NCBI GenBank assembly: GCA_002269645.1
Contig: NIVC01000864.1
Span: 186,001-250,000 of the forward strand
Length of the DNA: 64,000 bases
Direction of reading: 5' to 3'
Source: Macrostomum lignano
Lineage: Eukaryota
The notes beneath the pieces were generated by a model that had not been told where the DNA came from, did no database searches, and saw nothing but the letters and a program-made list of their open reading frames with translations. Position 1 is the stretch's first letter. Every line of letters begins with the position of its first letter. Both the position numbers and the translations under genes were made by a program. Shown here piece by piece: positions 1 to 64,000 of the stretch.

Positions 1-405
1 CCTCACTCTCTCCTACATCTCACTCATTCTACACCTCACTCTCTCCTACATCTCACTCATTCTACACCTCACTCTCTCCTACATCTCACTCATTCTATAC
101 CTCACTCTCTCCTACATCTCACTCATTCTACACCTCACTCTCTCCTACATCTCACTCAGTCTACACCTCGCTCTCTCCTACATCTCACTCATTCTACACC
201 TCCCTCTCTCCTTCTACATCTCACTCATTCTACACCTCACTCTCTCCTACATCTCACTCATTCTACACCTCACTCTCTCCTACATCTCACTCATTCTACA
301 CCTCACTCTCTCCTACATCTCACTCATTCTACACCTCACTCTCTCCTACATCTCACTCATTCTACACCTCCCTCTCTCCTTCTACATCTCACTCATTCTA
401 CACCT
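1..405. repeat. 33-bp minisatellite (CCTCACTCTCTCCTACATCTCACTCATTCTACA)n, runs off window start
   Basis: Unit recurs at positions 1, 34, ... with few variants. Confidence 0.95.
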
Positions 406-942
406 GACCGCCTTCTCATATTCCATTTTCACGCCAACCTCGCCCTATCCATTGAACCTAAAAGTCATTCACGTCGATCAAAAGTCACCCTAGGCTCTGA
501 CCAAAGTCGGGTGTTTAATTTCAGGCTCCCTACGTCTAGATACTCGTAAGACATACGATGCAATTATTGTAGCCGGGCAAGCCGCCAAGCAGCCACCTGC
601 GCGACTAGGAGATGCTTGCTTAACTAAGGAAAGAAGTTTGCAACAGAGAGGCAGTTAACAAGTTTAGCTGGGTGACGAAGGGAAGAGGGAGAAAGTTGGT
701 AAAGGGACATGTAAGGCTCTTGCTAGGTGGCCGACACAATACCCATAACACATGCCGCTGCGCACAGCCATGACTCACCGCCCTGACCTGCGCGGGCCTC
801 TGGCGCAGTCATTAACCTGGCTGCGTAAAGTGTGACTAGGCCAGTAAGCATTCCGTTTTCTGGGCACAGCACTTACAGTTGAAGATCGGCTGGGGTGGCA
901 TTTTTGCGATGATTGAAAATTATTTTTCTGTCCGTATTCTCT

Positions 943-2445
943 CATTGTCACTCTCTCGCTGATCCCTGTCACTCTCTCGCTGATCCCTGTCACTCTCTTA
1001 CTGATCCCTGTCACTCTCTCTCACTGATCCCTGTCACTCTCTCGCTGATCCCTGTCACTCTCTCGCTGATCCCTGTCACTCTCTCTCTGATCCCTGTCAC
1101 TCTCTCGCTGATCCCTGTCACTCTCTCGCTGATCCCTGTCACTCTCTCGCTGATCCCTGTCACTCTCTCTCACTGATCCCTGTCACTCTAGCTCTCACTG
1201 ATCCCTGTCACTCTCTTACTGATCCCTGTCACTCTAGCTCTCACTGATCCGTCACTCACTGATCCCTGTCACTCTAGCTCTCACTGATCCGTCACTCACT
1301 GATCCCTGTCACTCTAGCTCTCACTGATCCGTCACTCACTGATCCCTGTCACTCTCTCGCTGATTCCTTTCACTCTCTTACTGATCCCTTTCACTCTAGC
1401 TCTCACTGATCCCTGTCACTCTCTTACTGATCCCTGTCACTCTCTTACTGATCCCTGTCACTCTCTAACTTATCCCTGTCACTCTCTCTCACTGATCCCT
1501 GTCACTCTCTCGCTGATCCCTGTCACTCTCTCGCTGATCCCTGTTACTCTCTCGCTGATCCCTGTCACTCTCTCTTGCTGATCCCTGTCACTCTCTCTTA
1601 CTGATCCCTGTCACTCTAGCTCTCACTGATCCGTCACTCACTGATCCCTGTCACTCTCTCGCTGATCCCTGTCACTCTCTCGCTGATCCCTGTCACTCTC
1701 TCTTGCTGATCCCTGTCACTCTCTCTTACTGATCCCTGTCACTCTAGCTCTCACTGATCCGTCACTCACTGATCCCTGTCACTCTCTCGCTGATTCCTTT
1801 CACTCCTTACTGATTCCTTTCACTCTAGCTCTCACTGATCCCTGTCACTCTCTTACTGATCCCTGTCACTCTCTTACTGATCACTGTCACTCTCTTACTG
1901 ATCCCTGTCACTCTCTTACTGATCCCTGTCACTCTTTTACTGATCCCTGTCACTCTCTTACTGATCCCTGTCACTCTCTTACTGATCCCTGTCACTCTCT
2001 TACTGATCCCTGTCACTCTCTTACTGATCCCTGTCACTCTCTCTCACTGATCCCTGTCACTCTCTCGCTGATCCCTGTCACTCTCTCGCTGATCCCTGTC
2101 ACTCTCTCGCTTATCCCTGTCACTCTCTCACTGATCCCTGTCACTCTCTCGCTGATCCCTGTCACTCTCTCGCTGATCCCTGTCACTCTCTCGCTGATCC
2201 CTGTCACTCTCTCGCTGATCCCTGTCACTCTCTCGCTTATCCCTGTCACTCTCTCGCTGATCCCTGTCACTCTCTCGCTGATCCCTGTCACTCTCTCGCT
2301 GATCCCTGTCACTCTCTCTCACTGATCCCTGTCACTCTCTCGCTGATCCCTGTCACTCTCTCTCACTGATCCCTGTCACTCTCTCACTGATCCCTGTCAC
2401 TCTCTCTCTCGCTGATCCCTGTCACTCTCTCGCTGAATTCTGTCA
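943..2445. repeat. ~21-bp minisatellite (CTGATCCCTGTCACTCTCTCG)n
   Basis: Direct tandem copies; source of the TGISERV/LIPVTLS repeat ORFs. Confidence 0.95.
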
Positions 2446-3004
2446 CTCACTAATTCCTAGCTCGTATAAATGTCAGCAAACTTTTAATCTCCATGCAACC
2501 GCTATCATTTTTTCATGCCCTCTTCGCCAAAGCACGAGCTGAGCAATAATTGCGAGCGTAGACTGTGAGCTTTAAACTGGGACATACATGCAAGGATTTA
2601 CACGCAAGCTTGTAGATTTCTATGTAAATAGCCAAGTTAAATAAAAAGACTTCATAATATCTAGTGTAACAATTATATTAAGTGTACAATCATATCAGAT
2701 AGTCATGCCTATAGATGCATTATTTACTTTGCTAAGTCACATATAACTCATAACGTTGAGCTGTTACCAATAGCAAAACTTCAGAAATTTTTCATCCACT
2801 ATTTAGAGCGTGTCTTTTATGTAAAACTAGATTTTATGGTTTTTAAATATTGCTGCTTTGATCTCCAACGGTGGAAACGTCTGGAAAATGGTGCAGTCTG
2901 GCTTTTTAGCCGCATGGCAATAATTGCAGAAACTTTACAAACATGAGGGCGACTTCGCTAATCTAAGTGCTTGTTCACCAAGCTGCAGTTCACCAATTAT
3001 AGTC

Positions 3005-5635
3005 CATCGTTCACCAATATAGGCGTTCATTCACCAATATAGGCGCTCAATCACCAATCTAGGTGCTCATTCACCAATATATGTACTCATTCACTAATCT
3101 AGGTTCTTATTCACTAATCTAGGTTCTTATTCACTAATCTAGGCGATTTTCACCAATCTAGGTGCTCATTCACTAATCTAGGTGCTCATCCACCAATCTA
3201 GGTGGTCATTCTCCAATCTAGGTGCTCATTCTCTAATCTAGGTCGTCATTAACCAATCTAGGTGCTCATTAACCAATCTAGGTGCTCATTAACCAATCTA
3301 GGTGCTCATTAACCAATCTAGGTGCTCATTAACCAATCTAGGTGCTCATTAACCAATCTAGATCCTCATTAACCAATCTAGGTGCTCATTAACCAATCTA
3401 GGTGCTCATTAACCAATCTAGGTCCTCATTCACCAATCTAGGTGCTCATTCACCCATCTAGGTGCTCATTCACCCATCTAGGTGCTCATTCACCCATCTA
3501 GGTGCTCATTCACCAATCTAGGTGCTCATTCACCCATCTAGGTGCTCATTCACCCATCTAGGTGCTCATTCACCCATCTAGGTGCTCATTCACCAATCTA
3601 GGTGCTCATTCACCCACCTAGGTGCTCATTCACTAATCTAGGTGCTTATTCTCCAATCTAGGTGCTCATTCACCAATCTAGGTGCTCATTCACTAATCTA
3701 GGTGCTCATCCATCAATCTAGGTGCTCATTCACTAATCTAGGTGCTTATTCTCCAATCTAGGTGCTCATTCACCAATCTAGGTGCTCATTCACTAATCTA
3801 GGTGCTCATCCATCAATCTAGGTGCTCATTCACTAATCTAGGTGCTCATTCTCCAATCTAGGTGCTCATTCACCAATCTAGGTGCTCATTCACTAATCTA
3901 GGTGCTCATCCATCAATCTAGGTGCTCATTCACTAATCTAGGTGCTCATTCACTTATCTAGGTGCTCATTCACCAATCTAGGTGCTCATTAACCAATCTA
4001 GGTGCTCATTAACCAATCTAGGTGCTCATTAACCAATCTAGGTTCTCATTAACCAATCTAGATCCTCATTCACCAATCTAGGTACTCATTAACCAATCTA
4101 GGTGCTCATTCACCAATCTAGGTCCTCATTCACCAATCTAGGTGCTCATTAACCAATATAGGTGCTCATTCACCCATCTAGGTGCTCATTCACCCATCTA
4201 GGTGCTCATTCACCCATCTAGGTGCTCATTAACCAATCTAGGTCCTCATTCACCAATCTAGGTGCTCATTCACCCATCTAGGTGCTCATTCACCCATCTA
4301 GGTGCTCATTCACCCATCTAGGTGCTCATTCACCCATCTAGGTGCTCATTCACCAATCTAGGTGCTCATTCACCCATCTAGGTGCTCATTCACCAATATA
4401 GGTGCTTATTCACCAATCTAGGTGCTCATTCACTAATCTAGGTGCTCATTCTCCAATCTAGGTGCTCATTCACCAATCTAGGTGCTCATTCACTAATCTA
4501 GGTGCTCATCCATCAGGTGCTCATTCTCCAATCTAGGTGCTCATTCTCCAATCTAGGTGCTCATTCACCAATATAGGCGCTCATTCACCAATCTAGGTGC
4601 TCATTCACCAATATAAGTACTCATTCACTAATCTAGGTTCTTATTCACTAATCTAGGCGATTTTCACCAATCTAGGTGCTCATTCACTAATCTAGGTGCT
4701 CATCCACCAATCTAGGTGCTCATTCTCCAATCTAGGTGCTCATTAACCAATCTAGGTGTTCATTAACCAATTTAGGTGCTCATTCACCAATCTAGGTCCT
4801 CATTCACCAATCTAGGTGCTCATTAACCAATCTAGGTGCTCATTAACCAATCTAGGTCCTCATTAACCAATCTAGGTGCTCATTCACCCATCTAGGTGCT
4901 CATTCACCCATCTAGGTGCTTATTCACCCATCTAGGTGCTCATTAACCAATCTAGGTCCTCATTCTCCCATCTAGGTGCTCATTCACCCATCTAGGTGCT
5001 CATTCACCCATCTAGGTGCTCATTCACCCATCTAGGTGCTCATTCACCAATCTAGGTGCTCATTCACCAATCTAGGTGCTCATTCACCCATCTAGGTGCT
5101 CATTCTCCAATCTAGGTGCTCATTCACTAATCTAGGTGCTCATTCACTAATCTAGGTGCTCATTCTCCAATCTAGGTGCTCATTCACCAATCTAGGTGCT
5201 CATTCACTAATCTAGGTGCTCATCCATCAATCTAGGTGCTCATTCACTAATCTAGGTGCTCATTCACTTATCTAGGTGCTCATTCACCCATCTAGGTGCT
5301 CATTTTCTAATCTAGGTGCTCATTCACCAATCTAGGTGCTCATTCACTAATCTAGGTGCTCATTCACTAATCTAGGTGCTCATTCACTAATCTAGGTGCT
5401 CATTCACCAATCTAGGTGCTCATTCTCCAATCTAGGTGCTCATTCACTAATCTAGGTGCTCATTCACTAATCTAGGTGCTCATTCACCAATCTAGGTGCT
5501 CATTCACCCATCTAGGTGCTCATTCACTAATATAGGTGCTCATTCACTAATCTAGGTGCTCATTCACCCATCTAGGTGCTCATTCACCAATCTAAGCGAT
5601 CCTTTACCAATCTAATCTGTAGTTCACCAATCTAA
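3005..5635. repeat. 20-bp minisatellite (CACCAATCTAGGTGCTCATT)n
   Basis: Over 100 tandem copies with register held across lines. Confidence 0.97.
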
Positions 5636-5784
5636 TGGAATCTTGGGGCCACTTCGAGTAATTTACTTCGAGTATTAATTTTTTCTCGCCATGTATGTCT
5701 CGCGTTGATCGGGACATGCTCGAACACTGATCGAGATGACATAACTTCCTGGGCTTGGCTTAGTTCCGTGATGGCGGGCAAGAG

Positions 5785-5789
5785 GCAGA

Positions 5790-5860
<71 letters not shown>
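5785..5860. repeat. (GA)n microsatellite
   Basis: Direct reading. Confidence 0.95.
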
Positions 5861-6230
5861 GTGAGACTGAGACTCAGGGTGGTCCCTAAGTGGCTGCTGC
5901 TGCTGCTGGATTGTAAATATTTACCCACTAAACCTTCACTGATCTGTTTGAACTGAAGAACTGAAGAGGATTGTGGGGAGGTTGTCGCAGAGACCCTGCG
6001 CTAAGGACGGGCGGGCCAGGCCATTTTTATCCTCTTGCCTGGCGGCCCGTTCGACCCTTGGAAGCTTCTTGAGTGGAAATTTCAGGCCATTCCAGCCGCG
6101 CTGCCGCTGATTGATGACCGAATCTGGTGGATTAATGCGTGCGGATGGCGGGCCCGGCAGCTGTGCTGATTAAAATAATTGAGCCGGGCTGCCCTGCATT
6201 CGGTGCTGAAGACTTGAAGTTTTCCTATGA

Positions 6231-6540
6231 TGCAGGCCGACATCTAGAGGGAGATGGAGGCCGACATCTAGAGGGAGATGGAGGCCGACATCTAGAGGGA
6301 GATGGAGGCCGACATCTAGAGGGAGATGGAGGCCGACATCTAGAGGGAGATAGAGGTGGAAATCTAGAGGGAAATGGAGGTGGACATCTAGAGGTAGATG
6401 GAGGTGGACATCTACAGGGAGATGGAGGCCGACATCTAGAGGGAGATAGAGGTGGACATCTAGAGGGAGATGGAGGCCGACATCTAAAGGGAGATGGAGG
6501 CGGACATCTAAAGGGAGATGGAGGCCGACATCTAGAGGGA
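6231..6540. repeat. 24-bp minisatellite (GCCGACATCTAGAGGGAGATGGAG)n
   Basis: About 13 copies; gives the GRHLEGDG repeat ORF. Confidence 0.9.
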
Positions 6541-6549
6541 TAGTAATTA

Positions 6550-6800
6550 AATGTCACAGGGACTAATGAAATGTCACAGGACTAATGAAATGTCACAGGG
6601 ACTAATGAAATGTCACAGGACTAATGAAATGTCACAGGGACTAATGAAATATCACAGGGACTAATGAAATGTCACAGGGACTAATGGAATGTCACAGGGA
6701 CTAATGAAATGTCACAGGGACTAATGAAATGTCACAGGGACTAATGAAATGTCACAGGGAGTAATGAAATGTCACAGGGACTAATGAAATGTCACAGGAC
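6550..6800. repeat. 20-bp minisatellite (AAATGTCACAGGGACTAATG)n
   Basis: Direct tandem copies. Confidence 0.93.
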
Positions 6801-7198
6801 ATCTTTTCGAACTGGTCACAATAATGGCACAAGCAGTGTCACTGAGGTGCTACAAGATGTTGCACATCCAGGCTGATATCCCCCATGTTGGTCACAGGCT
6901 GCTGTCACTCAGTGGGGAGGCGGTAATGCAAAAACGCAGAGGGGCAAAATCCAACTTTTTAGACATTTTCCCCTTGACAAAAATTTCCGCAATGCCCTGC
7001 TTCAGAACCAATAACTCACAGCCAGGGTCATTCCTGTGCTAATGGATGCCAGCCCTCTTTTATCTCCTGTCTAGCCGACCAACTAAAAGAAAAATTGCCA
7101 AACATAAATCTCTGCACTTCAACTGATTATCCTGAGCGCTGAGCGCCTTAAGCCAAGGACACTTTTAAAACTAGACATCTGGAGTGTGCGAAAACCAA

Positions 7199-8643
7199 AG
7201 CGATCCTTCACCAATCTAAGAGATCTTCCCCAATCTAAGAGATCTTCACCAATCTAAGAGATCTTCCCCAATCTAAGAGATCTTCCCCAATCTAAGAGAT
7301 CTTCCCCAATCTAAGAGATCTTCCCCAATCTAAGAGATCTTTCCCAATCTAAGAGATCTTCCCCAATCTAAGAGATCTTCCCCAATCTAAGAGATCTTCC
7401 CCAATCTAAGAGATCTTTCCCAATCTAAGAGATCTTCACCAATCTAAGCGATCCTTCACCAATCTAAGAGATCTTCACCAATCTAAGAGATCTTCCCCAA
7501 TCTAAGAGATCTTCACCAATCTAAGAGATCTTCACCAATCTAAGAGATCTTCCCCAATCTAAGAGATCTTCACCAATCCAAGCGATCCTTCAACAATCTA
7601 AGCGATCCTTCACCAATCTAAGAGATCTTTCCCAATCTAAGCGATCCTTCACCAATCTAAGAGATCTTTCCCAATCTAAGCGATCTTCCCCAATCTAAGA
7701 GATCTTTCCCAATCCAAGCGATCCTTCAACAATCTAAGCGATCCTTCACCAATCTAAGAGATCTTTCCCAATCTAAGCGATCCTTCACCAATCTAAGAGA
7801 TCTTTCCCAATCTAAGCGATCTTCCCCAATCTAAGAGATCTTTCCCAATCCAAGCGATCCTTCAACAATCTAAGCGATCCTTCACCAATCTAAGAGATCT
7901 TTCCCAATCTAAGCGATCCTTCACCAATCTAAGAGATCTTTCCCAATCTAAGCGATCTTCCCCAATCTAAGAGATCTTCACCAATCTAAGAGATCTTCCC
8001 CAATCTAAGCGATCCTTCACCAATCTAAGAGATCTTTCCCAATCTAAGCGATCCTTCACCAATCTAAGAGATCTTTCCCAATCTAAGCGATCTTCCCCAA
8101 TCTAAGAGATCTTTCCCAATCCAAGCGATCCTTCAACAATCTAAGCGATCCTTCACCAATCTAAGAGATCTTTCCCAATCTAAGCGATCCTTCACCAATC
8201 TAAGAGATCTTTCCCAATCTAAGCGATCTTCCCCAATCTAAGAGATCTTTCCCAATCCAAGCGATCCTTCAACAATCTAAGCGATCCTTCACCAATCTAA
8301 GAGATCTTTCCCAATCTAAGCGATCCTTCACCAATCTAAGAGATCTTTCCCAATCTAAGCGATCTTCCCCAATCTAAGAGATCTTCACCAATCTAAGAGA
8401 TCTTCCCCAATCTAAGCGATCCTTCACCAATCTAAGAGATCTTCCCCAATCTAAGAGATCTTCACCAATCTAAGCGATCCTTTACCAATCTAAGAGATCT
8501 TCCCCAATCTAAGCGATCCTTTACCAATCTAAGAGATCTTCCCCAATCTAAGCGATCCTTCACCAATCTAAGAGATCTTCCCCAATCTAAGAGATCTTCC
8601 CCAATCTAAGAGATCTTCCCCAATCTAAGAGATCTTCCCCAAT
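7199..8643. repeat. 19-20-bp minisatellite (CCAATCTAAGAGATCTTCC / CCAATCTAAGCGATCCTTCA)n with higher-order variant blocks
   Basis: Direct tandem copies; variant blocks repeat. Confidence 0.95.
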
Positions 8644-9067
8644 TTGACTGCATCTTTAAATGTAATCATTATCCAAATTTGAAAAGCAAATTATTTTCTA
8701 TATTTTAAACAAGTATTTTAAATGAGACAAATATGAGAGCCACACCAGCACACGGGTCACCTGGGGGAGGTGCGAGGCGTGTTTCAGCGCAATTCCAACC
8801 ACCGAAATCTTGTTTCATCAGCAAGACTACTTTTCTTTCTTATCCAAGGATGATGGAGTTGCTAAGGGCAGGGGCAGTATTGGGGTGGGTGGGCTAGTAG
8901 TCCAGATCCCCACTGGGAATGTTATAAACAATTGCTATGAAAATCTCGAATTGCGCATTAGTCCTGAGGGGGACATGGCAGCGACCACGCTCTATCAGAC
9001 ATCTATCAAACAGCGCAATAAATATCCTTAGGCTGATTAAAGAGGTTATAATGGGCAAGAGGAAATT

Positions 9068-9202
<135 letters not shown>

Positions 9203-9869
9203 GTCACTCACCTGATTATTCTGCAGTCCAGTCTCAAGGTCAAACAAGAGGCCAAAAGTTCGCAGTTTTCTGCTTATCGCTGTTTCAAATCCTTCGAAAT
9301 AAATCTTTTTTCAGACCGCCAAAAGTCCCAGATAATTGCTTTTGCCGCCAAAGATTCCTATTGGTCAATCGATCAGCCAATCGGAAGAGTTCCATTGGCA
9401 AATTATTAATTTGTTTACCAATTAGAAAAATGCCCCAATCTTGCTACTTTCAGTACGCCAAAACTCTGTCTCGGTGTGCGATTTCGAGCTCGCAGACAAG
9501 ATTTATTCATGAAGTGATGGACAAGATGAATGGAATTTTAAAAAAATATGAATAAACAAAAGCCGCTGAAGCCAGTGTTGTTTAAACACACAGATGCGCT
9601 TCTGTATTGACGAGAGCAGGTCATTGTGACGAAGTATTATTTATCACGTTTAGAAAAACCTGACTATAAAGAGATTTGTTTATCGTTAAACCTGGTTCCT
9701 TAATAGGGGCAGATCGATGGATTATTGACGCTGCAATTAAAGGCTTGTAATGGCTTCTTCTGCAGCAGATAGTAAAACTATTATAGTTTAATAATAGACA
9801 GCTGGTTTATGAGAAAAAACTAGGGGAGAATGGGACGGCTGGGGAAGAAACAGGCACGGTGGAGCGAGG

Positions 9870-10870
9870 GTGGAATGGCGGGGGAGAGAATGGGATGGCG
9901 GGGGAGAGAATGGGATGACGGGGGAGAGAATGGGATGACGGGGGAGAGAATGGGATGGCGGGGGAGACAATGGGATGGCGGGGGAGAGAATGGGATGACG
10001 GGGGAGAGAATGGGATGGCGGGGGAGAGAATGGGATGGCGGGGAAGAGAATGGGATGGCGGGGGAGAGAATGGGATGGCAGGGGAGAGAATGGGATGGCG
10101 GGGAAGAGAATGGGATGGCGGGGGAGACAATGGGATGGCGGGGAAGAGAATGGGATGGCGGGGAGAGAATGGGATGGCGGGGGAGAGAATGGGATGGCGG
10201 GGGAGAGAATGGGATGGCGGCGGAGAGGGTAGGGTGGCAGGGAGAGGGTAGGGTAGCAGTGAGAGGGTAGGGTAGCAGGGAGAGAGTAGGGTAGCAGTGA
10301 GAGGGTAGGGTAGCAGGGAGAGGGTAGGGTAGCAGTGAGAGGGTAGGGTAGCAGGGAGAGAGTAGGGTAGCAGTGAGAGGGTAGGGTAGCAGGGAGAGGG
10401 TAGGGTAGCAGGGAGAGGGTAGGGTAGCAGGGAGAGGGTAGGGTAGCAGTGAGAGGTTAGGGTAGCAGTGAGAGGGTAGGGTAGCAGGGAGAGAGTAGGG
10501 TAGCAGTGAGAGGGTAGGGTAGCAGGGAGAGGGTAGGGTAGCAGGGAGAGGGTAGGGTAGCAGGGAGAGGGTAGGGTAGCAGGGAGAGGGTAGGGTAGCA
10601 GGGAGAGGGTAGGGTAGCAGGGAGAGGGTAGGGTAGCAGGGAGAGGGTAGGGTAGCAGGGAGAGGGTAGGGTAGCAGTGAGAGGTTAGGGTAGCAGTGAG
10701 AGGGTAGGGTAGCAGGGAGAGGGTAGGGTAGCAGTGAGAGGGTAGGGTAGCAGGGAGAGGGTAGGGTAGCAGGGAGAGGGTAGGGTAGCAGGGAGAGGGT
10801 AGGGTAGCAGGGAGAGGGTAGGGTAGCAGGGAGAGGGTAGGGTAGCAGGGAGAGGGTAGGGTAGCAGGGA
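9870..10870. repeat. Compound G-rich minisatellite: 20-bp (GGGGAGAGAATGGGATGGCG)n followed by 19-bp (AGGGTAGGGTAGCAGGGAG)n
   Basis: Two abutting arrays; dense GGG tracts on the + strand. Confidence 0.93.
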
Positions 10871-11398
10871 CAAGGTAGGGTGAAATGGCAGAGCAGTTAC
10901 TAGCAAACCAGTTCATTCGAGCTACAATCCAAGTCCAATTGAGATCAAGGATTTAATTAATTGGGTCAGTTCTCAATTTCCTGTGAGCATTCAGAGCCCA
11001 GGCAGTCCAATTTAAACAACAGCAGATAGCGGATTCAACATTTGTTTTGGTAAAAATTTTTCCACTATCAGCATTGAATGTGAGATTACAATGTTTGCCG
11101 TCCTGAGTCAAATTAACTACTAATGACTTCGGTCCCACAATTGCAAAACCCACGATCATAGCAGTGCTTATCTTATGCCTTAATCAGTGCTTGTAGCCAT
11201 GGCAACCAGAGCAATAGTGACTAGAATTATCTGCATAAATATTAGTAAAAAAGGTGTCAAAAAAGATTTGATTCAGAATTTTTGTCAAATAAACTTGAGC
11301 CGATCGTTTCAAAACAGGCAAGGAGTCTAGTTGTTAGTCACTAATTTTTTTATTATAATAAGCAGGCCCCACCAAAGCTTTATTAAAACTTTTTTCAG

Positions 11399-11526
11399 CA
11401 TGCGCTGTGAGCATCAGGTGCTACGCGTACTCAAGCATCCTGGGCGACATTCGGACTGAAGTGACTTGCCCTTCAGGCGTCACATCTTGCTTCAAACAGG
11501 ATATGACAGTGCTTGGCGTTCGAATT
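11399..11526 (+). CDS. Putative internal exon encoding the N-terminal half of a three-finger (Ly6/LU, toxin-like) domain: xCAVS-IRCYAYSSILGDIRTEVTCPSGVTSCFKQDMTVLGVRI
   Basis: Acceptor TTTTTTCAG ending 11398, donor GTGAGA at 11527; C-x15-C-x6-C spacing with IRCY and CPxGxxxC as in three-finger proteins; flanking exons not found. Confidence 0.5.
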
Positions 11527-11544
11527 GTGAGATTAACAACCCCC

Positions 11545-13345
11545 TCATTACCATAGATCCAGCCTCTCATTACCATAGATCCAACCCTCTCATTACCATA
11601 GATCCAACCCTCTCATTACCATAGATCCAACCCTCTCATTACCATAGATCCAACCCTCTCATTACCATAGATCCCAGCCTCTCATTACCATAGATCCAGC
11701 CTCTCATTACCATAGATCCAAACCTCTCATTACCATAAATCCCAGCCTCTCATTACCATAGATCCAACCCTCTCATTACCATAGATCCCAGCCTCTCATT
11801 ACCATAGATCCAGCCTCTCATTACCATAGATCCAACCCTCTCATTACCATAGATCCAACCCTCTCATTACCATAGATCCAGCCTCTCATTACCATAGATC
11901 CAACCCTCTCATTACCATAGATCCAACCCTCTCATTACCATAAATCCCAGCCTCTCATTACCATAGATCCCAGCCTCTCATTACCATAGATCCCAGCCTC
12001 TCATTACCATAGATCCAGCCTCTCATTACCATAGATCCAGACTCTCATTACCATAGATCCAACCCTCTCATTACCATAAATCCCAGCCTCTCATTACCAT
12101 AGATCCCAGCCTCTCATTACCATAGATCCAACCCTCTCATTACCATAGATCCAACCCTCTCATTACAATAGATCCCAGCCTCTCATTACAATAGATCCCA
12201 GCCTCTCATTACAATAGATCCCAGCCTCTCATTACCTCTCATTACCATAGATCCCAGCCTCTCATTACCTCTCATTACCATAGATCCCACCCTCTCATTA
12301 CCATAGATCCCAGCCTCTCATTACCATAGATCCCACCCTCTCATTACCATAGATCCCAGCCTCTCATTACCATAGATCCAACCCTCTCATTACCTCTCAT
12401 TACCATAGATCCCAGCCTCTCATTACCTCTCATTACCATAGATCCCAGCCTCTCATTATCATAGATCCAACCCTCTCATTACCATAAATCCCAGCCTCTC
12501 ATTACCATAGATCCAACCCTCTCATTACCATAGATCCCAGCCTCTCATTACAATAGATCCCAGCCTCTCATTACAATAGATCCAAGCCTCTCATTACCTC
12601 TCATTACCATAGATCCCAGCCTCTCATTACCATAGATCACAGCCTCTCATTACCATAGATCCAACCCTCTCATTACAATAGATCACAGCCTCTCATTACC
12701 ATAGATCCAACCCTCTCATTACCATAGATCCAACCCTCTCATTACCATAGATCCCAGCCTCTCATTACCATAGATCCCAGCCTCTCATTACAATAGATCA
12801 CAGCCTCTCATTACCATAGATCCCAGCCTCTCATTACCATAGATCACAGCCTCTCATTACCATAGATCCAACCCTCTCATTACAATAGGTCACAGCCTCT
12901 CATTACCATAGATCCAACCCTCTCATTACCTCTCATTACAATAGATCCCAGCCTCTCATTACCATAGATCCCAGCCTCTCATTACCATAGATCCCAGCCT
13001 CTCATTACAATAGATCCAACCCTCTCATTACCATAGATCCAACCCTCTCATACCATAGATCCAACCCTCTCATTACCATAGATCCCAGCCTCTCATTACA
13101 ATAGATCCAACCCTCTCATTACCATAGATCCAACCCTCTCATACCATAGATCCAACCCTCTCATTACCTCTCATTACAATAGATCCCAGCCTCTCATTAC
13201 CATAGATCCCAGCCTCTCATTACCATAGATCCCAGCCTCTCATTACAATAGATCCAAACCTCTCATTACCATAGATCCAACCCTCTCATACCATAGATCC
13301 AACCCTCTCATTACCTCTCATTACAATAGATCCCAGCCTCTCATA
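11545..13345. repeat. 21-22-bp minisatellite (CTCTCATTACCATAGATCC[A/CAG]C)n
   Basis: Direct tandem copies. Confidence 0.95.
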
Positions 13346-13519
13346 GGTTAATGCTAATTTGTTTTATCTGGATAGTTGTCGGCTCGTGGAGTCTCAGACA
13401 GTTTCAAAAAAATGTTATTTGGTTGGAAAGATATGGCAGGACTGCTGCGAACACAGATAAGACTGGGATCAGGCAGATTTGGCCGACTTTAATATAGACA
13501 CTATAGACAATATAGACAC

Positions 13520-13932
13520 ATATAGACACAATGAAGAGGTCCAGTTAGTAGATATAGACACAATGAAGAGGTCCAGTTAGTAGATATAGACACAATGAAG
13601 AGGTCCAGTTAGTAGATATAGACACAATGAAGAGGTCCAGTTAGTAGATATAGACACAATGAAGAGGTCCAGTTAGTAGATATAGACACAATGAAGAGGT
13701 CCAGTTAGTAGATATAGACACAATGAAGAGGTCCAGTTAGTACATATAGACACAATGAAGAGGTCCAGTTAGTAGATAGAGACACAATGAAGAGGTCCAG
13801 CTAGTAGATATAGACACAATGAAGAGGTCCAGTTAGTACATATAGACACAATGAAGAGGTCCAGTTAGTAGATATAGACACAATGAAGAGGTCCAGTTAG
13901 TACATATAGACACAATGAAGAGGTCCAGTTAC
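13520..13932. repeat. 32-bp minisatellite (ATATAGACACAATGAAGAGGTCCAGTTAGTAG)n
   Basis: Period 32 (13561 to 13593). Confidence 0.93.
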
Positions 13933-14569
13933 TCGTGCTACTGGTATACTCATTTCAGCCAAAACCTTCATAGCGAGCATACAGGTGAATAATTATTAAC
14001 TTGTGATTCATGTTTTTTACCACAAGGACGGATCGCATAAACTAGATGTAAGCCGTTATGTATTTTTTACGTAAATCGCGAGCCTGATCTGGCATGCACA
14101 AAGCAAACAAATTCTCGAAATTTAATTTGAAGTCAAGTGCAAAAATAATAGTTTTTGCATAATTTAAAAGCCACATTGCGAGCGCACTGCCTACTATAAA
14201 TAGTATGGGAAGTAGTAAAGCTTCTTAGCGTTTGCATTTTTATGACCAACCCACACGCCAAAAACTCACGGATGCATGACCCTATGGTTATATAATTCAT
14301 TATTGCATTAATTTTTGGTTAAATTAACTTGGCTCTGCTTGCGCAATTAACGCCTTGAGGGCCAACCCCTAAGACACAGTGAAGTGTACATGCCTAGCAA
14401 TAAATAAAGTTAGGACCGCTGTACACTCCTGTGTGAGTGTGTGCCTGTGCGTGTGACTGCTTACGTATCCGCGCGCTTGTGTGCCTGCTCAGGGGAGTCG
14501 GCGGAATGGGTAGCAATGCCTCTCTCCGGTTGTGTGACACAGGCCCTGCTTTTAATAAATATGTAGTGG

Positions 14570-14912
14570 ACCCCATGAACCCCAAGAAGCCATGGACCCC
14601 AAGAAGCCATGGACCCCAAGAAGCCATGGACCCCAAGAAGCCATGGGCCCCAAGAAGCCATGGACCTCAAGAAGCCATGGACCTCAAGAAGCCATGTACC
14701 CCAAGAAGCCATGGACCTCAAGAAGCCATGGACCCCAAGAAGCCATGGACCTCAAGAATCCATGGACCTCAAGAAGCCATGGACCCCAAGAAGCCATGGA
14801 CCCCAAGAAGCCATGGACCCCAAGAAGCCATGGACCTCAAGAAGCCATGTACCCCAAGAATCCATGGACCTCAAGAAGCCATGGACCCCAAGAAGCCATG
14901 GACCCCAAGAAA
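14570..14912. repeat. 17-bp minisatellite (AAGAAGCCATGGACCCC)n, in or near the 3' UTR of the Ly6 gene
   Basis: Period 17. Confidence 0.93.
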
Positions 14913-14985
14913 ATCGAAACCCAAACCACCTGAAGCCGGCGCCCTAGGCATAAACAAAGCACATTGCAGAGACAGTTCAGCAATG

Positions 14986-15407
14986 TCAAGACAGCGGCTT
15001 CAGAGGCAGCAGCAGAGCCGCCAGCAGCATCATCATCACGGCTGTCGATGCCGCAGTCCCCCTTGACGCCGAGTTGCAGCCGTCAAATCGGCACATAGTG
15101 ACGCAGCCATCGAAGTACTGCTGCTCGCCATCGTTAGCGAGTTTGAAGTTGCCGCAGTGGCTCTTCATGACGTTGTTGACCAGCGGGTCGACGCTACACC
15201 GGCGCACCAGCACGGACTGGCCGTCAGACCGGCGCCTGCCTTTCAGCTTGAAGCAGAACCTGGCGGGGAACACGCCGTTCTGCGCTCGGCGACCCTGGTT
15301 GCACGGGGTTGTCAAGCCGATCAGAGAGGAGTCGAACGGGTCGTGACAGGCCGGGTTCGAACCGTTGATGGAGCTGCACACGTAGCAGCTGATGCCGCCG
15401 CCGGAGT
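14986..15407 (-). CDS. Quiver/sleepless-like Ly6 three-finger protein, exon 2 (LU domain plus GPI signal)
   Basis: ISCYVCSSINGSNPACHDPF...CFKLKG...VRRC...CGNF...GCVTMCRFDGCN followed by a hydrophobic C-terminal tail; phase-1 acceptor CTCCTCAG; an in-frame alternative acceptor lies 12 nt upstream (exon start 15419). Confidence 0.88.
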
Positions 15408-15519
15408 CTGAGGAGAACACTGCAGCGAAGGGGGGGTCGGGGAGTGAGCAGTGGGGGTGATTTGGAGCGAAGAAAATCGAATACTGGAGACAAGGATTTA
15501 ATAGCTGATGAAGATTCAC

Positions 15520-15890
15520 AAGAGTGAAGAGTAACAAGAGTGAAGAGTAACAAGAGTGAAGAGTAACAAGAGTGAAGAGTAACAAGAGTGAAGAGTAACA
15601 AGAGTGAAGAGAAACAAGAGTGAAGAGTAAGAAGAGTGAAGAGTGACAAGAGTGAAGGGTAACAAGAGTGAAGAGTAACAAGAGTGAAGAGTGACAAGAG
15701 TGAAGAGTGACAAGAGTGAGGAGTAACAAGAGTGAAGAGTAACAAGAGTGAAGAGTAACAAGAGTGAAGAGTGACAAGAGTGAAGAGTAACAAGAGTGAA
15801 GAGTAACATGAGTGAAGAGTGACAAGAGTAAAGAGTAACAAGAGTGAAGAGTGACAAGATTAAAGAGTGACAACTGGAGAGTGACAAGAA
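15520..15890. repeat. 16-bp minisatellite (AAGAGTGAAGAGTAAC)n, intronic
   Basis: Period 16. Confidence 0.93.
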
Positions 15891-15952
15891 AATTGAAGTG
15901 TAATGAGCGTGAAGAGTGATATGAGGAAAGAGTGACAGGTGACATGATCCAA

Positions 15953-16225
15953 CAGGCAAGGCATGAGTTGGGAACAGGCAAGGCATGAGTTGGGAACAGG
16001 CAAGGCATGAGTTGGGAACAGGCAAGGCATGAGTTGGGAACAGGCAAGGCATGAGTTGGGAACAGGCAAGGCATGAGTTGGGAACAGGCAAGGCATGAGT
16101 TGGGAACAGGCAAGGCATGAGTTGGGAACAGGCAAGGCATGAGTTGGGAACAGGCAAGGCATGAGTTGGGAACAGGCAAGGCATGAGTTGGGAACAGGCA
16201 AGGCATGAGTTGGGAACAGGCAAGT
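15953..16225. repeat. 22-bp minisatellite (CAGGCAAGGCATGAGTTGGGAA)n, intronic
   Basis: Period 22, near-perfect copies. Confidence 0.95.
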
Positions 16226-16251
16226 GGACCACAGCAGCTCGCAGACCTTAC

Positions 16252-16327
16252 CTTGGGCTTCGCAGACAGAGTTGAGAATGGCCAACAGACAGGCTGCAAG
16301 CAGCAGAGCTTCAACTGCAGCCGGCAT
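16252..16327 (-). CDS. Quiver/sleepless-like Ly6 protein, exon 1 (signal peptide MPAAVEALLLAACLLAILNSVCEAQ)
   Basis: ATG at 16327, hydrophobic signal peptide, donor G|GTAAGG in phase 1, which matches the exon 2 acceptor; predicted product about 165 aa. Confidence 0.85.
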
Positions 16328-17309
16328 TATTTCGAAGCTGTCCGTCTTACGGTTGTTTGAATTCAAGAAAAACTGAGTTATTCAGAGGCGTCGCGTCTTT
16401 CTCGAGAGGATTCTTTTAAAAAGAAGCTGCAGTACGAAGGGAGGGCAGTTCGGGAGGGGCTGCGGGAAGCTGGTCGCTAGTCCAATGGCGGAGGCTGAGC
16501 TGGAGCCCGCTGTACACCTTCTGCTCCACCTTCTGCCTCTCGGACTCGAACCCCGAGTTCCCCTCCGCTTTTGCTCTTCCCCTTTCCCATTCCCCCGCCG
16601 CCGCCACGCCTCGTTGCTAGGAGCATACAGATGAGGAATAGGAATAGAAAATGTAAAACTTGTTGGGGAAGAATATTGTGAGAGAGTGTGTACTGTCTGG
16701 CCCTTTCTAACCTGCTCGGAGTGACCCAGCTGCCGTACATGCGGCAGTGAGCGAGGGGCAGAGTAGTCGCGGAGTGCTGAGTACTGTGACTCCTGACTTC
16801 CTTGGCTCCGGCTTTCAATAATCCCCCTCTCTCCCCCAGTTCCGCTCTCTTCCTCTTCCGTGTGTTGCTTCACACTGCTTCTGACCTCTCCCTGGTTCTT
16901 TTCCCCAATGAGATATTAATACAGTCTCTTTTGCACTTTTTAGCAATAAATCATACTCGCAGGCAAAAAACTTTTTCAACCGTTTAAACGTTTACAGCAA
17001 GGGTTTGTTAAAATTTTGTTCCGACTTTTTTGGGCGCGAATTTGAATGTTGTAAACGAATTCGAAACGTTAGTTACTGTATCTCGCTAACTCGCCAACTT
17101 TTCAACTCGTAAAGAAAGTTTTACTTTTTTATATACAATAAGCTACTGTCAGTAGGTTGGCTTTTATTCAGCATTGTACTGTAAAAATTGGGAAGAAGAC
17201 GGCGAGTGAGAAAGAAGTTAAAGAAGTTAACAAACCACAAAAGAGCCAGAAGTTGAGGGTAAAAAACTAAAAAATTTGAATAGCAATAAAATCCTAAATA
17301 AGATAAAGT

Positions 17310-17912
17310 GAGATAGAGAATGAGATAGAGAATGAGATAGAGAATGAGATAGAGAATGAGATAGAGAATGAGATAGAGAATGAGATAGAGAATGAGATAG
17401 ACAATGAGATAGAGAATGAGATAGAGAATGAGATAGACAAAGAGATAGACAATGAGATAGAGAATGAGATAGAGAATGAGATAGACAATGAGATAGACAA
17501 TGAGATAGAGAATGAGATAGACAATGAGATAGACAATGAGATAGACAATGAGATAGACAATGAGATAGACAATGAGATAGACAATGAGATAGAGAATGAG
17601 ATAGACAATGAGATAGACAATGAGAGAGAATGAGATAGAGAATGAGATAGAGAATGAGATAGACAATGAGATAGACAATGAGATAGAGAATGAGATAGAG
17701 AATGAGATAGAGAATGAGATAGAGAATGAGATAGAGAATGAGATAGACAATGAGATAGAGAATGAGATAGAGAATGAGATAGACAATGAGATAGAAAATG
17801 AGATAGAGAATGAGATAGAGAATGAGATAGAGAATGAGATAGACAATGAGATAGAAAATGAGATAGAGAATGAGATAGAGAATGAGATAGAGAATGAGAT
17901 AGACAATGAGAT
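17310..17912. repeat. 12-bp minisatellite (GAGATAGA[G/C]AAT)n between two divergently transcribed genes
   Basis: Direct reading. Confidence 0.95.
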
Positions 17913-18375
17913 CATGACCAGACATCATGTCTAATCGCAGTTAAAAATGGTCGCAGACAAAAGTCAATGAAGTCCTGTTTGACCACAAATATCTTCATTG
18001 CAGATCAACAGCGCGAGGAGTTGCAGTGCAACAGAAGAAAGTCACGTGGGGTGAGGGTGAACTATCACTGTTCGTGCAGAAAGTTTAGAGCGAAAGCAAT
18101 AAAACCCAAGACCTGTTCTAGCTGGTCCACCTTTGCCATATATGAAAAACAAGAAGGCTTGTGAATTGCAGGCTGGCAATGCTATCTGCAGAGCGACTGT
18201 TTATCTGCCAGATTTCTACACACGCAGTCAAACTGAAACACAGCTCGCAGGAAATCTGGTGGACGCAGATGAACCCCCGCCAGCAACAGCTGCAAGACCA
18301 GGGGTTGAGATGATAAGATAAAAGAAGCAAGTCACAAGACTGCCAATCTGAAATTCAGGTGGGGACAACATAGCC

Positions 18376-18383
18376 TATAAATA
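18376..18383 (+). promoter_or_regulatory. TATA box (TATAAATA) of the pacifastin-like gene
   Basis: Consensus TATA about 110 nt upstream of ATG 18488. Confidence 0.55.
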
Positions 18384-18487
18384 CAATAGCAAAAGCAGCA
18401 AGGCAAGTCTTTCCAATAACACCGGCAGGAGAGAGAGAGAGAGTTTCAAACAGGAATCGACTTCAATTCAACAAGACAGACAAGCAA

Positions 18488-19174
18488 ATGCGCCTGGTAC
18501 TACTGCTGGCGTTGGTCCTGGCGGTGTCTTCGGCCGCCTACGGCCGCAGATTCGGGCGCCGGGGCGGCGGTCGCGGCCGGAACAAGCCGGAGGTCACGTG
18601 CTCGGACCTGAAGGCGCAGAGCATCTGCAACGGAGACGCTTCTCTTGTCGGCTTCAAGGTGTCGGACGGTTGCAACCTGTGCACCTGCGGCTCCAACGCC
18701 GGCCAGGCCACGTGCACCATCAAGTCCTGCCCGCGCCAGACGGAGATCCTGGAGCCCCGGCTGAAACGCAGGGCAGACCGCTTCTGCCAGAAGCTGGCCC
18801 GCCGGGTCGAGAAGAAGAAGCTCCGCTACAAGCGCCGCATGGAGAGGCGAGCCGCCGCCGCCGCCGCTGCCGGTGGCTCTGCTGAACCCGAGCGCTGGCC
18901 AATCAAGTGCTTCAAGGAGCGCAAGCTGTGCCGCCAGCAGCCGGGAGTCAAGTTCTTCGACGGCTGCAACCAGTGCCAGTGCCCGGACACGCCGGCCACG
19001 GCTGCCCAGTGCGAGACCAGCAACACCTGCCCGGAGTTCGTCGGCAGCAAGCGCGAGTTCAAGCGGCACTGCCGCAGTCTGGGCGCCAATATCGAGGGCG
19101 GCAGGCGCGGCAACAGGCGGCGCGGCCGCAGACAGCGCGGCTCTCTGATGCAGTGGCTGGCCCAGCGGTTCTGA
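18488..19174 (+). CDS. Secreted Arg/Gly-rich protein (228 aa) with two pacifastin-like (I19-type) Cys-rich modules
   Basis: Signal peptide MRLVLLLALVLAVSSAAYG; C-x14-CNxCxC-x4-G-x3-CT-x3-C matches the pacifastin pattern; second module DGCNQCQC; GC-rich codon usage; upstream TATA and downstream AATAAA. Confidence 0.85.
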   Translation: MRLVLLLALVLAVSSAAYGRRFGRRGGGRGRNKPEVTCSDLKAQSICNGDASLVGFKVSDGCNLCTCGSNAGQATCTIKSCPRQTEILEPRLKRRADRFCQKLARRVEKKKLRYKRRMERRAAAAAAAGGSAEPERWPIKCFKERKLCRQQPGVKFFDGCNQCQCPDTPATAAQCETSNTCPEFVGSKREFKRHCRSLGANIEGGRRGNRRRGRRQRGSLMQWLAQRF

Positions 19175-19256
19175 GCGGCTGCCAATTTTAATTAACTCGC
19201 ATAGCAACTGTGGCCTCGGCTTTACTTTGGGCTGCTTCTGTTGCTTGTAAATGAGT

Positions 19257-19262
19257 AATAAA
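19257..19262 (+). terminator. Polyadenylation signal AATAAA of the pacifastin-like gene
   Basis: 83 nt after the stop codon. Confidence 0.5.
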
Positions 19263-19519
19263 ATTAAACTGCATACCGAATGACCGCTCAATCAAACACG
19301 CGGGTCTCGCCGTAGAGTATCACTCAGTGTCAAATAAATCCGACTGCTACTACTTATGCATGCCTTTGCCAAGTCAGTAGTGTGTTTCGAGCAGTTGTCC
19401 TACTTTTAAGAAGTGTTAATTTTCACATAATATACGAGCTACAGTAATACATACCTAGGAAGGAGGCATGTCCCAATTTTGAGCTGGGCATGTACGAGCT
19501 ATGACATCAGAACTCCTTC

Positions 19520-20170
19520 AGCTGGCGCCCCCAATCCTTCAGCTGGCGCCCCCAATCCTTCAGCTGGCGCCCCCCAATCCTTCAGCTGGCGCCCCCCAAT
19601 CCTTCAGCTGGCGCCCCCCAATCCTTCAGCTGGCGCCCCCCAATCCTTCAGCTGGCGCCCCCTCCCCCAATCCTTCAGCTGACGCCCCCCAATCCTTCAG
19701 CTGGCGCCCCCAATCCTTCAGCTGGCGCCCCCAATCCTTCAGCTGGCGCCCCCAATCCTTCAGCTGGCGCCCCTCAATCCTTCAGCTGGCGCCCCCAATC
19801 CTTCAGCTGGCGCCCCCCAATCCTTCAGCTGGCGCCCCCAATCCTTCAGCTGGCGCCCCCCAATCCTTCAGCTGGCGCCCCCCAATCCTTCAGCTGGCGC
19901 CCCCAATCCTTCAGCTGGCGCCCCCCAATCCTTCAGCTGGCGCCCCCCAATCCTTCAGCTGGCGCCCCCCAATCCTTCAGCTGGCGCCCCCCAATCCTTC
20001 AGCTGGCGCCCCCCAATCCTTCAGCTGGCGCCCCCCAATCCTTCAGCTGGCGCCCCCCAATCCTTCAGCTGGCGCCCCCCAATCCTTCAGCTGGCGCCCC
20101 CCAATCCTTCAGTTGGCGCCCCAAATCCTTCAGCTGGCGCCCCCCAATCCTTCAGCTGGCGCCCCCAATC
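19520..20170. repeat. 21-22-bp GC-rich minisatellite (CCCCAATCCTTCAGCTGGCGCC)n between convergent 3' ends
   Basis: Direct tandem copies. Confidence 0.95.
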
Positions 20171-20266
20171 GACCAGTTACAAAAGAAGCGGACACGAAAC
20201 AGGTCGCAGGTTTGTGAGCGATGCTACATTTTGGATTGCCAAGAAGGAATGGAATTTATCAAGAGA

Positions 20267-20272
20267 TTTATT
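20267..20272 (-). terminator. Probable PKD2 polyadenylation signal (AATAAA on the minus strand)
   Basis: TTTATT on the + strand about 360 nt past the PKD2 stop. Confidence 0.4.
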
Positions 20273-20632
20273 AACGATATTTCATTCGTTGACACACAGC
20301 GGTCAGAAATAGGTTCAGGTCGCATTGATAAAAATAATTTTTTTTGTTAAAATCAGCCCATTAAAAGGTTCCTCGATTAGCTGTCAGTTAAAAATACATT
20401 CAGAGCCATGTTTATCCGTAAAAGCCAGAGATTTCAAATATCATAGAGTTTAGCAGCTATTCGGCCTCTAGGTAAGAGTTGAACAAACAAACACAAGAAT
20501 AAGCTTCAACTTCGGACGGCTTGTGAGTGGGAGCAGTTGGCAATTATATAATTGGCGTTCAGGGCTTGGAAATCTCTCAATAAAATATTATAAATAGATA
20601 TCTCTCAAGGTCAGTCAGACGGGCCCGGCAGC

Positions 20633-21145
20633 TCAGTAGCGAGCCTCCGCGCCGCTGCCGCTGCCGGCCGCGCTACCCGGACGCGAGGCGCCGGCTGATC
20701 GGCCGCGCGCGGTGGCGGCCCGCGAGGAGGCAGGCGCCGCGTCAACCGGCTCGCTCTCCCAGCGCTCCAGCTCCTCGCGCACCAGCTGCTCCATCTGTTC
20801 GCGCTTCTGCTCGTCTGACACAGCCTCATTCTCGCTGATGGAGTCCAGCAGCTTGCTCATGGTCTCCCGCCTGCGCAGCTTCGCCTTCTCCATCGCGTCC
20901 AGCTTCACCAGCACGGCGTCAATCTTCGACACGATGCTGCCGATGCTGTGCTCCATGCGGTCCACGCGCCTGGCCAGCACCGTGAACTCCTCCGAGGACA
21001 CGCCGGCGCCGCCGCCGCCGCTCCCGCCGCTGACGCCCCGTCGAGAGCTCCTGAGGCGGTCGTCGGCGTCGGCGCCGAGGTCGGCGGTTGAGCGGGCGCT
21101 GGCTGGACGGTCGCGCTCGGATTGGATCTGGTCGTTTAGGGCGGC
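20633..21145 (-). CDS. PKD2: PKD2 last exon (coiled coil [27 protein letters not shown])
   Basis: Signature polycystin-2 coiled coil; acceptor CCGCAG, phase 0; stop at 20633. Confidence 0.93.
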
Positions 21146-21159
21146 CTGCGGCGGTTGGG

Positions 21160-22525
21160 ATAGATGTGGATTAGATCTGGGATAGATGTGGATTAGATCT
21201 GGGATAGATGCGGATTCGATCTAGGAAATACGGATTAGACCTGGGATAGATGCGGATTAGATCTGGGATAGATGTGGATTAGATCTGGGATAGATGCGGA
21301 TTAGATCTGGGATAGATGCGGATTAGATCTGGGATAGATGTGGATTAGACCTGGGATAGATGCGGATTAGATCTGGGATAGATGTGGATTAGACCTGGGA
21401 TAGATGCGGATTAGATCTAGGAAATACGGATTAGAACTGGGATAGATGCGGATTAGATCTGGGATAGATACGGATTAGACCTGGGATAGATGCGGATTAG
21501 ATCTGGGATAGATGCGGATTCGATCTGGGATAGATGCGGATTCGATCTAGGAAATACGGATTAGACCTGGGATAGATGCGGATTAGATCTGGGATAGATG
21601 TGGATTAGACCTGGGATAGATGCGGATTAGACCTGGGATGGATACGGATTAGACCTGGGATAGATGCGGATTAGATCTAGGAAATACGGATTAGACCTGG
21701 GATAGATACGGATTAGACCTGGGATAGATGCGGATTAGACCTGGGATAGATGTGGATTAGATCTGGGATAGATGCGGATTCGATCTAGGAAATACGGATT
21801 AGACCTGGGATAGATGCGGATTAGATCTGGGATAGATGTGGATTAGACCTGGGATAGATGCGGATTAGATCTGGGATAGATGTGGATTAGACCTGGGATA
21901 GATACGGATTAGAACTGGGATAGATGCGGATTAGATCTGGGATAGATACGGATTAGACCTGGGATGGATACGGATTAGACCTGGGATAGATGCGGATTAG
22001 ATCTGGGATAGATGTGGATTCGATCTGGGATAGATGCGGATTCGATCTAGGAAATACGGATTAGACCTGGGATAGATGCGGATTAGATCTGGGATAGATG
22101 TGGATTAGATCTGGGATAGATGCGGATTAGATCTGGGATAGATGTGGATTAGACCTGGGATAGATGCGGATTAGATCTGGGATAGATACGGATTAGACCT
22201 GGGATGGATACGGATTAGACCTGGGATAGATGCGGATTAGATCTAGGAAATACGGATTAGACCTGGGATAGATACGGATTAGACCTGGGATAGATGCGGA
22301 TTAGAACTGGGATAGATGCGGATTAGATCTGGGATAGATACGGATTAGAACTGGGATAGATGCGGATTAGAACTGGGATAGATGCGGATTAGATCTGGGA
22401 TGGATACGGATTAGACCTGGGATAGATGCGGATTAGAACTGGGATAGATGCGGATTAGATCTGGGATAGATGCGGATTAGAACTGGGATAGATGCTGATT
22501 AGATCTGGGATAGATACAGATTAGA
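21160..22525. repeat. 22-bp minisatellite (GGATTAGATCTGGGATAGATGC)n, PKD2 intron
   Basis: Direct tandem copies starting just beyond the acceptor. Confidence 0.95.
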
Positions 22526-22980
22526 TTTGGGAGTTCATTTAGAAACGTCTATCATATAGACACAGGACACTGACAGATACAGGACACTTGTACACACAAT
22601 CGATACAGGCGGTACCCGAACATCGGTGCAGTTGTTACATTTTTAATTGCGTAATTAACGTGCAATTTAGAGATGCTGGCAGTACAGGAGGCTCAGCCTT
22701 GTTAGCAAAATTATCATTTTTTACATTTTACATCAAGATAGTCGGAAGCACACAAATTATACATGAGGAACAACCAACAAACAGAATACAACAGATTTTA
22801 CATGGCAACGGGTACACAATAAAGAATTATAAATAAGCAATAATAAAGCTTCACTCCTACTGCATTGGTTTCCAAATTACGCTGCAAATTGGGGGACACA
22901 ATGTTAAATATATTATTATTAATAATAATACGCTTCAATAAATAGTTGCTATGCGAAATGAATACAGACTCATTGCTAAC

Positions 22981-23098
22981 CTTCTGGCCCTCCAATTCGC
23001 TGGTCATCCTGCGCTGCTCCTCCTCGTCCAGCACTCGGTCGCCGTCGACGTCATATTTGGCAAACATCGCCTCGATTTCGCCGTCAGCGTAGCCTCGC
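22981..23098 (-). CDS. PKD2: PKD2 exon encoding EF-hand 2 (DVDGDRVLDEEE)
   Basis: RGYADGEIEAMFAKYDVDGDRVLDEEEQRRM is homologous to the PKD2 EF-hand; acceptor TTCCAG and donor GTTAGC; phases 2 and 0 fit the neighbouring exons. Confidence 0.93.
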
Positions 23099-23314
23099 CT
23101 GGAAGCAGGAAAGGATTTAGTAATTAGGCCTATTTAAAGCAGGCTCGAGAGGTGTTAGTCTCGCCATGTACACGCCAATCTCTACACAAAATGTACTATT
23201 AAAGTACACGCTAATGTCTACACACAATGTACTATTAAAGTACACGCTAATGTCTACACACAATGTACTATTAAAGTACACGCCAATCTCTATAAACACA
23301 ATGCACTATTAAAA

Positions 23315-23480
23315 TCCATATACTAAAAATGGTCTGTTGGTATGTGTGTGATCGATTTTAGCAAAAACGGTTCAACCGATTTTATTCGAACTTGCACCAT
23401 TCGATCAGAAATTTTCCCGGGACGGTACATGCATATTGGCTAAGAAATTGCTCAATGTTAAAGGGATTAAATATTCGAAA
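23315..23480 (+). mobile_element. Helitron-like non-autonomous element, 5' part
   Basis: A|TCCATATACTAAAAATG start followed by microsatellite-like text and AACCGATTT; related copy at 63020. Confidence 0.5.
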
Positions 23481-23850
23481 AACATGATTTTTTGCAAAGG
23501 TCAAGCAGCTCTTTCGACCTGAAATGCATTGTAAGAATGCTAGAGAAAAATCTGACTGGTTGAATTCTGATTCTGAAATAGATTGCATCACAATACACTT
23601 TATTTATCGTCTGTGTACTGGCTGAATTTGACACTCAATTGAATTGCGTCACAGCTTTGAGGGTGAAAGTATAGTGCAGTACTGAATTTATATTACGTAA
23701 CCATATTGTTAACTTTCATAGACACTGGTACTGACTTGCCTAAGAAATTGATTATGTCATAACTGCTTCGCGTGACTTTTTACTCTACCTGACTTGGTGT
23801 GAGTGTTGAATTAATTATATAAGTGGTACAAATTCACTGATAACTTCGAT

Positions 23851-23910
23851 GAGAGCTAGCCTAGAGCTGAGCAGACCAGACTGCTAATGCAGCGACCTGG
23901 GTTCGAATCT
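23851..23910 (+). mobile_element. tRNA-derived (SINE-like) head, copy 1
   Basis: A-box-like TAGCCTAGAG, GACTGCTAAT anticodon-loop-like motif, B-box GGTTCGAATC; no complete cloverleaf. Confidence 0.5.
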
Positions 23911-23979
23911 AAGTAGTTTAAAAGTAGTAGTGTAAAATTTTTTATTAAAAGCTTTTATTAAAGGACTAAATAAAAACAC

Positions 23980-25880
23980 TTAGATTACTGCACTCGATAA
24001 GCTAAGGATTATTGCTCTTGGCAAACCAAGGAATACTGCACTCGATAAGCCAAGGATTATTGCTCTTGGCAAACCAAGGATTACTGCACTCGATAAGCCA
24101 TGGATTATTGCTATTAATAAACCAAGGATTACTGCACTCGATAAGCCAAGGATTATTGCTATTAATAAACCATGAATTACTGCACTCGATAAGCCAAGGA
24201 TTATTGCTATTAATAAACCAAGGATTACTGCACTCATAAGCCATGGATTATTGCTATTAATAAACCAAGGATTACTGCACTCGATAAGCCAAGGATTATT
24301 GCTATTAATAAACCAAGGATTACTGCACTCGATAAACCAAGGATTATTGCTATTAATAAACCAAGGATTACTGCACTCGATAAGCCAAGGACTATTGCTA
24401 TTAATAAACCAAGGATTACTGCACTCAATAAACCAAGGACTATTGCTCTTGGCAAACCAAGGATTACTGCACTCGATAAGCCAAGGACTATTGCTCTTGG
24501 CAAACCAAGGATTACTGCACTCGATAAGCCATGGATTATTGCTATTAATAAACCAAGGATTACTGCACTCGATAAGCCAAGGATTATTGCTATTAATAAA
24601 CTAAGGATTACTGCACTCGATAAACCAAGGATTATTGCTATTAATAAACCAAGGATTATGCACTTGGCAAACCAAGGATTACTGCAATCGATAAGCCAAG
24701 GATTATTGCTATTAATAAACCAAGCATTACTGCACTCAATAAACCAAGGACTATTGCTATTAATAAACCAAGGATTACTGCACTCAAAAAACCAAGGACT
24801 ATTGCTCTTGGCAAACCAAGGATTACTGCACTCGATAAGCCAAGGATTATTGCTATTAATAAACCAAGGATTACTGCACTCGATAAGCCAAGGATTATTG
24901 CTATTAATAAACCAAGGATTAATGCACTCGATAAACCAAGGATTATTGCTATTAATAAACCAAGGATTACTGCACTCGATAAGCCAAGGATTATTGCTAT
25001 TAATAAACCAAGGATTATGCACTTGGCAAACCAAGGATTACTGCACTCGATAAGCCAAGGATTATTGCTATTAATAAACCAAGGATTACTGCACTCAATA
25101 AACCAAGGACTATTGCTATTAATAAACCAAGGATTACTGCACTCAATAAACCAAGGACTATTGCTCTTGGCAAACCAAGGATTACTGCACTCGATAAGCC
25201 AAGGACTATTGCTCTTGGCAAACCAAGGATTACTGCACTCGATAATCCATGGATTATTGCTATTAATAAACCAAGGATTACTGCACTCGATAAGCCAAGG
25301 ATTATTGCTATTAATAAACCAAGGATTACTGCACTCGATAAACCAAGGATTATGCACTTGGCAAACCAAGGATTACTGCACTCGATAAGCCAAGGATTAT
25401 TGCTATTAATAAACCAAGGAATACTGCACTCAATAAACCAAGGACTATTGCTATTAATAAACCAAGGATTACTGCACTCAATAAACCAAGGACTATTGCT
25501 CTTGGCAAACCAAGGATTACTGCACTCGATAAGCCAAGGACTATTGCTCTTGGCAAACCAAGGATTACTGCACTCGATAAGCCATGGATTATTGCTATTA
25601 ATAAACCAAGGATTACTGCACTCGATAAGCCAAGGATTATTGCTATTAATAAACCAAGGATTACTGCACTCGATAAGGCATGGATTATTGCTATTAATAA
25701 ACCAAGGATTACTGCACTCGATAAGCCAAGGATTATTGCTATTAATAAACCATGAATTACTGCACTCGATAAGCCAAGGATTATTGCTATTAATAAACCA
25801 AGGATTACTGCACTCGATAAGCCATGGATTATTGCTATTAATAAACCAAGGATTACTGCACTCGATAGCCAAGGATTACT
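23980..25880. repeat. 48-bp higher-order minisatellite (two 24-bp halves sharing CCAAGGATTA)
   Basis: CCAAGGATTACTGCACTCGATAAG alternates with CCAAGGATTATTGCTATTAATAAA. Confidence 0.95.
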
Positions 25881-25924
25881 GCGCTTGATAAGCTTGGCTA
25901 CATGTATAGGATTATTTCTATCCA

Positions 25925-26150
25925 GGGATGCTTGCTATTTAGGGATTCTTGCTATGTGCAGGATGCTTGCTATCTGGAAGGATGCTTCTACATTATTTGG
26001 GGTATGCTTGCTATCTGCAAGATGCTTGCTATCTGCAAGATGCTTGCTATCTGCAGATGCTTGCTATCTGGGTGGATGCTTGCTATCTGGGTGGATGCTT
26101 GCTAGGAGTATTAGGGGATGCTTGCTACTGGGGGGATGCTTGCTGTCTTG
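25925..26150. repeat. Degenerate ~20-bp repeat (GATGCTTGCTATCTG core)
   Basis: Repeated GATGCTTGCTA motif. Confidence 0.75.
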
Positions 26151-26188
26151 GGAATATTTTCTATTTAGGGGTAATGACTAAAATTCAT

Positions 26189-26250
26189 GAGAGCTAGCCT
26201 AGAGGTAAACAGACTAAACTGCTAAATGCAGGGACGATGGTTCGAATTTT
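26189..26250 (+). mobile_element. tRNA-derived (SINE-like) head, copy 2
   Basis: GAGAGCTAGCCTAGAG...ACTGCTAAATGCAG...GGTTCGAAT, similar to 23851-23910. Confidence 0.5.
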
Positions 26251-26307
26251 TAGAGAGTAGAGTTTTTTTAATTAAAGCCTTTTAACGCCAAGACAAAAAA
26301 AATTATG

Positions 26308-26780
26308 GAAGCGTCATGTAAACAATCATACAAGCGTCATGTAAACAATCATAGAAGCGTCATGTAAACAATCATACAAGCGTCATGTAAAAATCATAGA
26401 AGCGTCATGTTAAAATCATAAAAGCGTCATGTAAACAATCATACAAGCGTCATGTAAACAATCATAGAAGCGTCATGTAAAAAAATCATAGAAGCGTCAT
26501 GTTAAAATCATAAAAGCGTCATAGAAAATCATAGAAGCGTCATGCAAGCAATCATAGAAGCGTAATGTAAACAATCATAGAAGCGTCATGTTAAAATCAT
26601 ACAAGCGTCATGTAAACAATCATACAAGCGTCATGTAAACAATCATAGAAGCGTCATGTAAAAAAATCATAGAAGCGTCATGTTAAAATCATAGAAGCGT
26701 CATGTAAACAATCATAGAAGCGTCATGTAAACAATCATAGAAGCGTCATGTAAAAATCATAGAAGCGTCATGTAAAAACT
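26308..26780. repeat. ~23-bp minisatellite (AAGCGTCATGTAAACAATCATAG)n
   Basis: Direct tandem copies. Confidence 0.92.
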
Positions 26781-27722
26781 AATGAAAGTGTGTCATTTAA
26801 AAAATTAAGAAGCATCATGGAAGAATAAAAGAAGCGTAACGTAAAAATCAAAAGAAGCGTCATGTCAGACATGAAAGAAATGTCATATAAAAATTAAATG
26901 AAGCTATAGTACAGTGCTGTGCTGGGGAGAATTACTGAGACGTCAAGGCTCACAGAGAATAACTGAGATTACAGGGGGGTTTCTGAGATGTTAAAGCAAA
27001 AGTCAGAAGCTACTTCAAAGTACATGTACTTTACTTAAGTTTTTTATTGCATTCTTTGTTGGCTTGCCACGGTGGGGGGGGGCGCTGATAGAAGAAGAGT
27101 CATGTAAAAATAAAAGGAGCACTATGTATACATAAAATAAAAGTCATGTCAAAGTTAAAAGATTCATTTGGGAATTGCTACGATGTCAAAGCTTGGAGGG
27201 AATCGTTATAGTGCTGTGATTCTTAAAGAAGGAATCACTTAAATGCCAAGGCTTAGGGAAGAAGAATTGCTGTGATTTCAAGGCTTTAGGTTGGGTAAAA
27301 GTTAGGTTTACGTCAGGTTTGGGTTGAGGGTTAGATTTTAGCGCGTTTCAAGGTTAACAGGGGATTTTTTAGATTTCAAGGTTTATGGGGGGCATCGCTG
27401 ACATGTCAAGGCTTACGAGGGGAATCTATCTATCTATCTATCTATAGCTGAGATGTCAAGGCTCACGGGGGAATAAATGAGATGTCAAGGCTAATGTCAG
27501 AAGCTACATGTAGTTTATTGGAAAAAAGTTATTACATTATTTGTTGGCTCCTCACGGGAGGGATCGCTGATAGAAAAGGCGTAATGTAAAAAAAAAGAAG
27601 CTTCATGTCGAAGTTAAGAGATTCATTTGGGAATCCCTACGATGTCGAGGCTTGCAGGGAATCGCTTTAATGCTGTAGTAGTGCTATAGACTCTTAGAGA
27701 GAATTACTGAAATTTCAATGCT

Positions 27723-27756
27723 TTAGGGTTAGGGTTAGGGTTAGGGTTAGGGTTAG
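27723..27756 (+). repeat. Short interstitial telomeric-type repeat (TTAGGG)5
   Basis: Five perfect TTAGGG units plus TTAG. Confidence 0.85.
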
Positions 27757-28673
27757 AAAATAGACAGATTTTTTAAGATTTCAAGGCTTGTGGGAGCATT
27801 GCTGAGATGTCAAGGGGGGAGTTGATATGTTAAGGCTTGTGGGGGGGATTGCTGACATGTCAAGGCTTACAAGGGTACTGGTAGCGTACTGAAGCATACT
27901 GGTAGAAGTAGCTCTGAAAGAAGGCAAGTATGGTTGAATTTCAATGTCTGTTATAAAATTCTGCACAAACATGTTTTATTGGTACATAAGCCTGGAATTA
28001 AAATGAGAATTCGATTCCTAGCCCCCCTCCCTAAGAAATTTTTTTCATTTAAAAGGATTCGTCCCTTGCTTATTGGCCACCCGAAGGCCATTTTTTATCA
28101 AAAATGATAAAAATAATTTTTATCAAACACGTTGACATATACAGGGCTCTAAACTAAAAACTGTAAAAAGTTGATAGTTTTGTTTTACCTAAAATGCGTT
28201 ATTAACGATCTCCAAAAATTCCTATTTTAAGCTTAAGCTTAAGAAAAACACTTAAAGTACTCCTGCTAAAAGGTATATTATATTAGACGAATATTAATTA
28301 TTTCTGCTCCCCGAAGGGGGGCAAAACTTTAGCTAGTAGATGCTAATCTCTATACACACAGTGTACTATTAAAGTTGACGACGATCTTTAAACACAATGT
28401 ACTATTAAATTTCAAGTCCATATATGTACTCAATATTTCATTAAGCTGCTTGCCAATCCAATTAATTTATTTTTAAATACAAGCAACGACTTCAATTTAG
28501 CCCAGTCCACCTCGTCAGACAGCCAATCCACCACAGCAGACACAAATCCACCCCAACAGACACTCAATCTAACCCAACAGACACCCAGTCCACCCCAGCA
28601 GACACCCAGTCCACCCCAACAGACACCCAGTCCACCCCAGCAGACACCCCATTCCACCCCAGTCCCCACTCAC

Positions 28674-28807
28674 ATCTTGAGCTCGGCGCGCCACTCCTCA
28701 AAGTCCAGCTGGCGGTCATTGTTTACGTCAGCAGACTGCATTGCCTTCTGAATGTCGATAATCTTGTCGCGCTTAATGTTGAGCTTGTCCATCACTTTCC
28801 CGGCGCG
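28674..28807 (-). CDS. PKD2: PKD2 exon encoding EF-hand 1 (DVNNDRQLDFEE)
   Basis: RAGKVMDKLNIKRDKIIDIQKAMQSADVNNDRQLDFEEWRAELK; acceptor TTGTCAG, donor GTGAGT; phases 0 and 2. Confidence 0.92.
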
Positions 28808-29405
28808 CTGACAAAACATGGCAAATTAAACAGTTAATTATTCAGCACTGCACTGGCTAATAAATTATTCAGTAGGTAATTAGTGTCGCTTAATTTGCAC
28901 CGATGGATTTCGATAAATAATTAATTAAGATGGAGTGAAACTTGAGCATTACTTGCATTATTAATGATCATGAGTCATAGCAACCAAACAAAAAATGTCT
29001 GATAAGAAGAAAACACAATTTTCCACTATTATACTGCTTTATACTACTTATTAAGATAAGTAGAACAATCAGTTAATATACTAATTAGATGACGAAGAAT
29101 TTAACTAATGATACAGGTATAGTTACTCCCTCTGTTGTTTAACTCATTAAATAGTCACTAATTAGATGACGGGGAATGTAATTATCAAACTAAATACAGA
29201 GTTACTCCCGCCGTTTACCTGTTTGAAATGGTAGGATATCCTAATACAAGCCCCTAATCAGATGGCGAAGAATGTACCAATGGAAAAGGGGCATGGCTAC
29301 TCTCGCTGTTTACCCTTGAATAAAAGATTTCTAAATTTTTGTTCTTAATTAGATGCCGAGGAATTAAACTCATAAAAACAAGACATAGCTACTCATGCCG
29401 TTTAC

Positions 29406-30293
29406 CTCTTTGAAATAGTCGGTCATTTCGAAGTCGTTCGGCTGATTAGCCAGGTCGCTCTTCACCTCGCTGTAGGTGTCGTTAATGATGGCCAAGAACA
29501 TGTTGATCAGCACGAAGAACACGAAGAACACGTACAGCAGGAAGAAGATTGGCCCCAGGACGCGGTGGGCGTTCTCCAATTCGTGGAAATCGAAGTCGCC
29601 CAGAATGATGCGGAACAGCGTGAAGATGGCCTGCTGGAATTCGCGGAAGTCCTTCACCTGGGTGCCGAAGATCAGGTAGCCCAGCTGGGCGAAGGCGAAG
29701 AAGATGATGAAGAACATCACCGCGAAGCCGACCAGATCCTTGGCGCAGGCGCCCAGGGTGGAGCTGAGCTGGGTCATGGTCTTGTTGAAGCTGATGTACT
29801 TGAAGATCTTCACCCAGGCGAAGAACACGGTGATGGCGATGGCGTTGTTGAACTGCAGCTGCCAGTAGGACAGGAAATCGAAGTCGGGAAATTTCGACTC
29901 GTCTTTGAGCAGCTCGGTGAGCTTGTTGCCAACGGCGATGGTGCGGTAGACGTTGAACCCGGCGCACACCAGCGAGATGATGATGACCAGGATGTCCAGC
30001 CAGTTCCAGAAGCTCTTGAAGTAGCCCAGCTTGTGCCGCTTAATCTCGATGACCTCCTCAACAACGTAGTAGCAGATGAACAGCATGAAGATGATCTCGC
30101 AGATCAGCACAACGTAGTCCCGAGGCTCCACGTAGCGCAGCAGCTTGACCGTGCGGTACTCTGATGACGGAATGGCGCCCCCGGTGGCCGGGAACTCCAT
30201 GACCAGCTTCACTACGCAGAACAGGTTGATGTTGGCATTGTACACAGTGAAGTCCACGAAGGCTACCCGGGTGCCGCGATCGATCCACAGGCC
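29406..30293 (-). CDS. PKD2: PKD2 exon encoding S2-S6 and the pore
   Basis: GLWIDRGTR...NANINLFC...[12 protein letters not shown]...[14 protein letters not shown]...[15 protein letters not shown]; 888 nt, phase 0-0, donor GTAAAC. Confidence 0.97.
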
Positions 30294-30332
30294 CTGGTGT
30301 GTTTAAGAAATACAATATAGAGCTTTCTGCAG

Positions 30333-30760
<428 letters not shown>

Positions 30761-30862
30761 TAGATAGTCAAAAATCTAAGGGTGAAGCTATAGAGCCGCA
30801 ATGGATCAAATTGATGCTTGTTGGACCAAATCAAATGCTGCTATTGCAGGCCCATGCCTCAC

Positions 30863-31258
30863 CTTGAACAGCTCCTCAATGATAGCGGCCGAGTCGTCAC
30901 GGTTCCTAGTCAAGTCCACGTAGTAGCCGCCGCCATCGTAGCTGGCAATCTGGCCAGCGTAGCTGCGGCCGTCCAGCTCCTTCTCGGTGGTGTGGTTCCA
31001 AGCCGTGGAGTTCATATAGCCGAACGGGCTTTTCTCCTCAACGCCGGGGCTGTACATGGCGTAGCAGGCTTTGATTTCGTTTTTAAAGTCGTCCGCAATG
31101 GAGCAGCTGTCATTGCGCACTTTTACCTGGCGCAGGCGGGGCACTCCGAGCAGTTTGTTCTCGTAGTAGACAAAATTCACCTCGCGAGAGTCGCTAAAGT
31201 TCAGGTTGTTGTACCAGTTGGTCACGTACAGGCCCTCCAGCAGCGGGCCCTTCACGAA
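30863..31258 (-). CDS. PKD2: PKD2 exon (TOP/polycystin extracellular domain)
   Basis: YENKLLGVPRLRQVKVRNDSC motif; 396 nt, phase 0-0. Confidence 0.96.
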
Positions 31259-31289
31259 CTGCAAGCCAACGATAAGTGAGGGCGTTTCA

Positions 31290-31635
31290 CAAGCTCGAAA
31301 CTTTCACAGGCTTGAAGCTTTCACACAAACTCGAAGCTTCACACAAGCTCAAAGCTTCACACAAACTAGAAGCTTCACACAAACTTGAAGCTTTCACACA
31401 AACTAGAAGCTTCACACAAGCTCGAAGCTTCATAAACTCGAAGCTTCACACAAGCTCGAAGCTTCACACAAACTAGAAGCTTCACACAAGCTGGAAGCTT
31501 GCACACAAACTAGAAGCGTCACACAAGCTGGTAGCTTCACACAAACTAGAAGCTTCACACAAACTGGAAGCTTCACAAACTCGAAGCTTCACACAAACTA
31601 GAAGCTTCACACAAACTCGAAGCTTCACACAAGCT
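31290..31635. repeat. ~19-20-bp minisatellite (GAAGCTTCACACAAACT core)
   Basis: Direct tandem copies. Confidence 0.9.
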
Positions 31636-31653
31636 TGAATATTGCACACTTAC

Positions 31654-31784
31654 CCGCCACCAATCGGCGATGGTAGTCGCGGTGGAAAAGGTGGTCTGGG
31701 TCTCCGAGTTGGGAGCCTGGTCGAACTGGGCCTGCATCACGCTGGTGAAGTAGTACATGGTGGAGCTGGTCATGCCGAACGCCA
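31654..31784 (-). CDS. PKD2: PKD2 exon 3 (end of S1, start of TOP domain)
   Basis: (L)AFGMTSSTMYYFTSVMQAQF...ADWWR; acceptor CTTCAG, donor GTAAGT; phases 1 and 0. Confidence 0.93.
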
Positions 31785-31879
31785 CTGAAGTTGTTGTTAT
31801 TCAATATTTTGCTTATTGGTTCCATACTCCATTGGTGTCTCAGCCGGGATTCGAATCTTCGGGACCCAAGTGGGATCTT

Positions 31880-32715
31880 TGGGATTTTGATTGGGATCGT
31901 TTGGGACTCTAGTTGGGATTGGGATCTCTGGAATTCTAATTGGGATTGGGATCTCTGGAATTCTAACTGGGATTGGGATCTCTGTAATTCTAATTGGGAT
32001 TGGGATCTCAAGTATTTCAATTGGGATTGGGATCTCTGGGATTCTAATTGGGATTGGGATCTCTGGGATTCTAATTGGGATTGGGATCTCTGGGATTCTA
32101 ATTAGGATTGGGATCTGTGGGATTCTAAATGGGATTGAGATCTCTGAGTTCTAATTGGGATTGGGATCTCTGTGATTCTAATTGGGATTGGAATCTCTGA
32201 GATTGTAATTGGGATTGGGATCTCATGGATTCTAATTGGGATTGGGATCTCTGTGATTCTAATTGGGATTGGAATCTCTGAGATTGTAATTGGGATTGGG
32301 ATCTCTGGGATTCTAATTGGGATTGGGATCTCATGGATTCTAATTGGGATTGGGATCTCTGTGATTCTAATTGGGATTGGAATCTCTGAGATTGTAATTG
32401 GGATTGGGATCTCTGGGATTCTAATTGGGATTGGGATCTCATGGATTCTAATTGGGATTGGGATCTCATGGATTCTAATTGGGATTGGAATCTCTGAGAT
32501 TGTAATTGGGATTGGGATCTCTGGGATTCTAATTGGGATTGGGATCTCATGGATTCTAATTGGGATTGGGATCTCTGTGATTCTAATTGGGATTGGAATC
32601 TCTGAGATTGTAATTGGGATTGGGATCTCTGGGATTCTAATTGGGATTGGGATCTCATGGATTCTAATTGGGATCTCTGGGATTCTAAATGGGATTGGGA
32701 TCTCAGAGAGTTTCT
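31880..32715. repeat. 27-bp minisatellite (TTCTAATTGGGATTGGGATCTCTGGGA)n
   Basis: Direct tandem copies with higher-order variant order. Confidence 0.93.
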
Positions 32716-32857
32716 AATTGGGACTAAGGTATTTAGAGGAAACCACCTATCACGTGACACTGAGTAACCGAAAACAATGAAATCCCATACTTGAAAGTGG
32801 ATCAATAAAACTGAGATAAAAAAAATGAACAAAAAAGTCTCGTGAAAAATCACTTAC

Positions 32858-32971
32858 AAACCATGAGAACAATGAGAAAGAACAAATAGACAATGAGCTC
32901 CCGGAGGGTGGTCTTGATGTACAGCTCCCTGTCCTCGCGAGTGTCCTCAGTCATGTTGGTTCGCCAGATTG
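32858..32971 (-). CDS. PKD2: PKD2 exon 2b (114 nt): (A)[37 protein letters not shown]
   Basis: Acceptor TTTAG, donor GTAAGT, phase 1-1; matches the PKD2/PKD2L1 pre-S1 and S1 sequence ([11 protein letters not shown]). Confidence 0.93.
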
Positions 32972-33135
32972 CTAAATTTGGTGAATAGTAGTGAAACTCC
33001 AGCTAATATTGTGATTTAATAAATTGCAGCAAAAAATGTGCAAAATTAAGAAAAAAATTAATACGTTACGGTGACTTCCAAAATTTAATTAATAAAAAAT
33101 AGAGTTCTTTATTATAATACTTCACTATTGTTTAC

Positions 33136-33249
33136 ATATGGACAGGATAGTCAGGTAGACGCAGTACAGAAGCAGCTCCCTCAGGGTGGTCTTAATTCGC
33201 AATTCGGTATCACCAGTCACGTCTACCGTGTCCTTGGTTAGCCACGCGG
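33136..33249 (-). CDS. PKD2: PKD2 exon 2a (114 nt), diverged tandem duplicate of exon 2b: (A)[37 protein letters not shown]
   Basis: Same length and phase as 2b, open frame, 18/37 identical residues, perfect TACTAAC branch site (33281-33287), CAAG acceptor, GTAAAC donor. Confidence 0.8.
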
Positions 33250-33324
33250 CTTGGTTGGGATTTGCGGGAATTGCAGCTTTGTTAGTAATTCTGGTTGGAC
33301 CCTGCCGTCCAATTTCCGGTTGTG

Positions 33325-34580
33325 TTGTGTTTATCCATCAAATCTCACCCAATTTTCATGTGTTTATCTATCAAATCTCACCCAATGTTCATGTGTTTAT
33401 TTATCAAATCTCACCCAATGTTCATGTGTTTATCCAACAAATCTCACCCAATGTTCATGTGTTTATCCATCAAATCTCACCCAATGTTCATGTGTTTATC
33501 TATCAAATCTCACCTAATGTTCATGTGTTTATTTATCAAATCTCACCCAATGTTCATGTGTTTATCTATCAAATCTCACCCAATGTTCATGTGTTTATTT
33601 ATCAAATCTCACCCAATATTCATGTGTTTATCTATCAAATCTCACCAATGTTCATGTGTTTATCTATCAAATCTCACCCAATGTTCATGTGTTTATTTAT
33701 CAAATCTCACCCAATCTTCATGTGTTTATCTATCAAATCTCACCCAATCTTCATGTGTTTATCCATCAAATCTCACCCAATGTTCATGTGTTTATTTATC
33801 AAATCTCACCCAATCTTCATGTGTTTATCCATCAAATCTCACCCAATATTCATGTGTTTATCCATCAAATCTCACCTAATGTTCATGTGTTTATTTATCA
33901 AATCTCACCCAATATTCATGTGTTTATCCATCAAATCTCACCCAATCTTATTGTGTTTATCCATCAAATCTCACCCAATCTTATTGTGTTTATTCATCAA
34001 ATCTCACCCAATCTTATTGTGTTTATCCATCAAATCTCACCCAATCTTATTGTGTTTATCCATCAAATCTCGCCCAATCTTATTGTGTTTATCCATCAAA
34101 TCTCACCCAATCTTATTGTGTTTATCCATCAAATCTCACCCAATCTTATTGTGTTTATCCATCAAATCTCGCCCAATCTTATTGTGTTTATCCATCAAAT
34201 CTCACCCAATCTTATTGTGTTTATCCATCAAATCTCGCCCAATCTTATTGTGTTTATCCATCAAACTCGCCCAATCTTATTGTGTTTATCCATCAAATCT
34301 CACCCAATCTTATTGTGTTTATTCATCAAATCTCACCCAATCTTAGATTTTTGCTAAAAATAAGAGAGGTATCTTATCTGTCAATCCTGATATATTGTGT
34401 TTATCCATCAAATCTCACCCAATCTTATTGTGTTTATTTATGAAATCTCACCCAATCTTATTGTGTTTATCCATCAAACTCGCCCAATCTTATTGTGTTT
34501 ATTCATCAAATCTCACCCAATCTTATTGTGTTTATTTATCAAATCTCACTCAATCTTATTGTGTTTATCCATCAAACTCG
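33325..34580. repeat. 33-bp minisatellite (TCAAATCTCACCCAATGTTCATGTGTTTATCTA)n, PKD2 intron 1
   Basis: Direct tandem copies with a gradient of variants. Confidence 0.95.
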
Positions 34581-34617
34581 CCACTCTCACATCGCTATCA
34601 AATCCCTCGCTGCTCAC

Positions 34618-34932
34618 CTCGCACGCCCGCTTAAAGCGGAACCAGCATCCGTGGGCCTCCTCAACCTCCGGCTCCGTCTGACCGTCGGGATGCTCAAACG
34701 GATTATCGGACTGGCAGGCCTCGGGCTCCTGGTCCAGCACAGTCGGATTGGCGACGTCAACATCGTCGCCGGCCGCTGACCAGGCCTGGCTGCCGCCGTG
34801 CAGCTGCTGCTGAGACGAAGACGGGCGGCCGGCGCCGCTGCGCGACCTGACGCCGGAGCTTTGCGGCCGAGACGACATGTCGGTTTGGTGCACACTGCGG
34901 TCTGAACGGAAAAGTGCGGCGATGGGTTGCAT
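34618..34932 (-). CDS. PKD2: PKD2 exon 1 (N-terminus; start at ATG 34932 or at 34878, MSSRPQ); one base apparently missing near 34626-34628
   Basis: Open GC-rich frame containing an NPFE motif, donor GAG|GTGAGC; adding one G gives KRGVR|AIW, homologous to human VRGLRGLW. Confidence 0.75.
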
Positions 34933-35019
34933 GCGGATTCTGTCTGGTCTGGGGAGCGGATTCTTTGGATAAGGAGATTCGTTAGGAAAGCTGTGCTCTC
35001 GACAGTGGTGGGTTACGAA

Positions 35020-35840
35020 GAGGGCGATTCTTGGAAACGGCGACTACAGGAGGGAGATTCTTGGAAACGGTGACTCCAGGAGGGCGATTCTTGGAAACGG
35101 CGACTACAGGAGGGAGATTCTTGGAAACGGTGACTCCAGGAGGGCGATTCTTGGAAACGGCGACTACAGGAGGGCGATTCTTGGAAACGGTGACTACATA
35201 AGGGCGATTTTTGGGATCGGTGACTACAGGAGGGCGTTTTTTGGGATCGGTGACTACAGGAGGGCGATTCTTGGAAACGGTGACTACATAAGGGCGATTC
35301 TTGGGAACGGCGACTACAAGAGGGCGATTTTTGGGATCGGTGACTACAGGAGGGCGATTTTTTGGATCGGTGTCTACATAAGGGCGATTTTTGGGATCGG
35401 TGACTACATAAGGGCGATTTTTAGGATCGTTGTCTACATAAGGGCGATTTTTGGGATCAGTGACTACAGGAGGGCAATTCTTGGGAACGGCGACTACAGG
35501 AGGGCGATTCTTGCAAACGGAGACAACAGGAGGGCGATTTTTGGGATCGGTGACTACAGGAGGGCGATTCTTGGAAACGGTGACTACATAAGGGCGATTC
35601 TTGGGAACGGCGACTACAAGAGGGCGATTTTTGGGATCGGTGACTACAGGAGGGCGATTCTTGGAAACGGCGATTACAGGAGGGCGATTCTTGGGATCGG
35701 TGTCTACATAAGGGCGATTCTTGGGATCGGTGACTACAAGAGGGCGATTCTTGGGATCGGTGACTACAAGAGGGCGATTCTTGGAAACGGCGACTACAGG
35801 AGGGCGATTCTTGAAAACGGCGACTACAGGAGGGCGATTC
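35020..35840. repeat. 30-bp minisatellite (GGAGGGCGATTCTTGGAAACGGCGACTACA)n just upstream of PKD2
   Basis: Direct tandem copies. Confidence 0.93.
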
Positions 35841-38800
35841 TCGAAAATGCAAAGGTGATTCTTACTGAATGACTTCATTAGCAACAAGAATTCAAACTAG
35901 ATCTGCTTACCTTGGTAAAAAGCGTTAGAGCTCTCTTTAAACAGGCTGGCACTATGCAATCGATTGAGCAGGTCTCACGCCCCTAATCCAGCGCAAGCTC
36001 TCCCAACCAACTAACCCACGGCTCTTTAAAGGCTGGAATGAATGCAAAACTGAAGCGACTGCAGCAGGGCAGGGAGGGCGGGGGTTGCGAATGGAGATGA
36101 GGAGGAACAGAATGGCAGCTCCGGCGACCGACCTCGCTCTCACTGTGGACAAATGGGAGAATATGCTCAAGCCCCCATAGCCTGCCATCCCCAAGTTCTA
36201 TAGACCCGGAGGCCGGGTGTGGGACGAGTTTTTGAGCGGCTAGAAAACAGAAAGGCTGCATCGTGGGGTCCCGCATTGGTTGCCAATGGTAACGGAGAAA
36301 CAAACAGCAAGAGCGGGGGAAGCAGCCTAGGAAACTGTGAGTTGGGACTGTTGAACGGGGAGAGCCAGAGAGGGAAGATGGCATGCAGGACGGGACAGGC
36401 CGCTTAAACAATGGGGTGGCAGCAGAGGCGAGGTGCTGCTGCTGCAGCAGCGGATGATGGGGAAGGGAGAAAAATCGATTTTTCTGGTTGGAGACAGAGA
36501 GAGACAGAATAGTCACAGAGGGAAGGATGGAGCGAGGGCCCCAGCAACGCAAGGCAGACAAGGCAGACCTCCCTTCCCACATATTCTCATAGTTTTTTCT
36601 CTGTCTCTCCGTGAGCTTCAGAGTCTTTTCAGGAATAATATTGGGCTGGTAGGCAAGACAACAGAGCTGCTATTCCGCCCCTAAGCCCAGCGCCTGCCTG
36701 CGGGTGCAGGACAGGCAGACATAGTAGGCAGGGCAAGAGCAGAAGAGAAAAATGAATAGAGAGATACAGTCTACAGAGGAAAATGCAGGGGGAGATTCGT
36801 GGATTCGCTAAGCTCTGCATTTCAGGAGCTATTAGATTTTGGATTAGGACAAGGAGAAGGCTAAATAGTTATATTTTATTACAGTAGACATCAATACAAA
36901 TTGCAATACAAACCAGGTATAATAATAAAAGTATATTCTTTATATCAGCTAAAAAATGTGACATTGCTTTAAATTGCATGTCTTTAATACATCTGTGATA
37001 CCACTAAAATATGGATTTATTACTATTTGTAAGTAGTTAATAAAATTAAAACAAAATTAAAAATGGTCCAAAGCTTTCAAACTTTCTGCAAGCAATAGAA
37101 GCAAAATGCAGTTTTCTTAATAAGCATACAAATTATCTTTAAAGTTTCAAATGAGGCCAGTAAAGTACAAATATAAAAATATGCTTTTTGCTACTTAAAG
37201 TAGCATAAAAAGATTTTAAATGTTCAGTGTTATTGTATATATAAAAGACATAGGTATATAGATATAGACTATACTGTGATGTGGTATCCAAAAAAAGTTT
37301 TATTACATGAACTTGATTTTAGCTCATTACTCATTTTATCCAATTTATCAATCTAAAGAAATAGATTTTGTAGACTTTTTTGTCAAGTACTATAAAACAA
37401 AACTTACATTTTTTGTGTATAACTAGTCTAATCTCAAAACATTTCTTTGAATATTTAGATAAAGATTTGCTTTCCCTTCTCCCTTTCTATTTTCTTCCTC
37501 TAGCCTCTTCTTCTCTCTATATCTCTTCTTGTTTATTCCTAATCCTTTTTCTATCATAGATAGTCTTTTTAATTGTCCTAAATCATCATGCTTCTATTAT
37601 TAAATTTGGATTAATAATTAGAAGTTGGCATAGCCTAATACTTTTCATAATATTTCTATTGGCATATCATAAGAGCTATAAGAAGTCATAAGAAGCTTAG
37701 TATATATTGGTATAAGTTTTTGATCAGTTATTCTTTGTTCTAGCCTATTTTGCACAATATCTGCTAGGCCTTAAGTTATATCATAGTATTACAATAAGAT
37801 CATTTCATAAGTTTTTTTATTTAAGCCAAGTTAAATAGTTTTAATAAATATAATTTAAACATGTTAATATGATGCTATTTACTAAATTAACTAAACACCT
37901 ACAAGACAATTTTTAAAAATGATTCAATGTATGATAAGACATTTTATCAAAAAAATTATGCCATATAAATTAAATTTTTTGTTAAATTTTGTAGGTATGC
38001 TTAGATTAGATCCAAAATATATTTTAAACAAGAATATAGTTGCAAAAAATAAATAAACAAATGTTAACAATATGAATGCTTTTTTATTACAAAACTGCCA
38101 CTCAATAGGACTAATGTGGTAAAATTGCCGTAGATAGGCCTAGGCCTTTCTATAAAAAGAAATTTTAGACAATCAACTAAAATTTAAACAAAGGTATTAT
38201 TGACATAAAATGCCATAGGTCTATTAAATGTGCTATACTAAGAACAACCTAGGCCCTAGCCTTGGTACTTGGACTAGTTCTTGTGCCTCTAACCTTCACT
38301 GCAGCCTCTAGCTAGTATGGAGGCCCCTAGTAAAATTGCCAATTAGCCTAGTCTGCTTAGTATATCAAGTATTCATTGTCATTTATGAACTATACAACCC
38401 CTCTTCTATTCATTATTTATTCAATAATAGTTTTTAAAATCTCTTTTTTGCAGATTTTCCATACTGAATTCAATAAAATGTCTTTCTTTTTTACAAATAG
38501 TCTTTCAACAAATCAACTTTTTGATGGATTGTCTTGTCTGGTTTCCTTTCAGGACATATGCATGGCTACATATAGTACAAATTCATGTAAAAATAGGGAA
38601 AACCAAAAATTGAAGCAGGTTGAATAGGCCTATTAACAGTTAGGTAAAGTAACATAACTGCATTTCTGCAGTAGGACCGACCGAAACTGTAGCTAGCACT
38701 TAGCACTTAGCAGCAGTAGCAAATAAAAAAGCGATTCTAGAAACCAAACCATACACACAGGAAACAGTAAATAAAACTATGAATGCGTTTGTTGTTAACA

Positions 38801-41224
38801 TCGGACTTCATAAAACTTCTCTACACTTTAATAGTCTTCGATAGCGACAGGGCAACATGATCAAAACAGTATCTATCTAGTCATTGATCAATATTCAGAT
38901 TTCTTTTTTAGAAACCGCGGCATGGCAGCACTTTAAATTTCTGCAAGCTCATGGATACGATTTATAACAAACTCTGGTAACTTTTATTTCCAAGAGAACT
39001 CGACTACTTATAGATAATTCAGTGGTGAGGAGTGAAATTACTACTAATGAAGAATTTTTTGAGTAAAAAATTCTTAGACCGCATAAAAGCACATCAGGCA
39101 TACATCCATGGGCCTTTTCATATTACCAATTCCAGAACCAGAATCGGTTCGGAATTCCAAGAAAAACAGCAGTATAACTATTAAACTCTGTTAATATTTG
39201 ACTGCCTTAACAACCTAATTTAGCACAATTTTTCACTTTCTTATTGGCGATTGTCATTCAATAATAAAAACTTTATAGCACGTATCTCCCTCTAGTTATG
39301 GAGACAAAAAGTTATACTTCACAAATTGGTTCTGGTTCTGGAACCAGAGCAAGCAATATGAAAAGGCCCCATAGTGCACTTCATTCTTCAAGGAATTCGA
39401 AATTCCCTACCCCTACCCAATAAAGACCAATTCAACAAATCATTAACAAGTATTCACTTCGAAAATGTAATTGACAGAATAAGAAACACAATACGACATC
39501 GTTATCCATCTATGTAATGTAAAAAGTACACAGTATCTGATTGACATCGACGACGTCGAATTGCTGTACGGGTTCAACTCCTTTGTGTACATCTTAGTTT
39601 TACTGGAGGTGTTCATGGTCACTGCGATGGATAGTGCAGATAGGCAGAAAACAATAATTATTGAGACTGTTGCCCTTGTGATTTTTTGCTTTCCTATCGC
39701 CTGCCTAACACTCAGCACTGCAAGGGGTATTCCACTCGTATGGGAGCGATAGAAGTGCATAACTTCATTCATTTAGTCGAGCTATCACACACGGACGATC
39801 TATCCAATCCTGCTGAGGCGAGTTAATCTCAATTCGACGAACTAAGAAGGGGCCATCAGATTTTCTCCAACTCGGTCGAATGGTTCCGTTTTTGGTACAG
39901 TTAGCCGGGCTTCCGCAAAATGGAAAGAGATGAGGCGGGCAGAGTCTGGCGGGGAGTCGCGAATTGCCCTTTATACCGAGCGGAATCAGATTTGCCTCGA
40001 CGCTGCCTAGGAAAGCGTTGGCAGCAACAGGAAAAACTGCGGCCCAATAATTTTCTAGATTGATTCCCCATTTATCCTTCTATTTCTCTCTCTCTCTCTC
40101 TCTCTCTCTCCAACTCTGCGCCTTTCTGTCTCCCCAAAACTTTCTCATCTCATTTTCGAATTGCATGGAAAGCGAGCTTGGAGACTGCAGTTGCTGGGCG
40201 GGTGGCTTGGGAGTTGTCGGATAATGCAAAAGAGGCAAGCAGAGACAGGCACCAGAGTAGAACTCGCTCTCTTCAAAGGAGTTTGCTGATGAAAATGAGT
40301 CCAACTTTCTTTCAATGCACCCAAAAAGACTGTGTGTCTTTTCAAGGTCGGTAAGGGCCATGAGTATCGGCCAGTATTGTCTTAACTTTTTATCTAAAGG
40401 TTTTGGACTGATTACCTAGAGTGTCACATACATGTAATTAGGCGCACAGGGTTATATTGAATACACTAGCGCTTACGGGAAAAATCCGACCTTCTGGCAG
40501 TATTGTCGAATATCTCGACGACTTGATTTTTGTATGAGAAGGTGCGCAACAAAAAGTTAACCCGTGTTCTTGAATTTCGTGTGTCTGCGTTGCGCAGCAA
40601 AAAAATTGTCAGGACCGGGTTCCCCACGGGCGGAAAAATGGCTTGATCTGTATTCCTACTGTTAAAACTATGTAAACTATGCTCATAAATCACAGCAATT
40701 GTCAGTTTGCAGCGTCGCCAGTAAACAGCAGTTTCTCTGTGTCTATGGTAAAACCAGACTTTCTACCCGTAAGGTTCGTATCAGTACTTGTCTCAGTCAG
40801 CTGAGTCACCAAAGCAGCTGACTACCCAAAGAACAATGTCACTGGACAGCTGGACAGATGATTTATACCAAACTGTCAGCCATTTTGGAGTTGAAGTCAA
40901 GAATAAATTCAGACCTATAGGAGATTATAGGACTAAATGCAGTTCCACTGCCTGTTCTAGCTACAATACAAACTAAAACTACGTTACCCGAACTTGTTGA
41001 AAGAAAAAAATATTTTCTTGGTGAATTATATTTTATAATTCTAATTTATAGAATTATATTTTCATGTTGAAAGACTGTAAAAAGCATGAAAAAAGTTTGT
41101 ATTATTTATGAACTTTCAGGTAGGTGGCGTAGAATTTGTGCAAGTTGTAAGAGTAATTTAAAGCGCCAGCGAACACCTGGACCTTAGTACAGCTGTGCTA
41201 TGGAACACCATGAAACACACAGTG

Positions 41225-41910
41225 AAGCCAAGTAACACCCATGGTGCCAAGAAACACCCATGGCGCCAAGAAACACCCATGGCGCCAAGAAACACCCATG
41301 GCGCCAAGAAACACCCATGGCGCCAAGAAACACCCATGGCGCCAAAAATATCCATGGCTTCAAGAAATAGCCATGGTGTCAAGAAATACCCATGGCGCCA
41401 AGCAACACCCATGGCGCCAAGAAATAGCCATGGTGTCAAGAAACACCCATGGTGCCAAGAAACACCCATGGCGCCAAGAAACACCCATGGCGCCAAGAAA
41501 TAGCCATGGCGCCAAGAAACACCCATGGTGCCACGAAATAGCCATGGCGCCAAGAAACACCCATGGTGCCAAGAAATAGCCATGGTGCCAAGAAACACCC
41601 ATGGCGCCAAGAAACACCCATGGCGCCAAGAAACACCCATGGCGCCAAGAAACACCCATGGCGCCAAGAAACACCCATGGCGCCAAGAAACACCCATGGC
41701 GCCAAGAAACACCCATGGCGCCAAGAAACACCCATGGCGCCAAGAAACACCCATGGCGCCAAGAAACACCCATGGCGCCAAGAAACACCCATGGCGCCAA
41801 GAAATAGCCATGGCGCCAAGAAACACCCATGGTGCCAAGAAATAGCCATGGCGCCAAGAAACACCCATGGTGCCAAGAAATAGCCATGGCGCCAAGGAAT
41901 TCCCAGGGCG
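41225..41910. repeat. 19-bp minisatellite (CCATGGCGCCAAGAAACAC)n
   Basis: Direct tandem copies. Confidence 0.95.
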
Positions 41911-43089
41911 CCAAGATGGAATGCCGACAGTGCCAAATACCAAAAGCTCAAGTCAGAAACTCAATACAAACGTAACACAGTAGCTTGATGGGTAGCCAGT
42001 AAGTTTGCGAAGAATTCCAGTAAAGCGTATCTCTAGAAGCTCCTAATAATAATAATTACTCTTCTCGGTTAATGAAATAGAACAGCTTATTCCACTGACA
42101 GATGGATGGCGCAACAACCAGCACAGTTGCTATGCAGGCCGAGTCCCACCGATCCGGCCAACACATGCCCGGGCTTGGCGATGAAAAAGTCACAAAAATG
42201 AATGATGAGGGCAGCGAATTGAACAATGGATTGGGGGTTTAGCCTGTCTTCGTGATCTAGAAACCTGGCTAGCTACTGGTGTGTGTTATTTCTCGCCTTG
42301 GCAACCGAGTTCAGCATTCGAATAGGATGGAAAGAGTTACGGAAGGTACTGCATTTTTAGCAGCGGCGGCTTCAAAGCGAAGGAGACGCTTGTCGCAGTT
42401 TATCCGCTCACCGCTCCATCACTTTCTGGCCCGGCCCAACAACCGAAGTTCAGGCAGTAAGTCTAGTCAGGTTCCAAAGTGTCAGAAACACACAGCGCAA
42501 AAACTCAGCACAATTGCACTATAGTTGGGCGACACTTTGCACTAGTTATGTTTTTAATCGCACTGGTTAGTATTTCCTAGCACCCGCGCGCAGACAATTA
42601 GGTTAAAATGCTTATAAGCAATATATTCGTATTGGCTATATATTATGGCGTTAGCAATAGCTCCTGGGCGGGACCGCTGGCTTGTCACCGCTGATTTCAA
42701 CTGCAATCAATCAGTTGGGCTGGACCGGCGGCCCCTCAGTTCTACTGCAGCCCCCCCCCCCACACCAGTGTGAACCAGCAGCTGCTGTTGTTAATAACAG
42801 ACCTTGAAACCGCAAAAAATACCTTCGGTTGCGCCCAAACTAAGGTCTATCTATCTTCTGCCCGCCTTCTGGGGGGGGTCCATGGCGCTCTCCAGTCTCC
42901 CCTCTCACTCTGTCAGACCAGCCGCACTGCCTGAAACTTTCCACTCTATTCTCAAAGACCAGCCGGTGCGGTGTCTAGTAAACTCTGAAATACTTCACTG
43001 GCGAGAGACGTGCTTTATTTTGTAAAAAATAAGCTGCTTTCACTTTTTGAGCCGGCTACTTGAAAGCGACACAGATGAGACTAGGCATG

Positions 43090-43500
<411 letters not shown>

Positions 43501-44264
43501 GATTAAAAATGCTGCAGTCCGGCAGTGACTGAATGAGCCATCAATGCCGTTAATTTCAGGTTAAGCGGTAAGCCGAGGTGCCGCAGATAAATGAGATCAT
43601 ATTGAGTCGGGAGCCGGGCCGATCCCCTGAATTCATTCCTCCCTCTCGCTTCCCCTACGCCAAGCCGTTTGCTGTTCGGGCTGTGGAAGGTAATTATTCA
43701 AAATCCCCACCTACCCAATCCCTAGAGAAGTTCCGCCCCCACCCTCCCTCAAATCAGTTATCCCCTTCTTCCCGACACCAGTCTGGTCTGGTGACCAAGC
43801 CCGGGACTCCCTCTCTTATGCAGTAGAAAGAAGATAAGGCGGCCCCCCGCTGCCTGCACCCCCCTGTCGGACAGTGACTGATGACCCGCTCCCGGTGCCT
43901 TTCTAAGCGCCACTTGAATGGAATTTTTTATTCGTTTGGAAACGAAGGCTTCTTTCTTTCTTCCTAGCCAGCCGTGCCCGACCCCTTCCGCCCAAGGCCG
44001 GAAGGCCAAAGCAGAAGCAAATGGCTGTGTTGTGTTTGTGCGGCTTCGGTGCTGGTGGCTGGACAACTTTTCAAACCAGTGGGGGCGCGCATCGTCTCGG
44101 AAAATAAGCATTAGAAAAGAAACAAGCCACCGAGCCAATTCGAGCATCTCCGCTTTCATTGGCCCGCCAGCCAACCAGCTGAAGCATAAAAGCTACAAAG
44201 CCGCAAAGCAAGGACTGTTCCCGTTGAGTCCAGTCGAAGAATTCCTTTGAACCTTGAAACAGCA

Positions 44265-45577
44265 ATGAATTCGCACGTCGGCAACTTGACGCTCCTGCTG
44301 TTTTTCACTGCGCTGCTCAAATCAGCCGCTCTGTCAACTTCCGCTGTCGTTTCCCTAACCGGAGACGAAGCTGCCTCGATGTCGTCCAGGGCCGACCAGT
44401 TCTGCGCGCCCGTGCCGATCAGGGTGCCCGTCTGCTCTAAAATCCGCTACAACACCACGGCCAGCTTCATCGCTCAGGATCGAGTCGCTTTCCTACTTGG
44501 CAATCTGCAAGAGCTTGTCAATACGAATTGCGCGCCCTACCTTCGCCTGTTGGCCTGCTCGGTGCACCTGCCTCTGTGCAACAGCGACCAGAGCCTGCTG
44601 GTCCGGCCGTGCCGAGAGTTCTGCTCCTCAGTGAAGGGACTCTGCGAGGCCCAGCTGAGGCGGTACGGCATCGAGTGGCCCAGTCACCTGAACTGCGATC
44701 AGCTAGAGCTGGAGGACAACGGCAGTAAAAAGAATCTCTGCCTGAGACCCATCGAGGAGGAGTTCAACGCCCAGATGATGAAGAAACAGCCGCCACCGCC
44801 GCATCTCCCGCTGCCGCCGCCGCTCTCGCCGCAGATTGTCGGAGCCAGCGCCGGCTCGGGAAACGGCTCCGGAACGGTGGACTCTGCCGCCACTTCCACA
44901 GCCCCCGGTTCGGCTGTGCCCGACGCTGATTGGTCCTCAGATGCTCCGAAGTGCTCCGCCGCTGAGCTTCCAGTCGGCGGAGTCGGCGGCTGGTGCGCCA
45001 AACGATGCCTGTCCAGTTACCTGTTCGCCAAGGAGGATCGCGACTTCGCCGACGCCTGGATGCTCGCCTGGTCTGTGGCCGCCGCCGCCTGCGCCATCCT
45101 GGCTTTGGTCACCTTCCGCCTGGAGCCCGGCCGGTTCCGCTATCCGGAGCGGCCGGTGGTCTGGGTGGCCGCCTGCCACCTGGTCCACGCCGGCGCCCAT
45201 CTGCTGCGCGCAGCGCTCGGCCGGAGCTTGCCTGCAGCCGCTCCTCTGCTGCCCTGTCCGGCAGCCGCGGCGAGCTGGCCCTGGTCAGCCGGCACGCCGG
45301 GCAGTGGTGCGCCGCCATCTTCCTGCTGCTGTACTTCAGCTGGCTGGCCGGCCTGCTGTGGTGGCTGGCCCTGGCGCTGTGCTGGCACCTGAGCGCCGCT
45401 CGGCGCTGGCACCATGGACTGCTGGCTGAAAGGACCGTCTGGCTTCACCTGCTGGCCTGGGGCGCCCCGCTGCTGCTGAGCGTCACTCTGCTGGTGCTGC
45501 ACCGGATCGAGGGGGACGAGCTCACCCACCTGTGGCGTGGTGGACGGCTCCCGCCAGCCGATCTGCTCATGTTTCAG
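44265..45577 (+). CDS. FZD: Frizzled receptor (Fz4/9/10-like), exon 1: signal peptide, 10-Cys CRD, TM1 to start of TM5; frameshift near 45223-45224
   Basis: CRD with all 10 Cys (C-x-PC-x3-C ... WP-x3-NC); FRYPERP in ICL1; WW-x-AL...W in TM3; H-x-x-AWG in TM4; GDELT in ECL2; donor CAG|GTGGGA. Confidence 0.9.
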
Positions 45578-45725
45578 GTGGGAAACTTTGCTAATTCTCT
45601 GGCTGTGTTGTGGGGAAGTAAAAGGATGATTGATAGATCCGGTAGATCCTCTATTCAAATTTTCTGAAAATTTATCGATTCCGGTCAGTTTGAGCGTATT
45701 CTCCACCGCTACCGCCAACCTCCAG

Positions 45726-46469
45726 GTGGTGCCGATGGCCACCGCACTGCTGCTCGGCCTCGGCTTTTTGGCCTCCGCCCTGCGCTCGGCGCTGCTGTCC
45801 GCGGCCGCCGCTGATTCGCCTTTTCCAGCCGACGAGCGCCGGCAGGACCAGCGGCAGGCTGACAAATCCGCAGGCGGAGGAGGAGCTGCTCTCTCGGGAT
45901 CAGCCGAAGGCGCCTCACCGGAGCAGCGGGCGGCCCGCCTCAGCCTGTTCGCCTTCCTGTTCGCCCTGCCGGCCGCCTGCGTGCTTGCTGCCAACGTCTA
46001 CGAGCTGGCCGAGCGCCCGCGCTGGACTGAAAGCCTCGCAGCCGTGCTGGCCCGGCCCGGCTGCGCCAGCCGCCAAGGAGTCAACAGCATCGCCGGGTGT
46101 CGCCTGTCGTCCCGGCCGTCGGCCGCCGTTTACATGCTGAAGATTTTCATGTCGCTGACCGCGGGACTGCCGGCCGGGCTGCTGGTGTGGGCCAACTGGC
46201 AGTCGCTGAGCGCCTGGCGCGCCTGGCTGGGCCGACTGACCAGCCGCTGGACGCGCCGCAAGCAGCTGCCGCAGACCGCGCAGCCGCAGCCGCCTCCTCC
46301 AACGCGGCCGCTGGTGCCTCCGCCACCGCAGCAGCCTCAGCCGCCGTTGCCTCCGCCGCGCGCCAGTCAGCCATCGTCAGCAGCGGCACTATCACGTGTT
46401 CAATCCTGCCCACAGTTGCAGCAGCAGCCAGCAGCAGTACGAGCTGCATCACGCCTACGCTACAGTTGA
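45726..46469 (+). CDS. FZD: Frizzled receptor, exon 2: TM5-TM7 and Pro/Gln-rich tail
   Basis: RLSLFAFLFALPAACVLAANVYE (TM6) and YMLKIFMSL (TM7); acceptor CTCCAG; 148-nt intron in phase 0. Confidence 0.88.
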   Translation: MVPMATALLLGLGFLASALRSALLSAAAADSPFPADERRQDQRQADKSAGGGGAALSGSAEGASPEQRAARLSLFAFLFALPAACVLAANVYELAERPRWTESLAAVLARPGCASRQGVNSIAGCRLSSRPSAAVYMLKIFMSLTAGLPAGLLVWANWQSLSAWRAWLGRLTSRWTRRKQLPQTAQPQPPPPTRPLVPPPPQQPQPPLPPPRASQPSSAAALSRVQSCPQLQQQPAAVRAASRLRYS

Positions 46470-46799
46470 CAGCGTCAGGTGCGACTCAGCCAGGAGCAAG
46501 CGGCTGCACGGCTGCGCTGTGTCGGATGTTTGAGCACTTTGACCCGTAATGGAAATTCACTATTATGCTAAATGTTGTTTGCTTGATATAATTGACCTAT
46601 TTTTTAAGCTTCTCACCTTCCAAATAGTTTCTTAGAAAGCTTTTTTTGAGCTCATCGGACACGCTTGCCTGGCTGCTTGCTTGTATATAAAATTTGCTTC
46701 TCTTGACAACTCCTTTATTAATCATTAGCAGGATTATGTGGCTCTCCGAATAAGTTGGTGGGGATTGATGAGGAGAAAGGTCTACGACCTTTCTGGTTG

Positions 46800-47280
46800 G
46801 TCAGGGTGGAAGGTCTACGACTCTCTCTGATTGGTCAGGGTGGAAGGTCTAACGGCTCTCTCTGATTGGTCAGGGAGGAAGGTCTACGGCTCTCTCTGAT
46901 TGGTCAGAGTGGAAGGTCTACGGCTCTCTCTGATTGGTCAGGGAGGAAGGTCTACGGCTCTCTCTGATTGGTCAGAGTGGAAGTTCTACGGCTCTCTCTG
47001 ATTGGTCAGGGTGGAAGGTCTACGGCTCTCTCTGATTGGTCAGGGTGGAAGGTCTACGGCTCTCTCTAATTGGTCAGGGTGGAAGGTCTACGGCTCTCTC
47101 TCCGATTGGTCAGGGTGGAAGGTCTAATGGCTCTCTCTGATTGGTCAGGGTGGAAGGTCTACGGCTCTCTCTAATTGGTCAGGGTGGAAGGTCTACGGGC
47201 TCTCTCTCCGATTGGTCAGGGTGGAAGGTCTAATGGCTCTCTCTGATTGGTCAGGGTGGAAGTATCTTGCTAATTGGTCA
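46800..47280. repeat. 34-bp minisatellite (CTACGGCTCTCTCTGATTGGTCAGGGTGGAAGGT)n
   Basis: About 13 copies, each carrying CTGATTGG. Confidence 0.92.
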
Positions 47281-47638
47281 GGAATAAAGGAATAAAAGTC
47301 AGTAATTGTATAGTAAATTTAGTACTTGTAACGCAACACCCAGTCAATACAAATGATGTAATTACTATAAGCTGCATATGATACCAGTAGTTTACACTCT
47401 GCCGCTTCTTCGATTACCCAGACTATATTTTAGCTTGTCAAACTTGTAAACTATCAAATCCTTTTTCAGATTTTAATCCGTAGCTGGTACAAAATTCATA
47501 TAAATTCAAAATTCATGACAGAGACAAAATGTCGCAATAATTCTACAAATACATTTGGTAGAGATTGCTAGCCAGTGAAGCAAGAAGTTCTTTGTTTGAA
47601 CATCTGAGTATTATTGGTGTCTGAGTAGACTGGAGATA

Positions 47639-47639
<1 letters not shown>

Positions 47640-47705
<66 letters not shown>

Positions 47706-47794
47706 GGAGAGAGAGAGAGTGTGTGTGTGTGTGTGTGTGTCTGAATGAGAGAGAGAGAGAGGGGAGAGAGAGAGTGAGAGAGAGAGAGAGAGAG

Positions 47795-47838
<44 letters not shown>

Positions 47839-47886
47839 TGAATGAGAGAGAGAGAGAGAGGGAGAGAGAGGGAGAGAGAGAGAGAG

Positions 47887-47926
<40 letters not shown>

Positions 47927-47971
47927 TGAATGAGAGAGAGAGAGGAGAGAGAGGGAGAGAGAGAGAGAGAG

Positions 47972-48023
<52 letters not shown>

Positions 48024-48104
48024 AGAGAGAGAGAGAGAGAGGGGGAGAGAGAGAGAGGGGGGGAGAGAGAGAGAGGGGGGAAGAGAGGAGAGAGAGAGAG
48101 AGAG

Positions 48105-48186
<82 letters not shown>

Positions 48187-48360
48187 AGAGAGAGAGAGAG
48201 AGAGGGGGGAGAGAGAGAGGGGGAGAGAGAGGAGAGAGAGAGGGGGAGAGAGAGAGGAGAGAGAGAGAGAGAGTGTGTGGTGTGTGTGTGTGTTTCTGAG
48301 TAGAGTGGTAGACTGGAGGTATAATGAGAAAGAGAAAGAGTGGAGAGAGAGGAGAGAGAG
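47640..48360. repeat. Compound (GA)n/(GT)n microsatellite with a recurring (CT)GAATGA spacer
   Basis: Alternating GA and GT blocks forming a higher-order unit. Confidence 0.93.
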
Positions 48361-49069
48361 TGTGCGAGTGAGTGACTGAGTAGACCGAATATATAATGAG
48401 AGAGTGTGTCTAAGTAGACTCATGACTTTATAGATAAATTTCTAAAATCCAACACGCAGCCAGCTATCTTCATCAGTTTCACTTTTTTGTAAAGTAGACT
48501 GCCTAAATATCAGATGCTGGTATTTTCCGCAGGAAACTGAAAGAGAATTGGCATTAATAAACATTTAGAATTCAGTCAGAGTACAGTGCAAGCACATGCA
48601 GTGAAAAAGAATCCATACTGTGCAGTTTAAAACCCGCGTTGTGCAACTCTCGAACAGATTTCACTGCCTTTATCTGCTGGTAAATTTATCTGTAAATGGG
48701 GGGGGGGGGAGTGAGAAAAAGAAAAACAGTCACTGTAGCAGAAGGATATTGATACGGGAGGGGGGCACAGGCGTGATAAATGCCATGCATACACCGACTC
48801 GCCGCCACTTTCGGTGTGTTCTGTGCGCGAGAAGCTGGGGCCCTACATGCAGCAGTTGAGTTGTCGGGAAACTGGTGCAGCTGCATGGTGCTGAAGCTCG
48901 CACGCAAGTCAGCGCAGAGTCTCACGCCACTGTCTTGCTAAGCTAATCTTCAAGCCGCCTTTTCTGTTGCAACTCTTTGTGACTTTATTCTCACGGATCC
49001 GTTTTGCTTCACGGCTGGGGTGGGTTTCGCAAACGCGAAATTTCATTTGCTTTCATAAACGCGAAACAT

Positions 49070-49740
49070 CACAAACGTGAAACTTCACCACCGCTAAATG
49101 TCACCTACTTTCACAAACACGAAACTTCACCACCGCTAAATGTCACCTACTTTCACAAACGTGAAAGTTCACCACCGCTAAATGTCACCTACTTTCACAA
49201 ACACGAAACTTCACCACCGCTAAATGTCACCTACTTTCACAAACACGAAACTTCACCACCGCTAAATGTCACCTACTTTCACAAACACGAAACTTCACCA
49301 CCGCTAAATGTCACCTACTTTCACAAACGTGAAAGTTCACCACCGCTAAATGTCACCTACTTTCACAACCGCGAAACTTCACCACCGCTAAATATCACCT
49401 ACTTTCACAAACACGAAACTTCACCACCGCTAAATATCACCTAATTTCACAACCGCGAAACTTCACCACCGCTAAATATCACCTACTTTCACAACCGCGA
49501 AGCTTCACCACCGCTAAATATCACCTACTTTCACAACCGCGAAGCTTCACCACTGCTAAATGTCACCTACTTTCACAACCGCGAAGCTTCACCACCGCTA
49601 AATATCACCTACTTTCACAACCGCGAAACTTCACCACCGCTAAATGTCACCTACTTTCACAAACACGAAACTTCACCACCGCTAAATGTCACCTACTTTC
49701 ACAACCGCGAAACTTCACCACCGCTAAATGTCACCTACTA
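49070..49740. repeat. 42-bp minisatellite (AAACTTCACCACCGCTAAATGTCACCTACTTTCACAAACACG)n
   Basis: 14-aa periodicity in the overlapping ORF. Confidence 0.93.
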
Positions 49741-50269
49741 GAGTAGATCGAGTAGTACTAGATATCAGACTACTGATAGAGAGAAAGAGAGAGGAGTTTC
49801 CTGTTTGTGAAAGCAACCCCACGGTCGCATTGTGCAAATTGCAGTTTTCAACTGCAGACTTGGCTCGTATTAATAATTAGCATCTTTATCCGGGATCGGG
49901 GAGAAGCTAAAACTTCTGAGACTACTGATAGAAAGACTGATAGATCGATCGAGTTTAGCTTCCGGCGTCCGCAGTGTCTCGAATCTCGGCCGCGCTCCGA
50001 ACTCGACAGGAGAATTATCTTGGAACTGCTGACGAACTCGTAATCCTACGGTCATAAATATTTTATCAAAGTGTAGGTATAATATTCTTCGTTTTATTAT
50101 TCCCATTGGTAAGTTGCAGTTCGCAGTATTTTATTTGGCACCTCCAAATTTGTATGAAAATAATTTTAATGCAGATAAACCGTTGAAAAACTGAAGCAGA
50201 CGGACGCTAAACTCGGTTTTCTTAGAAGTCAGCTGGCCGGTGAGGGGTCGTATGTTTGCCCTGTTTAGT

Positions 50270-50910
50270 AAAGGGGAGAAGGAGAGATGGCGAGAAGGAG
50301 ATAGGGTGAGGAGAGGTGAAGAAGGAGAGGAAGAATATGAGAGGGTGAGAAGGAAAAGGGGGAGAAGGAGAGAGGGGGAGAAGAAGAGAGGGGAGAAGGA
50401 GAGAGGGGGAGAAGAAGGAGAGGGGGAGAAGGAGAGAGGGGGAGAAAGAGAGGGGAGAAGGAGAGGGGGAGAAGGAGAGAAGGGAGAAGGAGAGGGGGAG
50501 AAGGAGAGAGGGGGAGAAGGAGAGAGGAGGAGAAGGAGAGGGGGAGAAGGAGAGAGGGGGAGGAGAGGGGAGAAGGAGAGAGGGGGAGAAGGAGAGAGGG
50601 GGAGAAGGGGAGGGGGAGAAGGAGAGGGGGAGAAGGAGAGAAGGAGAGAGAAGGAGAAGGGGAGAAGGAGAGAGGGGGAGAAGGAGAGGGGTGGAAGGAG
50701 AGAGGGGTAGAAAGAGGAGAAGAAGGAGAGGGGCAGAAGGAGAGAGGGGAGAAGATGAGAGGGTGAGAAGGAAAGGGGGAGAAGGAGAGAGGTGGAAGGA
50801 GAGAGGTGGAAGGAGAGAGGGGTAGAAAGAGAGAGAAGAAGGAGAGGGGGAGAAGGAGAGAGGGGGAGAAGGGGAGCGAGGGAGAAAGAAAGGGAGAGAA
50901 AAGCGGCAAA
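50270..50910. repeat. Purine-rich low-complexity tract (GGAGAAGGAGAGAGG-like)
   Basis: Direct reading. Confidence 0.9.
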
Positions 50911-51705
50911 GCAGGATGGGGAGATACCCTCGCAGTCTATGGCTTAAAGGCAGACGCTCATCAGCTTAGCGAAATTTGACAAAACTTGTTTTTACTATAA
51001 TTCTTCGGCTATAAGTTACCCAAATGCATTTTGGGTAACTTATCCAATCTTCAATAGCTCCAATCTTCGTGTGAGTCATCGATCATAATTCAGAGAATAA
51101 ACAAAACAGGGAGAAAAATAGACAGCAGAGGCTTGCAGCGAAATGAGGAAACAGGTCAGAGAACGAGAGGATAAAAGGAAATCGGGCAGAAGCCGCGGGG
51201 ATCTGAGTGCCTTCTTTGAGCATCTTCCGCCAGGTTTTACGACCCTGTCTTCCTCAGTGAGCTTCATCATTGAGGGAGCAGGAAGATGAGGCTAAATTGT
51301 GAGCTATGGGATAAGAAATCCCCTAGCAGTTTTACGATGCCCAAAATTTACGACTCGAATAATGAGGGTTGGGAAGCTTTCAATGGACTCTCAGCCACTA
51401 TCGAAGTCGCTTCGTGGTTATATATTTGGCTCCCATTATATTGGCTTCAGTTCAGTCCCAGAGCGTCGGGTAACTTCGGATATTTCGCTACGATGTGCGC
51501 TCCATGATTTACTCACATACAGATTCGAATAGACCACAACACAACAGCAACTTTGCTCAGCGACAGAAGTCAGACTGAAGCCCAGTCACAGGGTCGTTGC
51601 CACATGACACTGCAAAGTCAAGCTGAATCAGTCCCTGAGCTGAATTCGAGTTCCATTAATAAACAATATAACAATTTGAAGTTCAACTTATACTTTTTTC
51701 ATTAA

Positions 51706-52731
51706 CCACTTCGCGCCCAAGCTTGGTTCCGCAAGATGGCTTAAAAGCCCAAAGGCCTGCAGAGCAGTCCATAGACAAATTTGTCTTTTTTGCTGAATCG
51801 AGTGCACACCCTAGAAGCCCAGAAGTAAAGTATATCACATAGTTTTTCAGCTAGCTCCTGTTCAAACCTTCCTACCCACAAATGGCTTTTACGCGGCCGA
51901 ATAGGACAGCTAAAAGTGACGCCTTGCGTAGACTGGGACTCGATTCCGATTCGGAAGACGCTTTATCAAGCAATGACTCGACGGTTTTTGAGTCAGAAAC
52001 GGAGTCGGAAGGCATGGATCCAGAAATTGATCAGAGCCAAGATGAGGCGACCGCGGAATGGGTTGAAGTAACCCCTGGAAATGACAACTCGTTTGACCAC
52101 GACGGGGTGCCGGAATTCCGAGGGTTTTTGACCATCAATCTAAGCACTGGTCTACCAGAAAATCCAGACGAAAGTATGAAATAATTTTTATCAATCTTCC
52201 TGACTGAAGAGTTTCTCACCACCGTCTTGTCACATGGACCAATGAGCGAATGTGGTTGGCTGTCAGGGAGTTCCAGCAGGAGAGTGCAGAAATGGCGAGG
52301 AAGAGAGCGAGAGTTGTTGTTGAGCTTAGCGGCGAAGTGCTGGGCGAAGGATACCACAAATACACGGACGACTCCCTGCAACGGAAGCCCAGACTCGCCC
52401 AAGCAAACGATTCCGAATTTGAAACCTGACGTTCCAGCTAAGAAGACAGTATTTTGCTGCAGCCAATGTCCCGGAAATCCTGGTCTCTGTCCAGATCCAT
52501 GCTAATTCATCCACGCTTTATTTCCCCTTTAACATTTCCCATTTGAGTGAAAACACAATAGAAATGCACAATGGACGTCTTTAAATCAGTCATGGCCTGC
52601 ACAGCAGGCCATACTGGGCACTTGCTTTAGTGATTGGGAGATGGTTTTTGATGCCATAGACATTTTTCAATCTCTGGGTTTCTGGGCCGTTTCGGTATGG
52701 CCTGCAGTGCAGGCCTTTGGCTTCCAAATGG
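51706..52731 (+). mobile_element. Internally deleted piggyBac-family element
   Basis: Flanked by TTAA (51702-51705 and 52732-52735); imperfect inverted ends with subterminal GGCCTGCA-CAG-CCATA motifs; acidic N-terminus (51882-52184) fused to the piggyBac C-terminal Cys domain CSQCPGNPGLCPDPC. Confidence 0.75.
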
Positions 52732-52746
52732 TTAAAAATTTAGTTA

Positions 52747-53333
52747 TTATCTGATTGTAGGAAAAGTTATCGGAATTTTAAGTCACTTCACTTCGAACTA
52801 TCATTATTATTATTAATTTTTTAGCATTCAATGTAATTTCCATCAGAGGCAATAACCTCCTGCCAACGTGCATGCAGAGAATGGATGCCCTTGCGGTGCC
52901 ACTCGGAGCTGTGGGAGCCGAAGAAGTCATGCAAATGCTTCTCCAAGTCCTCCTCATCCTTGAAGCTGTGATCAGCCATGGACTTTCTGAGCGCGACAAA
53001 AAGGTGGTAATCGGTAGGCGCAATATCTGGGCTGTAAGGTGGGTGGAGAAGAACCTCCCAACCAAGCGCCAGCAGCAGAGAGAATGGGCAACTTCCATGC
53101 GACTATCCAGGTCATGGGCTGCCAGCTTGTGAGGCACCCAGCACCTGAGTTTAGCTTTCATCTCCATCTGGCAGAGATGATCGGCGACGGTCGTCCAGTT
53201 GGCTGCTGATTGTTCTCAGCGAGGAGCGCTTCCAGGGCATATCGTCATCGAGTTCAGGTGGACACACACTGCAAGGTCTGTCCTCAAGGCCCAGTTCTCC
53301 ATTCTCAAGGTGCTTTTACCAATCGTACCTAAT
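52747..53333 (-). mobile_element. Internally deleted mariner (Tc1/mariner) element
   Basis: WVPHKL motif and, in a shifted frame, HPPYSPDIAPTDYHLF...RWQEVIASDGNY; most of the DDD domain is deleted. Confidence 0.88.
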
Positions 53334-53419
53334 CGACTCTAAAATTATAGCTGAACTCCAACAGCGTGTCGATGGATGAATAAGATATTAACTTGAAATG
53401 CTATCCACATTCCAAGATA

Positions 53420-53610
53420 AAAGAGTTAAAGGGGAAAAATTGCTTGCATGTGATATGAGCCAGCAGCTAATCATCATTTTCTCCAAATATTTTCATGTCG
53501 AGTCAAAAATAAAAATAAATGCGCTTATACTATTGAACAGAGAGTAGCCAGTCAAATTGATACATCCAGATAGGGCTGAGTGAACCATCTAGGGTATTTA
53601 GTATCTGTGA
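53420..53610 (+). repeat. Dispersed repeat, copy 1 (about 190 bp)
   Basis: Shares AGCAGCTAATCATCATTTTCTCC...GTCAAATTGA...GAGTGAACCATC...AGTATCTGTG with 58175-58350. Confidence 0.8.
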
Positions 53611-55989
53611 TTGGCAGTGACCTAAGCTGGGGTGACCTCGCACTAACAATAATCAATAGGAGAATTGTAATTCGTTAGAAAAAGTAGCCCTGCTCGGGAA
53701 ACTTTAATCCACTGCTAATTGTAAACAGTGATAGTGATGAGAACGCACTTTTTTCCAAATCTCACGCTCGCACACGGGCTCTAAACTTGCTAGCCTACTG
53801 ACAGCCGGCTATGGGCATTTTTCGCCTTTTTGTGTAGTTTTTCTAGAATTCATACTAGTAGGATTTTTGTAGCTATATGATTTTGCCGTACTTGTAGTTA
53901 TAATAACATAGGTGCAGCTTTTGGTACTTTTGGGGTCATAAATCATTGCTTTTGAGCTGGTCTGACACTGACAGCCACCTGCGCCTCGCTCAGTGTTGAG
54001 GCTGGTGCCAGATTTGGGATTAGCGATTAGGGATTTCTCTTCACCATCTTCACCTACTACTTAATAAGATCTTTCCAATGCATATTTTTTCATTGATTTT
54101 TGTAACTCCTACGCGAATGGTCATAAATCATTATGTAGCGATTTTGAGTGAGTTATGACTGCACCTGGCGTATTTTTTTGGCCCCGAGGGAACTAATAGG
54201 ATCATCTGGTCACGTGAGTTTGGGTGGCAAAAAGTTCAGCCAATCAGAAAATTCGACGTCAGTTATAACAAATCGGCTCAGCCAATCAGCGTCGAGGTGT
54301 TCCATTATGACAAACTGCGGTCCAGTTGGCGGCTATTTAAACCGGTGTTTTTGGCCCGCTCGGGCTTCAACCGGTTCAACCCCTGCAAATCCTTTCTGGA
54401 GACCGGCCAGGAACTTGCTCTCTCTCTGGCCTGACCGTCGTTTCTTGATCCGCGGATTGCAACTCCCCCCATCATCATCAAGGACGAATTCCCCCGGTCA
54501 TCAGCAGTGAACATCAAAGTGAAGAGCATCACCTGCTAGCTATCTGCGAAGATTGTGACATCAGCATCATCCCGAGTCTACAGCTGCAAAGCACTAAGCC
54601 GATTCGGTCATTGCGGATTACCTGGTCTCCGACTGTTGAGTTTCTGATTGGTTTGGTGAGAGGCTACCTAGACTTGCTTGATTGGGTGATCCCTTATCTG
54701 TCCCCTATTTCAGTAGCTGGATTAGGCGCACACTTTTGCTCATTTTGTTCAGCAGTGCTGTTATTGAGGCAGAAATCATTCAATAATATTGAATTAGTAG
54801 TCTGAAACACCAATTCAATCTGAGGTGTTAAGTGAATCAGTGAGAAGGTTAAATCTGACAGTCATTTTTATCGGTTTTATTTCTTTGCTCGCCGATGGCT
54901 CAGATGAGTAGCTAAGCTAGTAGGCGCCGGTCACAGTGGACCAATGGCAAAGCAGTTTTCAGTCGATCAATCTATCAAATCAGTGAGCAAAACTGCCAGA
55001 AGTGCAGAATCGGCGCCAGAGATGTACTTTGTGCACCCTAGGGTAGCCAAGCGGCTCGGGTAAATGAATCATGCGGTCTCTGAAGTTCGAGTTAGCCTAT
55101 CATCAGCGCTAGGAGAGGTTAGTTGGCGCGTTGAAGGCCAAAAGTACATATCTTCGTATTTAGCAATGTAATAGCACATGCAGCTGCCCCATAGTCTCGC
55201 CACTGCAAGAATCCCCTGCACAAGTCCCCTCTGTACCTGCATGGCCAATGCGATCAAGTTCCAGCAGTGTCCCTTATCATCGGCTGACTTCGAGATTGAC
55301 AGCAAAAAGACACTAGTTGGCAGGTAAGTGCTAAGCCCCCTCTATAGTCGGAAGCCCGATTTCGAAAGTTCCGGTTTGGTCAGCCAGGACGCACGGGCTG
55401 GTGGCAGCGGGTTAGTTAATCTGCGGATTAGCTGATCTCTACCTTCAAAATTCTCCCTGCTTGTCTCTCGCTGTCCCTCTCTTAGCTATAGGACCTAGAC
55501 TGCTCGCCACACGATCAAGCTACCATGGGGCTGACCATCTGACAGGAGTGGGGGGCCAGGACTCTAATTGATTTTTTCTGAGAACTGAGGCCCGAAGGCT
55601 TCCCGAAAGGGGCCGAAAAGGCCGAAACCCATCAATAGCTTACTCAGTGCCTTACCCACAGTTTCTTACCTCTCGGGCACTAACCGACGGAAATACGCAA
55701 TTATTCGTCCAAAATTACGAATTATTGACTCGATAATTTGAACCTCATTTCACAGAATACAAACAAGATGAGAGACGAGAGAAGAGGCGAGAGATTTGGG
55801 AGGGGAGAAGAAGTAGGGGAGATGAGGAGAGAAGAGAGGAGAGAGGGGAGAGAGAAGAGATAGGAGAGAACAGAGGAGAGGAGAGGGGGACAGCGATAGC
55901 GGGAGTTGGGCATGTGGGCCTTAGCTGCCGTGAGTTGAGTTGAATTTTTCTCTGGGTGGTTTTTTGCTAAGTCCCTGCTTGCGATGCCA

Positions 55990-56537
55990 GTGTTGTGGCT
56001 GCGAGAAAGGCGTCCCACCAGCTAAGGATCTCACGGAGATCATTGTGCACGCGCAGTTACTTGTAGTGCCGCTGCTGCTTCAGCTCACTGAGCTCGAGCA
56101 GGAGTGGTCTCAGAAAGCACCTCCCCTGCGAACTACCTGGCAGACTCAGTTTGAGCGGCCACAGAGCGATCGGAGTTGGCGCTTGATGATGCGTTTGCGA
56201 GAGAGCGCGGATTACAGTCAGTTTGTCCTTCGGAAGCTCCAGCAGGCCGCTGAAGGTGTAGATGAGGACGCCCAGGTAGACCAGCCTGGTGCACGGCGCC
56301 AACACCTTGCTCCAGTTGATGGAGAAGCCAAGTTTCCGCAGCAGATTCAGCAGAGTGTCGAGAGCGAGCTGGCAGTCGTACTTGCTGGGGGCAGCTACGG
56401 CGAAGTCGTCGAGATAGCTTCAGATGTCGTTGAAGCCCCGCCTCTGCATCATGCGCTTGACGGCCTGGCTGGGGCGGTGAAAGACTTTAACGGAGGCGGC
56501 AGCGCCGAAGGGGAGCCGCGTGTCGCAGATGTACGAG
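55990..56537 (-). mobile_element. Degenerate DIRS/Ngaro-type retrotransposon reverse transcriptase fragment
   Basis: Minus-strand reading RLPFG...*SYLDDF...LLRKLGFSINWSKVLAPCTRLVYLGV...LELPKDKL with an in-frame stop; ADDRLTR (RNase-H-end-like) near 55090. Confidence 0.8.
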
Positions 56538-57267
56538 GGAAATTTGATTCGCTTTCATATTGGATTCTGAAGCACCATGAGATTCTAAATGCACTATTGG
56601 ATTGTGTTTGCACCATTGGATTGTATTTGTACCATTGGATTGTGTTGGCACCAAGAGACTGTCTTGGCACCAAGAGATTGTGTTAGCACCAAGGGATTCT
56701 GCATCATAATATTCTGAACAATAAGATTAGCATGAAAATGTTTAACTCAGAAGGTAAAGTTTCACTCCGAGGTGGAAATATCGCAAGTTTTTCCTATATT
56801 TTTAAATCAAAAGTAGGTATTTATCTAAAAAAACCAAGATGGTTGGAGAATGACAGCGATAAATAAAAGTACATCTTGTTGTTTTCTAGCTCTTTCGCTA
56901 GAAAATTTGCTGTCTCATATGATATTCTGTTCTCTAAGTTCAACTTGAACCTGTTCCCTACGCCTGACCGCCCTCAGGCCCATAGACTATTTGCCGCTTG
57001 CTGCCGCTCGAGCCGCCCTGTTTTGGAGTTTGGTCTAAAAGTACTTTTATACAGCAATCAATTAATGCACGAAGCTTAGAGCCGGCAGCTCAGCAGAATT
57101 TCTGTCTGTGGCTGAAACTCCCATGGCTCTGATGCGAGTACAGGTCGAGATCGAGAGGAGCGGTTTCGCTTCGAGCTGAGTTGCCTGCCAGCCCCAGTTC
57201 ATCTCTTGCAGAGCCAACGCTCAGTATAGAAATTCTGCCAACTTTTATCTGCACAGAATCCTTAAAT

Positions 57268-57456
57268 ATGAGGCTAAAAAACGTCAGCACAATCTTCATG
57301 ACTTTTCTGGCTGCTTTTTGCATCCAGCTCGATGCGTCAAGCAAACTGCATCTCGCTGATGACGGCTACTATAACGACTTGCTAGTCTTTGTGCAAATAC
57401 CTGCAGACGGCAACGTGCAGGAGAAGCACTATGCTCATCTACTTCATGTGCTGCAG
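57268..57456 (+). CDS. CLCA: CLCA-family protein, exon 1 (signal peptide plus LHLADDGYYNDLLV)
   Basis: Resembles the CLCA N-terminus (L-x-x-NGY-x-x-I-V); donor CAG|GTGAGG. Confidence 0.7.
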
Positions 57457-57535
57457 GTGAGGCATAATACGCTAGGATTGTGTGATATTGAAATTGAAGT
57501 CTGGGAGAATATCCAGTGCTGCTTTGACCTTTCAG

Positions 57536-57839
57536 ACCGCCCTTCGGGAGGCCTCGGACATCTTGGAGAAGCTCACCCATAATGTGGGCCGCCGTCTCGG
57601 CTTCGGCGAGGTCAGCGTGCTGCTGCCGCACAGTCTGGGTGAGAAGCTCGCCGAATTGAACGATTCGAGGCTTCAGCTGCACCCGGCGACGTGGCAGCGG
57701 CGAGAAAACGCGGATTTCGTTGTCTCTCCGGACATAAAGGAGTCTGATGAGGGTGTCGTGAATGAACGCGTGTGTGGAGTTCAAGCAGAAAAAGTAAAAC
57801 TCTCGACTAAGAGTCTCGAGTCCAGCAACATCTACAGAT
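57536..57839 (+). CDS. CLCA: CLCA-family protein, exon 2
   Basis: EASDIL...FGEVSVLLP...ENADFVV...CGVQAEKVKL aligns with CLCA ASxYLF...FKNVAILIP...NADVLV...CGEKGERIHL; phases 0 and 1. Confidence 0.8.
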
Positions 57840-58174
57840 GTGAGAATCCTCTTGATGCTTGATTAATTAATATTCTATGCTTGATTAGGTAATATTCAGG
57901 TTTAGTTATATAGAAATTCTTGATGCTTAATAGATTTTATAGGTTGCATAAAACAATCGATTCACATGTACATGTATAACAAACACTAAATACACACTAA
58001 GTTCACTCAACTAAGCTCCGATATTTAGCAAAAGTACTCCCTGTTCAGTAGTATAAGGGTAAAAAGCAACATTTTTTTATTCAACTGGCTACTCTAGTGT
58101 ATTTTAATACCATGTCAGGTTTGGCGATAGATAACATAATTTATTTAACTTTAACTTTTAACTTCAACTTTAAA

Positions 58175-58350
58175 GACGGAAAAGTTGCTTGCGTGTGCCA
58201 TAAGCAGCTAATCATCATTTTCTCCTAATATTTTCATGTCAAAACAAAAAATAAAGCACAAATGCGCTTTTGCTACTGGACAGAGAGCAGAAAGTCAAAT
58301 TGACACATCAAGGTTGTGTTGAGTGAACCATCAAGTGTATATAGTATCTG
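58175..58350 (+). repeat. Dispersed repeat, copy 2 (CLCA intron)
   Basis: Homologous to 53420-53610. Confidence 0.8.
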
Positions 58351-58673
58351 TGCTATCGATCAAACTCCTCCGAAAGCAAGGGTAGTCAAGTGTTCTTTCT
58401 TATAAAACAAAACAGCAACATGTGGCATTCAAGCATCTGCTACTATAAAAAGCGATCAGTTCTTGTGAAAGAACAACAGAAAAACTATTTTTTACAAACT
58501 TAAATCAGTATGAAAATTAACGTTTCAAGGAGGTACAAAATTTGTAACTATTTAATCTAATAGCTCTTAAAATAAAAATTAACGACTCCTGGTGATCAAA
58601 GTCCCACAACTTAAAGAAGCCACACTCTTCCCCATTGCTGCCACGGCTCCACCCCGATCCGCACATCCCACAG

Positions 58674-59206
58674 CGGTGGCCAGGACGATGGCGCTGTACT
58701 TTTCGCAGTTCCGCTGGGGCCTGTTCAGCGAAGCCCCACTGGGTGACCCGATACAGAAGAACAAGGATCCGTTTAACAGAGTTCTTTCTCGGCTCCCTTC
58801 CTGCAACCCGGACCTGCAGGTGAAGCTGGAAGTGGCCAGTGGCAGTCAAACCGGACACAGCTGCAAATTCGGCGAACCCAACTGCAAAATCGTGGTGACC
58901 GAGCCAGCGTACTCCAACGCTGCCTCCTTTCTGTTCGCGCCCTACAGGGCCGGAGTGACCCGCTTCTGCGATGCGGACTTTAAGGTTTCCGACCCCAGGC
59001 ACAGGCACAACAAGGATGCCGAAAACTTACACAACATGAATTGCCATCGACGCAGCGCTGCGGAGGTCATCAGAGACCACGAGGATTTTCTACGGCCCAT
59101 CAACTCTGCTACTACAATGAACTCGAATTTCAATGTTCGTCTGGTGGTTGAACCCAAAAGACGCCGCCTTGTGATCGTCATGGATACCTCCGGTAGCATG
59201 GGATCG
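58674..59206 (+). CDS. CLCA: CLCA-family protein, exon 3 (degenerate metalloprotease site, Cys-rich region, start of VWA)
   Basis: LYFSQFRWGLFSE, ASFLF...RFCD...HNKDAENLHNMNCHRRSAAEVIRDHEDF, LVIVMDTSGSM; phases 1 and 0. Confidence 0.88.
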
Positions 59207-59411
59207 GTGAGAAGCCGCTTGCTTTGTCTCAGCTGCGTCGCTTCTTTGCCTCAATTCCATGCTGTGCTCTACCCGAATCGCTTTGTAACAATTCATAAAT
59301 TCTTACGCAATCGTGCTTGCTGGCTTAATTAATTCTTTATTCAATTTTTATAATAAGTACACAAGGGTAAACATCCAGCAATTCATTTTTACCCATTTCG
59401 GACCCATTCAG

Positions 59412-59639
59412 GACAACCGAATGCAAAGTTTAATTGGCGCAGTGAACCATTACATTGCCTTTACTCTGGAGACCGGGTCAGAGTGCGCCCTGATCAGCTT
59501 TACTGGCAACCCCACTGTGCTGCAAAATTTCATCCTGGTTGACTCGCCGGCTGTTCGACGTCAGCTGATGCAATCCGTCTCGAATCTGACTACAAAAGGA
59601 TGGACCTGCATTGGTAAAGCTGTTCAAGAGGCTATGAAG
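59412..59639 (+). CDS. CLCA: CLCA-family protein, exon 4 (VWA)
   Basis: NRMQSL...ALISF...GWTCIGKAVQEA; phase 0-0. Confidence 0.88.
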
Positions 59640-59751
59640 GTGAGTGATTTGGTCATTGAACAGATTTACGCACAGTCAGATTCTTAGACAAGCCATAGTT
59701 CAGGCGAGGTACCACTGACTGAATCCCCTACTCCTCAATCAAATCACCCAG

Positions 59752-59818
59752 CTGCTAGGTGAGGACCCAACAAGCCCAACTAATCGATCGACGGGTCAGA
59801 TACTTTTGGTCTCAGATG
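59752..59818 (+). CDS. CLCA: CLCA-family protein, exon 5 (VWA, GQILLVSDG)
   Basis: Matches VWA GxxIVLLTDG; ends in phase 1 with no matching downstream exon found. Confidence 0.6.
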
Positions 59819-60094
59819 GTTAATGGTTAATGTCTGGTTAATGGTTTAACTAGACATCCTTTATGCTTAACACGCGCTTATTTTTTGTTTGACATTACTC
59901 GTACGTTTCTTTCTTTGTCAAGTTCACACTTTTTCTCCTTAAAAAGCATTCTCCTAAAAAATGTATATATTACAAACTATTTTAGCATAGCAGAGGTAAT
60001 AACGCAATAAGAAGTTAATAATACCTGTGAATATTATAAAATATAAAATATAAACATAAAATAAATGGCATTAATAAATCGCTAATCATTACAG

Positions 60095-60337
60095 CTGGAT
60101 TCGAGGCAAGTTCCCTCTGACCTGCGGTATCCGGTGGAATTCGACGTCAGTGCTCGCAGCAACCTCGTCTTCTCGCTGTTTCTGCCAAGCGATCCCGCCA
60201 AGGTTGGCTCTCTGCGCCTCATGCTTCGGTCGCCGAGCGGTAGGACTTTCGATTGCTCTGGTGGCAGCAGCGCCATTTGCACAGTCGATGTTGCAGTCGG
60301 ATCCGTGACAGTGCAAATTCCTGATGCAGAGATAGAG
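60095..60337 (+). CDS. CLCA: CLCA-family protein, beta-rich domain exon
   Basis: LDSRQV...FDVSARSNLVFSL...LRSPSG; acceptor TTACAG, donor GTCAGT. Confidence 0.75.
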
Positions 60338-60558
60338 GTCAGTTGACTCAATTTACGTGCGGTATGAGCCAATGCTCTCGCTTGCTGGAGGGATTACTTT
60401 ACGACGATAAAAGTAAAAAACAGAAACAAGGAAATCCAAACAGCTACGCTCGTACTTCACTTAGTTAGGGCAGTTAGTTACTAAGAACTAGTAATTCCCC
60501 AACTTTAGGGACTTAAAATAATATTAATCGCCTCGCTTCAAACCCGCCACTCCAACAG

Positions 60559-60876
60559 AGCGGAAAGTGGACGCTGGCGAATCTCGCAGTCGGTCTCGCA
60601 CGCCGGATTCGCAGACAGGCGGCCTCAAACATGCATGTAGTTATCACTGGAAAACCGTTTACTTAAAGTTACTTAAAGTTTACTTAAGGCTTCCTAAAGA
60701 TTCTATCATTAAGGTGTCACCAAACAATGTGAAAATGGTCAAGTATGATACTTCAATCAGTGTCGTCGTGTATCTGTTACCAACATCCCAAATTCGACAT
60801 AACTATCGAATGCACGCAGTTGTCACAGCAGGAAACACAGAAGTGGCTCGATTTAATCTTTTGGAACAACATGGCA
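60559..60876 (+). CDS. CLCA: CLCA-family protein, exon(s) SGKWTL...RRIRRQA...LLEQHG (needs a 32-nt intron at 60657-60688 or a 1-nt frameshift)
   Basis: GxW motif and LLxxxG resemble the CLCA beta domain; internal junction uncertain. Confidence 0.55.
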
Positions 60877-60969
60877 GTGAGTAAAAACTAAACATTCAGT
60901 AGCTGAATTTAAACTGGTACTCTCAGACAATCATTTAAAACTCGTATTACTCAAATTTGCTTCGTACAG

Positions 60970-61242
60970 ATAAAGGAGTATTCACTGCCAAGGTACCTCT
61001 CTATGCAGTACAGAAAGCTGGCCAGTACGCTATTGATGTGTTTATCACGGACCCGTTCAAAACACAGCAGTCTGCCGGCACTTTAACTGTTCAGGCGGAG
61101 GACCCCAACTTTAACAGACGTCGTCTTATTCCTGAACCAATCACGGCGATCTATATAAGTAAAAGAGATTATACCAGCAAAATAATTGAGATCAAATGGA
61201 ATCCAGTTAAAGATCCATCTGGTCTACTCCCGCCTAAAGCAG
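60970..61242 (+). CDS. CLCA: CLCA-family protein, exon (GVFTA... into FnIII-like PEPITAI...IEIKWNPVKD)
   Basis: Phase 1-1; resembles CLCA DGVYS and the FnIII start P-x-x-I-x-D-L...W. Confidence 0.7.
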
Positions 61243-61501
61243 GTAGGTGTTACGCTTGAAGCAGCTCTGCTGATTTTTGAATACAAGCTGAAATATATAA
61301 ACTACAAGTTTCAATACGAGAAAAGCTGAACTATAAGTTGTACTCGTACAGAAACCTTTTTTCTTCACGCTACTAAGTTACCAAAACACACTCTTTGGCA
61401 TCGGGTTAAAAGAGACAACAGGGCCCCAATATCTTTTCCACAGCCGTCATGCACATTTCACTGATTCTAACGCTTACGAGCACCCAAATTACCTCCAACA
61501 G

Positions 61502-61752
61502 AAGTGCCTGTCTACAGTCTTCGCTACGAAGAATCAGGGGACAACTGCGCCGCTGTAAACGGATATTACTCCTGTCCGGAACTGGCTGTCACCAACCAAT
61601 CTTCGGTAAACATCTACAACCAGTATATGGCTCTCAATGAGCCTCCGATGTGGATAGCAGTGATTGCCATTTCCGCTGCAAACGTGCCCAGTGTGTCTAG
61701 AACTTTAATGCGCATTCAAGATACGAAGCCCTTGGCCGCTGAAGACTTGAAG
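61502..61752 (+). CDS. CLCA: CLCA-family protein, FnIII-like exon (YSLRY...WIAVIAISAANVPSVS)
   Basis: Phases 1 and 0; acceptor CCAACAG, donor GTATTA. Confidence 0.65.
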
Positions 61753-61892
61753 GTATTAGGCTTCTCCCTCGACTCAGAGCTTTGAAACTCACTCACTGAG
61801 TAAAGACTCATTTTCAGTTCATTTTGGCAAGTATAGCCTTGAATTCGTTCTCCAGAAAATACTCTTACCGTTCCTCTGTTAGAATTTTTCAG

Positions 61893-62009
61893 AGACCAAG
61901 GCAAATTATTAAAGTAAGAAGTACCAATAGGAAGAAGCTAAGCTGTCCCCGCCCCTGTTTAACCTGTGATTTACGATTAGCTATCTGCACTGCAATCAAA
62001 CCAAATTAG
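61893..62009 (+). CDS. Possible terminal exon of the CLCA-family gene
   Basis: Acceptor TTTTTCAG in phase 0, open to TAG; an internal GTAAGA donor could indicate a further exon. Confidence 0.35.
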   Translation, partial: RPRQIIKVRSTNRKKLSCPRPCLTCDLRLAICTAIKPN

Positions 62010-62497
62010 TATTCTTAAGCCTCACCCACCATTCATTCAATGTATTCATTCAATCCGCTCATAATTAATTTCTAAGCCAACCCAGTCAGTGTACTTAATT
62101 GCTTTGATATCGCAAATCCAATTGCATGACTGACAAACGCTCTGAATGATAAAATTACAAATACACTAAGCATAAAATACTGAAAATAAGTTGATCAATT
62201 TGTTCCAAACGCATTGAAACAATTGGCTTTTTGTTAAAATAATGCATTATCAAATATCAATAACTCTGTGCACTTCGGTTTTGCGTGGTCTGCAAATTTG
62301 GCACATGAAGTTCGTGAAATCTGAAAGCAAACCAGTGTACAGTATGAGGCTGTCCGAAATCAGTGTTGCCATATTTCACATTTATGCTGAAATTGTCACA
62401 GCCGCTTGAAAATACCTAAATTGTTTGAAAATTCGTCTTTGCACACGATAGTATGACATTATACGGTTAACACGATAACATACAAAGTCGGCTTGTG

Positions 62498-62805
<308 letters not shown>

Positions 62806-63019
62806 TGTCCATTTCTGACCAACTTGTAGGAAATTTATCAGAGATGGTATGATCAGTTTTTGGTATGTTTTGATCAATGTTAAGTACCTGTAAAGGGTGA
62901 AAAATAGGTGTTTTCCCTATCTAATCAATATATTTTCTGCAAAGTTAGAAAGTTACTCGTAGTTACATTGTCTATGGCTGATGCATGCTGTTTATAACGA
63001 AAATCTGGGCGGATGCAAA

Positions 63020-63200
63020 TCCTATATACTAAAAATGAAAATCTTGCTTGCTTGCTTGCTTGCAATCGATAATCTCCAGAATGGCTTAACCGATTTTCAT
63101 GAGACTTGTTTCGCCTAAAATTCTTAAGATTAGGGAGAAAGTATGGTGTATTTATAACTGGAAAAGTGCTTTCTTTAAACAGGTATTTCTTTATCTAATC
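63020..63200 (+). mobile_element. Helitron-like non-autonomous element, 5' part
   Basis: A|TCCTATATACTAAAAATG, (TTGC)n, AACCGATTT; related to 23315. Confidence 0.5.
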
Positions 63201-63402
63201 TATTCTTAATAGTGTGATGCTGCTTTTTAAAGAATTTTATATTGCATAGTATCCTATTCTAGAGTTCCTTTTTACGTACTACTACCCTTGACTTACTCGA
63301 CTTAGCTGCAGGGGGCGTCCGGCGGATGCAGCGAGAAGGCTGAGAAGACCGCCCATTCCGCTAGCCCCTGGCGACCAATGACTTCCGTTGAAGTGATGTC
63401 AC

Positions 63403-64000
63403 TTAGGGGGACCCGTCGGTCTCGCCTGCAGCGCGGTCCTCACCGGCGGTGGGGAAGAAATCAGCTCGTCCTGTGTCCCTGAGGTACCGGGCGAGCAGCG
63501 GAATGCTCTCGGGCCTGCAAACGTCGGAGAGAACCGGGTTTGGCCCGAGGTGAGTGAGCCTGGCCCTGGTGAAGACTGGGCAGTGGCAGATAAAATGCTC
63601 GGCGTTTTCACTGCCTGAGCGGCAGAAGGGGCACCGCTCCTCGGGTACTTGGCCCTGAAGGAAGCGGTGGCGAGAGAAGCAGCCATGCCCGGAGAGGGCC
63701 ATGCTAACTGCTCTGAGGTCTCTGCGGTTGAGCCTGAGGAGGGCTCTACGCAGGAGAGGAGAGGGGCAGGGGACGGCAGCGCGGGATTGCCTACAATTCC
63801 GGGTGTCGTGCCACCTGCGGAGATGCTCGGAGTCAGTCCAGCGCTTAACGCGGGAGTTGATCACCGAGGCGGGGATGGGGGCTCCCAGGCCCGGCCCCAG
63901 CAGCGCGCCGGCGGAGCCAGCCTTGGCCAGCATGTCGGCGCGCTCGTTGCCGAGGAAACCGGCGTGGCCCGGGATCCATCTGAGCTGCAAGCACGTTGAG
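63403..64000 (-). mobile_element. 3' end of a non-LTR retrotransposon (I/R1/LOA-like) with RNase H and a CCHC zinc finger
   Basis: LRWIPGHAGFLGNERADMLAK (RNase H), LSGHG, CPFC-x5-ENAEHFICHC; runs off the window end. Confidence 0.92.

What the first reader, a model, noticed from the sequence alone, without database searches (positions are those of the whole stretch)
32858..33249. Candidate mutually exclusive exon pair switching the pre-S1/S1 helix of polycystin-2
Seen: two adjacent minus-strand exons, 33136-33249 (2a) and 32858-32971 (2b). Both are exactly 114 nt, phase 1-1 and stop-free, and are separated by a 164-nt intron. They share 18/37 residues including EL[12 protein letters not shown], but differ in the cytosolic pre-S1 stretch (LTKDTVDVTGDT vs [12 protein letters not shown]) and in S1 (LLYCVYLTILSI vs [12 protein letters not shown]). 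Exon 2a has a perfect TACTAAC branch site 32 nt upstream of its acceptor. The only other AG in between lies just after the branch point and would also be in frame (+27 nt). Its GTAAAC donor is the same hexamer used by the large pore exon at 29405. Established (from memory, verify): human PKD2 exon 2 is c.596-709, also 114 nt and phase 1-1, so the duplicated unit is the ancestral exon. Inference: including both exons would add an extra TM helix and invert the topology, so they should be mutually exclusive. One gene could then give two TRPP channel isoforms, with 2b resembling PKD2L1 ([11 protein letters not shown]). Retention of length, frame and motif despite about 50% divergence implies purifying selection. 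Neither exon appears in the ORF track.
Basis: partly seen in the sequence, partly recalled or inferred. Interest (0 to 1): 0.85.

Follow-up and report, generated by a model that had tools for sequence, protein, structure and literature searches.

The report
Duplicated S1 exon in polycystin channel gene
A polycystin-2-type ion channel gene carries two diverged tandem copies of the exon for its first membrane helix; both copies look selectively maintained, so the gene probably makes two channel versions by alternative splicing, a known trick in ion channels that still needs RNA evidence here.

Summary
On the minus strand, 33249-33136 (2a) and 32971-32858 (2b) are each 114 nt and open only in the phase-1 frame. 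Both are bounded by AG and GT and lie 164 nt apart. They share 18/37 residues. They sit between exon 1 and exon 3 of an eight-exon PKD2/PKD2L1-type channel gene and match human PKD2 exon 2 (c.596-709).

2a is not a decayed relic:
- Synonymous sites are saturated (pS 0.76), while pN is 0.35.
- Differences fall mainly at third codon positions.
- GC3 is 0.70, against 0.24 GC in the intron between the copies.
- All 9 family-conserved residues are kept, including the pre-S1 gating tryptophan.
- Neutral-decay simulations give P of 0.004 or lower.

Mutual exclusivity is only inferred. Including both exons stays in frame but adds a transmembrane helix. I found no enforcing mechanism: no steric block, U12 sites, frame/NMD effect or significant RNA pairing. 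No transcripts or close relatives were available, and cockroach and metagenomic loci have one copy.

One new caveat: as assembled, the exon 1 donor is phase 0, so neither copy joins it in frame. A one-base G-run error is plausible, because a neighbouring Frizzled ORF has a similar frameshift.

Verdict: a credible but unverified new member of a known kind.

The parts
34618..34878 (-). Exon 1 coding part. It runs from ATG (34878-34876) to ...GCWFRFKRACE and ends at the phase-0 donor GAG|GTGAGC.
   Evidence: MSSRPQSS resembles the MSNRPGSS N-termini of homologous transcripts. The GCWFRFKR motif and its spacing to the pre-S1 Trp match P0001, P0006 and P0007.
33326..34576 (-). A 33-nt minisatellite with 37.5 copies that fills almost all of intron 1. 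Each unit carries a donor-like GGGTGAGA.
33281..33287 (-). TACTAAC branch-site consensus upstream of exon 2a. The branch A is 33 nt before the exon.
   Evidence: This is the only ACTAAY motif between exon 1 and exon 3.
33136..33249 (-). Exon 2a, the divergent copy. It is 114 nt, phase 1-1, with an AAG acceptor and a GTAAAC donor, and encodes (A)[37 protein letters not shown].
32972..33135 (-). The 164-nt AT-rich intron (GC 0.24) between the two copies.
32858..32971 (-). Exon 2b, the canonical copy. It is 114 nt, phase 1-1, with a TAG acceptor and a GTAAGT donor, and encodes (A)[37 protein letters not shown].
31889..32723 (-). A 27-nt minisatellite with 31 copies that fills most of the intron between 2b and exon 3. 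Six variant units are 15/18 complementary to the 2b donor region (32851-32868).
   Evidence: Duplex dG is -16.4 kcal/mol, P about 0.02 before correction for 9 tests.
31654..31784 (-). Exon 3, 131 nt, phase 1 to 0. It encodes (L)AFGMTSSTMYYF...DWWR, the end of S1 and the start of the polycystin domain.
   Evidence: Human exon 3 is c.710-843 with the same phases.
30863..31258 (-). Exon 4, polycystin domain.
   Evidence: PF20519, E 3e-31.
29406..30293 (-). Exon 5, a large exon running from the end of the polycystin domain through S2-S6 and the pore to the TRP-like INDTYSEVK. Its donor is GTAAAC.
   Evidence: PF08016, E 1e-78. PDB alignment.
28674..28807 (-). Exon 6, C-terminal, first EF-hand-like stretch, ending in phase 2.
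22981..23098 (-). Exon 7, EF-hand (DVDGDRVLDEEE).
   Evidence: PF00036 gives a weak match, below Pfam's gathering score.
20633..21145 (-). Exon 8 coding part, the coiled-coil C-terminus through to the TGA stop.
   Evidence: The concatenated CDS has a single terminal stop.

Best explanation
An old tandem duplication of exon 2 gave this TRPP (PKD2/PKD2L1-type) channel gene two alternative versions of the segment from the pre-S1 gating tryptophan through most of transmembrane helix S1.

Both copies have been kept as protein-coding sequence by purifying selection. This part is shown.

The likely use is alternative splicing in which a mature mRNA carries one copy or the other. 2b, with its stronger splice sites and more canonical sequence, would be the default. 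2a, with an AAG acceptor and a GTAAAC donor offset by a perfect TACTAAC branch site, would be the regulated minor choice. This part is inferred.

The two isoforms would differ in two places. One is the 12-residue linker between the Trp that contacts the TRP-like helix and the invariant IKTTLREL motif. The other is the lipid- and subunit-facing residues of S1. Either difference could tune gating, PIP2 coupling or subunit assembly. This part is speculative.

The cis mechanism that would stop both exons being included is not identified.
For: Duplication: the copies have equal length and phase, AG/GT at equivalent positions, and find each other at E 1e-8 as the only two copies in the window.

Orthology to the ancestral exon: human PKD2 exon 2 is c.596-709. 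Both peptides align in register to PKD2L1 residues 80/81-115, and 2b also to PKD2 residues 200-237.

Selection on 2a:
- pS is 0.76 (saturated) against pN 0.35. Nucleotide differences by codon position are 13/13/24, hypergeometric P 0.003.
- 10 of the 18 identical residues use different codons.
- With 50 random substitutions, P(amino-acid identity of 18 or more) is 1.5e-4 or lower.
- GC3 is 0.70, against 0.76 for 2b, 0.81 for exon 4 and 0.24 GC in the intron between the copies.
- The codon-usage log-likelihood is +6.2 in the proposed frame and -52 and -27 in the other two. That is above the 99th percentile of intron windows, and P is 0.004 against neutrally decayed 2b.
- In a panel of 20 unique homologous peptides, 2a keeps 9 of 9 conserved columns. 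2a equals 2b in 9/9 conserved columns and 9/28 variable ones, Fisher P 4e-4.
- The flanking intron sequence of the two copies shows no significant similarity. Only the exon was preserved.

Other points:
- The kept Trp corresponds to PKD2L1 W81 and PKD2 W201, which are required for channel function (PMC6483072).
- The 2a version of S1 is still hydrophobic, with mean Kyte-Doolittle hydropathy 2.09 against 2.75 for 2b.
- Including both exons is in frame but gives two pre-S1/S1 units in tandem.
- Tandem-duplicated substitution exons are enriched in ion channels (PMC9741552).
Against: - No transcript data of any kind were available, so use of 2a and mutual exclusivity are untested.
- No orthologous locus from a close relative was available. 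The best relatives are 56% identical or less.
- No second same-strand copy was found in any other locus examined. That includes the genomic contigs L001, L030-33 and L040-42 and the cockroach Periplaneta americana.
- The 2a splice sites are weaker than those of 2b.
- No exclusion mechanism was found.
- The 164-nt intron looks spliceable, which would favour including both exons if 2a is recognised.
- As assembled, the exon 1 donor is phase 0, so neither 114-nt exon joins it in frame.
Confidence: 0.6

Rival explanations
1. 2a is a dead or dying duplicate, a pseudo-exon that is never or only negligibly spliced. The gene makes only the 2b isoform.
For: 2a has the weaker acceptor (AAG, with no pyrimidine tract) and the weaker donor (TAT|GTAAAC). 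It is more divergent from homologues, hitting PDB at E 0.009 against 1e-9 for 2b. It matches the family consensus at 21/37 positions against 25/37 for 2b. Other sampled lineages have a single copy.
Against: With synonymous sites saturated, a neutral copy should have lost its frame, its conserved residues, its GC3 and its codon bias. All are retained, with P between about 1e-4 and 4e-3 in four separate tests. The flanking intron has randomised while the exon has not. A very recent loss of function cannot be excluded.
Confidence: 0.15
2. 2a is used but not in a strictly exclusive way. It may behave as a cassette exon that is often included together with 2b, or both may be skipped, giving in-frame non-channel or regulatory products alongside the 2b form.
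For: Both exons are symmetric at 114 nt, so including both or skipping both keeps the frame. The 164-nt intron has ordinary signals. No steric, U12, NMD or RNA-structure device was found.
Against: A protein with two pre-S1/S1 units would place the polycystin domain on the wrong side of the membrane. 2a retains exactly the residues needed to replace 2b, including the gating Trp. That pattern is hard to explain unless 2a substitutes for 2b in a working channel.
Confidence: 0.12
3. The assembly is correct at exon 1, and the exons really start at upstream phase-0 acceptors. These are CAG|GGTCCA at 33301, giving a 166-nt exon, and TAG|CTGGAG at 33002, giving a 145-nt exon. The units would then not be 114-nt phase 1-1 exons.
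For: Both extended exons join the phase-0 exon 1 donor in frame without any correction. For 2b the 33002 AG is the first AG after the long U-rich tract of the intron.
Against: The extensions have non-coding composition, with GC3 of 0.29 and 0.40 against 0.70-0.81 in the exons. They would insert 18 or 11 residues where the spacing from the GCW motif to the Trp is identical in three other lineages. The intron is phase 1 in human. A second one-base frameshift, in the neighbouring Frizzled ORF at GGCCGG^AGC, suggests that G-run errors occur in this assembly.
Confidence: 0.08

Closest known systems
Tandem-duplicated, mutually exclusive exons in voltage-gated-like ion channels. From my own knowledge these include Nav exon 5N/5A, Cav1.2 exon 8/8a, and Drosophila para and slowpoke. 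The class is reviewed in PMC9741552 and PMC8373072.
   Same: These are adjacent homologous exons of equal length and phase that encode a transmembrane segment of a six-transmembrane channel repeat. Both copies are under purifying selection, and one is more divergent. The class is enriched in ion channels.
   Different: Those cases have transcript proof. Many are not multiples of 3, so including both copies is removed by frameshift and NMD. Here the exons are 114 nt, so the frame is kept, no transcript evidence exists, and the segment is pre-S1/S1 rather than S3-S4 or S6.
Mutually exclusive exons reported in other TRP channels, for example TRPL exons 2/3 in Bactrocera dorsalis (PMC6137742).
   Same: Same channel superfamily and the same type of splicing event near the N-terminal part of the protein.
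   Different: A different subfamily (TRPC-like rather than TRPP). That paper describes Pkd2 genes without such exons. I found no report of a mutually exclusive pair in any PKD2/TRPP gene in the searched library.
Human PKD2 exon 2 (c.596-709) and the pre-S1 region of PKD2L1.
   Same: Same length, phases and encoded segment, PKD2 residues 199-237. The W201/W81 Trp and the K/IKTTLREL-type motif are conserved.
   Different: The PKD2 splice-variant table I read lists a single exon 2 between IVS1 and IVS2. I did not examine the PKD2L1 gene structure. The window gene has also lost most of the downstream introns, so that one 888-nt exon covers S2-S6.

Membership tests
TRPP / PKD2-family cation channel gene | Polycystin domain followed by the PKD_channel six-transmembrane pore module | tested here: met
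   PF20519 at E 3e-31 and 3e-19, and PF08016 at E 1e-78. PDB hits are PKD2L1 6du8 at E 2.8e-201 and PKD2 5k47 at E 2.6e-191, across residues 11-513 of the model.
TRPP / PKD2-family cation channel gene | Pre-S1 Trp and TRP-like Lys pair needed for gating (PKD2L1 W81/K568) | tested here: met
   The Trp is present in both 2a and 2b. INDTYSEVK is present at the end of exon 5.
TRPP / PKD2-family cation channel gene | Intact reading frame across all exon junctions | tested here: inconclusive
   All junctions from exon 2 to exon 8 are canonical GT-AG and consistent in phase. The exon 1 to exon 2 junction is off by one base as assembled.
Tandem-duplicated mutually exclusive exon pair | Adjacent exons of the same length and phase with significant sequence homology | tested here: met
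   114 nt and 114 nt, both phase 1-1, 164 nt apart, 18/37 residues identical, E 1e-8.
Tandem-duplicated mutually exclusive exon pair | Both copies retain splice sites and evolve as coding sequence | tested here: met
   AG/GT is present at both copies. The tests are pN well below pS, excess differences at the third codon position, GC3, codon-usage likelihood and retention of conserved residues.
Tandem-duplicated mutually exclusive exon pair | Each exon is found in mature transcripts, and the two are never or rarely found together | not testable with these tools
   No RNA-seq or cDNA of the source organism was available. The protein databases hold no product of this gene.
Tandem-duplicated mutually exclusive exon pair | A mechanism that enforces exclusivity: steric donor-to-branch-point distance, U2/U12 incompatibility, frameshift with NMD, or competing RNA structures | tested here: not met
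   The intron is 164 nt with branch-like motifs near the acceptor. All sites are GT-AG. 114 is a multiple of 3. No inter-intron pairing exceeds shuffled controls. The best lead is the 2b donor pairing with the downstream repeat, at P about 0.02 uncorrected. Trans-acting regulation cannot be tested.
Tandem-duplicated mutually exclusive exon pair | Conservation of the pair in related species | not testable with these tools
   No close relative was available. Distant loci, including Periplaneta americana, have one copy.
Decayed pseudo-exon | Stops, indels, lost splice sites or a neutral substitution pattern | tested here: not met
   2a shows none of these.

The most novel reading that the evidence does not exclude
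This would be the first mutually exclusive exon switch described in a polycystin (TRPP) channel. An old, selectively maintained swap of the pre-S1 linker and the S1 helix would give one gene two channels that differ in coupling between the N-terminal Trp and the TRP-like helix, in PIP2 sensitivity, or in assembly with PKD1-like partners. Exclusivity would be enforced by an as yet unknown mechanism, because including both exons is in frame and none of the known devices is visible.
Probability: 0.45. Interest if true: 0.5.

Novelty: new member of a known kind. Interest (0 to 1): 0.4.

Why it matters
If it is real, it adds the polycystin subfamily to the list of channels diversified by tandem exon substitution. 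It also marks the stretch from the pre-S1 Trp through S1 as a naturally tunable module. That is the segment through which the N-terminus contacts the TRP-like helix and PIP2 acts (PMC6483072). The two isoforms would be a ready-made natural experiment for structure-function work on TRPP gating or subunit assembly.

It would also be a mutually exclusive pair whose length is a multiple of 3. Such a pair cannot rely on NMD, which makes its control mechanism of some interest.

Beyond that, this is an ordinary example of a well-known evolutionary route, and it currently has no expression evidence.

Tried and rejected
1. Docking/selector RNA pairing.
   - An inverted-repeat scan of 31650-34640 and RNAduplex tests with shuffled controls covered the splice-site windows, the 164-nt intron and the two minisatellite units. 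Nothing was significant.
   - The only lead is the 2b donor pairing with six variant units of the downstream repeat: 15/18 complementary, dG -16.4, P about 0.02 before correcting for 9 tests.
2. Other exclusion mechanisms. Steric hindrance, U12 sites and frame/NMD do not apply.
3. A shared 9-mer, GCTGCAATT, lies upstream of both exons.
   - It occurs only three times in the window.
   - The local alignment of the flanks is not significant, P 0.05.
   - No complementary copy exists in the neighbouring introns.
4. Orthologues.
   - The N-terminal protein search gave 10 hits, the best at 52% identity.
   - The metagenome scan gave 37 loci at 56% identity or less, mostly intron-less transcripts.
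   - None has a same-strand second copy. The cockroach locus has one copy within 10 kb upstream.
5. 2a and transcripts L017-L021. 2a looked closer to these (YAVYL...ISI, 57% identity). This is not an outlier, because 2a is 43-57% identical to all homologues. It is 2b that is unusually far from that group.
I did not submit a structure prediction, because that tool carries the same restriction on input sequences.
7. Splicing-factor motifs (Rbfox, MBNL, CELF, PTB). None lies near the exons apart from the ACTAAC branch motif.
8. Rfam gave no hit in the window.
9. The source organism was not identified. A pacifastin-domain ORF and the extreme load of simple repeats hint at an arthropod, perhaps a crustacean. 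The PKD2 protein itself scores highest against vertebrate PKD2L1.

Full report
**The gene**

The minus strand between 34878 and 20633 encodes an eight-exon channel of about 851 residues.
- A rough concatenation of the open frames from exon 1 to exon 5 hits human PKD2L1 (6du8, E 2.8e-201) and PKD2 (5k47, E 2.6e-191) across residues 11-513.
- Pfam finds the Polycystin domain and PKD_channel.
- The C-terminal exons carry EF-hand-like stretches and a coiled-coil tail.
- The exon coordinates are 34878-34618, then 2a or 2b, then 31784-31654, 31258-30863, 30293-29406, 28807-28674, 23098-22981 and 21145-20633.
- All junctions from exon 2 onward are GT-AG and consistent in phase, and the concatenated CDS has a single terminal stop.
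- The first three intron positions and phases match human PKD2 (c.595/596, c.709/710, c.843/844). Most downstream introns have been lost.
- The introns are almost entirely minisatellites.

**The observation**

Exon 2a (33249-33136) and exon 2b (32971-32858) are each 114 nt.
- Each is open only in the frame that leaves 2 nt at the start and 1 nt at the end.
- Each is bounded by AG and GT, and they are separated by a 164-nt intron with 24% GC.
- They share 18/37 residues and 63/114 nt.
- Each finds the other at E 1e-8, and there is no third copy in the window.
The one correction is that the branch A is 33 nt, not 32, from the exon.

**Is 2a a live exon or a relic?**

The duplication is old: pS is 0.76, which is saturated, and 10 of the 18 identical residues use different codons. 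The intronic flanks of the two copies no longer align significantly. Against that background, 2a behaves like coding sequence.
- pN is 0.35.
- Differences fall 13/13/24 by codon position (P 0.003).
- GC3 is 0.70, like the neighbouring exons and unlike the intron.
- With 50 random substitutions, 18 or more identical residues arise in at most 1.5e-4 of simulations.
- A codon-usage likelihood trained on the other exons gives +6.2 in the proposed frame and -52 and -27 in the others. This is above the 99th percentile of intron windows. Only 0.4% of neutrally decayed 2b copies reach it.
- I built an independent panel of 20 unique homologous peptides from metagenomic loci plus PKD2L1. Nine columns are at least 85% conserved, and 2a keeps all nine.
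- 2a and 2b agree in 9/9 conserved columns and only 9/28 variable ones (Fisher P 4e-4).
- 2a alone still finds only PKD2L1 among 177,635 PDB sequences, in register at residues 81-115 (E 0.009). 2b scores E 1.3e-9.
- The retained Trp is the PKD2L1 W81 / PKD2 W201 residue that binds the TRP-like Lys and is needed for channel activity (PMC6483072).
- The 2a version of S1 remains hydrophobic.

I conclude that 2a has been translated as part of a working channel for most or all of the time since the duplication.

**How it probably works**

2b has the better sites (TAG acceptor, GTAAGT donor) and the more canonical sequence. 2a has an AAG acceptor without a pyrimidine tract and a TAT|GTAAAC donor, but it has the only perfect TACTAAC in the region.

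This is the usual picture of a default exon paired with a regulated alternative. Because each exon encodes one complete pre-S1/S1 unit, a functional channel needs exactly one of them.

Including both exons, or skipping both, stays in frame. NMD therefore cannot police the choice. I also found no steric, U12 or RNA-structure device.

The one lead is that the 2b donor (UCUCAUGGUUU|GUAAGUG) is 15/18 complementary to six variant units of the downstream minisatellite. The duplex dG is -16.4, with P about 0.02 before correction for 9 tests.

Mutual exclusivity is therefore an inference from protein topology. It is not something the sequence demonstrates.

The only canonical donor at the end of exon 1 is GAG|GTGAGC, which is phase 0. 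Joined as assembled, both copies run into stops.

Three other lineages share the GCW motif of exon 1 at exactly the same spacing from the pre-S1 Trp, and the human intron is phase 1. The expected junction is therefore ...GAG G|GT.

A one-base undercall of a G run would explain the conflict. The neighbouring single-intron Frizzled-like gene needs exactly such a one-base correction at GGCCGG^AGC to align through TM2 to TM3 with FZD1.

The alternative is upstream phase-0 acceptors at 33301 and 33002. These are in frame, but the added sequence has non-coding composition and breaks the conserved spacing.

**Comparative and literature context**

- No close relative was reachable. The best matches are 56% identical or less.
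- No other locus has a second same-strand copy. This holds for the genomic contigs L001, L030-33 and L040-42, and for Periplaneta americana within 10 kb upstream of exon 3.
- The duplication is therefore lineage-restricted, although old.
- The searched literature describes tandem-duplicated substitution exons as enriched in ion channels. It reports mutually exclusive exons in another TRP channel. It reports none in PKD2/TRPP.

**Verdict**

The mutually exclusive reading is the best explanation, at about 0.6, but it is unproven. This is a new member of a well-known kind and of moderate interest.

Noticed in passing
window 34610-34625 (minus strand): The exon 1 donor GAG|GTGAGC is phase 0, while both exon 2 copies need one base from exon 1. 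As assembled, the gene is frameshifted at this junction. A missing G (GAGG|GT) would fix it.
   Followed up: partly
window 44265-46469 (plus strand): A GC-rich (63%) Frizzled-like gene has a CRD, seven transmembrane helices and one 149-nt intron (45578-45726). It also has a one-base frameshift near 45220 (GGCCGG^AGC) between TM2 and TM3. After a one-base correction it aligns continuously to FZD1 (E 5e-54). This is either an assembly indel or a very recent pseudogene.
   Followed up: partly
window 33326-34576, 31889-32723, 31288-31632, 30333-30767: Four consecutive introns of the channel gene are almost wholly tandem repeats: 33 nt x37, 27 nt x31, 18 nt x19 and (TAGA)x109. The intron 1 unit carries a consensus-like 5' splice site (UUGG|GUGAGA) in every copy. 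It appears to derive from the sequence just after the real exon 1 donor.
   Followed up: no
window 32851-32868 versus 32221, 32329, 32437, 32464, 32545, 32653: The last 11 nt of exon 2b plus its donor are 15/18 complementary to six variant units (CAAUUAGAAUCCAUGAGA) of the downstream minisatellite. This could mask the 2b donor. It is marginal statistically.
   Followed up: partly
window 33022-33030 and 33269-33277 (minus strand): The exact 9-mer GCTGCAATT lies upstream of both exon copies and occurs only once elsewhere in the 64 kb. It may be leftover homology or a shared regulatory element. No complementary site lies nearby.
   Followed up: partly
window 18374-19171 (plus strand): An ORF with a signal-peptide-like start and a pacifastin-type protease-inhibitor domain (PF05375, E 1e-8). 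From my own knowledge this family is mostly arthropod, which gives a hint about the source organism.
   Followed up: no
window 58583-61782 (plus strand): Several open frames from a CLCA-like gene (calcium-activated chloride channel regulator). The N-terminal domain PF08434 scores E 2e-8.
   Followed up: no
window 52824-53102, 56060-56419, 63406-63999 (minus strand): Transposon remnants: a mariner-type transposase fragment (judged by eye from HPPYSPDIAPTDYHLF; Pfam found nothing), a reverse-transcriptase fragment (YLDDF) and the RNase H / C-terminal part of a retroelement.
   Followed up: no
L037 3566-3670 (minus strand) and 6004-6111 (plus strand): A metagenomic contig carries two PKD2-like pre-S1/S1 segments on opposite strands. 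These are two divergently oriented paralogous genes, not an exon duplication.
   Followed up: no
L017, L018, L020, L021: These are full-length AT-rich PKD2-like transcripts from environmental samples. Their S1 (LIIYAVYLVIISI or LILYCVYLAIICI) resembles exon 2a more than 2b. I judged this to be within the normal spread for 2a rather than evidence of an ancient shared exon type.
   Followed up: partly
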